From NCBI GenBank assembly GCA_051747585.1, contig JBNJGH010000005.1, forward strand, positions 1-64,000: 64,000 nucleotides of DNA, read 5' to 3'. The DNA comes from Candidatus Rifleibacteriota bacterium. Lineage in GTDB: Bacteria > Muiribacteriota > Ozemobacteria > Ozemobacterales > Ozemobacteraceae. How positions within the stretch are numbered: the first letter of the stretch is position 1; each line of letters begins with the position of its first letter. Positions 1 to 64,000 of the stretch are shown here, piece after piece. A model generated the notes under the pieces. The model saw only the letters and a program-made list of their open reading frames with translations, was not told where the DNA came from and searched no databases. The translations under genes and the position numbers were made by a program.

Positions 1-1469
1 ACAAGTAATTTTGTGGTAACTTCAATTGTTTCATTATCGATCACCTGAGCTGAAAGCCAGTTAAAATCATATTGGTTAATATTATAGGTTTCAAACCTGT
101 CGAGCATTATAGCACGCAATTCGTCTTTTTTATCGGCGGCTCCGCTGATACTGGTAAAGTCTTCGGCAACATAAGCCATATAACGATCAGTTCTTTGAAT
201 GTCAGATAAATCATTATCTTCGAGAATGACTCCAAGATCAGCATAGGCTGTTTTAATTTGATTCAAGCCATCTTCAATCGAGCCGGGGACATAGACGCGA
301 GTGCCGGCATCGAGATCGACTCTGTATTCGATTTTGCTGTTATCTGCTTTTTTAATAACCAGATAAGCCAATGACTCATAATCAGCAAGCAGAGATGCTA
401 CGCTCGAACCGGTCAAATCATCATCTATATCGCTTAAATAATTTACCCAGGTCAGACCTGAATCAGATAAACCGCTGCTTGAGTAAGTAGAAGCGTTTTG
501 TGCCGGGTTCCAGCGCAAAACAAAGGGGCTGTTTTTAAAGTTATTATAACCGGCGAGTAACACAGAACCATCATTTAGCATAAGAAACTGACTGATAGCA
601 CCGTAGTTTCGACAATAAGTCATCAGCGTGCCATCGCTTGTGCTGATTTTACTTACCAATTCATCATTTTCAGAAGCATGTTTCCAATAAACCAGGCCAT
701 AACCGCCGAGCCCCTGCCTCAGAACTTGATTGACCTGCATATTTTGCGGGCTGGTTGTCCATAAATAGCTACCTGACCAATATTGAGAGGCAGTTTTAGA
801 GATTGTGCCAATATTTAAAGTATCGGCAGAAGTTGCATCGGCAGAAATATTAACAAAGCCCGAAGGAGCAATCTGACTGACAACGCTGCTTAGAATTTCA
901 TCAAAATCACTACCTGCCGCCTTGCTCTCTATGGTTGTAACCAATGTTTCATCAGCACTTGCCATAAGCGACGAATTATTAAAAAATTGCCGGGCGACTC
1001 TGGCGATAAGATCGGTTTGATCGCCGTTGCCGGCAGCGGTCGGAACAATCGTATTAGTTTGATCGGCTTTTAAATCTTTTGCCGCGTGAAAAATTCTCGA
1101 GCCTGCAATTGAAGCGTTGTTTAAAACGACCTGAACAACAACCGGCCGGGCCATAACAGACTCAAAAGTTACCGCGGCTGAATTTGCGTTGGTATTAATA
1201 TCTACTTCTTTAACCAGTTTGAAGTATGGTTGTTCTGCATTACCGGGATTTGCCACCATAACAATGACTTTAACGGTATATGCGGTGCTAGCCGCTCTTA
1301 TGCTGCCAAGGGTTTCGGGGCTCAATAAAACTCTTACATTTGCCGTCGGGGAATTTTGTTTGAGCGCAACAGACTGCCTGACATCCGTATCTACAGGGTT
1401 AAGAGCACAACCTGAGAACAAGACCGAAACAGCAACAACTAATAATATACCAACCTTTTTAAACCACAC
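1..1469 (-). CDS. Large hypothetical lipoprotein (partial, runs off window start)
   Basis: Not in the ORF track. GTG start at 1469 with upstream GGAG. N-terminus reads MWFKKVGILLVVAVSVLFSGC (lipobox). The same frame is open at the window edge (...WLSAQVIDNETIEVTTKLL); the middle was not fully translated. Confidence 0.8.
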   Translation of the reverse strand, partial: MWFKKVGILLVVAVSVLFSGCALNPVDTDVRQSVALKQNSPTANVRVLLSPETLGSIRAASTAYTVKVIVMVANPGNAEQPYFKLVKEVDINTNANSAAVTFESVMARPVVVQVVLNNASIAGSRIFHAAKDLKADQTNTIVPTAAGNGDQTDLIARVARQFFNNSSLMASADETLVTTIESKAAGSDFDEILSSVVSQIAPSGFVNISADATSADTLNIGTISKTASQYWSGSYLWTTSPQNMQVNQVLRQGLGGYGLVYWKHASENDELVSKISTSDGTLMTYCRNYGAISQFLMLNDGSVLLAGYNNFKNSPFVLRWNPAQNASTYSSSGLSDSGLTWVNYLSDIDDDLTGSSVASLLADYESLAYLVIKKADNSKIEYRVDLDAGTRVYVPGSIEDGLNQIKTAYADLGVILEDNDLSDIQRTDRYMAYVAEDFTSISGAADKKDELRAIMLDRFETYNINQYDFNWLSAQVIDNETIEVTTKLL

Positions 1470-1564
1470 TTTTGTATGCTCCAGATAGTTAATTGAAACA
1501 AAATTATATCACAATCTACAGTATATACAAATCCAGTAAGGGCACAAAATAAACGACAACTATT

Positions 1565-1602
1565 CTGGATTCCTGATCCGGTTAAAACCGGTCAGGAATG
1601 AC
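1565..1602. repeat. REP-like palindrome (GGATTCC...GGAATGAC class)
   Basis: ctggATTCCTGAtCCGGTT-aa-AACCGGTCAGGAATgac forms a hairpin with one bulged base. Confidence 0.7.
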
Positions 1603-1688
1603 GGGTCTTTTTTCGGGATCGGGATTGATATCGGGTTTCGGTGAAAGAAAAACCTTACTAAATTCAATATATGATGACAACCACAAAT

Positions 1689-1732
1689 TGTCATTGCGAG
1701 GAGTTCTGCAAAGCAGAACGACGAAGCAATCT
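1689..1732 (+). repeat. GTCATTGCGAG...GAAGCAATCT palindromic intergenic repeat, copy 1
   Basis: tgtcattgcgaggagttctgcaaagcagaacgacgaagcaatct; a second, inverted copy lies at 17494-17527. Confidence 0.8.
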
Positions 1733-1844
1733 TTGATATGCTAAAATTTAGTTCATAACAAAGAACACAAAAATGTCTTGAAACTTGCCAATATTGCTAA
1801 ATGGATTATTACTGCTAATTTACCGTGGGTCTTTCTGATAAAAA

Positions 1845-1874
1845 TGTAGGGGCACAAAATTTTGTGCCCCTACA
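1845..1874. repeat. GTAG-type REP, perfect 30-bp palindrome
   Basis: TGTAGGGGCACAAAA|TTTTGTGCCCCTACA, about 35 nt past the stop of 1909..2841. A degenerate half copy (gtaagggcacaaaat) lies at 1536-1550. Confidence 0.8.
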
Positions 1875-1908
1875 AGTGCGCGTTGTGGTTTAGTTAATTA
1901 GTCAGCGG

Positions 1909-2841
1909 CTATTTGCGGTGGACGAGGACGCCGGTTACGCGGCGATCTTCGGTGGTTTTAACCATGACTTCAGTTCCGGCAGGCACTTCGATATCATCGC
2001 CTTTTACAAAAGCGCCACCTGCAAGACCGATTGGGCCAAGAATAAAATAACCCAGAGTCGATGCGCCGGCCGCCATGCCAATTCTTCGCTTATCAAAGCG
2101 TTCCTGACCGGCATAGGCAACTCTAACCGGAATTTCGGTAGAATCCATGCTTTCGACACTGTCAATATCGAGATTGATATAACCGGATCGGCCGAATCTA
2201 CCGCCTCTTCTGACTCCGGCTACTTTTGCACTTATAATTCCACCGTGACTGAGAACAAGAATATTATGATTTACAAACATGTCGTGAGCCATGGTCATTT
2301 GAACCAAATCGCCCTTTTTAGCGCTGCGACTGGAAATAGTTTTTCCGATTTTAAGCTTTATTTCTGTTCCGGCCGGAATAACAACTGAATGCAGCGATAT
2401 AAGACCGTTTTCTATTGTAAGATGAACCAGCTGTTCGAGTCTAAAAGCAGCAGGCTCAAAAGAAACTGCTCCGATCACCTGGCGATCGAGCTCGGCCAGA
2501 CGAGTTTCGAGATCTCCCCGGCCGGTTTTGTTAAAAAGTTTCCATTCAAGAAAACTAAGCTTCATATCTAACGAAGGAGTGTCAGAGTTCCCTTTGAAAA
2601 TAAAGTCGTGCAGATATTTAACTTTTTCTTTTAAAGATTTGGTGGTTTTACGTCCGAACAAATCTTCTTCAAGCTGAGCTGCTCTTGTCTCCGGCAAACC
2701 GGTTTGAATGTCGCCATAAACATAACGCTCCACCTTACTAAGTTTGAGGTTGTCTGCATCACTAACACCTGTATCAGAATACGAAGGAACACAACCAAGA
2801 GTCACAAGCAGCAGTATTGCCAGAATAATTCTAATTTTCAT
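1909..2841 (-). CDS. Exported envelope protein: N-terminal helical repeats (LE..VYG...R...LE..LFG) plus C-terminal TrbI/VirB10-like beta domain with glycine zipper
   Basis: Signal/lipo-signal (LLLVTLGC). Motifs IPAGTEIKLK..ISSRSAKKGD, GRFGRSG, GPIGLAGGAFVKG and VPAGT. Confidence 0.6.
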   Translation of the reverse strand: MKIRIILAILLLVTLGCVPSYSDTGVSDADNLKLSKVERYVYGDIQTGLPETRAAQLEEDLFGRKTTKSLKEKVKYLHDFIFKGNSDTPSLDMKLSFLEWKLFNKTGRGDLETRLAELDRQVIGAVSFEPAAFRLEQLVHLTIENGLISLHSVVIPAGTEIKLKIGKTISSRSAKKGDLVQMTMAHDMFVNHNILVLSHGGIISAKVAGVRRGGRFGRSGYINLDIDSVESMDSTEIPVRVAYAGQERFDKRRIGMAAGASTLGYFILGPIGLAGGAFVKGDDIEVPAGTEVMVKTTEDRRVTGVLVHRK

Positions 2842-2861
2842 ATTATGCCTCCGCGTTTATA

Positions 2862-3770
2862 TCATTTTGCAATTGTTTTTTTATTTTTTTCTTCAGATTT
2901 TTTTAACGGCAATAATCCCTGTTTTTTTTCTTTTTCGGGATCAAATACTATTACAATCTGACGTTCTTCTTCGGGATTTACAGTCAACTGGCGGCAAAAG
3001 CCTGCGACAATTTCTGCATCTGTCTGATCAACCGTAACATCACGTTGAGCCAGCTGAGTGACATAAGCTCTGGAAATCATGTAATCCTGTTCTTTAAGAT
3101 CTTTGCGAGCGGCTACTATATCGTCAGAATAGATAATTGCCGGTCGGCTGAATCGCTCGGGCTGAGGCGACATAGCCTCTTGAAACAACAGTTCACCGCC
3201 TTGAGCAAATATTCTTGGAAAAACAGAGGGTTCGAAATAATAATCTCTGACATCGAGAATCAACTTTTTAAATTCAGGATTGGGAAGATCTTTATGCGCA
3301 AGACCGGCGCTGTATGATGCGAGAAACATAGTAGGCTTCTGGGGCTGCGGTCTAAGCGCAGCGAGATAAAGAGCCGACCTTAAACTGTGTTTGCCATTAA
3401 AAGGAATTTCGATTCGGCAGCGTGCCATACCTGTATTATCCGGCTGGTAAAAAGTTTTTTCAGCCGAAAGCAAAATAAACCCCAGCCGTTCTTTAAGCGC
3501 CGGATTAGTTTGCAACACATGACGGACAAGCTTGTCCTGCATCAGGGGAAGATCGAGTATTTCTTCGTAAGCATGGTGCAAAGCATCCATCCAGGCTCTC
3601 GATCGTTCGCGATCAAAAGCATATTCATTGTCATTCCAGGGTGTTCCTGCAAGGCCCCAAACCTCAAGTTTTTGCCTGAGAAAGGTTTTAAAATCAACAT
3701 TCTCCGCCTGCAGCATAGAGGCGGAAAAAGCTATAAATGCCAATGTTAATAATGTAAGGCGTTTTTTCAT
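2862..3770 (-). CDS. Exported protein, LPP20-family-like
   Basis: Signal peptide. The C-terminal LILDVRD..EPSVFPRI...IVIVFD segment resembles the C-domain of LPP20-type proteins. Confidence 0.45.
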   Translation of the reverse strand: MKKRLTLLTLAFIAFSASMLQAENVDFKTFLRQKLEVWGLAGTPWNDNEYAFDRERSRAWMDALHHAYEEILDLPLMQDKLVRHVLQTNPALKERLGFILLSAEKTFYQPDNTGMARCRIEIPFNGKHSLRSALYLAALRPQPQKPTMFLASYSAGLAHKDLPNPEFKKLILDVRDYYFEPSVFPRIFAQGGELLFQEAMSPQPERFSRPAIIYSDDIVAARKDLKEQDYMISRAYVTQLAQRDVTVDQTDAEIVAGFCRQLTVNPEEERQIVIVFDPEKEKKQGLLPLKKSEEKNKKTIAK

Positions 3771-3785
3771 TCTTATATCTGCACA

Positions 3786-4832
3786 TCAATCAAAGGTCAG
3801 ATGAGCTCCTACGTAATGTTCTTGAATAACTTCACCATCGTAATAAGCATAATCTACTCTTACATGGGGAAGCAGGTTCATACCGAAACCAAGAGTAAGT
3901 GTTCCATTATGGGTTCCCATTCTCATAGTCAGGTCATTCTCGATAAACTTCTTTTCGACACCCAGACGATATTGTTGTTCAACTGCATCATCCGTATTAG
4001 TAAGATTGATAGCGTCAGCTGAAATAATTGTTCCTTTGGTAATTTCTACCGCTGCACCCATGTTAAGGCTCACACCGTTTCTATCGCCATCACCGTCAAC
4101 ATTTTCGAGAATATTTTCTACAGTAAGACCACCGGTAACTCTGTCATTATAATGGTACATAAGGCCCGCGCCCATAGACTGTGTATCTTTATTGTTATGC
4201 TGTTGCAAACTTTTTATATAGCGGTCGACGTTCATGACTCTGAACTTTATACCGCCATAGAGCTGTTCTCGAGCCAGCATGCGGCGCGCAATAGGGAATC
4301 TGGTTCCAAAAGCAATCTGCAAATCTTTTACTTCGCGCCTGACTCCGAGATATTTTCCGCCAACCAGCTGACCAAATTCTTCTGATCGATTGTCTTCCGT
4401 ATAAGAGACTCCGTAGCTGTATTTAGGTCGACGCGGAACAGGCTCTTCGAGAATATTATGCTCGAGATAATCTGTAATGGAAAATCTGTCTTCAACATGA
4501 TCTTCGTAGATATGGCCGGTAAACGCAATGCTGTTATAATCAAAAACATCGCGTTCATTTACCTTTGCCTGGATAGAAGCCTCACGCCCCTGAATCTGCG
4601 ACAACCCTGCAGGATTGTAGTAGGTTGCTGATTCATCATCTGAAAGGCCTATAAAAGCACCGCCCATGCCTCTTGAACGCGCGGACTGGGCGTTCAGAGT
4701 AGAAACTGAAACGACAAAACACAAAATATACAGCAGTAGTAAACCTGCCTTTCGCTGCAGTTTTAGTCGATTCATGAGCGGCCTCCTTTGGGAATCTATT
4801 TCTGGTGCTTTATTTTTCATCGTCATTTCCAT
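3786..4832 (-). CDS. Outer-membrane beta-barrel, FadL/PorV/TraF-like
   Basis: Signature SARSRGMGGAFIGLSDDESATYYNPAGL after the signal peptide; amphipathic strands; C-terminal ...VGAHLTFD. Confidence 0.75.
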   Translation of the reverse strand: MEMTMKNKAPEIDSQRRPLMNRLKLQRKAGLLLLYILCFVVSVSTLNAQSARSRGMGGAFIGLSDDESATYYNPAGLSQIQGREASIQAKVNERDVFDYNSIAFTGHIYEDHVEDRFSITDYLEHNILEEPVPRRPKYSYGVSYTEDNRSEEFGQLVGGKYLGVRREVKDLQIAFGTRFPIARRMLAREQLYGGIKFRVMNVDRYIKSLQQHNNKDTQSMGAGLMYHYNDRVTGGLTVENILENVDGDGDRNGVSLNMGAAVEITKGTIISADAINLTNTDDAVEQQYRLGVEKKFIENDLTMRMGTHNGTLTLGFGMNLLPHVRVDYAYYDGEVIQEHYVGAHLTFD

Positions 4833-4868
4833 ATCAAAACCTGAGAAGGTAATATTTTTTTATTGATT

Positions 4869-5924
4869 TCAGGGCCCTTTTTTTATTGGAATAAATCCTT
4901 CAGGAGCCTTTGGAGCTGGCTGAGGATTCATATCTTCAGGCCTGGTAACGGGGTCAAGTTTAATAAAACCATTTTGAGAAGCAGGCACAGGCTTGCCGGC
5001 AGGCTGTGGCGCCGGCTGCTTTACCCTCGGAGGAGTTTTTTGCTTTCTGGCACCGGGGCCGAAAACAAAAGGTACTCTTGCATACTCTATATTCATTCGA
5101 TAAGGTTCAGAACTGAAATCACGAAGGATTTTATACTGATCTTCGCCTTTATTTACAATCATATCCATAATCGGTGGATCGCCATAAGTGTCATAGCCGC
5201 CGCCAAAAGCCTTGCGAGTGGCAAAAGCCTTGACATCCCGGTTTAACAGACGATTGGGGGAAACAACATTTTCAAATCCCATTGAAAACACCTGAAATCC
5301 AGATTTGGCAGAGATACCCGGCAACTTTAATTTGCTTATTTTAATAATAACCTTATCACGCTGAATTCTTACATAGTCGGGATAAACAATATCGTCTACC
5401 TTATTTTGAAATGAAAGTTCATCAGTTTTATTGCGCAGAATATCAAAAATTTCGTATTCGGAAAGAGGGGTAACCATTATTACTTTTTCCCAGCCCAGGT
5501 TATCTGAAAATTTAACGTCTCGACCTGGCAAAGCCATGTCATAACCGGAATGAGGTCTGGCATCTATATCGATATAAATATCCCAGAGATTAGCAACAAA
5601 TCCCTGATCGAGGCTTTTTCTCGTATCAGGCCATTCACGCATAATATAATTTCTCATCTGAATTTCAAAAACAATAACCTTGCCTTCTTCATAAACACTG
5701 AAACGCTCTATATCGAAAGTGCCGCGGCGCAGGCGGTCATCTGCGGGATACTGGTAATAACCCGGGCCTTTATCGTCACCGGTATTATCGATTACATCGA
5801 GAAATGCACCTTTTTCGTAATAGTAATTAACCGGCTTATTGCCTGCCCAAACTCTCGCCAGCGGCAACACGAACATCAGTGCGATAAATAAAGCTTTAAA
5901 TTTTGTTAATTTCAACTTCATCAT
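4869..5924 (-). CDS. Exported glucodextranase C-terminal/DOMON-like domain protein with Pro-rich tail
   Basis: Motifs DNTGDDKGPGYYQYP, FDIERF, DIYID and FGGG; signal peptide; no catalytic GH domain evident. Confidence 0.7.
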   Translation of the reverse strand: MMKLKLTKFKALFIALMFVLPLARVWAGNKPVNYYYEKGAFLDVIDNTGDDKGPGYYQYPADDRLRRGTFDIERFSVYEEGKVIVFEIQMRNYIMREWPDTRKSLDQGFVANLWDIYIDIDARPHSGYDMALPGRDVKFSDNLGWEKVIMVTPLSEYEIFDILRNKTDELSFQNKVDDIVYPDYVRIQRDKVIIKISKLKLPGISAKSGFQVFSMGFENVVSPNRLLNRDVKAFATRKAFGGGYDTYGDPPIMDMIVNKGEDQYKILRDFSSEPYRMNIEYARVPFVFGPGARKQKTPPRVKQPAPQPAGKPVPASQNGFIKLDPVTRPEDMNPQPAPKAPEGFIPIKKGP

Positions 5925-7081
5925 TTCACCAATACTATTGAGTATTCTGAATCGCCTGATTCCTGATAAGGATCTTTTACCTGGCTTGTATCGCTTATAT
6001 TAAACGCATATTGATGATAGCCCGGAGCAACTCCGGTAAAGGTTCTGGTGTATACTCCATCACCGGCAACCTCATCACCGTTTGTTCCGTCATCATACAT
6101 CTGCTGCGGCTGCCAATCAGTAAAGTCTCCCACTACAGCGGGATCTTCAACTTCAAGAAAGTCGGATTTTACCAGAACAAGCTTTACTTCGCCGCTTTTC
6201 TTCGAACTCATAACTGTGGTTGGAACGTCATAAACAGTTACGCTTGTTAAATCAACCGGAACGGTTTTTACATGCAGATTTTCACTTCTGAATACCAGAT
6301 ATTCTCTGCCATTGCCTTCCATCGGCATGTTATAGCCACCGTCACTGTCACAGAATATTGAGCGAGAGCCTTTTTTGGTTGCAAGTTTTACTTCTGAATA
6401 ATTAATACCGGTTAGATCACTTGTTACCTGCCCACGGGCTACCTTAACGGTAGATTCGGGTATTATTATTTCTGAATCGCCGTTGCGGCTACCTTCTTCG
6501 TGTGGATCATCTTCATCTGAAATATCGTCTCCGCCGTAATCTACAGCTATCTGATAAAGCTGTGAGCCCGTTTTTAAATTGGTCAAACGAAGGCTGTAAA
6601 TACCATCATTTGCAAGCTTATCTCCGTGAGTTCCATCATCATACATTTGTTCTGAATCAGGATTCCATTCGGGATTGATCGATTTGACCGAAAACCCCTG
6701 AGCATCGGGGAAATCGATAATAGTTGCTATCCATTTCGCTTCACCAACTATTTTTTCATCCAGACTTATATCAGGAGCCTCGATAGACTCTTCTATTTCT
6801 GCATCAACCCAGGCATAGTCGACATCGAAGTCACGACCCCGCGCTACAAGGAGAAAACGACCGGATTCTCTGAATTCAAAAGAATATTGGCCTTCTTCAT
6901 TCACATAGGCTGATTTATCTTCGCCGGCAACCGTTACCCTTATTCCGGTCGGAACTTTACCGGCAGGAACAACTATTTTTCCTGTAACTGTTGCAACAGG
7001 AATAACCAGCGCTTCTTGAATGCAGCCGGTAGTTGTTAGAGCTGTAAAAACGAGCAACAGTAGTGATATGAGTTTTTTCAT
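5921..7081 (-). CDS. Lipoprotein with carboxypeptidase-regulatory-like domains and two DDG-motif (choice-of-anchor X / CBM48-like) modules
   Basis: MKKLISLLLLVFTALTTTGC lipobox (start 7081 after AGGA). Repeats MYDDGTHGDKLANDGIYS and MYDDGTNGDEVAGDGVYT; VVGDFTDW...YQYAF-like segment. Confidence 0.7.
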   Translation of the reverse strand: MKKLISLLLLVFTALTTTGCIQEALVIPVATVTGKIVVPAGKVPTGIRVTVAGEDKSAYVNEEGQYSFEFRESGRFLLVARGRDFDVDYAWVDAEIEESIEAPDISLDEKIVGEAKWIATIIDFPDAQGFSVKSINPEWNPDSEQMYDDGTHGDKLANDGIYSLRLTNLKTGSQLYQIAVDYGGDDISDEDDPHEEGSRNGDSEIIIPESTVKVARGQVTSDLTGINYSEVKLATKKGSRSIFCDSDGGYNMPMEGNGREYLVFRSENLHVKTVPVDLTSVTVYDVPTTVMSSKKSGEVKLVLVKSDFLEVEDPAVVGDFTDWQPQQMYDDGTNGDEVAGDGVYTRTFTGVAPGYHQYAFNISDTSQVKDPYQESGDSEYSIVLVK

Positions 7082-7091
7082 AATTTGGTTC

Positions 7092-9395
7092 CTAGAAATT
7101 TGTTTTTGCCTCAAAGATGAACATCTTCTGGGTTTCTATAAATTCTTTGTATCTTCCGTTGTCATAACTGGATATGTCCCAACGCCAGTTATCGGGGTAA
7201 TCGTAACCGTATTTAAAGCTTATGGTGGCATCGCGACTGACATCGTAAATAAGTTCGCCAAAAATATTTTCGCGATCTACCGTATCGGTCATACCATCTT
7301 TAAAATCTATTATACCGCGTGAATAGAAAGCCCGACCGCGGAATTTGTTGGTAAAATTCTTTTTGAGTTCTGTAATAATAGCATTGGCAAGACTTGAATT
7401 AGAGCCGTCAAAACTGTCTTCATAGTCGACATGCTGAACCCCGCCGGTAAAACTTGTGGTCGGAGTAAGGTTGTAGGTTGCTTCGCCAATATAGTCGACT
7501 CTAATATTTTCTTTAGGTGCATTGGCCCAGCGAACCTGATGTTCGACACTTCCCTTGGCATAAACTCTGGGATTGATATCTGAGTTAATTTCAAAATATC
7601 CGATTCTTTCGTTGTATTCGTAAATATCGCCGTCTTCTTCATGAGTGTCATCCGGATCGCTGAGCACAAAAATCTTACCCTTGGTGCTGACAGAATCAGT
7701 AAGACGAAGATTTATTTCGAGCGCATTAGATTTCCAGCCCGATTCGTTTTCCAGAGCATCCCATTTTTGAACAAAGTCATATTTGAGAGTAGTATTGTCA
7801 GTGAAGTCAGAAAGAAGCTGAAATGTGAATTTTTTACCCGAATGTCCATCAGTATCTTCAGCATCATGAGGATCGACTTCCCAGGTTTTAGAAAGATAAG
7901 TCGCTTCCATTGAGAGGTTATTGGCGATAGCCAGCAACTTATTACCGAAATCATAGTTCAAAGAAAATCTGGTAAGTTTTTCACCCTCGAAGTCGGGATT
8001 GCCATAGTTACTGTCAACATTCAGGCTGTTTGGATAATCGTCATCGTAACCAACATCATAAGCCCATATCGGAGCCATGGCAGCTCTGAAATCTTTACCG
8101 AAATCATAGTGTTTGATTGTGCCGGTAAAGCCACCGTTTTGCATACTTATATCGAAGCGTGTTCCTTCATCGCCCAGACTTTTGTCTTGTTCGGTAGCCG
8201 TATCATAATGGTAATCATCTGAAGTCAAAAATTCTGCGGTTGCGTGAACTTTACCTACTCTATCGGTAGAATAATTTACATCGACGCCCCTTACGGTATT
8301 TGAATTGCCTCTGACTTTATAATCATAAATTTTTTCTGCATAAGAAGTTCCTACAGAAAAAGTATCTTCGCTGAATTTTTTCGGAAGTTTCCAGACTACT
8401 CTACCTGTAATCATGTCAGTTTCGTCGCTGGTGCCTCTGACCATATCATTCTTCAAGACTGATCCCTGGTAAGAGACTCCACCTTCGGAGCCGGAAACTT
8501 CAACCCCCTGGTAGGGATCTACTACATAGGTGTCTTCGGTGAGAATATTCATCGGGTTATCCAGACCTGTTGCAGACTCACCCGCAAAAACTCGAACAGT
8601 CATAGACTTTGCTTTACTTATAAGGTGAAGTTTATTTGATTTTACATAGCGATCATTTTGAATTCTGTATACATAATCATCTATGTTATCGAACGGATTC
8701 TGACCATAATCTTTACCGGCCTCGTTATAAACCAGCTTATTCCAGTTATAGCCCTGCATGTAACCATAGAGCTCATAAAAGGTTTCGATACGGTCGCCAA
8801 GAGGCTTGCCGGTAAATCTCAGATATAACTGCTGATAAAAGGTTACCAGCCCCGGATCAGAAAAGGAGTCCGATCCTCCCCATTCATTTATTCCAACAGT
8901 TGCGGGATCAAGAATATACTGACCTCTACCACGATAGAAGCCGGACATGGTCACTTTTGGCAACCGATTTTCAAGATCAGCTACCTTGTTTTCGGTATCG
9001 ACCATACGGCGCTCGAGTGAATCGACTCTAACACCAAGCAAACCGAGTTCATCTCTGTATTCTTTTGTTAAACGCGAAAGAGCAGCTCTTTCTTGTTCTG
9101 TAGCGGCTTCTAAAGTTTCTTTTCTTTCTTCCATACGTTTTAATATGCGTGCGAGAATAAGAGCAACATCATATCTGGTAGTTACTTTTCGTCCCTTGAA
9201 AGTCCCATCCGGATAGCCTTCCATATAGCCTTTTCTAACGAGAAAATTCACATCAGAAAAAGACCAGTGATCTTCAGGCAGGTCTTTAAAAGCAGCCGAC
9301 TGAGCCAATACTATTACAGGCATCAGAAGGCATAAAATTGTTGCAAGAAGCCCTTTAAAAGGGAAAATTCCGCTATTGATCTTTGTTTGCCTCAT
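7092..9395 (-). CDS. SLH domain + coiled-coil + large outer-membrane beta-barrel (OmpM/SlpA-like tether/porin)
   Basis: SLH motif FKDLPEDHW...GYMEGYPDGTFKG...TRYDVA; coiled coil LTKEYRDEL..LGVRVDSLE; aromatic-rich barrel ending FEAKTNF. Confidence 0.85.
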   Translation of the reverse strand: MRQTKINSGIFPFKGLLATILCLLMPVIVLAQSAAFKDLPEDHWSFSDVNFLVRKGYMEGYPDGTFKGRKVTTRYDVALILARILKRMEERKETLEAATEQERAALSRLTKEYRDELGLLGVRVDSLERRMVDTENKVADLENRLPKVTMSGFYRGRGQYILDPATVGINEWGGSDSFSDPGLVTFYQQLYLRFTGKPLGDRIETFYELYGYMQGYNWNKLVYNEAGKDYGQNPFDNIDDYVYRIQNDRYVKSNKLHLISKAKSMTVRVFAGESATGLDNPMNILTEDTYVVDPYQGVEVSGSEGGVSYQGSVLKNDMVRGTSDETDMITGRVVWKLPKKFSEDTFSVGTSYAEKIYDYKVRGNSNTVRGVDVNYSTDRVGKVHATAEFLTSDDYHYDTATEQDKSLGDEGTRFDISMQNGGFTGTIKHYDFGKDFRAAMAPIWAYDVGYDDDYPNSLNVDSNYGNPDFEGEKLTRFSLNYDFGNKLLAIANNLSMEATYLSKTWEVDPHDAEDTDGHSGKKFTFQLLSDFTDNTTLKYDFVQKWDALENESGWKSNALEINLRLTDSVSTKGKIFVLSDPDDTHEEDGDIYEYNERIGYFEINSDINPRVYAKGSVEHQVRWANAPKENIRVDYIGEATYNLTPTTSFTGGVQHVDYEDSFDGSNSSLANAIITELKKNFTNKFRGRAFYSRGIIDFKDGMTDTVDRENIFGELIYDVSRDATISFKYGYDYPDNWRWDISSYDNGRYKEFIETQKMFIFEAKTNF

Positions 9396-9439
9396 TCTTT
9401 TTTTGAACTTTTCCTTGTTTTTGGAATGCTCCAGTTCTC

Positions 9440-9467
9440 ATATCGACACTAAATGACAAAATGCTGA
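9440..9467 (-). promoter_or_regulatory. Possible sigma28-like promoter
   Basis: TCAG-N16-GTCGATAT upstream of the SLH-barrel operon. Confidence 0.35.
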
Positions 9468-9501
9468 GAATTTAGGGAAAAAAAACTGTTATATTATAAA
9501 A

Positions 9502-10734
9502 ATGCGGCAAACCAGATTACTTAAAATCTATGAGCTCGAGTGGAAATGGCACTTTTTATTTTATTTATTACTATTTCTTGCTTTAACTCTAATAAGAGGC
9601 CAGTCGCTTGTTTTGTTTTTTTTCAAACCGGCAATGGCAGCTGTATTTTTGCTTCTGATTTTTCATTTTATCTGCAGGAGTTCTAAAAAACTCAGTCATT
9701 ATATTGTGCAAAAAACGGAAATAACTTACCCAAGCTTTATTTTGTGGCTGTATCCTACCTTGATTTTGCTTAAAATAGCTGTTTTTGCCATGATTTTAAT
9801 AATATTAAGCCGCAATTTCTGGGGCCGGGGATTTTTCAGCAGTTTATTGAATCTGAATGGTCAGGAAACAACCAGTTTTATTTCAACCTGTTTTTCGGCA
9901 ATGATAATATTTGTCGCTTTTCAGTTTGTTTTTGCAAGTTTTAAAGTTATCCGCTGGATAGCGGCTTCTTCATATAGAAGAGTGGCAACCTTGAACCTTC
10001 TGGAATCAAGTGATGACAATTTCAGTGCTACAATAGACAATACAGTTAAAGAGCTCAAACGCGAAACCGATTATCTGCGCGAACAACGTAACAAAGCGGC
10101 CAAAATTAACCGTATTGCACTGCTCATTTCGTTTCTGGTTTTAATTTCCGGCAGTTTATGGCTTATCTATTTGCGACCGGCAGTAATTTTATACTATCGG
10201 GCCGAATTTCAACTTAAAACCTTCGTTAATCCGAGTGCAGCCTACAAAACACTTGAGCATTTAAGCAACAAATATCCCAATTATCGTTACCTCGACTCGG
10301 TAAAGTATCGGATGGCGTGGATTTTAGACCGACGCATGAACAAAAACAAACAAGCCTTCAAAGCCTATGTTGAATTCATCGAAAATTATGCACCTGAAAG
10401 TGTCTGGGTGGATGAAGCTGCGATTAATCTGGTTTCTTTGTCGCTTGATAAATTGAATAAGCCTGAACAAGCCATAAAATGGAGCAAAAAATATCTTGAA
10501 CTTTACCCTGATGGAATTATGGCACCACATATATATCTTTATAGAATAAGGGCCTATGCAAGACTGAATGAATTCAAAAAAGCAGAAAAAGAAATAAAGA
10601 TTGCCAGAGATAAATATTCAGGTAAATCAATTCAAATTTTCAACAAAGAAGACCGGCTGGTTGAAATTATAAATTTCGACGATGCATTAAATGTCGAAAT
10701 AAGCGAAATTAAAGGTCTTCAACGAAATCTTTGA
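9502..10734 (+). CDS. Multi-pass membrane protein with C-terminal TPR (BamD/YfiO-like) domain
   Basis: About five hydrophobic segments, then TPR-like repeats (KYPNY..., NYAPESVWVDEA, LYPDG). Confidence 0.65.
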   Translation: MRQTRLLKIYELEWKWHFLFYLLLFLALTLIRGQSLVLFFFKPAMAAVFLLLIFHFICRSSKKLSHYIVQKTEITYPSFILWLYPTLILLKIAVFAMILIILSRNFWGRGFFSSLLNLNGQETTSFISTCFSAMIIFVAFQFVFASFKVIRWIAASSYRRVATLNLLESSDDNFSATIDNTVKELKRETDYLREQRNKAAKINRIALLISFLVLISGSLWLIYLRPAVILYYRAEFQLKTFVNPSAAYKTLEHLSNKYPNYRYLDSVKYRMAWILDRRMNKNKQAFKAYVEFIENYAPESVWVDEAAINLVSLSLDKLNKPEQAIKWSKKYLELYPDGIMAPHIYLYRIRAYARLNEFKKAEKEIKIARDKYSGKSIQIFNKEDRLVEIINFDDALNVEISEIKGLQRNL

Positions 10735-11512
10735 TCAGCGAAGAATTCAAGACTTTGCCAAGTCCAAGTCCATGCCTCCTTCTAGTTGTTTTGCTTTTTT
10801 GTGGGCGTAATTCTTCGAGGAATACTTCTTCAACCACCATACCAACGAGCATTAAACCGTTTCCGGTCTCAATAAAAACCGGGGCCCCGCTGTATCCGGG
10901 AAAAACTTCAAAATCTGCAAAATAAAACGGATAATCCTTGACCGGCCAAAAAGGATATGAAGCGGCAGCCCCTTTTCTTAGAATACAATAGCCGGTTCGG
11001 GCATAATCCTGTCCGTAAGGATAACCATAAATCAATAATGAGCTGCCCGCCGCTATTCTATCTGATTCAAAAAAATGTTCTTCGGCAAGCATTTCTTGAG
11101 ACAAAAGCTTGTATGAAGCGCTGGAAGGCAGCCTTATCGAAAAAGCCGCCAAATCATACTTTTTACTTACATTAAAACTTCTCCTGCCAAAAAAATTTAA
11201 CGGCATGGTCAACTGACTTAAATCCTGAGAATTACTGCGCAAAGTCAACTCAAACTTACCGTTTTTGAAATTTTGTAACAGGTGAGCTGCAGTAATAACC
11301 CAGGCAGATGAGCGGAATTTTCCCTTTAATAAAAAACCTGTTCCAACCACAGGTTCGTTATTAGCGTCTTTGCCTGAAATTTTAACAACGGCATTCATTA
11401 TTGAATTAGACAAAGGCATAGATGCCAATGTTGTTGAAACAAACAAAAATGGCAGTATAAGAAAAAAAACGCCTATACTGCCACCTGTTCTTTTGCTGCC
11501 CATAGTTTGCAT
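10709..11512 (-). CDS. Exported trypsin-like serine protease
   Basis: Catalytic-triad motifs GTGF, TAAH, YDLA, GYP and PGYSGAPV. Confidence 0.85.
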   Translation of the reverse strand: MQTMGSKRTGGSIGVFFLILPFLFVSTTLASMPLSNSIMNAVVKISGKDANNEPVVGTGFLLKGKFRSSAWVITAAHLLQNFKNGKFELTLRSNSQDLSQLTMPLNFFGRRSFNVSKKYDLAAFSIRLPSSASYKLLSQEMLAEEHFFESDRIAAGSSLLIYGYPYGQDYARTGYCILRKGAAASYPFWPVKDYPFYFADFEVFPGYSGAPVFIETGNGLMLVGMVVEEVFLEELRPQKSKTTRRRHGLGLGKVLNSSLIKDFVEDL

Positions 11513-11947
11513 TTAAGCAAGCTCTAGCTTAATAGGACTCGGATTAGTAATATTGTCAGAAACCGGACATCTTTTTTCGACTTCTTCGATAAATGCACGT
11601 TTTTCTTCATCAGAAATATCTGCATCCATATCTACTTTGAGAGTTATATTTTCAAAGCCAGACCTTTTAGTTGGATCTTTACCCATTAAACCATCGAGAT
11701 CAAAGGTTCCTTCAACTTGAAGTTTGAAATCGTTCATTTTAATTCTCTTCTGGCGGGCAGCCATTTTAGCAATAGTTATAATGCAACCACCAAGGCTGAG
11801 AAGAAAATATTCTGATGGATTCGGCCCGGTATCGGTTCCTTTTACATTTTTGGGTTGATCAATATAAACCGTATGGTTGCCGGCTTTTCCTTCAATTTTA
11901 AAATTTTCGACAAGATTTAGATCAACTTTAACTGTGTGTTTTGCCAT
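11513..11947 (-). CDS. OsmC/Ohr family protein
   Basis: DQP...GTDTGPNP.E..L.SLGGC ... RCPVSD, with two conserved Cys. Confidence 0.9.
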   Translation of the reverse strand: MAKHTVKVDLNLVENFKIEGKAGNHTVYIDQPKNVKGTDTGPNPSEYFLLSLGGCIITIAKMAARQKRIKMNDFKLQVEGTFDLDGLMGKDPTKRSGFENITLKVDMDADISDEEKRAFIEEVEKRCPVSDNITNPSPIKLELA

Positions 11948-11965
11948 ATAGATCTCCTTATTTTG

Positions 11966-13057
11966 TTATGCGAATAATTCTGACATGACATTGTCAGCAA
12001 AAATAATTCCCTTATCAGTTAATTTAATTATTTTACCCGATTTTGCAATATTCTTTTGCTCTATCTGTAGCTGAAGAGTTAAATAAAAGTCTTTATCCGG
12101 TTCTCCAAATTTTTCTGCAAATTGAACCAGGTCCAGTCCATCTCTTAATAATCTCAATCTAAGCATTAAATATTCATTTCTTTTTTCAACCGGCGAAAGC
12201 TTTTCAACTTCACCCGGCTCATTTTTCAGATAGCGCTGAAGATCAGGGGGGTTACAGGTTCTTAAGCTGTTACAAGTGCTTACAGCTGCAGGCCCAAGAC
12301 CTATGTAATCTTTGCCATACCAGTAATTCAGATTATGCAAACATCTGGAATTTTCCAGGGCAAAGTTGGAAATTTCATAATGCTCAAATCCGCGAGCAGT
12401 TAGCAGATCTCTAACCTCAAACAGTTCTTCCGGCCCTGTATCGGCAATTTCTTGAGCGGAAAACTTTTTGGAAATCGGCGTGTCCGGCTCGATTGAAAGA
12501 AAATATGAAGAAATATGGCGAACAGGAAACCTTTGCAGGAAACGGCTTAAATCGTCAGCAATAGATTCACAGCCGGGAACGCCTATTATAAAATCAAACC
12601 CCGTATTGAAATTAAAACTGAAACAAATTTCTGCAGCTTTTTCAATCTGCTTAAACCGCGCTCTTCTACCAAGAAGAAATAACTCATCATCTTTAAGGCG
12701 TTGTATTCCCATGCTGATTCTTAAAGCGGGTATTAAAGCCAGTATTTCAGCTTTAGCATTTGTAAGATTTTCGGGATTCCCTTCAAAAGTCCATTCTTTA
12801 ATCTGGCTGGTCTCGACATTTTTTAAAACAATATTCTTCAGCTTATTTAATTGTTCGGGCGCAAGAACAAAAGGGTCGCCACCTCCTGTAAATATAGTTT
12901 TTACAGGATCATTACAAGATTGCAACCTTGAATCAGCTTCTAATTCCAGCTTATCTAAATATAAATCAATTAACTCTTTTGTGGGCGCTATCGAATAAAA
13001 GCTGCAATAATCGCATTTCTTACGACAAAAGGGAATATGAATATATAAGCCTGACAT
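11966..13057 (-). CDS. hemW: Radical SAM heme chaperone HemW (HemN-like)
   Basis: LYIHIPFCRKKCDYC, YEISNFA, HNLNYW. Confidence 0.88.
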   Translation of the reverse strand: MSGLYIHIPFCRKKCDYCSFYSIAPTKELIDLYLDKLELEADSRLQSCNDPVKTIFTGGGDPFVLAPEQLNKLKNIVLKNVETSQIKEWTFEGNPENLTNAKAEILALIPALRISMGIQRLKDDELFLLGRRARFKQIEKAAEICFSFNFNTGFDFIIGVPGCESIADDLSRFLQRFPVRHISSYFLSIEPDTPISKKFSAQEIADTGPEELFEVRDLLTARGFEHYEISNFALENSRCLHNLNYWYGKDYIGLGPAAVSTCNSLRTCNPPDLQRYLKNEPGEVEKLSPVEKRNEYLMLRLRLLRDGLDLVQFAEKFGEPDKDFYLTLQLQIEQKNIAKSGKIIKLTDKGIIFADNVMSELFA

Positions 13058-13268
13058 TTTATTAAGTTTAACCCCTGTTAATTCTTAGTGAGTTGCCATT
13101 TAGCTGCAATTGCTGTTTTAAAAATAATTTCGTTTTTTTCGCCTTATCGATTTTTCCCAATATTCTCGATTCAGATACCCGATTGCGAAATCGATACCGA
13201 AACTTTTAATATTAGTTAACAATTTATTTGTTATATTAGCATGCAAAACAATAAGAGGAGCAAACAAA

Positions 13269-13889
13269 ATGATTTTTGAACGCATATCGGTTGGAAACAT
13301 GGCAAACTTTGCCTATATTTTTGCTGACGAACAAACCCATGAAGGCATTTTGATCGACCCGGCATTTGATCATGAAAAATTACTCAGATCGATAAATAAG
13401 CATGATATAAATCTTCAATATATAATTTTAACTCACCACCACTCAGATCATGTTAACGCAACTTCTCATATTAAAGCTCGAACCGGGGCACTTGTATGCT
13501 GCCATTCAGAAACGGCCGATCTGCTACGCGGAGCGGCTTCTCATGACAAAATAATAAACGACGGTGATCAGCTCAAACTTGGCAACAAAATTATCAGCTG
13601 TATTCATACTCCGGGCCACGCCCCCGGGTCAATTTGCTTACAAATTGCCAATAAATGGCTGGTAACGGGTGACACCTTATTTATAGGAGACTGCGGCAGA
13701 GCTGACCTGCAAGGCGGCAATATCGAAGAGCTCTATGCCTCTATGCAAAAATTGAAAAAACTTCCCGACAACCTCATCGTCTGTTGTGGCCATAATTATG
13801 GACCAATAATCGAAAGAACCCTCGGCGAAGAAAAAAAGAAGAATCCATGCCTGACAGCTGAAAACCTCGAAAAGTTTTCAGGCATCTAA
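13269..13889 (+). CDS. MBL-fold metallo-hydrolase (glyoxalase II-like)
   Basis: THHHSDH, HTPGH, TGDTLF, GH. Confidence 0.9.
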   Translation: MIFERISVGNMANFAYIFADEQTHEGILIDPAFDHEKLLRSINKHDINLQYIILTHHHSDHVNATSHIKARTGALVCCHSETADLLRGAASHDKIINDGDQLKLGNKIISCIHTPGHAPGSICLQIANKWLVTGDTLFIGDCGRADLQGGNIEELYASMQKLKKLPDNLIVCCGHNYGPIIERTLGEEKKKNPCLTAENLEKFSGI

Positions 13890-13893
13890 TTCG

Positions 13894-16269
13894 TTATTCC
13901 CACTCGTAGGGTAATCCCTGCTTTATAGCCCAATAAGCAGATTCTTTCCATTCTTTTTCGAACTCTTCGGCAGATATGTTGCAAACCTGATTTAAAGCCT
14001 GATCAAGGGGAATATCGTTACTCATGAGCTCAATCATTTGCATGATATCTTTACAGCCTTCAGCTAAATTACCTGATTTTTTAACAAGGACTGAAGTCAT
14101 TAAATATGCCTGAGCAGTAGCTGTATGAAGGACCGAAGGCGAAGAATATCCTTCACTGAAAATGCTGTTAAGCATTTCAGGTGAAGTAAGCTTCGCAACT
14201 TCTTTATTTATACTCCTGTCAGCAATCAAAAGCCGATACCGCTGCACTATTCGACTTCCACCCAGAATTTCAGCAAGCCCTATCTGCAGCCATGCAGTTT
14301 TATGGAAATCTGTTTTTGCATCTGGAATTATTATCTGGACAATAAGATGGGTAAGCTCTTTGGCAAGCGTATGCCCGGGAAGTTCTTCGATGAGCAGCCC
14401 CATTTCTTCTTCACCAAGGGCGTCAAAATTAGATCTGATAATATTTCGAATCATATCGGCGTCATAATAAATGCTGGTTACTGTTATTCCCGTATTCTGT
14501 GGTTCGTAAAGAGCAATTGTAGCACCCATGCCGTCGGCAGAAACAAAATTAACAAAAATGGGAACATTAACACTGCCAATATAGCTGGAAATTCTTTCAT
14601 ACATTGCGTTGAGTTCTTCGGCTATAATAGATCGGGCATTCGGGCTTATACCTGAGCCCAGGGTAATTTGAAAAACCCCTTCGCCTTCTGTTGTCGAACT
14701 GGAATCAGAAGGTCTCGGTCGGTTATTACCGTCGTTCTGTTCGAGAGGATCGTCATAAGAAACCTGAGAGTCTGGAACAGGCTTTCTGGAGTAATTCTGA
14801 AGCCCGGCCTGGGCAAGACGATTATTGATCATTGCAGCCAGAGCCGGATCATCACCCACTGCCGGGAAACCGTAAATGAATTCGAGAATGCCCAGGCGAT
14901 TGGGGTTCATATCAAAACCTTTGCGCAACCAGCTTAAAGCCTTTCTGTTATCTCCGGTTTTAAAGCAATATAGAGACTCAAGGTAACAATACATACTTCG
15001 CTTGAGCGTTCTATCGCTCCATTCATCTATTGCATCTCTGGCTTCTATTGTCTGATCGTTCATAAGCAAAAGAGTGATATAAAGCGGATAAGCATCGGGA
15101 TCAGTAAATGGCCTCCCGGTACGGGCATCGTTCAAAATAACGTTAACTTCATTGGAGCGACCGCCTTGCAAAGCAAACAAACCTGCCGTAAGACTTACCG
15201 AAGGCAAATTGTAGCCACGGCGAAAAGCCCTTGTCAACTTTCGGCTGGCCCGATCACTATTATTGTTTTGCAAAAAATATTCAACCCAGAGCAGGTCAAT
15301 TTCAGGATTGCCCGGTTCTTTAATCGAAGCTTTTTCAAGTGCTTTTCTTGCTTCGGGTAATTTATGCATATCAAGCATAATGCGCCCCTTAACTACCAAT
15401 GCATCAGATAATCCGGGAAAAGTCTTTTCAAATTCTTTAACGTTTTTTAAGGCTTTAGCCCATTTATCAAGATCATACAGCGCCCTGAAATAACTTGGTG
15501 AAGAGGTTCCGGGATGAGTATCTTCTATAACTGCCTTAACAAACAAAAGAAGTGGATGATAAGGTGCTTTGGAGAGGTTGTTTTTTACAATCTGGATCGC
15601 ATCTTTATTGCGACCAAGTTTCCAGGCACACAAAGCAGTCAGTGACGCTCCGTCCGGGCCCGGATATTTTTTTTCATATTCCTCGGCAAGAGCCAGAGCT
15701 TTATAAATCTGTCCTCGTTGCAGAGATTTCATTATCGCATTAAAATGTAATTTGGAATTGGACAGGCGCTCGAGCAGTTTGGGCAATTCTTCTGTGATTT
15801 TGGTAAAATGCTCTGCCAAACGCGTTGGATCTACCGGTATTGGTCTGATTTTTCCGGGCAACCGGGCAAGATATCTTTGTGCCAGACGATTGCGAATGCC
15901 CAGAGAAAGCGATTTTCTAAACCATATTGACGCAAGAAGAGGTCGCCCGTCATTTACTTCAACAATACCAAGAAGATTAAGCAAACTTTTACTGCGAAAA
16001 CCATCAAAAAAGATACGAAGTGCATATAGTCGAGCATCATCATACTTTTTCCCTTTTAAAGCGTTTTTGGCAAGCTCGAATAACTGCTTTGCAGGATATA
16101 ATCCCGGATTATCAAAAGCCTCTTCGCTCGATATTCCAAGTTTTCTTTTATCAGTGCCGGCAGCATAGCTTGTTAAAGAGCTTATGCAAATAAGCAGACA
16201 GACTAGTATTTTCCATTTAGTAAAGCTTTTCATAAATTTCATTATACCAACCGTACATTGATAAGCCAA
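13894..16269 (-). CDS. Exported TPR protein with C-terminal degenerate peptidase MA-like domain
   Basis: Signal peptide and TPRs; TLAKELTHL..AWLQIGLAE where HExxH..EGLAE is expected. Confidence 0.7.
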   Translation of the reverse strand: MAYQCTVGIMKFMKSFTKWKILVCLLICISSLTSYAAGTDKRKLGISSEEAFDNPGLYPAKQLFELAKNALKGKKYDDARLYALRIFFDGFRSKSLLNLLGIVEVNDGRPLLASIWFRKSLSLGIRNRLAQRYLARLPGKIRPIPVDPTRLAEHFTKITEELPKLLERLSNSKLHFNAIMKSLQRGQIYKALALAEEYEKKYPGPDGASLTALCAWKLGRNKDAIQIVKNNLSKAPYHPLLLFVKAVIEDTHPGTSSPSYFRALYDLDKWAKALKNVKEFEKTFPGLSDALVVKGRIMLDMHKLPEARKALEKASIKEPGNPEIDLLWVEYFLQNNNSDRASRKLTRAFRRGYNLPSVSLTAGLFALQGGRSNEVNVILNDARTGRPFTDPDAYPLYITLLLMNDQTIEARDAIDEWSDRTLKRSMYCYLESLYCFKTGDNRKALSWLRKGFDMNPNRLGILEFIYGFPAVGDDPALAAMINNRLAQAGLQNYSRKPVPDSQVSYDDPLEQNDGNNRPRPSDSSSTTEGEGVFQITLGSGISPNARSIIAEELNAMYERISSYIGSVNVPIFVNFVSADGMGATIALYEPQNTGITVTSIYYDADMIRNIIRSNFDALGEEEMGLLIEELPGHTLAKELTHLIVQIIIPDAKTDFHKTAWLQIGLAEILGGSRIVQRYRLLIADRSINKEVAKLTSPEMLNSIFSEGYSSPSVLHTATAQAYLMTSVLVKKSGNLAEGCKDIMQMIELMSNDIPLDQALNQVCNISAEEFEKEWKESAYWAIKQGLPYEWE

Positions 16270-16329
16270 GATTTAAGATAAAGCCGTAATATGGTGACAA
16301 ACGAACTACTATGTGTTATTTTGTGTGTC

Positions 16330-17163
16330 ATGTATCCTATTCTATTTGAAATTGGTTCCATTCGTATCGGCTCCTACGGCGTATTACTGGCCGTTGCATT
16401 TTTAAGTGCCTTTTTATTGATCAATCGTGAATTCAAAAAAAATAACACCAACGTAGAGCTGGCCTGGGATCTTCATTTTCTTGCTATCTTTGGCGGCATG
16501 GTGGGTTCGAGGCTATTATTCATATTTGAAAATTTTTCGGCCTTCCTGGCTGACCCCCTGGCAATGATATTTTCCACCACCGGTTTTTCAGTTCTGGGTG
16601 GCTACGTTCTGGCGTTGGCTCTTTGTATTATCCGAGTTAAAAAATCAGGACAACCTTTTTTCAGAATCGCCGATTTATATGTTCCGGGAATGGCCATAGG
16701 TTATGCAATTGGCCGTCTTGGCTGCATCGCCGCTGGAGACGGCTGTTACGGTCTGCCCTGTAAATTGCCCTGGGCCATGAGTTTTCCCAAGGGAATCGTT
16801 TCTACCCTGAGCACGAAAAACCCCATGTTGGTAGAACTTTACCAGAAAATGTTCCCCGGTGAAACTGTACCGACAGACATTGCAGTTCACCCGACCCCGC
16901 TATACGAGTCTATTTCTACAACTATTCTTTTAATAATACTTCTTCTACCAATCTGGAACCCGGGCAATGGGCGCAGATTCGCTTTTTTCCTTTTATGGTT
17001 CAGCATTTCACGATTTCTGGTCGAGTTTATCAGGCTCAATCCCTTTGCCTACTGGGGTCTGTCGTCAAGTCAGGTTCTGTCGATAGTATTTTTCATGGCC
17101 GGAATTTTCATTATGCTTACCGCCTCAAAGCGCGAAAAATTAAATCCAGCGCCAAAAAGCTGA
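16330..17163 (+). CDS. lgt: Prolipoprotein diacylglyceryl transferase
   Basis: MYPILFEIG start; GRLGC..GDGCYG; HPTPLYES; RFLVEFIR. Confidence 0.92.
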   Translation: MYPILFEIGSIRIGSYGVLLAVAFLSAFLLINREFKKNNTNVELAWDLHFLAIFGGMVGSRLLFIFENFSAFLADPLAMIFSTTGFSVLGGYVLALALCIIRVKKSGQPFFRIADLYVPGMAIGYAIGRLGCIAAGDGCYGLPCKLPWAMSFPKGIVSTLSTKNPMLVELYQKMFPGETVPTDIAVHPTPLYESISTTILLIILLLPIWNPGNGRRFAFFLLWFSISRFLVEFIRLNPFAYWGLSSSQVLSIVFFMAGIFIMLTASKREKLNPAPKS

Positions 17164-17239
17164 CTACAAAACAGTAACTTTTCATTTAAATTTATTTTTG
17201 CTCAAAACAATTCTCAGGTTTCTTGCATTGTAGTTACAC

Positions 17240-17597
17240 TTATCAAATTCGTTTTCATCAATTGAATTCAATTAAACCACTGAGACCACCGAGGACACCG
17301 AGACGATTTTTTAATCTTTTTCAGCCATGGTTCCCAGCAACAGCAAGCCCTCAGAAAAGCACCAGTGTTTTTCTGAGGGCTCTGTGGTTATTTTCTTTGT
17401 GGCTTGGTGTGGGGTATATTACTGTCGGGAATCGATATCGTGATCGAAGAAAAAACACGACGACGATTACGACTACGAGCCCGAGCACGATTTAGATTGC
17501 TTCGTCGTTTCACTCCTCGCAATGACAGTTTGCAGGCTTTGTGTGAGGAATATTCTTTTTCTGAAACAAATTGATAATCGTTGGCCGGGTATTGCTT
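17240..17597 (+). repeat. Composite intergenic repeat element (copy A) with nested palindromes
   Basis: 17272-17327 matches 57229-57284 at 50/56. Hairpin 17341-17380 resembles 57341-57380. Right end aaattgataatcgttgg matches the terminus of the 21385 element at 16/17. Confidence 0.75.
17494..17527 (-). repeat. GTCATTGCGAG...GAAGCAATCT repeat, copy 2
   Basis: Reverse complement reads tgtcattgcgaggagtgaaacgacgaagcaatct. Confidence 0.8.
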
Positions 17598-17611
17598 CAA
17601 TATAGGGTTGA

Positions 17612-17640
17612 TTGATTTTTTGCGGTTATAGCTTTATAAT
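17612..17640 (+). promoter_or_regulatory. sigma70-type promoter of glyQS
   Basis: TTGATT-N17-TATAAT. Confidence 0.7.
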
Positions 17641-17682
17641 TGCCAGCGAATAAAACAGGCAAATCAAAGATCGGAGAACATA

Positions 17683-19062
17683 ATGGTAGAACTGGAAAAA
17701 ATCATCTCTTTATGCAAAAGACGCGGTTTTATTTTTCAAGGCAGCGAACAATACGGCGGATTACAAGGCACATGGGACTATGGCCCACTGGGGGTTGAGC
17801 TTAAAAACAACGTTAAACGAGCCTGGTGGAAAAAGGTAGTTTATGAAAGAGATGATATGGAAGGTCTTGACAGCTCTATTCTAATGAACCGGTTTGTTTT
17901 AAAATATTCTGGTCATGAAGACACTTTTTCTGACCCCATGGTTGACTGCAGAAAGTGCAAGAAACGCTTCAGAGCCGACCACATCGATAAAAATGAAAAA
18001 TGCCCGGAAGGTGGAACGCACGATTTCACCGCCCCCCGACCTTTCAACCTTATGTTTAAGACCACAGTGGGCCCTGTAGCCGACGAAAACAACATTTCCT
18101 ACCTGCGCCCCGAAACAGCCCAGGGCATCTTTATTAACTTTAAAAATGTTCTGGATTCAACCAATAGAAAGCTTCCTTTTGGTATCGCTCAGATAGGCAA
18201 AGCATACCGAAACGAAATTACACCCCGTAATTTCATTTTCAGAGTGCGCGAATTCGAACAGATGGAAATTGAATTTTTCGTAGAACCCGGTCAAGATACC
18301 GAATGGCATAAAAAATGGGTCGAAGAACGCTACAACTGGTATGTAAATCTCGGCATCAACCCCGAAAACCTGCGCAAATATGAACAGGCTGAAGATGAAT
18401 TGGCACACTATGCCAAAGCTACGGTAGATCTTTTATATCGCTTTTTTCCCGAAAGAAAAGACGAAGAAAAACAGTTTGATGAAGTAGAAGGAATCGCCAA
18501 TCGAACTGATTTTGATTTAAGTTGCCATACCAAAGGCGGAGCACTTAAGCTTGATGATGGACGAGTAATAAAAAATGCCCACGCAATTAACAAGCTTACC
18601 TATTTTGATCATAAAACCAACAAACATTATCTTCCTTATGTTATTGAGCCATCAGCTGGTGTAGATAGAGCGGCACTGGCGTTTTTAATGGACTCTTACT
18701 GTGAAGAAACCGTTAATGACAAAACCCGAGTTGTCTTAAAACTTCATCCGGAACTGGCTCCTATAAAGGTTGCCATTCTACCGCTGAAAAAGAACAACCA
18801 GGATATTCGCCAAACCGCTATAAAAATCAAAAATGAACTGATGAAAAAAAGTGGCTGGAGAACCGTATATGATGACACTGCCGGAATCGGAAAACTTTAC
18901 CGCCGCCAGGATGAAATCGGCACTCCATATTGTGTTACCGTTGATTTTGACACTCTCGAAGATCAGACTGTAACTGTCCGAGATCGAGATAACATGGCTC
19001 AGGAAAGAGTAAAAATCGAAGATTTGCAAAGCTTTCTTTCACAGAATCTTGGTAATGTCTGA
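17683..19062 (+). CDS. glyQS: Glycine--tRNA ligase (alpha2 homodimeric type)
   Basis: [54 protein letters not shown]. Confidence 0.97.
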
Positions 19063-19065
19063 CCG

Positions 19066-19890
19066 GTGAGTGACAAGATTTTGACCAGAGAACTTTATAG
19101 AGGCGACATGCTCGATGTCGCCTCTTTGCTTAGACCCGAAAGTTTCAGGCTGATTTATCTGGATCCTCCTTTTTTGACCGGGCGTGCAAGGATAGGGAGC
19201 AATGAAGATTACTCTTATGACGATAAATGGAATAGTCTACTCGATGACTATCTGCCCTGGTTGCAAACACGCATAAAAGCCCTTAGACCTTTATTGCTAA
19301 GTAATGGCAGCTTAATTCTTCATCTGGATTTCAGAGCAGCCCATTATGCCAAAATTATGCTCGATGAAATCTTTGGACGGGAATGCTTTATAAATGAAAT
19401 AATCTGGCATTACACCGGCGGAGGCAGGTCGAGAAACCGGTTTTCCTGCAAACACGACACTCTACTATGGTATAGCAATGGTCAAAAGCCACTGTTTAAT
19501 ATCGATGCCGCCCGAATGCCATACAAAAAAACTTCGGGTTACGCAAAAAATGGAATAAAATCTGCAAGTGGTCGAATATACAAACCGCATCCGGATGGGA
19601 CTCCAGTAGACGATGTCTGGGACATTCCGATTATCAACCCAATGTCAAAAGAGCGGGTTGGTTATCCGACCCAAAAACCGGTAAAATTGCTTAATCGAAT
19701 TATTGCAACTCTTTCAGCTGAGAATGAACTGATTGGCGATTTTTGCTGCGGCAGCGGAACAACTTTATTTTGTGCCGAAAAAACAAATCGGCGCTGGATT
19801 GGCGTTGATCAATCAAAAGCTGCTATTGAGTGCACTTTAAGTAGATTTACAGAAGTTATCAGAAAGAAAATCTCAATCCAGAATCTGTAG
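19066..19890 (+). CDS. Orphan beta-class N6A/N4C DNA methyltransferase
   Basis: LIYLDPPF (motif IV) precedes DVWDIP, YPTQKP and DFCCGSGTT (motif I). Confidence 0.9.
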   Translation: MSDKILTRELYRGDMLDVASLLRPESFRLIYLDPPFLTGRARIGSNEDYSYDDKWNSLLDDYLPWLQTRIKALRPLLLSNGSLILHLDFRAAHYAKIMLDEIFGRECFINEIIWHYTGGGRSRNRFSCKHDTLLWYSNGQKPLFNIDAARMPYKKTSGYAKNGIKSASGRIYKPHPDGTPVDDVWDIPIINPMSKERVGYPTQKPVKLLNRIIATLSAENELIGDFCCGSGTTLFCAEKTNRRWIGVDQSKAAIECTLSRFTEVIRKKISIQNL

Positions 19891-19892
19891 CT

Positions 19893-21296
19893 CTATTTTT
19901 TTAACTGGGGTCTGCGTTTTCTGACTCTGACCCTTACTGCCTGTTCAACTACTTTATCTTCAAGGCCGGTTATTCCTTTTGCTTCAAAAATCACATCAAG
20001 ACCGGGCTCGAGAGCTGCAATAGTTTCTTCGGTAAGAGCAGAAAAAGGAAAAAATATTTCCCGACCATCATGGGATCGAATTATGCCCACTTTTCTCTCT
20101 TCATCGAAACTTTCTATTTTGCCGGGCAAAGCATCAGAAACGCTGTGTTCATGTAACTTTTTGACCTGAACGGCGACAGGGCTGTTTTTGTCTTTAACAA
20201 TTCCAAACTCAACCGGGTCGCCCTTGGTTAAATTTTCTTCTATCTCAGGTGTTAAAGCAGAAAAATGAAGCAGAACTTCAGGAAAGTCATCGCAGGAAAG
20301 CACTCCCATACCGGTTTCACGATTATACCATTTCACCCAGCCTTCAACAAACGCATCTGGAGTGGGGTCATAAATAATTTCTTCCACTGTTCTACCAATA
20401 TCTTTTCTGATTGAATCGATCTGGCCTATCAACTGTTTAACTTCAGGCTGTTCCGGGTTAATGGCAAGACAATCTTTAAGAGTTTCTACAGCCATTGCCA
20501 GCAGCCGACGTTTGAAATAAACCAGCCCCAGAAACAAAAGTGCCGGCGCATCTTTGGGCTTTATTCTCAAAGATTCAAGCAGATTGGCCTCGGCTTCTTC
20601 AAGCATATCAAGCTCATAAAGTATACTACCGATATCACGACGAAACGCGGCATTATAAGGGAACCTCTTTATTAACTGACTATAAACGTCCAGTGCTTCA
20701 TCAAACCACTTCATTTTATTATAAATCTCAGCCAGCTGCTGCATAGCATCGAGATTTTTCGGGTCTGCTGCAAGAATGTTTTTAAATTCTTCGGCAGCCT
20801 CGAGAAAATGAGTGTCGGCATTGTCGTCATCATGCTTAAGCCGGTATATCTCGCCAATGTTTTTATGAAAATGCGCCTTTCGCTGACCTGTTTCCAATCC
20901 CTGTCTGTAGTTCTTCAGGGCATTTTCTATATCGCCACAAAGGCGGTAAGCCAGGCCAATGGTTTCATAATAATCTGGCTCTCCCGAGTCTTTATTTATG
21001 CACCATTTCAACTTTTTTATTGCTTCTGTGTATTTTTCTTCCACCAGATCATCAACAGCTTCATCGAACTTTTCTTTAATTTCTTCAAGAAATTCCGCCA
21101 GCTGCTCATCGTATTCTTCCCGTCTTTCGTCATCAGTAAGCAATTCAAAAGCATTTTTTAATTGCTTTAATTTGGGAATATTTGACAAAGGAGAATCAGT
21201 TGAAAAAAGCTGGGTATAATTTTTTTTGTAAGCCGCTGCTATTTCTTCGAGGCTTGCAAAATTAGGCACCCCGAATAGTTGATAAAGATTGCGCAT
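19893..21296 (-). CDS. J-domain-like + TPR + two cold-shock (OB) domains protein
   Basis: J-like NLYQLFGV..AS.EEI..AY...AFELLTD..RREEY without HPD; TPRs; GWVKWYN..GMG..VLLHFSAL and GKIESFD..G.I..IFFPFSAL. Start set at ATG 21296, downstream of the predicted promoter. Confidence 0.8.
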   Translation of the reverse strand: MRNLYQLFGVPNFASLEEIAAAYKKNYTQLFSTDSPLSNIPKLKQLKNAFELLTDDERREEYDEQLAEFLEEIKEKFDEAVDDLVEEKYTEAIKKLKWCINKDSGEPDYYETIGLAYRLCGDIENALKNYRQGLETGQRKAHFHKNIGEIYRLKHDDDNADTHFLEAAEEFKNILAADPKNLDAMQQLAEIYNKMKWFDEALDVYSQLIKRFPYNAAFRRDIGSILYELDMLEEAEANLLESLRIKPKDAPALLFLGLVYFKRRLLAMAVETLKDCLAINPEQPEVKQLIGQIDSIRKDIGRTVEEIIYDPTPDAFVEGWVKWYNRETGMGVLSCDDFPEVLLHFSALTPEIEENLTKGDPVEFGIVKDKNSPVAVQVKKLHEHSVSDALPGKIESFDEERKVGIIRSHDGREIFFPFSALTEETIAALEPGLDVIFEAKGITGLEDKVVEQAVRVRVRKRRPQLKK

Positions 21297-21339
21297 TTGT
21301 TCTGGATTAATCCCAATCAGCCTGAATTTGTACAGTGCC

Positions 21340-21368
21340 ATTGTACTTTATTATCAGCTTTTACGCAA
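21340..21368 (-). promoter_or_regulatory. sigma70-type promoter of the J/TPR/CSD gene
   Basis: TTGCGT-N17-TACAAT on the minus strand. Confidence 0.65.
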
Positions 21369-21384
21369 CACCCGGCATAATAAT

Positions 21385-21739
21385 CCCAACGATTATCCAT
21401 TTAGTATTATTACGAGTTTTGGCTAGTTATTCTCCATTAATCTGTTAAAAAATCTTTAAACTGTTTGCGCCGTTCGAAGTGTTTAATTGTGTAAGTGTCG
21501 GAGTATGCCATTTATATCAAAAACATAAACCGCAAAAACCGATTGTTTTTGCAGGATGCAATAAACACGACTATGTTCCACAGGAAGTGGAATCATAGGC
21601 GCGCATCGGTGTTGCGAGTGTTGTTTTTGCTAAATAAATGAGCATACGTAGATGTGAAACAATTAAACACTTTGATAAGGCAAAAAAAAGCGGAATTGTT
21701 CTTTAAGCCTGAATTAGAGCTAAATGGATAATCACTGGG
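21385..21739 (-). other. ~355-nt nested fold-back element (candidate structured ncRNA or MITE-like element)
   Basis: Nested inverted repeats 21385-21404/21720-21739, 21477-21490/21659-21672 (perfect 14 bp), 21503-21515/21634-21647, and further inner stems to 21565-21604. Confidence 0.75.
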
Positions 21740-21797
21740 CTCTGCAAACAATTTGTTGAAATAGGAACCTGTTATAGAGTAAATTGAGCTGCTGCAT

Positions 21798-22901
21798 ATG
21801 AAAATCGCGATAAAAACCATTGACAGATATATTTTAAAAGAGATGCTCGAACCATTTTTATTCGGCATGTCTTTCTTTGTTGCAATCTGGCTTATTGACC
21901 TGATGATGCAGCTGATCAATCTTATTTTTTCCAAAGGGGTACCTCTGTCGGTCGTTTCAATGTTTTTTATTTACAGCCTCCCCCCAACGCTGGTCATAAG
22001 CTTTCCAATGGCTTTATTGTTGTCAAATCTGGTAGCATTTGGCAGGCTTTCTTCAGATTCGGAAATCACCGCAATGAAAGCCGGGGGGTATAGCTTTACC
22101 AGAATTGTAGCACCAGCTATTCTGGCCGGAATTTTTATTACTTCGCTGACATTTTTGTTTAACGAAAAACTGGTGCCGATAGCTAACCAGAAATTCACCA
22201 ATTTATTCAGACGGGAGGTAACCTTGAAAAGGCCTCTGCCGAAGGTTGCCGAGAACAGATTTTTTAATGCAGGTCCGGGGCGCAACTTTTTTGTAAGAAG
22301 ATTTGACGAAAAAACCAGAGACATGTACGGAGTTGTAATGTACGAGGGGCAATCAAAAGGCTTTCCACGAGTTATAGAAGCAGAAAAGGCCCGGATAGAA
22401 GGCGGAATTTGTTATTTCTGGAAAGGACGAATATCTGACATTCATCGAAGTGGTGCAGATAATAACTACACATATTTTAACGAGATGGAATACCCTATTG
22501 ACACCCATTACGTAAATCCCGACCACGTACCTGAACAAAAAAACGCGAGAACCATGGGTGTTTGGAAGCTTTACAATTTTATTCAGGAATCAGAAAAAAA
22601 AGGCATATCTGAAAAGATTATTGTAGAGCACTGGATAGAGCTCTGGTCGAAAACCGCGATACCTTTCGCAAGTCTTATTTTTGTTTTAATCGGCGCTCCA
22701 TTAGGCTCGCAAACCACCAGATCCGGAACTGGAATCGGCATAGGAATGTCGGTGGTAATAATATTCTTCTATTATGTCCTTTTCGCTGCCGGCAAAGCTT
22801 TTGCCAAAGGCGCTGTTTTACCACCCTTCTGGGGGGTCTGGTTCCCCAACTTCTTTATCGGCATAATAGGACTCTGGCTGATATTCAAATCTAAAGCCTG
22901 A
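21798..22901 (+). CDS. LptF/LptG (YjgP/YjgQ) family LPS export permease
   Basis: IDRYILKE, LP..L..SFP, RLSSDSEITAMKAGGYS, W.PN. Confidence 0.9.
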   Translation: MKIAIKTIDRYILKEMLEPFLFGMSFFVAIWLIDLMMQLINLIFSKGVPLSVVSMFFIYSLPPTLVISFPMALLLSNLVAFGRLSSDSEITAMKAGGYSFTRIVAPAILAGIFITSLTFLFNEKLVPIANQKFTNLFRREVTLKRPLPKVAENRFFNAGPGRNFFVRRFDEKTRDMYGVVMYEGQSKGFPRVIEAEKARIEGGICYFWKGRISDIHRSGADNNYTYFNEMEYPIDTHYVNPDHVPEQKNARTMGVWKLYNFIQESEKKGISEKIIVEHWIELWSKTAIPFASLIFVLIGAPLGSQTTRSGTGIGIGMSVVIIFFYYVLFAAGKAFAKGAVLPPFWGVWFPNFFIGIIGLWLIFKSKA

Positions 22902-22935
22902 TAATACTCACTCTTTAATACAAGGAGACACAAAA

Positions 22936-24702
22936 GTGAAAAAGCAACTTGTCGAACTAATACATCAAAGCTTTAACAAATTAATGCAGCGTTACAATAT
23001 TGACGACCTCAATTTTATTGATCTTCAGGTGCCTCCAGATAAAAGTAAAGGCGATTTTTCCATGAATGCCGCAATGAAGTTGGCAAAGCAGGCCAAATGT
23101 CCGCCCCGTAAACTTGCCGAAGAAATGGTAGAAGCACTGAACAAGCACGATAGCTGGTTTGAGAAAATTGAAATAGCGGGCCCGGGCTTTATAAATTTAT
23201 TTGTTAGAAATTCTGCTATTGAAGAAAGTTTTAAAAACTTCAGCAGCCAGAAAGATATCGATCTTACCAATAGGTCTGAAGATGAAAAAACCGTTATCGA
23301 TTATTCAAGTGTCAATATCGCAAAACAGATGCATGTTGGCCATCTGCGCTCAACTATTATCGGTGATGTTCTTGCAAGAATAATAGAAAGCACCGGCAAC
23401 ACCGTTATTCGCCAGAATCATCTCGGCGACTGGGGCCTGCCCATGGCGATGGTTTTATGGAAAGCCGGCCCGATACTGAGAGACGCAGAAAAAAACGGCA
23501 AATCTATTGAAGAGCTGTTGCCCCTCGCCAGACTTGAAGAACTATACAAGCAGGCCACTGCCGAGTGTAAAACCGACCCACAGGCAGCAGAAGAATGTCA
23601 TGACTATCTGGTAAGGCTGCAAAACAAAGACTCACAACTTATCGAAGACTGGAAAACGATTACCAGAATTTCCATGGCCGAAGTATATAGAATCTATAAA
23701 CTTCTCGACGTAAAGCTTACTGAAGAAAATGAATGCGGAGAAAGCTTCTATCGCGAAATGCTTGCCGACACTGTTGCTGAGATAAATAAAAGTGGTTTGT
23801 TAAAAGAGTCGCAAAATGCCCTCTGTGTTTTTCTCGATGAATTCAAGGGCAAAGATGGAAAACCACTGCCATTGATAGTTCAAAAATCAAATGGCGGTTA
23901 TAATTACGGAACTTTTGATCTGGCGGCAATAAGATACAGATGCAACAAACTTGGCGCAAAGAGAATCATCTATGTTACCGACGCGCGTCAGATTCTTCAT
24001 TTCAAACAAATCTTTGCAACCGCAAAAGCCTGTGGAATTTTAAACAACAATGATGTCATACTGGAGCATGTATCTTTTGGCAGCATTCTGGGCGAGAACA
24101 ACAAGCCTCTAAAAACCCGGAGCGGAGAGAATGTAAAACTTTCAAACCTGCTTAATCAGGCGATCACCCAGGCATATAACGTTGTCAGCGAAAAGAATCC
24201 ATCCTTATCTGAAGAATATAAACAGGAAGTAGCCAAAATGGTAGGAGTCGGGGCCATAAAATACGCTGATCTCGCCCAGAACCGCAACAATGACTATGTT
24301 TTCTCATTTGACCGAATGCTGGCATTAAACGGCAATACAGCCCCATATTTGCAATATGCCCATGCACGCATTTGTTCGATCTTTCGCAAAGCAAATATAA
24401 ACCCTGAAAATTATTCGGGAACAGTTGAAATAACCCATCCCTCAGAACGCGATCTGGTGCTGAAAATGATGGAATTACCTCTAGTTGTTGAAGCAGTAGC
24501 AAGAGAACTTAGACCTCACATTCTATGCAACTATCTTTACGAGCTGGCTACAGCTTTTTCAGCATTTTACGATAAATGTCCGGTTCTGAATACCGAGAAT
24601 GAAAATCTACGCCGCTGCAGACTGGCAATTTGCAATACCGCCAGAAAAACCCTGAGCAAAGGTCTTGAATTACTTGGAATTGCGGCACCAGAGGAGATGT
24701 AA
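22936..24702 (+). CDS. argS: Arginine--tRNA ligase
   Basis: IAGPGFIN, DYSSVNIAKQMHVGHLRST, KTRSGE, GNTAPYLQYAHARI. Confidence 0.97.
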   Translation: MKKQLVELIHQSFNKLMQRYNIDDLNFIDLQVPPDKSKGDFSMNAAMKLAKQAKCPPRKLAEEMVEALNKHDSWFEKIEIAGPGFINLFVRNSAIEESFKNFSSQKDIDLTNRSEDEKTVIDYSSVNIAKQMHVGHLRSTIIGDVLARIIESTGNTVIRQNHLGDWGLPMAMVLWKAGPILRDAEKNGKSIEELLPLARLEELYKQATAECKTDPQAAEECHDYLVRLQNKDSQLIEDWKTITRISMAEVYRIYKLLDVKLTEENECGESFYREMLADTVAEINKSGLLKESQNALCVFLDEFKGKDGKPLPLIVQKSNGGYNYGTFDLAAIRYRCNKLGAKRIIYVTDARQILHFKQIFATAKACGILNNNDVILEHVSFGSILGENNKPLKTRSGENVKLSNLLNQAITQAYNVVSEKNPSLSEEYKQEVAKMVGVGAIKYADLAQNRNNDYVFSFDRMLALNGNTAPYLQYAHARICSIFRKANINPENYSGTVEITHPSERDLVLKMMELPLVVEAVARELRPHILCNYLYELATAFSAFYDKCPVLNTENENLRRCRLAICNTARKTLSKGLELLGIAAPEEM

Positions 24703-24704
24703 CA

Positions 24705-27449
24705 ATGAATGTTTGTCCGCATTGTTCTTCAAAATCAGTTTCCGGCCGTTACTGCGGTAAATGTGGCAAGCCTGTCGACATATCACCCAGGCCAGAAACA
24801 GAGAAAGCACCTGCTGAAACAATTTCTGAAAAATCGGAAGAAACAAAAAAGTATGATGCCTCTGATCTTGAAAGACTCGAAAATGGATTAAAAAATGCCC
24901 CGGATAATCCAGACGCCTACCTGAAACTGGCCCGGGCACAGATTGCGATCAACCGCCTTGAAGCCGCTTATTCAACTTATAGAGCTGCCAGGGCTATTGA
25001 ACCAGACAACCTGGAGATTATCAGGAGTGGTGCCGAAATCCTTACAGCCCTCAATCGCCGCGAAGAAGCGATCAAACTCTTCCAACGGGTGATTGAACAA
25101 AATCCACGAGATATTGACTCGACGATGAAGCTTGTAGAACTCTTATACGACACAGGCCAGAAAGAAAAAGCACTTAACTGTCTTAACAATATCGAAAACA
25201 AAGAAAAACAACCCGCCATATTAATTCGTACAGCACAGATCCATTTAAGTATGGGTAATGCTTCAGAAGCGCAGCAGCATTTGAAAAAATACCGACAACT
25301 GGCTGGAAATACCAGAGAAATGTTTCTGCTTATGGGGCAAACAATGCTGACAAGAAAATTTTTTGATGGCGCAGTTAAAAACTTCAAAGAAGCCGTAAAC
25401 TACTTTCCCGGGGATGCATCCATGCGCCTGGGTCTTGGCAAGGCTTACCTTGGCATGGGCGAAAAGGGGCAGGCCCTGCTGGAATTCGAGCAGGGATTGA
25501 AAATTGCGAGCAATGACATTCAAATTCTGCTCGAACTTGGTAAGTTACAAAATGCCATGGGCATGGATGAACAAGCAGACAAAACCTTTTCTCATATTGA
25601 AAGTTCTGAGAATAAAAACGGAGAAGATTTGCTCGACCTGGCCCGACATTTTATTGAGCGAAACAAGCTGAACCGGGCAAAAAAATACTTACAACAAGCT
25701 CACGAACTCAGCCCCTATAATGGCGAGGTCCTAAAATCACAAGGAGAAATACTGGAAAAACAAAAAAAATTTGTTGAAGCCGAAAAGATTTATAAACAAA
25801 TGCTTGCTCATGCCCCTGAAGCAATTTGGGCTCATGCCGGTATTATTCGTTGCGCTGACAACACCGGCGATTTCGAACTTAAGGCTCGCTCGCAACAAAA
25901 ATTACTTGAAATAGCCCCTCCAACCGCTGAGCTCTGGTGCGATTATGGCGAAACCCTTATTAAAACAGGAGATTTTGACAAAGCCCAAACTGCCTTTGAA
26001 AAAGCGGCGGCGCTTGACCCCACCTGTGTGCGGGCCTATCAGGCACCGGAATTAATAAAACAGGAAAAAGCAAGAGCAAATGGCGCACAGCTCGTTGAAC
26101 AGGCAAGAGAAGCTATTGCCAAAAAGTTCTATCTTACCGCGACAGAAAGGCTTGAAAAAGCTCTTAAACTTGTTCCTGGCGAGACTGAATGGACTAAGCT
26201 TCTGGCAGAAGTATCAATAAACACTGCCGATACCAAAAAGGCTTCGGCTCTTTTATCTAAAGTGCGTGCCAAAGACCCCGCCGATTACCAGACAAGTTTG
26301 CATCTTGCCAGAGTTTATGAAGCCGAAGGAAAAATCCAGCTTGCAATCGAGCTTTTATCGACCATTACCAAAGACCATCCCCTTGAGCTAGATGCTCACC
26401 TGATATTACTTCGTCTGAAAAGAAGTCAGCTTAGAAGCAACAAGGTAGAGACCGATATGTTCTCTGCTCTTATAAGAAACATAGAACTCGAGCTTGCGTT
26501 TCTCAAAAAAGAGTCGCCGGTACCTCTTCTGGTAAAAGGATACGCCTGCTATCTGTTCAGTTATAGATCCAGAATTCAACAAGAAGGCTTTAAAAAAGCC
26601 GAAGCTGCTTTTAACGAAGCCATTGAAAAGTTTGGCGAAAACGAAGAAAGTCTTGAAGGCTTGAGTCTGCTCGAACGTGCCAAAGCAAACAGCCTTAAAG
26701 CAGTCGATTATACAAAAAATCTGGTTAGAATTTCTTCAGACCCTCGCAAGCTCTATGTTCTAGCCCGCCTGCACGAAAATTTTCAGCACTTTTCCGATGC
26801 AAAGAAATGCTATGAATCATTAAAAAATCTTTTTCCTGAAAACGGTTTATTCAGAAAGAAACTGATTGAAATGATCGGAGAAATTTCCAACAGCAGCAGC
26901 AAAAATGAATTGCTGAATTATTTATCTGAGCTTAACCAAAACATTCAAAGCAAAGCCGACCAGGTTTGGCTGCTTTATGAGACCGCTTTGGTACAGCAAT
27001 TCCTGGCAGAGCACTCAGCACAATCGGACGAATGGAGAAAAAAGTCTCTTTTAAGCTGGCATAAAGCTGCCAATCATCTAAGAACCAATCATTGGGTTAG
27101 ATGGGGCCTGCTCGAGGCTCAGTTTAAATTTCTGACGGGAGTCGAAAAACAGCGGGCGGCCGCCAACAATCTCAAGGCATGCGAAAAAATTCTGCGTGAA
27201 ATTCCTGACAACAGTCTCGCTCAGAAAGCAACAGGACAATGTTACCTTGCTTTTGGTGACCTTGTTAATACTGACAAAGCTCTCAACCATCTTGAAAAGG
27301 CATGGTTTTTATCACACCAGTATTCAGACACGGGCTTTTTACTGGCAAAAACAGGCAAAGAACTTGGTAGGTCTGTAGTGGTAGACGCAGTTGGTTATAA
27401 CATGATACTATTAGAACCTGAAATAGCTCAAAGTATCTTTCAGTTATGA
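24705..27449 (+). CDS. Zinc-ribbon + multi-TPR protein
   Basis: CPHC...YCGKCG N-terminus followed by many TPRs. Confidence 0.8.
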   Translation: MNVCPHCSSKSVSGRYCGKCGKPVDISPRPETEKAPAETISEKSEETKKYDASDLERLENGLKNAPDNPDAYLKLARAQIAINRLEAAYSTYRAARAIEPDNLEIIRSGAEILTALNRREEAIKLFQRVIEQNPRDIDSTMKLVELLYDTGQKEKALNCLNNIENKEKQPAILIRTAQIHLSMGNASEAQQHLKKYRQLAGNTREMFLLMGQTMLTRKFFDGAVKNFKEAVNYFPGDASMRLGLGKAYLGMGEKGQALLEFEQGLKIASNDIQILLELGKLQNAMGMDEQADKTFSHIESSENKNGEDLLDLARHFIERNKLNRAKKYLQQAHELSPYNGEVLKSQGEILEKQKKFVEAEKIYKQMLAHAPEAIWAHAGIIRCADNTGDFELKARSQQKLLEIAPPTAELWCDYGETLIKTGDFDKAQTAFEKAAALDPTCVRAYQAPELIKQEKARANGAQLVEQAREAIAKKFYLTATERLEKALKLVPGETEWTKLLAEVSINTADTKKASALLSKVRAKDPADYQTSLHLARVYEAEGKIQLAIELLSTITKDHPLELDAHLILLRLKRSQLRSNKVETDMFSALIRNIELELAFLKKESPVPLLVKGYACYLFSYRSRIQQEGFKKAEAAFNEAIEKFGENEESLEGLSLLERAKANSLKAVDYTKNLVRISSDPRKLYVLARLHENFQHFSDAKKCYESLKNLFPENGLFRKKLIEMIGEISNSSSKNELLNYLSELNQNIQSKADQVWLLYETALVQQFLAEHSAQSDEWRKKSLLSWHKAANHLRTNHWVRWGLLEAQFKFLTGVEKQRAAANNLKACEKILREIPDNSLAQKATGQCYLAFGDLVNTDKALNHLEKAWFLSHQYSDTGFLLAKTGKELGRSVVVDAVGYNMILLEPEIAQSIFQL

Positions 27450-27478
27450 TGTAAAACTGCCAGAAAGACGTTTAATAA

Positions 27479-27979
27479 TTGAAAGTTAAAATAAAAAAAC
27501 TGCTGGAAAGCATGCCGGCCAATTCGATTCACCTGAGAATGCAGGTTCAGGGGAGTTCTGAAACACTTGCCCTTATAAGAAGGGTAATTGTAGCGTGCGT
27601 TCAAAACCTTGAACTCAGTGCAGCAGTTCTGAACGACATCAAGCTGGCCACAACCGAAGCATGCACAAATGTCATAAAGCACGCATATAAATTTGATGAC
27701 TCAATGTTTTTTGACCTTGAAATAAAAACCAGCAACGAGGTTTTCGTAGTGGAAGTTTTCTACGAAGACCCCGGTTTCGTTCCTGATAATATTCCGCTTC
27801 CAGACCTCAAAGAAATTAAAGAAGGCGGCCTCGGAGTATTTATCATAAGAAATATTATGGATCATGTCGACTATCAAACAGATCAGCAAACAGGAAAAGT
27901 CAAGTTGCAGATGGTCAAGATACTTAATCAGAACAGCAGTGACGGAGGCCAAGGTGAAAATAGAACGAAAGATAGATGA
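27479..27979 (+). CDS. Anti-sigma factor / Ser kinase (RsbW/SpoIIAB-like)
   Basis: EACTNVIKHAY N-box; EGGLGVFIIRNIMD. Confidence 0.88.
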   Translation: MKVKIKKLLESMPANSIHLRMQVQGSSETLALIRRVIVACVQNLELSAAVLNDIKLATTEACTNVIKHAYKFDDSMFFDLEIKTSNEVFVVEVFYEDPGFVPDNIPLPDLKEIKEGGLGVFIIRNIMDHVDYQTDQQTGKVKLQMVKILNQNSSDGGQGENRTKDR

Positions 27980-28259
27980 ATCTGCAAAATTAAAAGTTTT
28001 TGCTATCGAAGGTGAACTCGATGTTCATCACGTAAAAAATTTGAAATCAGAAATTCTTGAAGAGCTCGAACCACCCGGATGGACCTATGAGCTGGACATG
28101 GATGATGTTTCATACCTTGACAGCTCAGGGCTTGGGATGCTCGTCTATTTAAAAAAAGAAATAGTAAAGCATGAAGGAAAGCTGAAAATTTCCAATCTCC
28201 ATGAGCCGGTATTAAACGTTTTCAAATTAACCAAATTAGACAGCTTTTTTGAAATTTAA
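27954..28259 (+). CDS. STAS anti-anti-sigma factor (RsbV/SpoIIAA-like)
   Basis: GTG start after GGAGG; GELD, YLDSSGLGML, VFKLTKLD. Confidence 0.9.
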   Translation: MKIERKIDESAKLKVFAIEGELDVHHVKNLKSEILEELEPPGWTYELDMDDVSYLDSSGLGMLVYLKKEIVKHEGKLKISNLHEPVLNVFKLTKLDSFFEI

Positions 28260-28279
28260 AACTGACTGACAACAGAAAT

Positions 28280-28930
28280 ATGACAAAAGACCTTAACAAC
28301 AACAGCCGGGAAGGGCTTTTTATAACCTTTGAAGGCCCTGAAGGAAGCGGAAAAACAACGCAGATAGAGTTTCTCCGCAATTTTTTCATAGAAAGAAACT
28401 ATCAGGTTATAACAACCAGAGAACCGGGCGGAACAATCGCCGGTGACAAGATTAGAGACATATTGCTGGACCATAGCAATGGCAGTCTCGAAGCGGAAAC
28501 CGAACTTTTTTTAATGCTGGCTCAAAGAAGTGAGCATTTAAAAAAAGTTATTAATCCAGCGATAATTTCTGGTAAAATAGTATTGTGTGACCGCTATTTC
28601 GACTCAAGCATGGCTTACCAGGGATATGGACGAAGATTGGCAACAAACATGATAAGAGCTGCGCACGAACAGTTTTTACCGGGTTTTTTACCCGATTTAA
28701 CCATATTACTGTTGATCAATCCGGAGACCGGCTTAAAAAGAGCTCTGCACCGAGGGAAGAAGTCACCAGATCGTATGGAATCTCAAACGATTGAATTCCA
28801 TAAAAGAGTATATGAAGGCTACCAAAAGCTTGCAGCAAATGAACCGGAACGTTTTATTCTAATTGAGAACCAGGGCGACCCAAAGCAAATCTCTGCTTTG
28901 ATTCGCAAAGAGTTAGAGAAAAAATTATAA
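28280..28930 (+). CDS. tmk: Thymidylate kinase
   Basis: FEGPEGSGKTTQ, TREPGGT, DRYFDSSMAYQG. Confidence 0.96.
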   Translation: MTKDLNNNSREGLFITFEGPEGSGKTTQIEFLRNFFIERNYQVITTREPGGTIAGDKIRDILLDHSNGSLEAETELFLMLAQRSEHLKKVINPAIISGKIVLCDRYFDSSMAYQGYGRRLATNMIRAAHEQFLPGFLPDLTILLLINPETGLKRALHRGKKSPDRMESQTIEFHKRVYEGYQKLAANEPERFILIENQGDPKQISALIRKELEKKL

Positions 28931-28945
28931 TTTTTTGAGGGAATA

Positions 28946-30850
28946 ATGAGTAGATTAAAGATGAACATAGCAATTAAGCTTGATTTATTGCTTATCATCT
29001 TCTGGCTTGCCGTATTTTTTGGCATGCAGTTGCTTGGCTACTCAGTCAGCCCCATTCCCTTAATTATAGCCGGCGCCGGAACAATATTATTTGTTCATTT
29101 AAGTCTCGAATTAAAAGTACTTGCTCCTTTACGTCAATTTATCGATATAGCTGATAAAGTTGCAGACGGAGACGTATCGGAAGGGCTCAAAGATCTGAAA
29201 ATCAGTGATCTCGAAGAAGTTCAAGGTAGCTTCACCAAAATTGTCGGCAGCCTCATTGAATCCAGGGTCGTAATCGAAGACTATATGAGAGCAATTGGTG
29301 AGATGAATAAAGAGCTGGAGAAAAAGGTAGACTCTCTTTCTATTCTTTATTCGGCCGGGCAATCCATGGGCGGCAGCCTCAACGTCGACACGCTTGTGCG
29401 CAATCTGATTACCACCTTCAACGAACGACTTGGTATAACAGGCACTGCGGTTATGCTTTATAACGACAAAACCGATCTGGTCAGCGTAAAAGATTTAATG
29501 GGAATAGCACCTGAACTCTTTGCCAAGTTCAGATTTTATTCCGACAACCAGATTCTGGCCAGGGTTTTTGACGGAAAAGGCTATTGGCAGCCCGAAGAGC
29601 AAGATCACAACCTTATGGTTGCTGAATTTGAATCTGACGAAGTCAGATCTTTAAGGCTCTTTATTCCAATGAGAATAAAAGACCATTTTGTTGGCATAAT
29701 AGTGCTTGGCCCTAAGAAAGACGGAACAAAATATGAAGATGCAGAGATTCAATTGATTCAAGCACTTGTAGGTCTTGGCAGCACTTCGATCAACAATGCC
29801 ATGCTTTTCGAAAATTCAGAGTCAACCAAAAATGAGCTGGATCACAAGGTTTTCAACCTTATGACTCTTCAACAATCAGGAAAAGTTCTAAGCTCCACAC
29901 TTGATCTCGAAGAATTAATCAAGATTTCCATCGATATGTTTCTCGAAACCGTCTGGTCAAACAAAGGTATCTTAATGCTTCAATCAGATCAGGGGCCAAA
30001 GCTTGAAATTAAAGCATTCAAAGGCATAACCCCAGAAGAAATAGAAGCCCTGCAAAAAGATCCAGCCGAAGCATGGGCTATGACCACCATAGAAAAAGAA
30101 AAAAGGCCTATTCTAGCCCGGGAACTTGCCGGCAAAACTTCCTACCAGAATTATGCCACAATCAATAGAGAACTCCCCTTCGCCGTTTATGTTCCCATGT
30201 TGAAAGAGGGAGAACTTTACGGCGTAGTAAAAGTCGGACCCAAAATCAACGAAGAACCTTTCACCGAAAATGATCTTGAATTTTTCTCGACCATATCATC
30301 TCAAGCAGTTATAGCTTTTGAAAATGCACGCCTGTATTCTTTGGCTATTACCGACTCGATCACCCGACTTTACGTTCATCGCTACTTTCAGCTTAGACTC
30401 GAAGAAGAAGTCGCCAGAAGCAGGCGCTACAATTCTACAATTTCACTTCTAATGATTGATATAGATCATTTCAAGCCCATCAACGACAACTACGGACATC
30501 AGCAGGGTGATGTAATACTCAAAGATATGAGCAAAATAATGCGCAAAAATGTCAGAACCACTGATATTGCTGCCCGGTATGGTGGCGAAGAATTTGCCAT
30601 TATTCTTCCGGAAACCACTCAGGCCGATGCCAAAATCGTTGCCGAAAGAATCAGGCGAGATGTCAGCCACTATGACTTTCCTTCTATCATCCCCGGACAA
30701 CCACCTATAAAATGCTCTGTTTCAATTGGCGTAGCGGGCTTCCCCCTTAATGCAGACAGCAAAGACCAGCTTATCCAGAAAGCCGACAGCTCTCTCTACA
30801 AGGCCAAAGACTCGGGACGCAACAAAGTTGTACTTTGCGGAATAGACTGA
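28946..30850 (+). CDS. Membrane diguanylate cyclase (2TM-HAMP-GAF-GAF-GGDEF)
   Basis: DIDHFK, RTTD I-site, RYGGEEF; two GAF-like segments ending NAML/ENARL. Confidence 0.9.
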   Translation: MSRLKMNIAIKLDLLLIIFWLAVFFGMQLLGYSVSPIPLIIAGAGTILFVHLSLELKVLAPLRQFIDIADKVADGDVSEGLKDLKISDLEEVQGSFTKIVGSLIESRVVIEDYMRAIGEMNKELEKKVDSLSILYSAGQSMGGSLNVDTLVRNLITTFNERLGITGTAVMLYNDKTDLVSVKDLMGIAPELFAKFRFYSDNQILARVFDGKGYWQPEEQDHNLMVAEFESDEVRSLRLFIPMRIKDHFVGIIVLGPKKDGTKYEDAEIQLIQALVGLGSTSINNAMLFENSESTKNELDHKVFNLMTLQQSGKVLSSTLDLEELIKISIDMFLETVWSNKGILMLQSDQGPKLEIKAFKGITPEEIEALQKDPAEAWAMTTIEKEKRPILARELAGKTSYQNYATINRELPFAVYVPMLKEGELYGVVKVGPKINEEPFTENDLEFFSTISSQAVIAFENARLYSLAITDSITRLYVHRYFQLRLEEEVARSRRYNSTISLLMIDIDHFKPINDNYGHQQGDVILKDMSKIMRKNVRTTDIAARYGGEEFAIILPETTQADAKIVAERIRRDVSHYDFPSIIPGQPPIKCSVSIGVAGFPLNADSKDQLIQKADSSLYKAKDSGRNKVVLCGID

Positions 30851-30854
30851 AACT

Positions 30855-31301
30855 ATGCCGGTAAAAATAACAAATCAAAATATAGACCCTGGCAAGACCC
30901 CCGAGAACAAACACGTCAAAGGGAACAGTTCAGATCGAGGGCAGTTCAAAGCTGAACTCAAAACATCAAGCGTCAAAATACTCGACCAGAACCTCGAACA
31001 ACTTATAGATACAGTCAAAACCAGAGGGGAATCATTTTTAAAATCTCCCGACGAAAACCTTTTAAAATCTTATAAAGATTCTATAAAACAATTTTTAAAG
31101 AAAGTTACCAGAGAATTTCTTTCACTGAAAGAAGAATTTGGCGCTCCCAGCGAAGGAGAAAAAAAAGTTTTTCAGCTTGTAAATTCAACCGATTCAGAAG
31201 TAGAATCTTTGACCAGAGACACGCTAAATGAAAACCAGGCAGTAAATCTTTTATCAAGCCTAGATGACATAAGAGGGCTGGTTCTAGACATAATGGGATG
31301 A
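30855..31301 (+). CDS. YaaR/DUF327 family protein
   Basis: YK..IKQFL..V and C-terminal LDDIRGLVLD; lies near tmk as in Firmicutes. Confidence 0.75.
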   Translation: MPVKITNQNIDPGKTPENKHVKGNSSDRGQFKAELKTSSVKILDQNLEQLIDTVKTRGESFLKSPDENLLKSYKDSIKQFLKKVTREFLSLKEEFGAPSEGEKKVFQLVNSTDSEVESLTRDTLNENQAVNLLSSLDDIRGLVLDIMG

Positions 31302-31302
31302 A

Positions 31303-32178
31303 ATGACACAACCACAACCACTACAATTAATAGTTATCACAGGTCTTTCAGGAGCCGGAAAAACCACAGCCTCTCATTTTTTCGAAGATGCCGGCTATTT
31401 TTGCATGGATAATGTGCCACCGGCACTGTTACCCAAGTTTCTTAACATCTGCCTGGAATCGAATGGCAAGCTTTCAAAAATTGCAGTCGTTATAGATACC
31501 AGAGGCGGAACCTTCTTTGAAGATTTTTTCGAAGCCATAGATCAGGTTAAAAATCTTGGGGTTACGGTAAAAATTCTTTATTTAGAAGCAACAGAGGACT
31601 CACTGATTCGCCGCTTTTCGGAAACAAGGCGAAAACACCCATTGAACAGTGGATCTGACAGAATAATCGACAGCATTCGTCAGGAAAGAAGCATGCTCGA
31701 AGAGGCGCGGGCCAAATCTGACTTTATTCTCGATACCACTAACCGTAACAGTCGGGAACTTCAAGACGAGATTAGAAAAATTGCTCAAGAATATGTAAGC
31801 AACCAGAGCATGTCGGTTGTATTCTTGAGTTTCGGTTTTAAACATGGCATACCCATAGACTGCGACCTGGTATTCGATGTCAGATTTTTAGCAAACCCCT
31901 ATTATAATCCCCAGCTTAAACACTTGACCGGCGTTAATCCTGAGGTTTATGACTACGTTTTTTCATCAGAACTTGCTCAACAATTTGGAAAAAAACTTAA
32001 AGAGCTTGTCGATTTTCTTATTCCCTGCTTCTTAAACGAACCCAAAACCAGATTACAAATAGGGATTGGCTGCACAGGCGGCAGACATAGATCTGTTGCA
32101 TTTGCCGAATATCTTTTTAAAAATATAAGTCACGAAAATATAGTTTCTTCTCGGGTACACCGTGATCTTGGTCGATAA
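31303..32178 (+). CDS. rapZ: RNase adapter RapZ/YvcJ
   Basis: TGLSGAGKT, DNVPP, ETRRKHPL, FGFKHG, DVRFL.NPYY, GCTGGRHRSV. Confidence 0.95.
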   Translation: MTQPQPLQLIVITGLSGAGKTTASHFFEDAGYFCMDNVPPALLPKFLNICLESNGKLSKIAVVIDTRGGTFFEDFFEAIDQVKNLGVTVKILYLEATEDSLIRRFSETRRKHPLNSGSDRIIDSIRQERSMLEEARAKSDFILDTTNRNSRELQDEIRKIAQEYVSNQSMSVVFLSFGFKHGIPIDCDLVFDVRFLANPYYNPQLKHLTGVNPEVYDYVFSSELAQQFGKKLKELVDFLIPCFLNEPKTRLQIGIGCTGGRHRSVAFAEYLFKNISHENIVSSRVHRDLGR

Positions 32179-32253
32179 CTAACTTATATTAAGAATTTCC
32201 TTTGCGTTTTTTATACTTTTTGATATATTATTATATTTAGGAGTGGGTTAGAT

Positions 32254-33108
32254 TTGAAAAAACTGTACACAACAGGTTTTTTATTACTGCTGGCAATATT
32301 TTGTTTTCTTGCCGGCGGCGTTTTTGCGCAACAAAACCTTGAGCTTGATCTCAAGTTAAACAACAATAACGAATTCCCACCTGTTCCAGAATCAGGCGAG
32401 TTCAATCTTTCGCTTGCATCGCAAATGTTCGAAACCCACATAGATAAAGATACCGAAAAAAAAGAACGAACCAGGCTTGTTTCTGCTATTTCCGACGTTG
32501 AAATTCATGACAGCCTGAAAAATCAATCTGAACCCGAAGAGTTGTTCAGCCCTCTCGATCCTGATATAATTCAATTTGCCGACCCCATAGAGTCAGAAGA
32601 GTTCGCTTCAACTTTAACTCTGAACAACGGCTATAGCAGCCAATCTATGGCGAACAATTCTGACAGCCTTAAAATCGAAAAGCGTATGGGAAAATTCAAG
32701 CTTCTCGGCAGATATGAGCAAAAAGCTATTACTAGAATACCTGTTCCCATAAATAATGCCGATTCCGGTTACCCAAATCTTAGCGGTGAAAGTATGGCAC
32801 GGGGTTCGATCATCAGCCAATCAAACGATCAAGATACCCAACAAAACCTCAGTTCAGCGCTTGCTTCAAAATATTACCTTGAAGCTGTTTACAGCTTTCA
32901 ACCAAAAGTCCAGGGTAAAGTTTCTTACAGGCGCTCTATGATCGACAGCCTCCAGGCCAGGGAAGAACTGCAGGTTGAAGGTGTAGTTGAAACCGGCAGC
33001 GATGTTCTCATAAAAGCGGGTTATAACAACGAAACAAAACCTGAAATAAACGAACCCAAATCGAGCAAAGACAGCAAAGTCTGGACAGAATTTATTTTAA
33101 AATTCTAA
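32254..33108 (+). CDS. Exported hypothetical protein, possible small beta-barrel C-domain
   Basis: Signal peptide (VFA-QQ); C-terminal amphipathic strands ending WTEFILKF. Confidence 0.55.
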   Translation: MKKLYTTGFLLLLAIFCFLAGGVFAQQNLELDLKLNNNNEFPPVPESGEFNLSLASQMFETHIDKDTEKKERTRLVSAISDVEIHDSLKNQSEPEELFSPLDPDIIQFADPIESEEFASTLTLNNGYSSQSMANNSDSLKIEKRMGKFKLLGRYEQKAITRIPVPINNADSGYPNLSGESMARGSIISQSNDQDTQQNLSSALASKYYLEAVYSFQPKVQGKVSYRRSMIDSLQAREELQVEGVVETGSDVLIKAGYNNETKPEINEPKSSKDSKVWTEFILKF

Positions 33109-33112
33109 TCAG

Positions 33113-33397
33113 ATGCAAATTACTGATATTCGAATACACTGTATTAAAGAGCCAAAAAGCAAATTACTTGCTTTTGCAGAAGTAACATTAAACAGCTGTC
33201 TGGTAATAAGAGATTTTCAGATTTTTTCTTCTAAAAAAGGCACTTTTATTGGAATGCCAAGTCGTAAAATGCCCGATGGTACCTGGCGCGAAATGGTGTT
33301 TGCCATTGACACGAACCTTTCAGAGAAATTAAAGTCTCAGATTCTACGTGCCTACGAAGACGAAACAAACAGACCCGAGCATCAATTTTTATCCTGA
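33113..33397 (+). CDS. spoVG: SpoVG family nucleic-acid-binding protein
   Basis: MQITDIRI...A.VTL...FIGMPSRK..DG. Confidence 0.88.
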   Translation: MQITDIRIHCIKEPKSKLLAFAEVTLNSCLVIRDFQIFSSKKGTFIGMPSRKMPDGTWREMVFAIDTNLSEKLKSQILRAYEDETNRPEHQFLS

Positions 33398-33467
33398 ACA
33401 AATCGATTTCCACCCAAAAAGAGTTGCATGTTAGTATAAAGTGTGCTAATTTCTCAAGGTATAGAAT

Positions 33468-33539
33468 TGGGGTGTCGCCAAGCGGTAAGGCACCGGGTTT
33501 TGGGTCCGGCATTCGCAGGTTCGAATCCTGCCACCCCAG
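33468..33539 (+). tRNA. tRNA-Gln(UUG), CCA not encoded
   Basis: Acceptor stem TGGGGTG...CACCCCA; anticodon arm CCGGG-TTTTGGG-TCCGG; T-loop GGTTCGAATCC. Confidence 0.96.
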
Positions 33540-33542
33540 GTC

Positions 33543-33573
33543 AAAAAAACCTGCTTTCAAGCAGGTTTTTTTT
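33543..33573. terminator. Intrinsic (bidirectional-type) terminator after the tRNA
   Basis: AAAAAAACCTGCTT-TC-AAGCAGGTTTTTTT. Confidence 0.85.
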
Positions 33574-33710
33574 ATTTCTTTGGGTTGGGTGGAGGCAATA
33601 ATTATCTGAAACGAAGTGATAATCTTTGTCTAAAAATTGCTGAAGGTAATTCTGTAAAACAACGCGCAAGTTGTGTATAATGTTGAAGACAAATCTTGCG
33701 GAGGTTTGAG

Positions 33711-34727
33711 ATGACAGAAACTTTTCACTCACTGATACTGGCAGCCGGGAAAGGCACGAGAATGAAATCAGAACTCCCCAAGGTTGTACATCCGATTCTT
33801 GGCAAACCTATGGTTCGTTACGTCATTGATGCGGTAAAAGAGATGGGCTCAGCAGAAACCATTGTCGTAACCGGCTTTAAAAGTGAATTGGTGCAAAGAA
33901 ATCTTACCGACGCAAAGGTTTCTTTTGTTGAACAAACCGAACAACTGGGCACCGGTCACGCGGTTCAATGTTACGCCAGACAGGCTGAGAAAAAACCGGA
34001 TCATCTTCTGGTAGTTTGTGGTGACACCCCTCTCATTTCACGAAGCACCCTGAAGGAAATGCTGAGTATGCATCTAGAGCAAAAACCGGCAATTACAATG
34101 ATGACACTTGAAATGGAAAGCCCGGGGAACTATGGCAGAATTGTTCGTAAAGCCAACAAGGTTGTCGCAATAAGAGAAGCAAAAGATTGCTCAGCCGAAG
34201 AACTCAAAATTAAAGAAGTAAATCTTGCTGTTTATCTTTTTAATTCAGACTTCCTTTTTAATAACATTTTCAAATTAAACAGTGAAAACAAGCAAAATGA
34301 ATTTTACCTGACAGATTTGATAGAAATGGCTGCCAATAAAAATGATGGTGTTTTAACCTGCAAAGAAAAAGACGAGTCATCAACCCTTGGCATTAACAGC
34401 AGAATGCATCTGGCACAGGTCAGCACTATTTTACAGCAGCAAATTAACAACAAGCTTATGGATGAAGGGGTTACCATCGTAAATCCTGACCAGACCACGA
34501 TTGGACCCGATTGCCGAATAGGTAGGGACTCGATTATCTGGCCGGGAACAATCATTACCGGCAATTCAAATATAAGCGAAGGTTGCGAGATTGGTCCAAA
34601 TTGCGAAATAAATTCTTCAAGCATAGGTAAAAACTCAAAGATTAAATTCAGCATTATCGAACACACTTCTCTCAAATCAGATTCAAAAATTAAACCTTTC
34701 TCGGTTATCAAGCCTGGGAATTCATGA
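33711..34727 (+). CDS. glmU: GlmU-like UDP-GlcNAc pyrophosphorylase, C-terminally short (338 aa)
   Basis: ILAAGKGTRMKS.LPKV, EQLGTGHA, GDTPL, EFYLTD. GGAGGT RBS and upstream TGTGTATAAT. Ends after a few hexapeptide turns. Confidence 0.88.
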   Translation: MTETFHSLILAAGKGTRMKSELPKVVHPILGKPMVRYVIDAVKEMGSAETIVVTGFKSELVQRNLTDAKVSFVEQTEQLGTGHAVQCYARQAEKKPDHLLVVCGDTPLISRSTLKEMLSMHLEQKPAITMMTLEMESPGNYGRIVRKANKVVAIREAKDCSAEELKIKEVNLAVYLFNSDFLFNNIFKLNSENKQNEFYLTDLIEMAANKNDGVLTCKEKDESSTLGINSRMHLAQVSTILQQQINNKLMDEGVTIVNPDQTTIGPDCRIGRDSIIWPGTIITGNSNISEGCEIGPNCEINSSSIGKNSKIKFSIIEHTSLKSDSKIKPFSVIKPGNS

Positions 34728-34728
34728 A

Positions 34729-35691
34729 ATGTTGGAGTCAACAATGCAAAGCAATTCTAAAGTAAAACTTTTTTCCGGACAGGCAAACACACCACTTTTT
34801 TCTGAAATTTGCCGTTATCTTTTCACCTCTGAAGGCAAAATGCTGCACACCTCATTTGCCGACGGCGAACTCTACTGCCGCATTGAAGAATCTGTAAGAG
34901 GCTGCGATACATTTATTATTCAACCCACCTGCTATCCCGTAAATGTGAATTTAATGAAGCTTCTCATCTCAATAGACGCCCTTAAAAGAGCCTCAGCCGG
35001 AAGCGTTACCGCTGTTATCCCTTATTTTGGTTACTCACGCCAGGAAAAGAAAAGCACCGGCAGAGAACCCATTACGGCCAAACTGGTAGCAAATATTATT
35101 ACCACTGCAGGTGCCAACCGGGTAATGACTATAGATATGCATGACCCGGCACTTCAGGGCTTTTTTGATATTCCTGTCGATCATCTTTCTGCAGCAAGAA
35201 TGCTTGCCGAACATTTTGCCTCACGAGATTTAACCGACCATGTTGTGGTTTCTCCGGATACCGGCGGAGTGCTGCGGGCCAGGCAATTTGCCAATAAATT
35301 GCTTTTACCCATGGCGATTATAGATAAAAGAAGACCTGAAGCCAATAAGGCGATCGTAATGAATGTAGTGGGAGAAGTAGAAAACAAGCATTGTATAGTA
35401 ATTGACGACATAATCGATACGGCCGGAACCTTGGGAACTGTTGCCGACACCCTTATGGAGAGCGGCGCGAAATCCGTTACCGCCTGCTGTACTCATGCTA
35501 TTTTATCAGACCCTGCATCGGAAAGAATAGAAAACTCTACAGTAAATGAAATTATTTGCACAAACTCTGTGCCAATAAGCAAAGAGAAGAAAAAACGCTG
35601 CAATCTCACTGTTCTTTCAATTGCGCCACTCATTGGCGAAACTATTCGCAGAATATATGAAAGACGCTCTGTAAGCGAGCTTTTTCTTTAA
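34729..35691 (+). CDS. prs: Ribose-phosphate pyrophosphokinase
   Basis: FADGE, PYFGYSRQEKK, VVSPDTGG, DDIIDTAGT. Confidence 0.97.
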   Translation: MLESTMQSNSKVKLFSGQANTPLFSEICRYLFTSEGKMLHTSFADGELYCRIEESVRGCDTFIIQPTCYPVNVNLMKLLISIDALKRASAGSVTAVIPYFGYSRQEKKSTGREPITAKLVANIITTAGANRVMTIDMHDPALQGFFDIPVDHLSAARMLAEHFASRDLTDHVVVSPDTGGVLRARQFANKLLLPMAIIDKRRPEANKAIVMNVVGEVENKHCIVIDDIIDTAGTLGTVADTLMESGAKSVTACCTHAILSDPASERIENSTVNEIICTNSVPISKEKKKRCNLTVLSIAPLIGETIRRIYERRSVSELFL

Positions 35692-35707
35692 ACCGAGGTG
35701 ACTTAAG

Positions 35708-38167
35708 ATGACAAGATTTACAAGATTCACTGCAACCCTGCTTTTATGTGCATTTCTTGCCGCTATTTTCAGTGGTTGCGGCGGGAAACGTAAAAAAGAA
35801 ACGAATCCTGTTTCCGTTGAAGCTCCCGAAGATACAACAGAAGAATTTGCCAGCTGGCAACAGAGCACTGAAATAAGAGCCCAAATTGAAAATGGCGATT
35901 ATGAGTCAGCCCGAAGGCAGCTGATAAAAACAATAGATGCAGACCCTCAAAATGCGCAAGCTCACTTTTTTCTCGGGAAGTGCTACTTAGAAGAAAACGA
36001 GCTAAATCGCGCCAAAAACAGCCTTCAGAATGCGGTCGACCTGGATCCGCTCAATCGAGACTACGCCAGAGAGCTAGGAAAATGTCTGGTAAAAATTTCT
36101 GATCGACAGATAGACGAAGAATTGCCCAGCGAATCAATAGCCAACCTGAAAAAAGCTCTTTTATTGGAATTCGAACCTAACCAAACCAGAGATAAACTTG
36201 CCAATGCTTATAGCAAAACCGCCCAAACCCTTATAGAAAACGGCAATAGTGAAGATGCCGAAAACTTACTCATAGATGCTTTGAATCAAATTCCTGACAT
36301 GCCTTCACTTAGAGTAAAACTTGCCGAAGTGCTTATCGAAAATGATCGTCTCATGGAGGCAGAAAGGATTTTAAGTACTTTATCCGAAACAAACCCGAAC
36401 TACGAAAAGGGACTCATTTCTTATGCCAGCCTTCTCTATCGCATGGGCGAAGTCAACAATGCCAAAGACGTTCTTAACAAGGCTTTGTCAATTGCGCCGG
36501 CTGATCCGGAAGGGCTTGCTCTAAAAGCAAAGATTGAACGCAATGTTCCTGCAATTGAGCCTGAGCCTGATCTGGATGAAAGTCCCGCTCAAATAAAAGA
36601 ACAATTCGAACAGCTTAAAAGCAGTGGCGATTACGCCCAGCAAAAAGAGCTTTTGAATCAGCTTGTAACAAAATTTCCCGAAGAAGGATGGGCTTACCTT
36701 GAGCTCAGCCAGATCGACGAAAAGCTCGAGCTTTATGATGAAGCCCTTAAAAACGCCCGACTTTTTGTTGAAAGTAGCCCCGAATCGGCAGAGGGCAAGT
36801 TTCAACTGGCAAGTGTATTTACTCAGAAAGGCGCTTATGAAAAAGCGCTGAACTTGCTGAAAAGCCTTAATGACAGCGCAGTGCCAGAGGAAGAAATTCT
36901 TAATTTGTCGGGTCAGATACTGGCACGCATGGGTAATTTTGATCAAGCCCGCGAAAAATGGAACCAGGCTCTGGAAATTAACCCGGAACACGCAGCAACT
37001 ATTTTCAGTATAGGCCAACTGGAAATGGAAACGGGCAAAATAGACCAAGCCCAGCATCATTTTGAGCAAGCAGTTAAAATTGATCCGTTCAACGCAAAGT
37101 TCAGATATTTTGCCGGCCTCAACCTTATTCAAAGCCGGCTACAAAAGCAGGCACACAATTTCTGGGCAGCATCAATCGAATACCTGAACCGGCAAAACCC
37201 CTACACAGAAAGAATAATGCGTGCCCTAGACAAAGAAAACGAGAACTTACAAAACATATCTAACGAGGTAGAATCTCAACCAGAAGACTTGCCCTTAGTA
37301 AAGGTGCCTTCATCCGTAATTGAAGAATCTGCACCTGATCCAGAATATAAAGAGGCTCTCGACTATGCCAGGAAAGGCTATTTCAACGAAGCCATCAACG
37401 GCTTCAGAAATGTAATTAACCGCAACCCTTCTAATTTCAATGCCCTGATGAATCTGGGGAAGGTGTACGCAATAACCGGCAAAACAGCCAGGTCCTGTGC
37501 TTTGTATCTTAAAGCCCTCAAAATTGAACCGGCAAACACACACGCTTTGAAGGCTCTTGCAAACGCCTATTCAGATATCGGCCTTCACAGATTTGCCGCT
37601 GGAGTAACCGCTGAAGCAAGAACAACCCATCCTGGTGCTTTACAGGGCTTTCCTGAATACAAAGAGGCGACTTCAAGAATTCAAAACAATCCAAGGGCTT
37701 ACCAGCCTATTATAAATGCTCTTCTTGCCGAAGATCTTGACCAGGAAGCTCTAGCCCTTCTAAAAACAGGAATTTCTGAGCAACAGGAATCGGCCACTCT
37801 TCTTATGCTTCAAGGAGAAATACACAAAGAACTTGGGCAATTCGATACCGCCCTGGATTCATACCGAAAAGCCCTGAAACTCGAGCCACAGAATCCACAA
37901 CCCTATGTAAAAGCAGGTGATCTGCTATTGTCTGCCGGCCAGTATTCAAAGGCGATACAAGAATATAAAAAAGCTCTTAAGGCAAGCTTCATCGATCCCG
38001 ATACCATGTTTGTAATTGTTGACAGATTCAAACAACTTGGCAGAGATAATGAGGCTAAAAGAGTATTGGGCCGTCTTAAAAGTATGAACCTTAACCAGCG
38101 CCAGGTAGCTAAACTAGAAGCTCATCTTGGTGCTCCAATTGAAATTTCACCCGAGGAGAATAATTGA
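35708..38167 (+). CDS. Multi-TPR lipoprotein
   Basis: Lipobox IFSGC followed by many TPRs. Confidence 0.85.
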   Translation: MTRFTRFTATLLLCAFLAAIFSGCGGKRKKETNPVSVEAPEDTTEEFASWQQSTEIRAQIENGDYESARRQLIKTIDADPQNAQAHFFLGKCYLEENELNRAKNSLQNAVDLDPLNRDYARELGKCLVKISDRQIDEELPSESIANLKKALLLEFEPNQTRDKLANAYSKTAQTLIENGNSEDAENLLIDALNQIPDMPSLRVKLAEVLIENDRLMEAERILSTLSETNPNYEKGLISYASLLYRMGEVNNAKDVLNKALSIAPADPEGLALKAKIERNVPAIEPEPDLDESPAQIKEQFEQLKSSGDYAQQKELLNQLVTKFPEEGWAYLELSQIDEKLELYDEALKNARLFVESSPESAEGKFQLASVFTQKGAYEKALNLLKSLNDSAVPEEEILNLSGQILARMGNFDQAREKWNQALEINPEHAATIFSIGQLEMETGKIDQAQHHFEQAVKIDPFNAKFRYFAGLNLIQSRLQKQAHNFWAASIEYLNRQNPYTERIMRALDKENENLQNISNEVESQPEDLPLVKVPSSVIEESAPDPEYKEALDYARKGYFNEAINGFRNVINRNPSNFNALMNLGKVYAITGKTARSCALYLKALKIEPANTHALKALANAYSDIGLHRFAAGVTAEARTTHPGALQGFPEYKEATSRIQNNPRAYQPIINALLAEDLDQEALALLKTGISEQQESATLLMLQGEIHKELGQFDTALDSYRKALKLEPQNPQPYVKAGDLLLSAGQYSKAIQEYKKALKASFIDPDTMFVIVDRFKQLGRDNEAKRVLGRLKSMNLNQRQVAKLEAHLGAPIEISPEENN

Positions 38168-38421
38168 TGACACCTAAAGAATCAACTCTTGCCAGTCTTG
38201 ATAATTCAATCGACGAACTTAAAAAATCCATTGATTCGGTAAACGATACCGCATTAAAAAAAGATCTGGAAAAAACTTTAAACAATCTTAAAAAAGCTCG
38301 CGATAAAATGAGGCCCGGCAAGCCTATGGGCAGCTTATATGTGGCAATTATACCCTTTATAATTGTATTTTTATTGCTCGGCACTTATTTTTTTACCAAA
38401 CGCAACAACAACGCAGACTGA
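38167..38421 (+). CDS. Small coiled-coil protein with C-terminal TM helix
   Basis: GAGGAG RBS; overlaps the upstream stop; hydrophobic C-terminus. Confidence 0.65.
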   Translation: MTPKESTLASLDNSIDELKKSIDSVNDTALKKDLEKTLNNLKKARDKMRPGKPMGSLYVAIIPFIIVFLLLGTYFFTKRNNNAD

Positions 38422-38457
38422 CAAAATCTATTTTCACAGCATGAATCACAAAATAAA

Positions 38458-39396
38458 ATGAGAACTTATATTTTTGGACCCGTTCCTTCAAGAAGACTTG
38501 GTATATCTCTGGGAGTCGATTTGACTCCAACTAAAACCTGCTCTTTTGACTGCTTATATTGCCAGTTATCAAAAACCAGATTTCACACCTGCAAGAGATC
38601 AAGGTTTTGCGACCCCCAAGAGGTGTTAAAAGAGCTGAAAGAAGTGCTCGACGAAGTCGCCAGACCCGACTGGATAACCTTCTCGGGAACAGGTGAACCA
38701 ACCCTTCATAAGGATCTCGGCTATCTTATAAAAGAACTTAAAAAATTTACCCCGGTACCAGTATGTGTCATTACAAATTCATCACTTTTCCAGGATGAAA
38801 AAGTAAGACAGGAACTCATGGTCGCTGACCGGATTTTACCAACATTTTCAACTGTCCACGAGGATACTTTTCAAAAGATTCATCGGCCCATAGAGGGTAT
38901 TCATATACAACCTATATTAGAAGGGTTTAAAGATTTCTGCGACAATTTTAGCGGAATAATTGAACCCGAGGTGTTTGTCTGTCCGGGAATTAACGATACA
39001 GACGAAGAAGTAAGCGCTCTTGGTGACTTTTTACGCTCATTGCCAAACCTTACTTCGATTTATTTAAATACGGCCGTAAGAAGCCCTTTGGAAAATAAGA
39101 TTCTACCGGCAGATCATCTGCAACTTGACGATTTTCGCCGACGGCTCGATCTTTCTCTTCCGGTAATCACAGCCTTCGAGCGCAATATGGTTCCAGCCAG
39201 ACCTGCAAAGTGGAATAGAATTACTGCTGAAGCAGATGTTCTTAAGCTTCTGCTCAGGCATCCCTGTAATAAAATGCAGCTTGTCTATGTTTTAGGATCT
39301 CCCGAAAAAAAAGTAGAAAAGCTTTTAAATGATCTCGAAAAACAAAACAAAATTAGACTGCAACAAAACGGCGAATACAGGCTGGTAGGAAACTGA
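38458..39396 (+). CDS. Radical SAM protein (GPVPSRRLG.SLG family)
   Basis: FGPVPSRRLGISLGVDL, CSFDCLYC, FSGTGEPTL. Confidence 0.88.
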   Translation: MRTYIFGPVPSRRLGISLGVDLTPTKTCSFDCLYCQLSKTRFHTCKRSRFCDPQEVLKELKEVLDEVARPDWITFSGTGEPTLHKDLGYLIKELKKFTPVPVCVITNSSLFQDEKVRQELMVADRILPTFSTVHEDTFQKIHRPIEGIHIQPILEGFKDFCDNFSGIIEPEVFVCPGINDTDEEVSALGDFLRSLPNLTSIYLNTAVRSPLENKILPADHLQLDDFRRRLDLSLPVITAFERNMVPARPAKWNRITAEADVLKLLLRHPCNKMQLVYVLGSPEKKVEKLLNDLEKQNKIRLQQNGEYRLVGN

Positions 39397-39401
39397 ATAA
39401 C

Positions 39402-40409
39402 TCAGGCTGGATCGAGCAAAACACTTAATTTCAATACCTCACCTTCAACCCTTACCAGTTTTCTGGCAGACAAAAATCCTTCAGCCTCAATTTTAATATT
39501 GTGGTATCCACAATCAACTGGTTTAACCGCAACTACACCATCATTCGATTTTTTCTGCTTTTTACCATCAATATCGATCCAAAAGTTTTTAACCGCTTTA
39601 TTATTATTTCGAGAAAACACACTCATGATAATTTGGGATGTTGCCGGTGTCAGTCTTATTGTCATACGATCTTTCTGCAATCTGTCACGTTTGAATCTAA
39701 GCGTTTTGTAACCCGGACATGAAACTAGAAAAGCAAACTTTTTTGATTTGCTTGTTTTACGATTCACGCTTATAATCGCTTCACCATTGCTGTTAATAGA
39801 GTATGAGCTGCCATCAACAGCTATAAAACCGTGCTTAACAGGTTTTTTGCTCAGGGTATTCACAAATTTAATCTTAAATTTTCTGTCAAAATTATCGCTC
39901 AACCCAAGACGAATTTTGATTTTATTCAGCACTGAACTATCGGCAAAATTTTCATAATGCTCTTCAGGGCTAAACAAAGCAAATGAGCTGCCTATATTTT
40001 TATAAAATTTAGATCTGTTCAAACCGGCAAGTTTGCGTAAAAGTCTTGTTATCTCATGATCCGGAGCATTACTTTCAAGGAATTTTAAAGTTTTTTTAAG
40101 ATGCCAGAGTATTTCGTGGTTTCTTACAGCTCTTTCCGGTCTAAAGCTGGAATCTGGAAAACCACACACAATACCCGTTTCAAGACTGGCTGCAACAGAT
40201 TTAGTCTGCAAAGAACTTAAATCAACAAAGTTTTCTTCGCCTGCCATATCTTTTGTATCGGGAAGAGCTTTAAGCACAATCTGGTTTAAAACCCTTGCTA
40301 ATTGTAATCTTGTCACCTGTTTGTCATTATCGAAGCGAAAAGCGGTTAAAAATAAAGAAACCGGTAAAAGTATAATAAACCAATATTGCAATTTTGACTT
40401 AACTTTCAT
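39402..40409 (-). CDS. SLH-like domain + Ig-like (PEGA/carboxypeptidase-regulatory) exported protein
   Basis: TRLQLA..., GIVCGFPDSSFRPE; PGYK and GYHNIKIEAEGF. Confidence 0.65.
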   Translation of the reverse strand: MKVKSKLQYWFIILLPVSLFLTAFRFDNDKQVTRLQLARVLNQIVLKALPDTKDMAGEENFVDLSSLQTKSVAASLETGIVCGFPDSSFRPERAVRNHEILWHLKKTLKFLESNAPDHEITRLLRKLAGLNRSKFYKNIGSSFALFSPEEHYENFADSSVLNKIKIRLGLSDNFDRKFKIKFVNTLSKKPVKHGFIAVDGSSYSINSNGEAIISVNRKTSKSKKFAFLVSCPGYKTLRFKRDRLQKDRMTIRLTPATSQIIMSVFSRNNNKAVKNFWIDIDGKKQKKSNDGVVAVKPVDCGYHNIKIEAEGFLSARKLVRVEGEVLKLSVLLDPA

Positions 40410-41106
40410 CTTCCGCTCCTACCAGCCAATAATGATTGTCACTTTTAAGCAATCTGGCGTTAATATCTGCAGCGATCTGTTTCAAGCCGTCGAGAGGGTT
40501 GGTAACCGACATATCAACAGCGATGGTTTCGGGCAGTTTTCCCGAAAAACTCAAACTTATCCCTGCTCTTTCTGCCAAATTTAAAATAAGAGGTAATACC
40601 GAAACCTCTTTGAATTTTAAAACTACCGGCGAATGTTTACCCCTCTCGGGGTTCATCAAAGACTCCGAATTAAAAACAGTTTTTCCTGAATGGTTAGAGT
40701 TCTTTTCTATTATCAGCTCGATAGCGTCATCTCCTTTTTTTATGCTTTTCAAAACACTTCCGTTTAAAAAAAGCTTCAACCCGCCGATTTTTCCACCTTC
40801 AGGATAAGAGAAAAAATAGCCCATGCTTATAAGGTCATTGGCAAAAGCATTATTTAAAAGTTTTTTATCCAGACCGCTTCCTTTAAAATCAATTGTTAAA
40901 CTTGCATCTACGGCATTAAAACTAACAACCTGGTTTAACGAATTATTTGCCCCGATAAAGACAGAACAACTGTTTTCCCGTTCATCGATACGACAGGATA
41001 AAAGCAGGTTATCTTCTTTAAATGCGGCCCTTGCCAGACCAAGACTGACAAGAAACAAAATAACAATTATCTGCCAACGATTAAATAAAGGGTTCTTCAT
41101 AGTCAT
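40399..41106 (-). CDS. Exported protein with AMIN-like and secretin-N/STN-like domains
   Basis: Signal peptide; LTIDF; C-terminal VVLKFKEVSV..LI..LAERAGIS..... Confidence 0.45.
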   Translation of the reverse strand: MTMKNPLFNRWQIIVILFLVSLGLARAAFKEDNLLLSCRIDERENSCSVFIGANNSLNQVVSFNAVDASLTIDFKGSGLDKKLLNNAFANDLISMGYFFSYPEGGKIGGLKLFLNGSVLKSIKKGDDAIELIIEKNSNHSGKTVFNSESLMNPERGKHSPVVLKFKEVSVLPLILNLAERAGISLSFSGKLPETIAVDMSVTNPLDGLKQIAADINARLLKSDNHYWLVGAEDES

Positions 41107-41704
41107 CCTTTAAAAACACCTGCTCCAAAATGCTGTATAGATTCATACGGGTAATATTGGCAAAACGTCGGGAACTTATTTGTCTAAGTTTCTCTTCTCT
41201 TCCGATAATGACGGCAAGATTTTTCAATTTAGTGCTGACATCTTCTGCATTTACAATTTCAGCATCAAGCAACAGGTCTTTACTGAAGTTAAGCTTGTAA
41301 AATCTTATTATGGTAGTCAACGCATGATTAAATTCTTTTACGGTTATCGGTTCATAGGGCGCAAAAAAATTATTGCCACGATAAAGACAGCCATCCATTT
41401 CCAACAGCTTTGCCGCGTCATGATAAATCTGGTGATCTACGGGAATATCAACAAAAAATGCCATATCATTTTTTGCATTTGTATTAAAAACTGAAACACA
41501 AAAAACAAGACTGAAAGATGTAAAAAAGAAAATAAAACCGGCAACAAGAAGCTTGCGGCACTTAATTTTTAAATTTCGATTAAGCTTTATTTGAGCTGCA
41601 GAAAAAATTTTTGCAACAAATGAATCTACGAAAAACAAAATTGCTTTTCGCTGCAATAAAATAAATTTCAAAAAGGATTTGCCTGCAATGCTCTTTTTTA
41701 TCAT
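41081..41704 (-). CDS. SLH-like domain protein (true start uncertain)
   Basis: FVDIPVDH....A.KL...G.......FAPYEPIT..EF. Confidence 0.6.
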   Translation of the reverse strand: MIKKSIAGKSFLKFILLQRKAILFFVDSFVAKIFSAAQIKLNRNLKIKCRKLLVAGFIFFFTSFSLVFCVSVFNTNAKNDMAFFVDIPVDHQIYHDAAKLLEMDGCLYRGNNFFAPYEPITVKEFNHALTTIIRFYKLNFSKDLLLDAEIVNAEDVSTKLKNLAVIIGREEKLRQISSRRFANITRMNLYSILEQVFLKDDYEEPFI

Positions 41705-41713
41705 TCTTATTAT

Positions 41714-41741
41714 TAATCGACTTTTTCACCACAATATGTTA
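41714..41741 (-). promoter_or_regulatory. Possible sigma28-like promoter
   Basis: TAAC-N16-GTCGATTA. Confidence 0.35.
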
Positions 41742-41787
41742 ATATTTTGCCCATTGTCTTATAGCAGAGGAGCGAAGGGTACAAAGA

Positions 41788-43716
41788 ATGACCCCGATTA
41801 GAAAAGTTATATTTTTGCTTACAGATGTTATCTGTGTTTCATTTTCGCTGGTAGCTGCAATCTGGCTCAAGTTTGAAAAGCTGGATCCACAGCATATTCA
41901 ATATCTTTTAATGATGATCCCTCTTTTGGTCCCTGTCTGTATTATCAGTTTCTGGACCATGGGATTGTACAACCGCACTTTACGATTCACTTCTATTCCC
42001 GACATGGTAGCGGTTTTTACTGCGGTTACCGGTTGTTCGATGCTGAAGTTAATTTCGGTATATTTTCTCGAAAGCTTTCCATTTCTCAGCTCAGTTTTTA
42101 TAATTGACTGGATGCTGAGCTTGATCTTAATTGGCTCAAGTCGAATAGCACCAAGAATTTTACTTAATATGGCCGAATTGTCGCCCGTAAAAAACTGGTT
42201 GTTCAATAAAAGTCATCAAAAAACCAAAAGAGTTCTTATAGTAGGTGCCGGCCAGGGTGGCGAAAGCGTAGTGCGAGAAATTAAACGCAATTTCAATCTT
42301 CCCATAAATATAGTCGGTCTTGTGGATGACGACCCAAGAAAAGGCGGGCAAATAATTCACGGCTGCCCGGTTCTGGGCAGCTGTGAAAAAATCACAGAAA
42401 TTGTAAACAGATACCAGGTCGATGAAATAATTATTGCTATTCCGTCTGCATCAGGAATAGAGCTGAGAAAAATAGTAGAACTCTGCCAGAGCAGTAAGGT
42501 CAGGTTTAAAACACTTCCCGGTCTTCAAGACCTTATCGGCGGCAAACTTGTTGGTTTGCAACTGCGCGACATTGCAATCGAAGATCTTTTAAGAAGACCG
42601 CCGGCTGAAATAAACCTTGCAGAAATAGCAGCCTACATTACCGGAAAAACCGTTCTGGTAACGGGCGCAGGCGGGAGTATCGGCAGCGAAATATGCCGTC
42701 AGATTCTGCCTTTTCAGCCCTCGATACTTCTTTTACTTGGACATGGTGAAAACAGCATTTATTCAAGTCAGCAAAGACTTTTACAAAACCCTGAGCTTGG
42801 CAACACACTTCTAATTCCACTGATAGCAGACATACAGGATTTTGCCAAGATCAGCCAGATTTTTAAGGCTCACTCTCCCGAGATAGTATTTCATGCTGCT
42901 GCTCATAAACATGTGCCAATGATGGAGCTCAATCCCGAAGAAGCAATAAAAAACAATGTCCAGGGAACCCGCAATTTGGTAGAAGCGGCGCATAACAGCA
43001 AAGTAGAGAGATTTGTCATGATTTCCACCGACAAAGCTGTTAATCCGACGTCTGTTATGGGTGCAACCAAAAGAATTGCCGAAAAAATTCTTAAGGGTTA
43101 TGCCAAAAGAAGCTCAACCAGGTTTGTTGCAGTAAGGTTCGGCAATGTTCTGGGAAGTCGCGGAAGCGTAATACCTCTTTTTAAACGCCAGATAGAAAAT
43201 GGTGGCCCGATTACAATCACTCACCCCAAAATGATTCGCTATTTCATGACAATCCCGGAGGCAAGCAAACTTGTCATTCAGGCAGGAGCCTATGGAAAAG
43301 GTGGCGAAGTTTTTGTTCTAGACATGGGCGATCCGGTTAGAATTGTCGATCTTGCCGAAGACCTTATAAGACTTTCGGGTCTTGAGACAGGGCGAGATAT
43401 AGAAATAAAATTTACCGGCATAAGACCGGGAGAAAAGCTTTTCGAAGAACTGTTAACTGCTTCAGAGGGCATCACAGCAACGCGTAACAGCAAAATTTTT
43501 ATTGCCAGACCGGAAGAAGTAGATGAAGCCGATCTGGGTAAGCTGGTCGACAAGCTCTTACAAGCTGCTCGCGAAGGCAAGCAAAACCGAATTATTAAAA
43601 ATATTCAAACTATAGTTCCTTCATTTTCTCCAAATCGCGACATGATTCACAGTGGCCGCAAAGAAATTGAAGGTAGAGAGAAGCAAGCGCCCCGCTTAAG
43701 AGTTATACAGAAATAA
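41788..43716 (+). CDS. Membrane nucleoside-diphosphate sugar 4,6-dehydratase (CapD/PglF/WbpM family)
   Basis: N-terminal TMs, IVGAG, VTGAGGSIGSE, HAAAHKHVP, STDKAVNPT, RFGNVLGS.GS. Confidence 0.93.
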   Translation: MTPIRKVIFLLTDVICVSFSLVAAIWLKFEKLDPQHIQYLLMMIPLLVPVCIISFWTMGLYNRTLRFTSIPDMVAVFTAVTGCSMLKLISVYFLESFPFLSSVFIIDWMLSLILIGSSRIAPRILLNMAELSPVKNWLFNKSHQKTKRVLIVGAGQGGESVVREIKRNFNLPINIVGLVDDDPRKGGQIIHGCPVLGSCEKITEIVNRYQVDEIIIAIPSASGIELRKIVELCQSSKVRFKTLPGLQDLIGGKLVGLQLRDIAIEDLLRRPPAEINLAEIAAYITGKTVLVTGAGGSIGSEICRQILPFQPSILLLLGHGENSIYSSQQRLLQNPELGNTLLIPLIADIQDFAKISQIFKAHSPEIVFHAAAHKHVPMMELNPEEAIKNNVQGTRNLVEAAHNSKVERFVMISTDKAVNPTSVMGATKRIAEKILKGYAKRSSTRFVAVRFGNVLGSRGSVIPLFKRQIENGGPITITHPKMIRYFMTIPEASKLVIQAGAYGKGGEVFVLDMGDPVRIVDLAEDLIRLSGLETGRDIEIKFTGIRPGEKLFEELLTASEGITATRNSKIFIARPEEVDEADLGKLVDKLLQAAREGKQNRIIKNIQTIVPSFSPNRDMIHSGRKEIEGREKQAPRLRVIQK

Positions 43717-43722
43717 AATTAT

Positions 43723-45534
43723 TTACTCTTCTTTTTTATCATCATCTGTAGAAACAGGCGGATATGGCTGCGAAGAAGGCTTATCAGATCCTTTTGTTGG
43801 TATTACCGGTGGATATGGCTGGCTCTCGAGTTTTCCCTTTTCTTGTTTCTTTTTCTCGTTAGCGTCCGGGAGATCCTTAGCTGCCATCGGTGGATAAGGC
43901 TGACTTTCGAGCTCGCCTTTGATGCCTTCAGTTGGGTCAGCACCCTCGGTTGCATCATCTTTTAAGACCATATCATCGGTATCTTCAACTTTTTCAAAGT
44001 ATTGAAACAGTTTTTTATCGAAGGCTCGTAAAAATGCTTCGACACAAACTGGATCGAACTGCTTGCCTGAAAACTTTTTAAGTTCACCTATTGCAGTTTT
44101 TACGGTTAAACCCTTTCGGTAGGGGCGATTAGTGGTCATAGCATCAAAAGCATCTGCAACACAGATTATTCGGCCATGCAGCGGAATGTTTTCAGCGGTG
44201 AGATGATCAGGGTATCCGCGCCCATCATAATATTCATGGTGATGCAAGACTCCTGGAATTTTGTCGGCAAGAAAATCAACCGGCCGCAAAATCTTTGCGC
44301 CAATAGCCGGATGCTTTTTAATTATTGCATATTCTTCATCTGTAAGCCGACCGGGTTTTCTTATAATACTGTCTTTGATGCCGATCTTACCCACATCATG
44401 CAGTAAACCGGCATATCTTACATTTTCTATTTCTTTCTGAGGCAAATTGAGTTCTTCGGCAATTGATACCGAATACTGGGTCACCCGGCGCGAATGCCCC
44501 TGCGTATATGGATCTTTTGCATCGATAGCAGTGGCAAGCACTTCAATTGTAGAGAGATATACTTTTTGAATATTTTCATAAAGCCGGGCATTCTCGATGG
44601 CTGAAACAGCTTGATTGGCAACATTTTCGAGCATTTCAACATCATGCTCGTTAAAAGGAATGTCGCCCGTTCTATTTAAAACCTGTAAAACACCAATGAC
44701 CTTGTCTTTAAGTCTCATTGGGACACAAATCATAGATCTGGTAACAAAACCGGATTTTTTGTCGGCACCCTTGAAAAATCTAGGATCTTTGTCGGTATCA
44801 GGAACCATTACGGTCTTGTCATTCTGGGCACACCAACCTGCCAGGCCGGTGCCCATCGGCAGTCTGATTTCCTGGAGTTTTGCGCCAACATCGGGATCAC
44901 CCTGAACCAGATGAAAATAAAGTTCGTTGGTTTGCTCGTCTATCAGATAAACCGTAGAGGTCTCGCACCTCATAACCTTGGTTGCGGTTTTCATGATTTT
45001 GGTAAGCAGTTCTTTCAGGTCAAGAGTTGAGCTTACAACTCGTCCGACCTCCAGCAAAGCTGCCATTTCTTCCATTTGCAGCTTAACCAGTTCTACTTCG
45101 AGGAAAGTACTGATAGAGTCGGTTGCCAGAGTGCGAAACTCATTCAGAGCACCACTGTCATCGAGCGGAATATCTCTTAAGATCATGAGCCCAAAAGGAT
45201 CGTCACTTATACCCACTGGTATAACAAGACATTTTATACCAGTCTCACAAATGTGGGTTTCGGCTTGGAGCTGACTTTTTTCAAGTTTTTTTCGGGTGAA
45301 TTCTTCACAGAAAAAGTTCAATGAATCCTCAGAGAACCCATCGTTAAAGCGAATTCTAGACATCTGAGCCGAAGTATCATAAAAAATCAGGCCAAAACCA
45401 CGGCGCCCGAATATTTCGGCAGCTGCGTCGCTTAAAACAGCTAATATGTTATCAGTATTCTTGCCGCTGGCAAGAATACTCTTCTGCGCATCAAATAAAA
45501 GCTGCTGATATGATTTTTTTATGCTTTCAGCCAC
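43723..45534 (-). CDS. GAF + HD-GYP cyclic-dinucleotide phosphodiesterase with repetitive C-tail
   Basis: HSRRV, LHDVGK, HHEYYDGRGYP, DAFDAM, RPYR; three SQPYPP motifs in the tail. Confidence 0.92.
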   Translation of the reverse strand: MAESIKKSYQQLLFDAQKSILASGKNTDNILAVLSDAAAEIFGRRGFGLIFYDTSAQMSRIRFNDGFSEDSLNFFCEEFTRKKLEKSQLQAETHICETGIKCLVIPVGISDDPFGLMILRDIPLDDSGALNEFRTLATDSISTFLEVELVKLQMEEMAALLEVGRVVSSTLDLKELLTKIMKTATKVMRCETSTVYLIDEQTNELYFHLVQGDPDVGAKLQEIRLPMGTGLAGWCAQNDKTVMVPDTDKDPRFFKGADKKSGFVTRSMICVPMRLKDKVIGVLQVLNRTGDIPFNEHDVEMLENVANQAVSAIENARLYENIQKVYLSTIEVLATAIDAKDPYTQGHSRRVTQYSVSIAEELNLPQKEIENVRYAGLLHDVGKIGIKDSIIRKPGRLTDEEYAIIKKHPAIGAKILRPVDFLADKIPGVLHHHEYYDGRGYPDHLTAENIPLHGRIICVADAFDAMTTNRPYRKGLTVKTAIGELKKFSGKQFDPVCVEAFLRAFDKKLFQYFEKVEDTDDMVLKDDATEGADPTEGIKGELESQPYPPMAAKDLPDANEKKKQEKGKLESQPYPPVIPTKGSDKPSSQPYPPVSTDDDKKEE

Positions 45535-45584
45535 CCGGCAGCTGTCTCCTTAATACAACGATATTTTCAGTGAAATTTCTGAGT

Positions 45585-46376
45585 TTATAATTCAATTCTA
45601 TTTCTGTATGCTTTGCTGATTCTTGAGTTCTGGTAGTAAAACATAGCATAGTCTGCTACAACCGGTGAATTATCAGGAAACATTGAAACTGGACTTCTTT
45701 CAATGTGCTTTTTCCACCAGGTTTGTGGCGAAACACCAGCAATAGAATCTTTTGATGCCACCATGCCCACATCTGCCAGAAAAGCATTTCCATCTGGGGT
45801 TACATTAATATCTGCAGTTTGATAATTCAAACCGGTACCGGCAACCACAACTGAAAATCCACAGTTCGAGTATTTCCAGGCAATAGCTTTTTTATAGTCA
45901 GGATCTGAACCGTTCATACTTATAAATACGGGATAACTATCATTTTTGTTGCTTATAAAATCATCCAGTATTTCATGGGGCTGGTTAACCAGACTTTTAT
46001 TGCTCTGGTCAGTAAGGCTAATCAACCATAGACAGTCTTCTCCCATTGTTATAAGCTTCTTTCCAAACCCGGGCACTCCCGGACTGAGATTTATCGGTCG
46101 CAGCAATGGCAGATCACTTTGCTCGAGCACTCGTCGTCCCGAGTTTCTGGCAACAGCCTGTTCACCAAGAAATATCAACTCAATTCCACTGTCAAAGATC
46201 AATTCAACTTGTTTCCCAAGCCTTGGAGCAGAAGCGAAAAGGCCATTAGCATTACAAACAACCATACTTTCCGCGCCTGCTTCGGCTTTTACTGCAGTAA
46301 CAAGCGCTTTGAACTGCTGATAAGGCAATTCGTGCATTACTACTCCAATAAAGACTATGGCAAACATAAGCTTCAC
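45585..46376 (-). CDS. Degenerate YmdB-like metallophosphoesterase fold protein
   Basis: LLRPIN..PG.PG.G, V.GTG..QTAD and DVGM..S.AG align with YmdB, but the metal ligands are replaced. Confidence 0.7.
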   Translation of the reverse strand: MKLMFAIVFIGVVMHELPYQQFKALVTAVKAEAGAESMVVCNANGLFASAPRLGKQVELIFDSGIELIFLGEQAVARNSGRRVLEQSDLPLLRPINLSPGVPGFGKKLITMGEDCLWLISLTDQSNKSLVNQPHEILDDFISNKNDSYPVFISMNGSDPDYKKAIAWKYSNCGFSVVVAGTGLNYQTADINVTPDGNAFLADVGMVASKDSIAGVSPQTWWKKHIERSPVSMFPDNSPVVADYAMFYYQNSRISKAYRNRIEL

Positions 46377-46432
46377 TATTGTATCATATACCTTGGGCTA
46401 CCACAACAAAAACAGCTTTTTAAAATGCTGGA

Positions 46433-47944
46433 TCAAAAATGCATCAGCCAGCTGAAATTAAAGCTTTTTTCGGAAATATTATTTCCGTTAAAATTTTCAA
46501 AGTTTTCGGAGTTTTCCTGATATGCCACTTCAAGACTGTGGTTAAGCGATAATCGTTTTTCAATACCTGCTCTCCAGGAAGTTCTTATAAATGATGCAAG
46601 ATACAGATTTTCGAAATTATTATAGTCGGCATCCACATATTCACTTCGCAATTTAAACTTAATCTGGTCGGTAATATTGTAATGCCAGCCCCCACTTAAG
46701 CTTATCTCATCTTCGTCACTGTAAAAAGAACGATTTTGATCGAATCTTCGGCGCAAAGCCTGTGCATTTACAAATAACCAGGAAGAATCGGCATAAAAGC
46801 TTCCGCTGTATTTTAGTATATTGGTTCGATGGTTTTCGTTAGAAAAATTATTGTTATCTACAAGTTCGTCAGTAAAGCAAAAAGTCTGCTGCAGATTTTC
46901 ATTTGTGTACCAGGTTGCAGAAAGACTAAGTATATTGGCATAGTGGTCAAACAAAAAGTTAACCCTTGATTCATTTTTCCAGTCTTTTTTCTGATAATAA
47001 TTATTCAGCCTGAAAACCATATTATCTGCCAACTCATAAGAGGCCTCAAGTCCTATTCCGCCCCCACTTGACCTGTTATCGAGATTGCCGCGCTCCTGAG
47101 CATGAGCATCCGCGTATAAGCGAAGAAACAGATCTCCCCGGGCTTTTATTTTCTGATACTTTGCTCCCGGATCAGTATCATGAGGATTTCTTGTCCAATC
47201 GGTATAATAATCAACCGCCTTACGTGCCGACAAACCATTTGGAAAGTTTTCAAAATAGCTACGATCGCCGCGAGCAGAGGCGGCAACAGGAACAAACCTG
47301 GTTTTACCACCAATGTAGCCTGCCACTTCAAATCCAACTGTCCCCTGTTTGTAGTCGGCAACAGGATCAAACTCATATTCTCTTTCTTCATAAGCACCAG
47401 TCACGGCAAGGATAGCTTTCTGGGAAAACTCGTGGCAAAACAGTCCGGCGGCTTTATTTGACCGAATCTGCCATTCCTTGAATTCAGCAACATCGTAGTA
47501 ATTATTGAAGTAATCCAGTTGAAAAAAATCGTGATCTCCGGCAGCTATGCCATAGGTTACGTTAAGCTCATGATCCAGCTCTTTGAGCTTTCTGCCGTTT
47601 TTGGCTCTGGAGTAATAATCTTCTTCATTGTAATGAATCAAGCCCAGGGTTTCTTTGATATCAAGAAACTGGGTTTCATTTAAATCACCCCTTACCGCAA
47701 AAAACATATCGCTATTGGTATTGAGAAACGACTTGTCATATTGTTTTGCTACAAACCGGGGTTCCGAAGCGTTGTTATCGTATAACAGTTCATTAAAATC
47801 TTTTCTGGTGCTGTCGAAGGTATTTTGAGAATTAAATTCAAAATCAAGATAAAAGCTATCATCGGCAGCAAAGATAGAATCCGCAGGCATGACGACCCAC
47901 AAAACTAGCATTAAAGCTGTCAGACACGATTTAATTCTATTCAT
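46433..47944 (-). CDS. Outer-membrane beta-barrel protein (unknown family)
   Basis: Signal peptide from MNRIKS (ATG 47944); aromatic amphipathic strands; C-terminal FSWLMHF. Confidence 0.7.
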   Translation of the reverse strand: MNRIKSCLTALMLVLWVVMPADSIFAADDSFYLDFEFNSQNTFDSTRKDFNELLYDNNASEPRFVAKQYDKSFLNTNSDMFFAVRGDLNETQFLDIKETLGLIHYNEEDYYSRAKNGRKLKELDHELNVTYGIAAGDHDFFQLDYFNNYYDVAEFKEWQIRSNKAAGLFCHEFSQKAILAVTGAYEEREYEFDPVADYKQGTVGFEVAGYIGGKTRFVPVAASARGDRSYFENFPNGLSARKAVDYYTDWTRNPHDTDPGAKYQKIKARGDLFLRLYADAHAQERGNLDNRSSGGGIGLEASYELADNMVFRLNNYYQKKDWKNESRVNFLFDHYANILSLSATWYTNENLQQTFCFTDELVDNNNFSNENHRTNILKYSGSFYADSSWLFVNAQALRRRFDQNRSFYSDEDEISLSGGWHYNITDQIKFKLRSEYVDADYNNFENLYLASFIRTSWRAGIEKRLSLNHSLEVAYQENSENFENFNGNNISEKSFNFSWLMHF

Positions 47945-48122
47945 CTTAAAATTTTTCCAAATATTTTGTCCTGTATCCAGCGTTCTTTTCGGCATAATTC
48001 GCAAATCAATGAATATATTTTCTTGAGCAAATTCCAATAATTTTCAACGACAACCTTCAACAAACTCAAAATTTTGGCTGGTTGAAAAAGAAATGATAAA
48101 ATTGTATTTTAGCGGCTAAATT

Positions 48123-49598
48123 ATGAACGGAAGATCAGACAAAACTTTATTACTTACCCAGTCCCGCAGTCTTACGGTTAGTGAATGCGGAGACAGGTTT
48201 ATTATTGAAGAATTACCCGAATGGCTTGCCGACAACATTGGATTAAACAAAAATCAGCTCATTGGCCAATCCGTATCAGAGCGCCTCGGCAACCATCTGC
48301 CCGGCCTGACAGAGCTTTTACAAAACACTCGCGAAGCAGAAAAGTCAATAAAAGGTTACAAAATCAGTTTTGATGATCGGCACGGATACGAGCATAAACT
48401 TTTGCTTGATACGAGCATAAAATCAGAAAAAGAAGGGAACCAGATAAAAGTTATAATTCAGGAAATGCCTGATGAATATTTAACGGCAGATTCTCTTGCC
48501 AAAGCCAGATTTTTTGGCTTGATCGGCAGATCGAAATCAATGCAGAAAGTTTTCAACAAAATAAGAATGTATTCAGTTTCCGATGCTCCAGTATTGATTT
48601 CGGGAGAGACAGGAGCAGGGAAAGAAGGGGTTGCTCAAGCTATTCACAATTTATCAAACAGAAGTAATGCCCCTTTTATTACCATGAATTGCAGTGCTAT
48701 AACAGAAACCCTGTTTGAATCAGAACTTTTCGGGCACGAAAAGGGGTCTTTTACCGGTGCAATAAGATCTCACAGGGGCCGCTTCGAGCGGGCAAACAAT
48801 GGGACTCTGTTCCTCGACGAAATTGGCGACCTGCCTTCCGCCTCCCAGGCTAAGCTGCTTAGAGTTCTAGAAACCTCCCAAGTTGAAAAAGTTGGCGCTG
48901 AAAAATCTGTAAAAGTTAATGTCAGGGTTGTGGCTGCAACCAACAGAAATCTGGAAAAAGACGCCCTCGAAAACAATTTCAGGCCTGACCTTTTTTATCG
49001 TATAAATGCATTGCAGATAAAGGTCCCTGCGCTAAGAGAAAGACCCGATGACATTGAACCGCTCATACAGCACTTTATAAATTTACTCAATAAAAAATAT
49101 AACCGCTCGGTAGTCTGTCTTACCCGTGAAGCCATACAGCTTCTTAAACAATATCGCTGGCCGGGCAACATCAGAGAGCTTAAAAACCTTATGGAGCGAC
49201 TTTTTGCTGAAAACCAGACCGATGTAATAGGCCTGCGGTCTTTAAAAGAATGGTATCACGAACGCCAGGCTTTTGCTCAGCAGACTAACGCAGAAAATAA
49301 AACAAATTACAATGATGTGACCATCCTTCCATACAAAGAGGCAATACCCCTCGGGCTTGATTCCGATGATTTGAAAAATGCCGTACCCGCTGAATTTTCA
49401 GTGCCTTATAATAACAACATCAATTCAAACTTTCCTCGAAACGGAACGAAACAAAGTTTGTCCCCTGAAGATCTTAAAAAAGCATATCAAATTGCGGCGG
49501 GTAATATAACCAGAGCCTCGGAAATACTTGGAATTCACAAAGCGACCTTTTACCGATACCTAAAGAATTTCAGCTTGAGTCGGGAAGATCTTAAATAA
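48123..49598 (+). CDS. sigma54-dependent enhancer-binding protein (PAS-like - AAA+ - Fis HTH)
   Basis: GETGAGKE, ESELFGHEKGSFTGA, LFLDEIG, WPGNIREL, C-terminal HTH. Confidence 0.93.
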   Translation: MNGRSDKTLLLTQSRSLTVSECGDRFIIEELPEWLADNIGLNKNQLIGQSVSERLGNHLPGLTELLQNTREAEKSIKGYKISFDDRHGYEHKLLLDTSIKSEKEGNQIKVIIQEMPDEYLTADSLAKARFFGLIGRSKSMQKVFNKIRMYSVSDAPVLISGETGAGKEGVAQAIHNLSNRSNAPFITMNCSAITETLFESELFGHEKGSFTGAIRSHRGRFERANNGTLFLDEIGDLPSASQAKLLRVLETSQVEKVGAEKSVKVNVRVVAATNRNLEKDALENNFRPDLFYRINALQIKVPALRERPDDIEPLIQHFINLLNKKYNRSVVCLTREAIQLLKQYRWPGNIRELKNLMERLFAENQTDVIGLRSLKEWYHERQAFAQQTNAENKTNYNDVTILPYKEAIPLGLDSDDLKNAVPAEFSVPYNNNINSNFPRNGTKQSLSPEDLKKAYQIAAGNITRASEILGIHKATFYRYLKNFSLSREDLK

Positions 49599-49621
49599 AA
49601 ATCAGATTTCGAGCAACCGGC

Positions 49622-51922
49622 TTATTTTGTCTTTTCGGGTTCATTAGGAGTTTCAACCCGATTTCTGCCATTTTCTTTGGCTACATAAAGCGCATCATCG
49701 GCAAGTTTAATCATTTCAAGGGCAGTATCTGCCTTATGAACAGGCAATGAGCTTACTCCAATGCTTATTGTTACCTTTAATTCATGTTCAGGCCCTTCAA
49801 AACCTGCAACTTCGACCTTTTCCCGCAATCTTTCGGCAAAAAGGATTGCACCTTCAAGATCCGTTTCGGGAAGAATTACGGCAAATTCCTCCCCGCCGTA
49901 TCTGGCCGCAACATCTGTGTCGCGCACGCATGAACTAACTATTTTGGCAACCTCTCGCAGCACCATATCTCCTATTTGATGGCCCCAGGTATCATTGAAT
50001 TTTTTGAAATGGTCTATATCTGTCATTAAATATGACAAATCCTTCTCGTATCGTTTGGCACGCCTGAATTCTTCTTCCATTTTCGCCTGAAAATGGCGGT
50101 GAACGATTAAACCGGTTAAACCATCTATAGTTGCAAGATTGAAAAGCCGCGCTTTTTCTATAACCACCGCGGCCTGATTTGCCATGGTCAGCGCTGTCTG
50201 CAAGTCTTCTCCGGCAAAGCGGCCATCTTTAGAATTTACAATATTCATTACCCCTATAGCGCTTTCTTTTATTATAAGCGGGACACAAATAAGTGATCTG
50301 ATATTCCCTGCGGCACTGTCTTTGTTCGCAAAGCCTTTTTCTTTTCTAACATTATGAATAAGCCTGGGCTCTCCACTGTTAAAAACTTCGCCGGCTATAC
50401 CCGAACCGGTTTTAAACTGTTTTCTTAAACCCGGGTCAATTTCTGCACCATCAACTCCATAAATTGTAGCCGTTTCAACCAGCTCTTCATATTTGGTATC
50501 CAGCAGAAAAATTGAACCTCGGCTTGCATTTAAAACTTGCACCGCTCGGCTCAATATGGCTTCGAGAGTTTTATCGAGACTTCCCATAAAGTTTACGGCC
50601 TGGCTTATCTCACTGATTATCGCAAGCTCTCTAACTTTGCGCGCCAGTTCGTAATTCTTTTCTCTTAAAGATATAAACTGCTGAATCAGCCTGGTTAAGC
50701 TCCATTGGATCGGTATAAGTAAAACCAATGGAACAACTTCGATAACCAGATCAAAGTTAAAAGAAATAACCCCTAACAGTAGCCACAAAGGCGCAACAGC
50801 CAGACAAATAATATTAGCAAAGAAACCATGCTTGAGCCACATAAAATAGCCCAGCGAAAGACCGGCCAAAAGCAGCAACAGAATATTTGTTTCGACCGTG
50901 ATTCTTTGTAAAAATCTACGATTGAGAATATTGTGAAGCAAATTTGCATGTATTTCTACGCCAGCAAGAGCTCCAAATGGGCAGAACTTAACATCTTCAG
51001 ATGTACCCATTGCCCGAGTGCCAATTATGACCAGACGATTATCAAAAAAGCCTTCAGGAAATTTTTTTGCCAGAACTTCAGCATAAGAAATCTCATCAAA
51101 AAGTCTGGTTCCACCAGCATAATTGAGCATATAAGATTTTACTTTTTTTCCACGGGCCGGCTCATAACATTCATAATAGGGCAAAAATCTGTCACCCACT
51201 CCCAAACCGTTCTTTTTAACTACGGGTTTAATTCCGAGATAATCTGAAGCAGCAGCAACACCAAAAATAAAAGATGTTTCATCACCTAACCGCTGATTCA
51301 AAAGCAATTTACGAATAACACCGTCTGTATTGAGGGTCTTATACTCGAGATTAATATAACCTTCAATTGAAAGATCGCCACGAAATTGCGGTATTGGCCT
51401 GTCAGCCACATACCTTTCCTTCATCTCAAAAGTTTCCGGATCCAGCACAGTTTGCTTTCTGATCGTTTGCGGCAAGACAATACGACCAAAGCGCTCAATA
51501 ACCTTTCGAAAGGCTTCGTCATCGTGAGGCCCCTGAACAGACGGATCGCTGAGCATTATATCAAAGGCGACAGTTTTAGCTCCGGCTTTTCTCAAAGTTT
51601 CGAGTAACCTGCCATGCACAGCTCTGGGCCAGGGCCAGGGGCCCAGTTCCGTCAAGCATTCATCAGTAATGCTTATCAACACAATATCGTGATTCCGAGA
51701 AAGTTCGCCACGTTGCCTGAATCGGAAATCAATCGTTTCATTTTCCAGATCCATAAAAAGACCAAAATAAAAAGCCAGAGAAAAAGCCAGAGCAATCCCG
51801 AGGCCCAGAAAAATTTCCCATAGTGGAATAAATGGCTTTGGCGATTTTGAAGTTATATCAAGAATTTCTTTAGAATTTATAATGTCTATTGCTTTGCTGG
51901 CTTTTAGTTTATTTTGACTCAT
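49622..51922 (-). CDS. CHASE2-GAF-GGDEF diguanylate cyclase
   Basis: GPWPWPR and GVEIHAN (CHASE2); 3 TMs; GAF; DIDHFK, RDTD I-site, RYGGEEF. Confidence 0.93.
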   Translation of the reverse strand: MSQNKLKASKAIDIINSKEILDITSKSPKPFIPLWEIFLGLGIALAFSLAFYFGLFMDLENETIDFRFRQRGELSRNHDIVLISITDECLTELGPWPWPRAVHGRLLETLRKAGAKTVAFDIMLSDPSVQGPHDDEAFRKVIERFGRIVLPQTIRKQTVLDPETFEMKERYVADRPIPQFRGDLSIEGYINLEYKTLNTDGVIRKLLLNQRLGDETSFIFGVAAASDYLGIKPVVKKNGLGVGDRFLPYYECYEPARGKKVKSYMLNYAGGTRLFDEISYAEVLAKKFPEGFFDNRLVIIGTRAMGTSEDVKFCPFGALAGVEIHANLLHNILNRRFLQRITVETNILLLLLAGLSLGYFMWLKHGFFANIICLAVAPLWLLLGVISFNFDLVIEVVPLVLLIPIQWSLTRLIQQFISLREKNYELARKVRELAIISEISQAVNFMGSLDKTLEAILSRAVQVLNASRGSIFLLDTKYEELVETATIYGVDGAEIDPGLRKQFKTGSGIAGEVFNSGEPRLIHNVRKEKGFANKDSAAGNIRSLICVPLIIKESAIGVMNIVNSKDGRFAGEDLQTALTMANQAAVVIEKARLFNLATIDGLTGLIVHRHFQAKMEEEFRRAKRYEKDLSYLMTDIDHFKKFNDTWGHQIGDMVLREVAKIVSSCVRDTDVAARYGGEEFAVILPETDLEGAILFAERLREKVEVAGFEGPEHELKVTISIGVSSLPVHKADTALEMIKLADDALYVAKENGRNRVETPNEPEKTK

Positions 51923-51972
51923 CTGATCTTATTTTTTGTCTCCTGGTATGGCTATCAGGTTTTAAATGTAAT

Positions 51973-53067
51973 TTATAACCTTAATTTCTCTGCTGGAATT
52001 GCAATCTGAGCTCTTAATTTTTTCATTTCTCTGAAAGCCTCATGAAACATTTTATCTGAGCGAGGTAAAAGCCTTATAGCTTCTTTATAGTTTTTTATCG
52101 CTTTTTCGACTTTACCCATTTCGTTTAATTTATCTGCTCTGGTTTTATACAGATTGCCAAGTTTTCTTCTTGAATTAAGGAATTTATCTTCATAGACATT
52201 CACGCCGGTATAAGCTGGAGCAAAAGGATCGGTAACCGTGAAAGAAGAGTAAAGATCAAGAGCTTCTTCATAGTCTTTGATCGCCGTTTCCCAAATTTCA
52301 GGAGCTTCGCATTCTTCGATTTCGGCAACATCTTCCTCTTTAAGGTGAGGGCTTATTTTATCGCTGATCTGCTGAAGAAAAGCATTGTATACCTTGTCGT
52401 GGCTGTCCAGCAATAACTGAGCTCGCTTGAGCAATGATGCGGCACGAGCAAAACTCTGGGCATGAATGGCTTTATGAACTTTTGCCAGGTATGGTCTAAT
52501 CAGACTTCTTTTGCATTCGGTGAGATTTTCGCGGATATACTTAACAAAACGATGATCTTCAGGCAGATTGATAATTTTTTTCATGGCAGCCTGATATTCC
52601 AGAATTGCTTCAGCAAAGTTCCCGGACTTTCTGAAATTATCTCCACGATCCACAAATGGAGTAAGCTCAAGATGCAATAAATGATCCTGTTGCTTTGCCT
52701 TGGCCTTATCAAGAAGCTGCTTAATCTCTTCGAGAAATTTAACGCTGTCTTCTTTTGCCAGTCGAGTAGCTTCTTCTAATTCTTCAATCGCTACCTGGTA
52801 TACTTTGTTGTCTAACGCAGCCACGCCTTTATCACGATGAAAATAAGCAAGCTTTTCGTTAACTTCTTCAAGGCGCTTTTCTATCTCTTTTTGACTTTCA
52901 TGCAATTCTGGCGTTAACGGCCTGTCAGGATCAATCTCCTGAATAGCACTAAGTTCTTCCTGGGCTTGTAGATAGCTGATTTTAGCAGCACCCCAGTCAG
53001 ATGCATCCTTTTTGGCGTCGCCGTCCATAATATAGGATTGAATTACCAGATTGTTTTCATTAGTCAT
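51973..53067 (-). CDS. Cytoplasmic TPR-like helical protein
   Basis: GGAG RBS; TPR-like repeats (GNFAEAILEY, GKVEKAIKNY). Confidence 0.7.
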   Translation of the reverse strand: MTNENNLVIQSYIMDGDAKKDASDWGAAKISYLQAQEELSAIQEIDPDRPLTPELHESQKEIEKRLEEVNEKLAYFHRDKGVAALDNKVYQVAIEELEEATRLAKEDSVKFLEEIKQLLDKAKAKQQDHLLHLELTPFVDRGDNFRKSGNFAEAILEYQAAMKKIINLPEDHRFVKYIRENLTECKRSLIRPYLAKVHKAIHAQSFARAASLLKRAQLLLDSHDKVYNAFLQQISDKISPHLKEEDVAEIEECEAPEIWETAIKDYEEALDLYSSFTVTDPFAPAYTGVNVYEDKFLNSRRKLGNLYKTRADKLNEMGKVEKAIKNYKEAIRLLPRSDKMFHEAFREMKKLRAQIAIPAEKLRL

Positions 53068-53095
53068 TATTTTTCTCCTTCAACCAAACGTTGAG

Positions 53096-54628
53096 TCATC
53101 TTTTACCTGCAGATTTTTTTAGTCTGTCTGCTGCTCCGCGGGAGTCATAAAAGTTAATTCCACTTCCGCCGGGGCTACCGGCTTTGTTATAAGCATCAGT
53201 TGCCTGCCCGTAATCCTTCAGACGATAATTGATGTAACCCAGCAGTGAATTGCCTTCATCATTGTCAGGTGTTATCGCCAGCATTTTTTTTATGGCTTGT
53301 TTTGCCGCCGGAAAATCTTCGGATTGAACATGGACCAATGCAATATTCCACCAGAGCTTTGCAGCTTTGGGAAATTTGTCTTTCAACTTATTCAAATATG
53401 ACAAGGCAATCTTATATTTGCCTGCTTTCATCTTTGCTGCTGCGGTTTTGAAAATTGAATTTTCCATCAACTCAGCACTTTGATCTGCCACATTCTGATT
53501 CGAAGAAAAGTTTTTTTTGGGCAACTCAGTCGATTTTACCGATGAAAGGTCAATTTTGCCGTCGTTTTCAGAATAAGACATTAGAGCTTTTACCTTCTCT
53601 GTATATTGCGATGCAGGGAAAGTTGCCAGAAAAGCTTTACCCCAGCTCTGAACCGCCTTATGAACGCCCAGAATGGCTCGAAGTCTTATGGCTCGATAAT
53701 AAGAATCTTCGACAAGCAAAGAAGAAGAGTGTTCACGCAGAATTTTGTCATAATACTTACAAGCTTCGATTTTCTCTCCAAATCTACTGGTAAGATCAGC
53801 AAGCTCAAAAAGCACTTTATCCATGCCTTTTGCCGAAGATCCTTGTTCTTTGAGTTTATCTTGAAGAACAAGAATTTTTGCAACCAGTTCTTCGGGATTA
53901 GCTGATTTTTCTGGTTTCAATATCGCTTTAAGTAACTTTGCCCTGTCGGGACTGACCTTATTTTTTGCAACTTTGTCTGCAGACGCCTCTGTCTTCCGTG
54001 CTTTACCTGAAGTTCCAGTCGGGGAACTTTTATTAGTTGTTTTAACGATTTCGTCAGCTTGACTACGTGGTTTAGTTTTGCTTGTTATAGTTTGCCGCTC
54101 TTTTTTTGCATAACTTGAATCAATGGCAGCCGGCGCTGTATCATCGGCTATTGTAAGCCTTTTTGCTTTTACAAACGATCGCGCAAGCTCAAAATAAGGA
54201 CTTCTATTATGATTCTGCTTTATATAAGTAAAAAGCTTTTTGGCTTCTCTTTGATTCCCTCTGCCTGCTTGCGCCTGCATCAATCTGAAGGCAGCTTCAG
54301 CTTTCTCTTCTTTGTCTACAACCTTTTTGCGCAACCGCTGATAAATTTCGGCAGCCTTATCATACCTTCTAAGTTCTATTAGACAGTCACCAAGCATAAA
54401 AAGAGCAAGGTTTCTTTGTAAATCTTCTGAAGCCAGGTCAGCAGCCTTATAAAGTTTTTCAGCGGCCTGCTCAACTTTTCCGGCTGTCTTATCTTTCAAG
54501 GCATCGGTCATATAATCGGTGGCTTTTTTCTTCGCAAATGCCATACCTGCAAAGAATACAAAAACAAACAAAGTCACCAGGCCAACAACTTGATTCTTTT
54601 TAAAGCTCATTAAGCGTCCTTCTAACAA
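53096..54628 (-). CDS. Exported TPR protein (CpoB/BamD-like repeats)
   Basis: Signal peptide (AFA-KK; likely start MSFKK); TPRs; Lys/Thr-rich linker. Confidence 0.7.
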   Translation of the reverse strand: MLEGRLMSFKKNQVVGLVTLFVFVFFAGMAFAKKKATDYMTDALKDKTAGKVEQAAEKLYKAADLASEDLQRNLALFMLGDCLIELRRYDKAAEIYQRLRKKVVDKEEKAEAAFRLMQAQAGRGNQREAKKLFTYIKQNHNRSPYFELARSFVKAKRLTIADDTAPAAIDSSYAKKERQTITSKTKPRSQADEIVKTTNKSSPTGTSGKARKTEASADKVAKNKVSPDRAKLLKAILKPEKSANPEELVAKILVLQDKLKEQGSSAKGMDKVLFELADLTSRFGEKIEACKYYDKILREHSSSLLVEDSYYRAIRLRAILGVHKAVQSWGKAFLATFPASQYTEKVKALMSYSENDGKIDLSSVKSTELPKKNFSSNQNVADQSAELMENSIFKTAAAKMKAGKYKIALSYLNKLKDKFPKAAKLWWNIALVHVQSEDFPAAKQAIKKMLAITPDNDEGNSLLGYINYRLKDYGQATDAYNKAGSPGGSGINFYDSRGAADRLKKSAGKR

Positions 54629-55951
54629 TTAACTTTCACTCTTCCGGAACCTATAGAATAAAACATAGAAGGCTACTACAGCAAGTACTATTACCAGAAT
54701 AATACTAATGGCAGAAATTACATGATTTGTTTCGCGCTTTTTTTCAATTACACAAAGTTTCCAGGCCGGTAGATCAGCATTATAAAAACTGGTAAGAGGT
54801 CTGCAAAAAATATTCCAGCCATCTGCGCCATTATAATACCGAGATTCATAACTGCCTTCAAATTTATCCATAACCGCACGAACCAGCTTTGAACAGATTT
54901 CAGAAGATGGTTCCATTTCTGAATTATGAAAAACTATATTTCCATCTGAAATAAGAGTCTTTTTTCCGACAAGCCCACTAAAGTCTTTAAGCCAGACTGA
55001 CACCGGCGCCAGGTCCAGTTCGGCAAGAACAAAACCGGCCGGTTTTCTATCTTTATCGCGAACGACAGAAGCCAGATTTACAAAATTTCTATCAAGCTTT
55101 TGCTCAAATCTGATTTTCCCCCACCAGTTTATTTTATTCTTTGCCAGATAACGGCAAATCATATCAATATTTTCAACGGGTGCAGGTTCACCTTCAATTG
55201 AATAAAAAGACTGTCTGATTCCGCTTCGATCATATAAACTTACAGATCTAAAAAACGACTTTCGGCTAAGCGCTTTTGACAAAAAAACTTCAAATTGATT
55301 ACGTGCCAAACTGAAATCTTCTCTTTTCAAACCAATCAGATTGTCAAAAAATCGAGCGAACTCAACCAGGGGCTCAAATAATATCTGGACATATTCAACA
55401 GCTGTACCGGTAATCTTACGAGCAAAAGAAACTTTTTCGCTAATTCTTAAGACATCCCCATCATCTGCAGTCATACCTGACAGCAATAAACCTCTGGGGG
55501 AATCATCTTCAAGCTCAAATTCGATAAACATAAACTCATATAAAGCTCTTCTAATAGCGGCAGCCGGCAGCTCGCTCCAGTAGATCATGTTTTTGCGCAA
55601 ACTAAGGAACTTTTCATACGCCAGGCCAATAAAAAATTGGCTGGCTTCGATTAAGCCTGTTAATTTGCGCTGTTTTGCAATCAATCCAGCCTTTAAAGTT
55701 GAACCGGAAGCAAATATGTTTGTTGCCGGAACTCGGGCAACACTGTTTAAATGGGCTTGCGAAGTTTGCAGAAAATGAACCACAACCGAGGCCAGAAACT
55801 GAGATTGCATATCAGCCTTTTTTTCAAGCTTTTTAGCCTTTTCGCTATTGAGATAGGAATTTAGATGGAAGATTTGCGCCGTAAAACCTAGAAAAACAGC
55901 TAACAAAATAAAAAAAACATACTTTTGCCTATTTATATTTTGCTCTTCCAT
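54629..55951 (-). CDS. Two-TM protein with extracytoplasmic Cache-like domain and no cytoplasmic output
   Basis: N- and C-terminal TM helices; VSLYD..G, V.D.D.KPAGFV.AELDL, SDG.IVFH, WKL.V. Confidence 0.6.
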   Translation of the reverse strand: MEEQNINRQKYVFFILLAVFLGFTAQIFHLNSYLNSEKAKKLEKKADMQSQFLASVVVHFLQTSQAHLNSVARVPATNIFASGSTLKAGLIAKQRKLTGLIEASQFFIGLAYEKFLSLRKNMIYWSELPAAAIRRALYEFMFIEFELEDDSPRGLLLSGMTADDGDVLRISEKVSFARKITGTAVEYVQILFEPLVEFARFFDNLIGLKREDFSLARNQFEVFLSKALSRKSFFRSVSLYDRSGIRQSFYSIEGEPAPVENIDMICRYLAKNKINWWGKIRFEQKLDRNFVNLASVVRDKDRKPAGFVLAELDLAPVSVWLKDFSGLVGKKTLISDGNIVFHNSEMEPSSEICSKLVRAVMDKFEGSYESRYYNGADGWNIFCRPLTSFYNADLPAWKLCVIEKKRETNHVISAISIILVIVLAVVAFYVLFYRFRKSES

Positions 55952-55958
55952 GAAATCC

Positions 55959-55986
55959 TAAACTTTGTTTTTCATTATGCCGATAT
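55959..55986 (+). promoter_or_regulatory. sigma28 (FliA/SigD/WhiG)-like promoter
   Basis: TAAA-N16-GCCGATAT. Confidence 0.65.
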
Positions 55987-56033
55987 ATTTACTAGAACGT
56001 AAAACTAAAAACGACAAAAAAGGAGGCCCGGAC

Positions 56034-56168
56034 ATGCTTTGCCCACAATGCAGCGCATCAATGGTCAGAAAATCTCACAACGGACGACAATCACCTTATT
56101 TCACCCTCAACTGCAATCACTGCAAATTTGTTATTTTCTATCGCGGACAATTCAATAACGAAGAATAA
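56034..56168 (+). CDS. 44-aa zinc-ribbon microprotein
   Basis: AGGAGG RBS; MLCPQC...CNHC. Confidence 0.7.
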   Translation: MLCPQCSASMVRKSHNGRQSPYFTLNCNHCKFVIFYRGQFNNEE

Positions 56169-56432
56169 TTTAACTTAAAGTCATAATAGAACAGAATAAG
56201 AGTTAAATCAACCTTAATAAGGCTCTATCGGTAGCTATAAAAGTAATTTCCCCGGCTTTTAAACTTGATTATATGCTAGAAATGAGCAAACAGGGCCTTA
56301 TAAAATGACTGCGCACCCACCCTCTATTCGTACTGGCTAATTTTTAAGGGAGCCTGAAAAAACAAAGCGGCAGCATTCGCCACCGTTCAAAGCCTGAAAA
56401 TTCTGCTATCTTTTTCAATCATTCACGAATTA

Positions 56433-56627
56433 TTATCTGAGCATTTTCCAGCCGGATTCCCACCATATACGGCTACTAGTCCTACAAACCGGTTGGGTTC
56501 TCGTAGTTAAATTCTTACGAGCTGAAACGGCAAGGTTACCCTTAACTTGAATATGCTCTTCGTTTTCCAGATTTTTATTTCTACGATAGTTTAAATACGA
56601 GTTCGAAAACATCTCGTGCTTCAACAT
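56433..56627 (-). CDS. 64-aa hypothetical small protein
   Basis: AGGAG RBS inside the upstream gene; TAA-ATG coupling. Confidence 0.55.
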   Translation of the reverse strand: MLKHEMFSNSYLNYRRNKNLENEEHIQVKGNLAVSARKNLTTRTQPVCRTSSRIWWESGWKMLR

Positions 56628-56894
56628 TTATCTGCTCCTGACTCCGTTTCGATGCTGACCATTGCAGATACAATCGAGTTCAGTTTCAAGTTCACGCAAT
56701 TTGCGGTCTATTACATTCAAGCGATCTATTTCTTCACGGCATTTCTCTGAAATTTCAACTTCTACGGATTTTTCTTCTTTTCGCAAAGCCTCGATTGAAT
56801 TCTGGATAAGCTTAACTTTCAGCCTCTCCTCATTATCGAGCTGAACCTTAGTTGCTGGCTCTTTTGATTTAAATAGAGGAACTAAAACGCCCAT
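56628..56894 (-). CDS. 88-aa coiled-coil small protein
   Basis: GGAGG RBS; heptad-rich sequence. Confidence 0.65.
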   Translation of the reverse strand: MGVLVPLFKSKEPATKVQLDNEERLKVKLIQNSIEALRKEEKSVEVEISEKCREEIDRLNVIDRKLRELETELDCICNGQHRNGVRSR

Positions 56895-56948
56895 GTACAG
56901 CCTCCAAATAATTTATATATGCCGGATTTTTTTGTCCGCCATCACTTA

Positions 56949-56976
56949 CTATCGGCATGCAGTAAACTTAAATTTA
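56949..56976 (-). promoter_or_regulatory. sigma28-like promoter
   Basis: TAAA-N16-GCCGATAG. Confidence 0.6.
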
Positions 56977-57152
56977 ATCCTTGTTTGCCCCTGCTGTTTG
57001 TCGCACTGCCGGGATATTCATGGCTGAATACCTTCCTTTGCTCCAACAACACATCAAACAAAGCCTTTAAGCCTCAAAGCTAACAAAGAAGAGAATTAAA
57101 TAATCGAAAAGCCTTTCCCGATCGTGATACCGAATTGCGATGACTGCTCGGG

Positions 57153-57409
57153 CAGCAATTCTCGGTCAATTATTATTTGCTATTTACAAAACAGTTCTGG
57201 TTTTATTTCTTTCTGTCAAATATAGAATTTAAACCACTGAGGCCACCGAGGGCGCAGAGTTGATTTTTTAATCTTTTTCAGCCAGGATTTTGTCCTGTGG
57301 ACAAATAGCCGGCGGTTTCATTGCCCGGCTTTTCCTTCTTCAGCAAGCCTTCAGAAAAACACGAGTGCTTTTCTGAAACGAGTTGATAGTCTCTCACCGA
57401 GAATTACTA
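57153..57409 (+). mobile_element. MITE-like composite element (copy B)
   Basis: Imperfect TIRs CAGCAATTCTCGGTCA / TCACCGAGAATTACTA (13/16), flanked by direct repeat CTGCTCGGG (57144-57152, 57410-57418). Internal blocks are shared with 17272-17380. Confidence 0.6.
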
Positions 57410-57425
57410 CTGCTCGGGTGTAAGT

Positions 57426-57455
57426 TTGACAGAAAGTTTAGCTCTATGCTAATTT
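57426..57455 (+). promoter_or_regulatory. sigma70-type promoter of the PhoH-family gene
   Basis: TTGACA ... TGc-TAATTT (extended -10). Confidence 0.5.
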
Positions 57456-57499
57456 TGGACTGATTTATATTAATTTTTTTTTAGAATAGGAAACTTTAG

Positions 57500-58807
57500 A
57501 TGAAAAAAACCTTCGTGGTTGATACTAACGTGATCCTGCACAGTCATCAGTCCCTTTTTTCTTTTAAAGACAACGATGTTGTTATTCCCCTTGGAGTTAT
57601 TGAAGAATTAGATCGATTCAAAGGCTTCAACGATGAACGAGGCCGTGAAGCACGACAAGCATCCAGAGAGCTGGATGAGCTCAGACACAAGGGGAACCTC
57701 AGCAAAGGGGTAAAACTGGAATCGGGCGGATCCATTCAAGTAATTCTTGACAGTGATATTGAACTCCCTTACGGGTTAGACGGCAAAAAGGTCGACAATC
57801 GAATTATTGCCTGCGCGCTTCACCTTAAAAACAGCGGGCAAAATGCCTATCTGATCAGCAAAGACATTAATTGTCGCATTAAAGCCGATGCCCTGGGCAT
57901 TCCAACCGAAGACTTCGAAACAAACAAGATCGATATTGATGAGCTTTACTCGGGCTGGAGAGAGCTGGTAATGCCGGTTAACAAAATTGAAAGATTTCTA
58001 CGCGAAGAATCGCTCGAGTATGAAGAAAACGATCTTTTCAGAAATGAGTTTCTTCTTCTGAAGGCTGCAGAAAATGAAAACAAAACTGCATTGGCAAAAT
58101 ATGATGGCGAAGCAAAATTGTTACGCCCACTGTTTCATGTAAACGCGAAGCCATGGGGTGTAGAGCCTCTCAATCTTCAACAGAAATTTGCAATTGAACT
58201 GCTGCTATGCAATGAAATAGAGTTGGTAACTCTTGTAGGGAGAGCCGGAACCGGTAAAACTCTTCTTGCTTTGGCCAGCGGATTACAAAAGACTATTGAC
58301 GAGCACCTGTTTAGAAAACTGCTGGTCAGTCGTCCAATTATGCCACTTGGCAAAGATATAGGCTTTCTTCCCGGTTCAAAAGACGAGAAACTCAGCCACT
58401 GGATGCAACCAATATTTGATAATCTTGAATTCGTAATGGATCGACTTTACAAAAATTCCGACGATGTAGACAAAAAAATTCGCTTTCTCATTGAATCCCA
58501 GAAAGTTCAAATCGAAGCGATAACCTATATCAGAGGTAGAAGCATTCCAAAACAGTTCCTTATTGTCGATGAAGCACAGAACCTTACCCCTCATGAAGTA
58601 AAAACTATTATCAGCCGAGCCGGCGAAGGAACCAAAGTTGTATTAACCGGAGACCCTTATCAAATAGACAACCCATACCTTGACAGCTCTTCTAACGGGC
58701 TGAATTTTGTTATCGAAAAATTCAAAGACCATAAGCTTTTCGGTCACATAATACTGCACAAATCAGAGCGATCATCTCTCTCGGCTCTTGCTTCAGAATT
58801 GCTCTGA
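57500..58807 (+). CDS. PIN-PhoH (PhoH2/YlaK-like) protein
   Basis: VVDTNV, EELD, DNRI, SKDIN.RIKA (PIN); GRAGTGKT, GFLPG, YIRGRS, DEAQN, GDPYQID (PhoH). Confidence 0.93.
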   Translation: MKKTFVVDTNVILHSHQSLFSFKDNDVVIPLGVIEELDRFKGFNDERGREARQASRELDELRHKGNLSKGVKLESGGSIQVILDSDIELPYGLDGKKVDNRIIACALHLKNSGQNAYLISKDINCRIKADALGIPTEDFETNKIDIDELYSGWRELVMPVNKIERFLREESLEYEENDLFRNEFLLLKAAENENKTALAKYDGEAKLLRPLFHVNAKPWGVEPLNLQQKFAIELLLCNEIELVTLVGRAGTGKTLLALASGLQKTIDEHLFRKLLVSRPIMPLGKDIGFLPGSKDEKLSHWMQPIFDNLEFVMDRLYKNSDDVDKKIRFLIESQKVQIEAITYIRGRSIPKQFLIVDEAQNLTPHEVKTIISRAGEGTKVVLTGDPYQIDNPYLDSSSNGLNFVIEKFKDHKLFGHIILHKSERSSLSALASELL

Positions 58808-58832
58808 CAAATAAAAAAGAGGATATTAAGTT

Positions 58833-59741
58833 ATGTTTGTTTGCAGAAAAAAGGCAATAACTTTTCTTGAGATAATTGTTGCGGTGGCAATTCTATCTAT
58901 TGCGATGATTCCTCTGTTTGCTCTTATGAGTAAAGAAACAGTTGAGACCGACAAGAACGCTTCAGAGGCATTTGCCATAAACAAGGCCTCTGAAGTTCTT
59001 AATTCAGTTCTCGACAATATTCCTTTTGCCGCTCTCAGACAGGGGAATCCTGGATACATAAAGGTAGACGACTTAAAAGAGGGATTTGATACCGGTAAAT
59101 ACAGCGATACCTGGGCTAAAAATTTAAGCAAAATGCTTTTTGGCAACGAAGGTAAAGAATCTGCCGGTTATCCCTGTCGCGGCATAATAAAAGATGCCCG
59201 GGGCATTTACTATCTGGTTCATATGCGAGTTGAAGACGTGACCTCCAAGATCAAACCGCCCCGGCCTGATAAGGTTAGAGTTGGCCCGGCATTTCCCGAT
59301 GACAGTCCCACTTCTTTTTCTGAGCGCAACGAAATGACTTTTTCGTTTTTAAAAAATCCCGCTTTAATTTCAGACGGCAGCTGGTATGTTGATTATGCTG
59401 AAAATCCAAAAGATCCGGACAAACCTCTGACCGAACTGGACCTGGGTTCAGGGCGCGGAGTGGCAGAGCCCTCAAACAACATATACCTGGATCAGGGCAT
59501 GGAGGGGTATCCCCCGGACGCTCCCCGTTACCTGGATCCGACAGCAGTGCGATATACCCAGAAGATGATTAGTTCCAAAGTTCCCTATGACACAAGCGAA
59601 CAGTTTGCCTGGTGCACTATGAAAAAAGTTCTGGTACAAGTGCAATGGAACCTCGATCAGAAATTCTTTAAAACCCCGGGAACCGATGAGGGACGAGTGC
59701 AAAGAGTACATCTTATGACTCTGAAAGGGGATATAGACTGA
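58833..59741 (+). CDS. Type IV pilin-like / pseudopilin (PilV-like)
   Basis: Class III signal KKA|ITFLEIIVAVAIL. Confidence 0.75.
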   Translation: MFVCRKKAITFLEIIVAVAILSIAMIPLFALMSKETVETDKNASEAFAINKASEVLNSVLDNIPFAALRQGNPGYIKVDDLKEGFDTGKYSDTWAKNLSKMLFGNEGKESAGYPCRGIIKDARGIYYLVHMRVEDVTSKIKPPRPDKVRVGPAFPDDSPTSFSERNEMTFSFLKNPALISDGSWYVDYAENPKDPDKPLTELDLGSGRGVAEPSNNIYLDQGMEGYPPDAPRYLDPTAVRYTQKMISSKVPYDTSEQFAWCTMKKVLVQVQWNLDQKFFKTPGTDEGRVQRVHLMTLKGDID

Positions 59742-60601
59742 TGAAAGATCTTAAAGCAACCAACAAAAAACGTGGCGTAGCCATTGTAATAGCTATTTTT
59801 TTCTCATTTTGCATGCTGATCCTTTTTGTCACCATGATTTTTCAACGCACTGAGACTGCCGGTCACAATAAACTAACCGTAGAAGATCGCCAGGCGTTCT
59901 TTGCATCAAGAGCTGCAATACAGCATTTCCTCGTAAAAGCCAAACTTTTTCCAACCGAGCTTTATGATGCAGTTGAATTTTCTCTTGGCAAAAACCCGCT
60001 ATGTAATTTCACTGAATTTTCAGGAACCTATCAGGGCAGCAATGCTTTTGAACCGATGAGTTCAAAGCCTGAAGTTTATGTGAGAGTTCACCCAACCCGT
60101 GAGCTGGATATAAACAAAAAACCCAAATATTTTTATTTTCCGTTACCGAACACCAATGCCTTTATAAGGCTTGGAAGTTTTCACAATCCGGATTACCGTT
60201 TTCTTGCCAAAGGCCTTGCAACGAATGATCTTAAAAGCAGATATATCAAGCCCAAACGACCAGCCAAAAATTTGAAGCCCCATAAATACTTGAAATACTA
60301 CATTAGAGACTGTACTAACATGATTGTAGATAACACCAGAATGCAGCCTCCACTCGAAATAGTAATAGATAATGACATAAAAAAGATAACTGATTGGGAC
60401 GTGGCTACCAATGAAGGATATCCCTACACCCTACAATACAGGGTTCAAAACGTTGAAATTCAATCGATCAAGGGCTTGAGAAAATATGGCGAAGAAGCGA
60501 TTGAAATTGCAGTAGAAGGACAAACTAAAAACTTCCAGGGCAAATTAGCCAGTCAGATTCAAAAGAAAACCGAAAAAATCACCCGAAGAGGGGCATTATG
60601 A
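59741..60601 (+). CDS. PilX-like minor pilin
   Basis: KKRG|VAIVIAI (no Glu5) followed by QAFFASRAAIQ. Confidence 0.7.
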   Translation: MKDLKATNKKRGVAIVIAIFFSFCMLILFVTMIFQRTETAGHNKLTVEDRQAFFASRAAIQHFLVKAKLFPTELYDAVEFSLGKNPLCNFTEFSGTYQGSNAFEPMSSKPEVYVRVHPTRELDINKKPKYFYFPLPNTNAFIRLGSFHNPDYRFLAKGLATNDLKSRYIKPKRPAKNLKPHKYLKYYIRDCTNMIVDNTRMQPPLEIVIDNDIKKITDWDVATNEGYPYTLQYRVQNVEIQSIKGLRKYGEEAIEIAVEGQTKNFQGKLASQIQKKTEKITRRGAL

Positions 60602-61329
60602 TGTCTAAAAAAGCTTTCACCATGGTCGAGCTAATGGTGGCCTGCGTTATTCTCGCGCTTTTTATGGTTGGAGTTTATCAACTTTTTATCGGTGGAACAA
60701 AATCAGCCGGAAGAGCCCGATGGATAAGCGGAACCGTCGATCAGATGAGAAATGCCCTGACTCTATTGAATCGCGAAATTAAAAGTGCAACCTACCCATC
60801 GACTTTATTTAGCGACACTTTTTTTGATCCCTGCGACAATCCCGACAATTCAGTAGCAGAAGAATTTTATCTGAAAATTCTAAAAACAGGCGAGCCAATT
60901 ACACCACCAACTACCGGAGAACTAAAAATTATGGAATGGTCGGTTTGCGAACCCGAAAAACCACCCCAGCCGGGAAAAATTGTTAAACATGTGCTTGTCT
61001 TGAAAACCAGCAAAACTTCGGCAAAGGAAACTCTCGGAAGACTGCATCTTACATCTAATGCATTCAAATATACCACTGATAAAACAGCAGAATATGCCAA
61101 ATCGGGGAATTTATCGCTTACTCCAATCGAAGATGAAAAAAGTTCGAGAACCTTGGTTCACGATGTTCAATTTGTAGAATTTTCAGTTGCAGGCAATATT
61201 CCTCCAGATAAACCAGTAGACTTTTTTCCGATTTCGGTTAAAATACGTACTCTGTATCCTAAAGACAATAAAGTGTTCAAAGAAAACTCAATTATGGCAA
61301 CTCCACAAGTAGGTATTGATACATTTTAA
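60598..61329 (+). CDS. PilW/GspJ-like minor pilin
   Basis: KKA|FTMVELMVA...; L.REIKSA. Confidence 0.8.
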   Translation: MMSKKAFTMVELMVACVILALFMVGVYQLFIGGTKSAGRARWISGTVDQMRNALTLLNREIKSATYPSTLFSDTFFDPCDNPDNSVAEEFYLKILKTGEPITPPTTGELKIMEWSVCEPEKPPQPGKIVKHVLVLKTSKTSAKETLGRLHLTSNAFKYTTDKTAEYAKSGNLSLTPIEDEKSSRTLVHDVQFVEFSVAGNIPPDKPVDFFPISVKIRTLYPKDNKVFKENSIMATPQVGIDTF

Positions 61330-61352
61330 ATTTAACTGTATAGTGTTCTGTC

Positions 61353-62111
61353 ATGGCAAAAAAATGGCATCAACTAGAAAAATTAGATCATAAGGCTCTA
61401 AAAAAGCTTCAAGCTGAACGAGATCGTGCAGCTAAACAGGCAAGAGAAGCTCAAGAGCGCAAACGCCGCATGATTATTGGCGGCGCTATTTTGTTTGGCA
61501 TAATTTTCATACTCATATTCGTATCAATTATGAAAAACAGAGCTGCCGAAGTCGCTCGCAAAGAAGAGCGCGAAAAAATGCTTTTCTCAAAAGTTGTCAA
61601 GCACTCCGGAAACCTGCAGTGGAGAAATCTAGGTATCTGGAACAGATTTAAAGAAAATTTCGAATTCGACTCCCGGCATTCTTTCAGAACCGAAGAGGAC
61701 TCAAGCGTAACTGTCAAGCTTCAGCTCGACAACCAGTTAAAGCTTGCAGCAAATTCTGAAATGACAGTTTTTCCTCCCGAGCTTGCAAAAAAAGAGAACA
61801 AGGTGGTAAAAGAAGTTGTAGAGCTCAAAAGAGGCGAAGTAACCGCCGCCATATCTCTTGACGGCCGAGGAGTTTTACATATAGAGGTCAGTGGTATTTC
61901 CGTTAAAGGTTCCTCGGGCCTGTTTAAAGTTATTTATGAACGTAGTCAAGACAAAGGTGAAGTTGTTGTCAAAAACGGCCTGGTAGAAGTTTCCAAAATA
62001 AGAGGCAGCAGCAAGCCAACAAAAGTAGCGGGTTTTTATAAAGTTACTTTCAGTGGCAACGAAATCAGCGATCCCACCCAGGCGAGCGTTATACAATATG
62101 ACTGGCGCTGA
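61353..62111 (+). CDS. Single-TM FecR-domain protein
   Basis: Basic coiled N-terminus, TM, then RT..DS.V...L, L.ANSE, V.V.NGLVEV. Confidence 0.65.
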   Translation: MAKKWHQLEKLDHKALKKLQAERDRAAKQAREAQERKRRMIIGGAILFGIIFILIFVSIMKNRAAEVARKEEREKMLFSKVVKHSGNLQWRNLGIWNRFKENFEFDSRHSFRTEEDSSVTVKLQLDNQLKLAANSEMTVFPPELAKKENKVVKEVVELKRGEVTAAISLDGRGVLHIEVSGISVKGSSGLFKVIYERSQDKGEVVVKNGLVEVSKIRGSSKPTKVAGFYKVTFSGNEISDPTQASVIQYDWR

Positions 62112-62125
62112 AAAATTTCAAATTT

Positions 62126-64000
62126 ATGATACGCGTAATCAAAGCCAGGGTTCACAACCTTAAAGATCTTAGTGTTAATATACCCAGGAATTCTCTAACA
62201 GTTATTACCGGTGTTTCAGGTTCCGGGAAATCTTCTCTTGCATTTGACACCATTCATGCAGAAGGCCAGAGACGATACATGGAATCCTTGTCGTCTTACG
62301 CGCGCCAGTTTCTTCAACAGATGGAAAAACCTGATGTTGAAAGCATAGAAGGTCTTTCGCCAACCATAGCAATTCAGCAAAAATCAACCTCAAGAAATCC
62401 GAGATCAACTGTAGGCACCACAACCGAGCTTTACGATTATTTCAGATTACTGTTCGCGGCCATAGGAAAACCCCACTGCCCGGAATGCGGTAGCGGAGTA
62501 GAAAGCTCAAGCCCGTCGAAAATTGTCGATAATCTGCTTAAATATCCTCTTAAAACCAGATTAACCCTACTGGCTCCTGTTATAAGAGGTAGAAAAGGCG
62601 AATATATAAAAGTATTTGAAGAGTTGCGTAAAGAGGGCCTTTCAAGAGTCAGGGTCGATGGCGATATGTGGTCTCTCGATGAAGAACTGCCCGAACTCGA
62701 TCGCAATCGCAAACACAACATAGAGGTTGCAGTAGATCGCATAAAACTTAAAAACAAAGACAACGATTCTTTGCGGGCCAGACTGAATGAAGGTGTAGAA
62801 CTCTGTTTTAAACTTGCTGACGGCCAACTTCTTATTATTATCGATTCGCCGGAACAAGACAAGCCACTGGAAAAAATATATAGTGAAAATCTTCATTGTC
62901 CGGTTTGCGATATTTCACTTCCCGAAATAAAACCAAGGCTTTTTTCTTTCAATGCTCCTTACGGATCATGCCCATCTTGCTCAGGGCTGGGAATGCAGCT
63001 TGTCGCCGAAGCCGAACTTGTGGTTCCGGACCCGGATTTATCAATAGCTCAGGGAGCTATTGCTTCAGAGAACTTTGCAGAAGCCAGCTTTTCTCGACAA
63101 TGGATGGAAGGACTGGCACAGAACTATGACTTCAGACTCGACACACCATTTAAAAAACTGCCCGAGAAAATAAAAAACATAATCTTTTACGGCACAGGCA
63201 GCAAAAAACTCAACATTAAATATCAGGGCAGAACCATGAAAGGCTCAATAAACAGGCCCTTTGAAGGGTTATTGCCAACAATAGAGCGTCGATTTAGAGA
63301 AACCCGTTCAGAAGGTGCCAAGCGTTTTTATGAAAAATTTATGCGCACCCATACCTGCCCTGATTGCAACGGGCAAAGACTTGGGCCCATCGCTCTTTCT
63401 GTAAGAATCAAGGGCGAAAATATTCATCAGCTGACCCAGCATCCGGTAGGCGAGCTGGTAGAATTCTTTGACAATCTAAAACTTAATGAAAAAGAAGCTT
63501 TTATCTGTAAAAAAATTCTCGAACAAATAAAAAACAGATTAAAATTTCTCAACGACGTAGGCCTCGACTACCTTAACCTTTCGCGCGCAGCTCACACCTT
63601 GTCGGGCGGTGAGGCTCAACGCATAAGGCTTGCAACTCAAATTGGCTCTGCTTTGGTCGGTATAACCTATGTGCTGGACGAACCAAGCATTGGCCTGCAC
63701 TCAAGAGACAACAAACGCCTCATTGCCACCCTTAAACGCCTCAGAGACATTGGCAATACCGTGTTGGTCGTAGAACATGACCGCGAAATAATGCGGGAAG
63801 CCGACAATATAATAGATCTTGGCCCCGGTGCCGGCATAAAAGGCGGCGAACTCGTAACTGAGGGTCATTTCAACGAAGTAATTAAAGACAAAAAAAGTAT
63901 GACCGGCCATTTTCTAGCAGGACGTGAGTTTATTTCCATTCCCGAAAAAAGAAGAAAAGGCAACGGCAGAAGTGCTCTCCTTAAAGGCGCTTCACACAAC
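62126..64000 (+). CDS. uvrA: Excinuclease ABC subunit A (partial, runs off window end)
   Basis: Not in the ORF track. MIRVIKARVHNLK...TGVSGSGKSSLAFDTIHAEGQRRY.ESLS.YARQF, later LSGGEAQRIRLATQIG and LDEPSIGLH. Confidence 0.97.
   Translation, partial: MIRVIKARVHNLKDLSVNIPRNSLTVITGVSGSGKSSLAFDTIHAEGQRRYMESLSSYARQFLQQMEKPDVESIEGLSPTIAIQQKSTSRNPRSTVGTTTELYDYFRLLFAAIGKPHCPECGSGVESSSPSKIVDNLLKYPLKTRLTLLAPVIRGRKGEYIKVFEELRKEGLSRVRVDGDMWSLDEELPELDRNRKHNIEVAVDRIKLKNKDNDSLRARLNEGVELCFKLADGQLLIIIDSPEQDKPLEKIYSENLHCPVCDISLPEIKPRLFSFNAPYGSCPSCSGLGMQLVAEAELVVPDPDLSIAQGAIASENFAEASFSRQWMEGLAQNYDFRLDTPFKKLPEKIKNIIFYGTGSKKLNIKYQGRTMKGSINRPFEGLLPTIERRFRETRSEGAKRFYEKFMRTHTCPDCNGQRLGPIALSVRIKGENIHQLTQHPVGELVEFFDNLKLNEKEAFICKKILEQIKNRLKFLNDVGLDYLNLSRAAHTLSGGEAQRIRLATQIGSALVGITYVLDEPSIGLHSRDNKRLIATLKRLRDIGNTVLVVEHDREIMREADNIIDLGPGAGIKGGELVTEGHFNEVIKDKKSMTGHFLAGREFISIPEKRRKGNGRSALLKGASHN

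Follow-up and report, generated by a model that had tools for sequence, protein, structure and literature searches.

A probable ISNCY-like MITE with a lineage-specific TwoAYGGAY-like cassette between two divergent promoters in Candidatus Rifleibacteriota

Here, we characterized a long fold-back sequence situated between two divergent genes in a 64,000-nt stretch of a Candidatus Rifleibacteriota genome (the whole stretch is referred to as the window; Table 1). It is likely that this sequence is a MITE of an ISNCY-like family which carries a lineage-specific TwoAYGGAY-like cassette and which is a passenger at its present site. The locus itself is ordinary, being one MITE more in a genome with about 100 of them. 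The core of the element is a lineage-specific TwoAYGGAY-like motif that is missed by Rfam and comprises about nine diverged subtypes, with very strong covariation and fixed internal loops. It was also caught inside an intact insertion sequence (IS), which offers a concrete route of spread, with the cassette entering an IS end and then forming part of a MITE. The candidate parent IS, the intact cassette-bearing IS, the assignment of the cassette to the plus strand and a family-wide covarying alignment are new here; variants similar to the cassette may already be present in the supplement of bioRxiv 10.64898/2026.09.22.753630.

Table 1. Positions of the element, its parts and the flanking features in the window.
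Feature	Position	Strand	Remarks
Whole MITE, ISNCY-like ends around the two-GGA-hairpin cassette	21387..21737 (351 nt)	.	Shared ends; gap empty in congeners
Terminal inverted repeat, 5' side of closing helix, family pattern YAGYAATTMTCCATTT	21387..21404	+	Also ends the intact G006 IS
Subterminal arm, similar to the G006 IS right end and to the ends of ~200-nt MITE subfamily members	21405..21450	+	Inner TIR-like repeat from 21424
TwoAYGGAY-like cassette of ~200 nt, conserved, with two GGA hairpins above a long basal stem	21473..21672	+	
5' arm of perfect 14-bp basal stem	21477..21490	+	Partner 21659-21672
CGGAG half of conserved 3x3 GGA/GNA internal loop	21499..21503	+	Partner CGTAG 21647-21651; conserved bulged A 21641
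Hairpin 1 loop CAGGATG	21552..21558	+	Matches CsrB repeat CAGGA(U/A/C)G
Hairpin 2 loop CAGGAAG	21581..21587	+	Matches CsrB repeat
Arm like the left end of the G006 IS, finishing in terminal inverted repeat 21720-21737	21680..21737	-	0/1000 shuffles beyond TIR
DnaJ-TPR-tandem cold-shock-domain gene	19893..21341 (ORF limits)	-	True start likely Met16 at 21296
Likely promoter of leftward gene, TTGCGT-17-TACAAT	21340..21368	-	Motif-based; kept in congeners; faces away from element
Likely promoter of lptF, TTGAAA-18-TAAATT	21756..21785	+	Motif-based; kept in congeners; faces away from element
LptF/LptG-family LPS export permease gene	21798..22901	+	

The first-pass annotation, made from the letters alone, described the non-coding gap as folding on itself into a single rod, and this was borne out by comparison with shuffled controls on both strands. 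The region 21380-21745 folded at -119.7 kcal/mol (z -8.18) on the plus strand and at -113.1 kcal/mol (z -9.60) on the minus strand, and 0/100 shuffles were as good in either case. A base-by-base check found the helices where they had been placed, including 18 Watson-Crick pairs plus two A.C among the 20 positions of the closing helix (21385-21404/21720-21739), 14/14 pairs in the 14-bp helix, 6 and 7 pairs flanking the bulged A at 21641 in the helix 21503-21515/21634-21647, and complete pairing of caaaaaca/tgtttttg (21518-25/21622-29, 8/8), cgcaa/ttgcg (21531-35/21612-16, 5/5) and accgat/atcggt (21538-43/21605-10, 6/6). The apical hairpin 21565-21604, whose bulge defeats a gapless check, and the small hairpin were present in the predicted folds. 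The rod as a whole probably represents TIR pairing and the cassette's own fold added together. ORFs lying wholly inside the element, considered with a type I toxin in mind, are 22-48 aa long, and no coding pattern was seen in the cassette alignment.

Several options had been proposed for this rod, and that of a member of a mobile hairpin family turned out to be right, as the closing helix corresponds to the terminal inverted repeat (TIR) of a MITE family. Numerous sites in the genome of the window match the element ends, and we identified there 96 TIR-paired elements shorter than 700 nt, mainly belonging to a ~200-nt and a ~370-nt subfamily together with mosaics. A 9-bp direct repeat was exact in 26 of these elements and agreed in at least 8/9 bases in 41, compared with an expected mean of 0.55 and a maximum of 4 duplications in 1000 shuffled pairings. 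Many copies with target duplications, the finding that the annotation had named as speaking for a plain MITE, are therefore a property of the shell (41/96). At the window copy, no target-site duplication was recognisable. A second copy may be represented by two contig ends, whose flanks would match in 8/10 bases if both ends belong together. The complete shell-plus-cassette form was assembled only once in this genome, the other copies being fragments or contig ends. We observed no contig junction in which the element is skipped, and two loose-end flanks had no match in this assembly. The TIR-like repeat inside the element at 21424 may mark a nested insertion, as one public contig starts there; on the other hand, the right end of the G006 IS (see below) contains a comparable subterminal segment.

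Compared with prokaryotic MITEs as described in a review (PMC10969869), the element shares a non-coding length below 500 bp (351 nt), short TIRs, an intergenic site, a family with direct repeats, a stable fold-back and a related autonomous IS, and it is likewise AT-rich (35% GC vs 41% for the genome). It differs from the MITEs outlined there in that its interior is a separately spread, covarying cassette common to other shells, and in that the duplication of the window copy was lost or never present; direct repeats of MITEs wane with age according to the same review. These MITE families have additional copies or mosaics in the window, located at 57153-57409, which has a perfect 9-bp duplication, at about 1530-1814 and at 17272-17581.

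The element occupies most of a 456-nt gap between the DnaJ-TPR gene and lptF. To compare this gap, we fetched 30 loci with the upstream protein, one of which is the window itself; 11 relatives had both flanking genes on the locus. The orthologous gap was 69-178 nt in 8/11 relatives, and the remaining three contained a ~1.2-kb insert (two) or an unrelated hairpin repeat (one). Thus, the orthologous site is empty in congeners, although the compared species differ and the exact insertion point lies below resolution. A DNA search of 50 other family genomes with the whole element matched only 2, both at other sites. The earlier statement that the element lies between divergent promoters agrees with what was found, as both flanking promoter-like motifs are conserved and face outward; congener gaps contain TTGC(G/A)(T/C)-17-TACAAT leftward and TTGAAA-17/18-TAAATT rightward. 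The element is upstream of both -35 boxes at a distance of 18 nt on each side, and therefore neither promoter would transcribe it. Met16 is the likely start of the leftward gene, as the ATG located further upstream lies partly within the conserved -10 box. The product of this gene, with DnaJ, TPR and two cold-shock domains, has an unusual make-up that is conserved family-wide. In one congener (L012; G003:C31, at a contig end upstream of the DnaJ-TPR gene), a related MITE end of the CAGCAATTCTCGGT type is present in the same small gap, which suggests an independent insertion at the same site.

The main reading of the first-pass annotation was a host-encoded ncRNA of ~350 nt transcribed from the minus strand, or a long 6S-like RNA. 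The strong fold, the closing stem and the central bubble would suit such an RNA, and the four minus-strand G.U pairs on which the strand had been based do exist (21389/21735, 21390/21734, 21565/21604 and 21567/21602). However, the whole element has 9 G.U pairs in the plus fold and 10 in the minus fold, and therefore the wobbles do not choose the strand; the plus strand is favoured in 17/17 homologous cores (see below). Moreover, the ends are transposon TIRs, and a host ncRNA gene is unlikely given that the site is empty in congeners. At the gathering threshold, Rfam returned only one tRNA in the whole window, an E-value scan gave only sub-threshold matches, and no class, including 6S (RF00013), was matched above threshold at the element. 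RNase P and tmRNA were rejected as candidates, both being located elsewhere in the genome. Taken together, it is very improbable that this reading is correct. A single-copy 6S-like RNA was found elsewhere (G000:C8:42362-42563; L009:1501-1702, +), forming a rod with a central bubble (34.6 bits vs a cut-off of 46.4) and sharing 76-84% identity with sequences in 5/5 relatives; it is likely the 6S RNA of this family.

A search of 87 genomes of the phylum with the TIR pattern led to an intact 1,773-bp IS in the genome of a relative, G006 (G006:C55:48330-50102). It has TIRs identical to those of the window element, a perfect 9-bp duplication and an ORF for a DDE_Tnp_1/IS4-like transposase, so that the MITE shares its TIRs with an autonomous IS. 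Elements with related ends were also observed in G024 and G022. Elements of 1.5-1.9 kb were found whose TIRs start with CAG and which have 9-bp duplications and one DDE ORF. Four distant plasmid-borne relatives of the G006 IS all have CAGCAATT ends; perfect 9-bp duplications were observed in two of the four, and an 'ISNCY family transposase' is annotated in two (relatives annotated as ISNCY having 31-33% identity). These features resemble those of the ISMae2 subgroup of ISNCY, i.e., CAG ends, 9-bp repeats and a size of 1.4-2.4 kb. In contrast to ISNCY-group DDE ISs, the element in the window has no coding content, and its own assembly (93.6% complete, 330 contigs) yielded no close transposase, the best match having 26% identity. 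This assembly also contains a two-ORF element (L084; G000:C307:1-2865) with a distant (26%) ISNCY-like transposase, which lacks the MITE ends.

Similarity to the G006 IS extends beyond the TIRs. The left arm of the window element resembles the right end of the IS (3/1000 shuffles) and its right arm resembles the left end (0/1000), whereas the crossed arm-to-end controls were not significant (199 and 188 of 1000). These matches fit an internal deletion of a cassette-bearing IS. The element ends most likely come from an ISNCY-type DDE IS, and the middle is most likely a separately spread 200-nt two-GGA-hairpin cassette. The element may have originated by internal deletion of an IS already bearing this cassette, and a related transposase acting in trans would then have placed the MITE between two outward-facing promoters, where it is probably tolerated as a passenger. 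With regard to other parents, IS1595 and IS256/Mutator were rejected, such transposases being absent from this genome, and so was IS1380 as a general parent: the cassette is present only at the C47 locus and absent from the 13 other IS1380 loci, several of which have short upstream DNA.

The cassette is much more widespread than the complete element. Eight further sites in this genome contain pieces of it, and diverged whole copies are located at C47 and C51. A covariance model (R1) was built from 11 copies and 28 candidates were scored per genome, so that the resulting counts are lower bounds. R1 matches were identified in at least 15 of 50 family genomes, with up to at least 16 copies per genome, often many and in different shells. 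None was found in 36 other genomes of the phylum among the 28 candidates scored in each, and the confinement of R1 copies to this family distinguishes them from TwoAYGGAY. Among public genome contigs, 5 of the 119 loci in the matches listed carried the core and the rest had chance-level scores; a named public record of Candidatus Ozemobacter carries the core. Metagenome pattern searches gave 0 loci in the first round and 3 in the second, 2 of them with full cassettes, and the cassette was absent from 3 viral loci.

In the intact G006 IS, the cassette (81.1 bits) lies within the left end, antisense to the transposase. The cassette copies of G006 have only a ~220-nt unit in common, and their flanks are unrelated. 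The cassette was present in one of 28 distinct loci searched around the G006 IS clade and its ends and in none of four distant ISNCY loci; therefore, it is not a standard part of the IS. It was also found upstream of the IS1380 gene at one of 14 IS1380 loci, several of them with short upstream DNA. Neither the ISNCY link (1/28) nor the IS1380 link (1/14) is thus a general one. At the IS1380 locus (G000:C47:3317-5075), the transposase gene is intact and a two-GGA cassette lies just upstream, and C51:2336-2841 is a deleted derivative with 509 bp of this IS1380-cassette end. Back-to-back divergent doublets of two cassette subtypes, about 40-165 nt apart, were observed at L306, at L307 and in G005 (C179 and C135); they resemble those reported for TwoAYGGAY in Pseudomonas (bioRxiv 10.64898/2026.09.22.753630).

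To analyze the cassette structure, a MAFFT alignment was made of 17 copies, picked from 28 distinct loci to limit near-duplicates (61% mean identity). For 30 core pairs, 94.3% of cells were paired (33-42% in slid controls), and 24/30 pairs change on both sides; the structure had been obtained from this alignment itself, the misaligned second hairpin was excluded, and the copies represent roughly nine related subtypes, so that these counts are not independent. Stem covariation in palindromic repeats could also come from arm-to-arm copying. In a closer variant in public contigs, four pairs were kept by double changes and three were broken or shifted, and a partner change was seen for a fifth pair. 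The earlier claim of a selected structure thus holds for the inner 200 nt as a covarying structure, and not beyond it. Its minus-sense part failed: the GGA (plus) strand folds better in 17/17 homologues and carries the conserved purine loops. Purines make up 456/636 of internal-loop positions on the GGA strand vs 193/670 on the other strand, and the consensus energy is -56.4 vs -49.3.

Nearly fixed unpaired features include the two GGA hairpin loops, the 3x3 GGA/GNA internal loop and the bulged As. In copies held out of the model, the two GGA hairpin loops were present in 20/23, after a G024 copy was dropped whose second counted loop was not the hairpin loop. That the loops stay fixed while the stems drift freely suggests that they are recognised by a protein. 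The loops would be recognised single-stranded, most likely by CsrA on RNA, and we infer that this recognition would have been selected in the cassette's own history and not for this locus.

The cassette is built like TwoAYGGAY and the reverse complement of Bacillaceae-1, both proposed CsrA binders, but its scores are below both Rfam thresholds and its loop sequences depart from TwoAYGGAY. TwoAYGGAY (RF01731; PMC2864571, PMC4333381, bioRxiv 10.64898/2026.09.22.753630) is described as two hairpins on a basal stem that is elongated in some lineages, with variable copy number and divergent doublets (bioRxiv 10.64898/2026.09.22.753630). The cassette likewise has two GGA-loop hairpins in sequence, which share one long basal stem, and a variable multi-copy intergenic distribution with divergent doublets. 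Tandem GA has been described and CsrA binding proposed for TwoAYGGAY, and CsrA binding also for reverse-complement Bacillaceae-1 (PMC4333381; also PMC2864571, Weinberg 2010); here, tandem G.A is represented in predicted folds by the GGA/GNA 3x3 loop in the window copy and most homologues and by GA/GA loops in several homologues. However, the window loops are CAGGAUG and CAGGAAG and not AYGGAY; an exact AUGGAU loop was found in some homologues (G011, G015 and G024), in loop 2 only. RF01731 had no match in this genome, and the best homologue scored 29.9 vs a cut-off of 43. Bacillaceae-1 (RF01690, reverse complement), in which proposed CsrA sites have been described (PMC4333381), matches the minus strand of the two-hairpin tip with 27.6 bits here and 34.4 in a G062 homologue, both under the cut-off of 35. 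The match extends over no more than 67 of about 200 nt, and the motif belongs to a different phylum.

Both loops of the window copy match the CsrB repeat consensus CAGGA(U/A/C)G (PMC7652899), a csrA gene is present in a flgL-fliW-csrA cluster of this genome, and, as mentioned above, the paired GGA loops recur in held-out copies and CsrA binding has been proposed for the similar motifs. This raises the idea that the cassette, transcribed on the plus strand, is a CsrA sponge spread by IS/MITE vehicles, whose copy number would tune CsrA/FliW control of flagellin. CsrB/RsmZ sponge sRNAs indeed share CAGGA(U/A)G in hairpin loops and a csrA gene in the host. They differ in that the cassette has only two loops and is multi-copy and mobile, in that neither a promoter nor a terminator of a dedicated sRNA gene was seen, and in that CsrA of this host belongs to the FliW-linked flagellar type. 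Upstream of the core, we found no plus-strand promoter, and the two host promoters point away from the element. The presence of csrA in 46/50 family genomes includes all 15 cassette carriers and is uninformative in this respect; as only 15 of the 50 have the cassette, the host does without it. Besides, the GGA of loop 1 is lost in all G006 copies seen (ACGA instead), and the orientation of downstream genes is mixed (16 on the same strand vs 9 opposite, n=25). We therefore consider a sponge function unlikely.

A single-stranded DNA role appears slightly less doubtful, though still unlikely. The cassette could be recognised as single-stranded DNA, e.g., by a HUH/RAYT-like or other mobilising enzyme, GGA and tandem GA serving as a handle with no RNA role. 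It is a self-contained unit in unrelated shells and flanks, the GGA strand is the more stable one with DNA parameters too (11/11 cores), and the divergent doublets are as in TwoAYGGAY. On the other hand, no mobilising gene was identified near cassette copies, where neighbours were mapped as ORFs only, the IS1380 link is local, and the loops match an RNA-binding-protein consensus exactly.

A more specific version of the sponge is about as doubtful as the sponge itself. The core might be an RNA cassette with a mobility of its own that is carried along in the upstream ends of unrelated ISs (ISNCY in G006, IS1380 here), points outward from the transposase in both and titrates CsrA. If true, the core would act as a selfish Csr sponge of a lineage with FliW-type CsrA, tying transposon copy number to motility control, and a mobile-sponge cassette would explain the mobile-repeat behaviour of TwoAYGGAY-like motifs, whose link between mobility and regulation is called unresolved in bioRxiv 10.64898/2026.09.22.753630. 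The natural loop variants among copies provide material for a CsrA binding test. For the window element, a passenger MITE with a lineage-specific cassette remains the preferred explanation.

Related IS left ends were also observed in G018 (L087), G009 (L093) and G006 (L064), each with a different hairpin repeat upstream of the transposase. This suggests that the region upstream of the transposase collects mobile hairpins and so seeds different MITE subfamilies.
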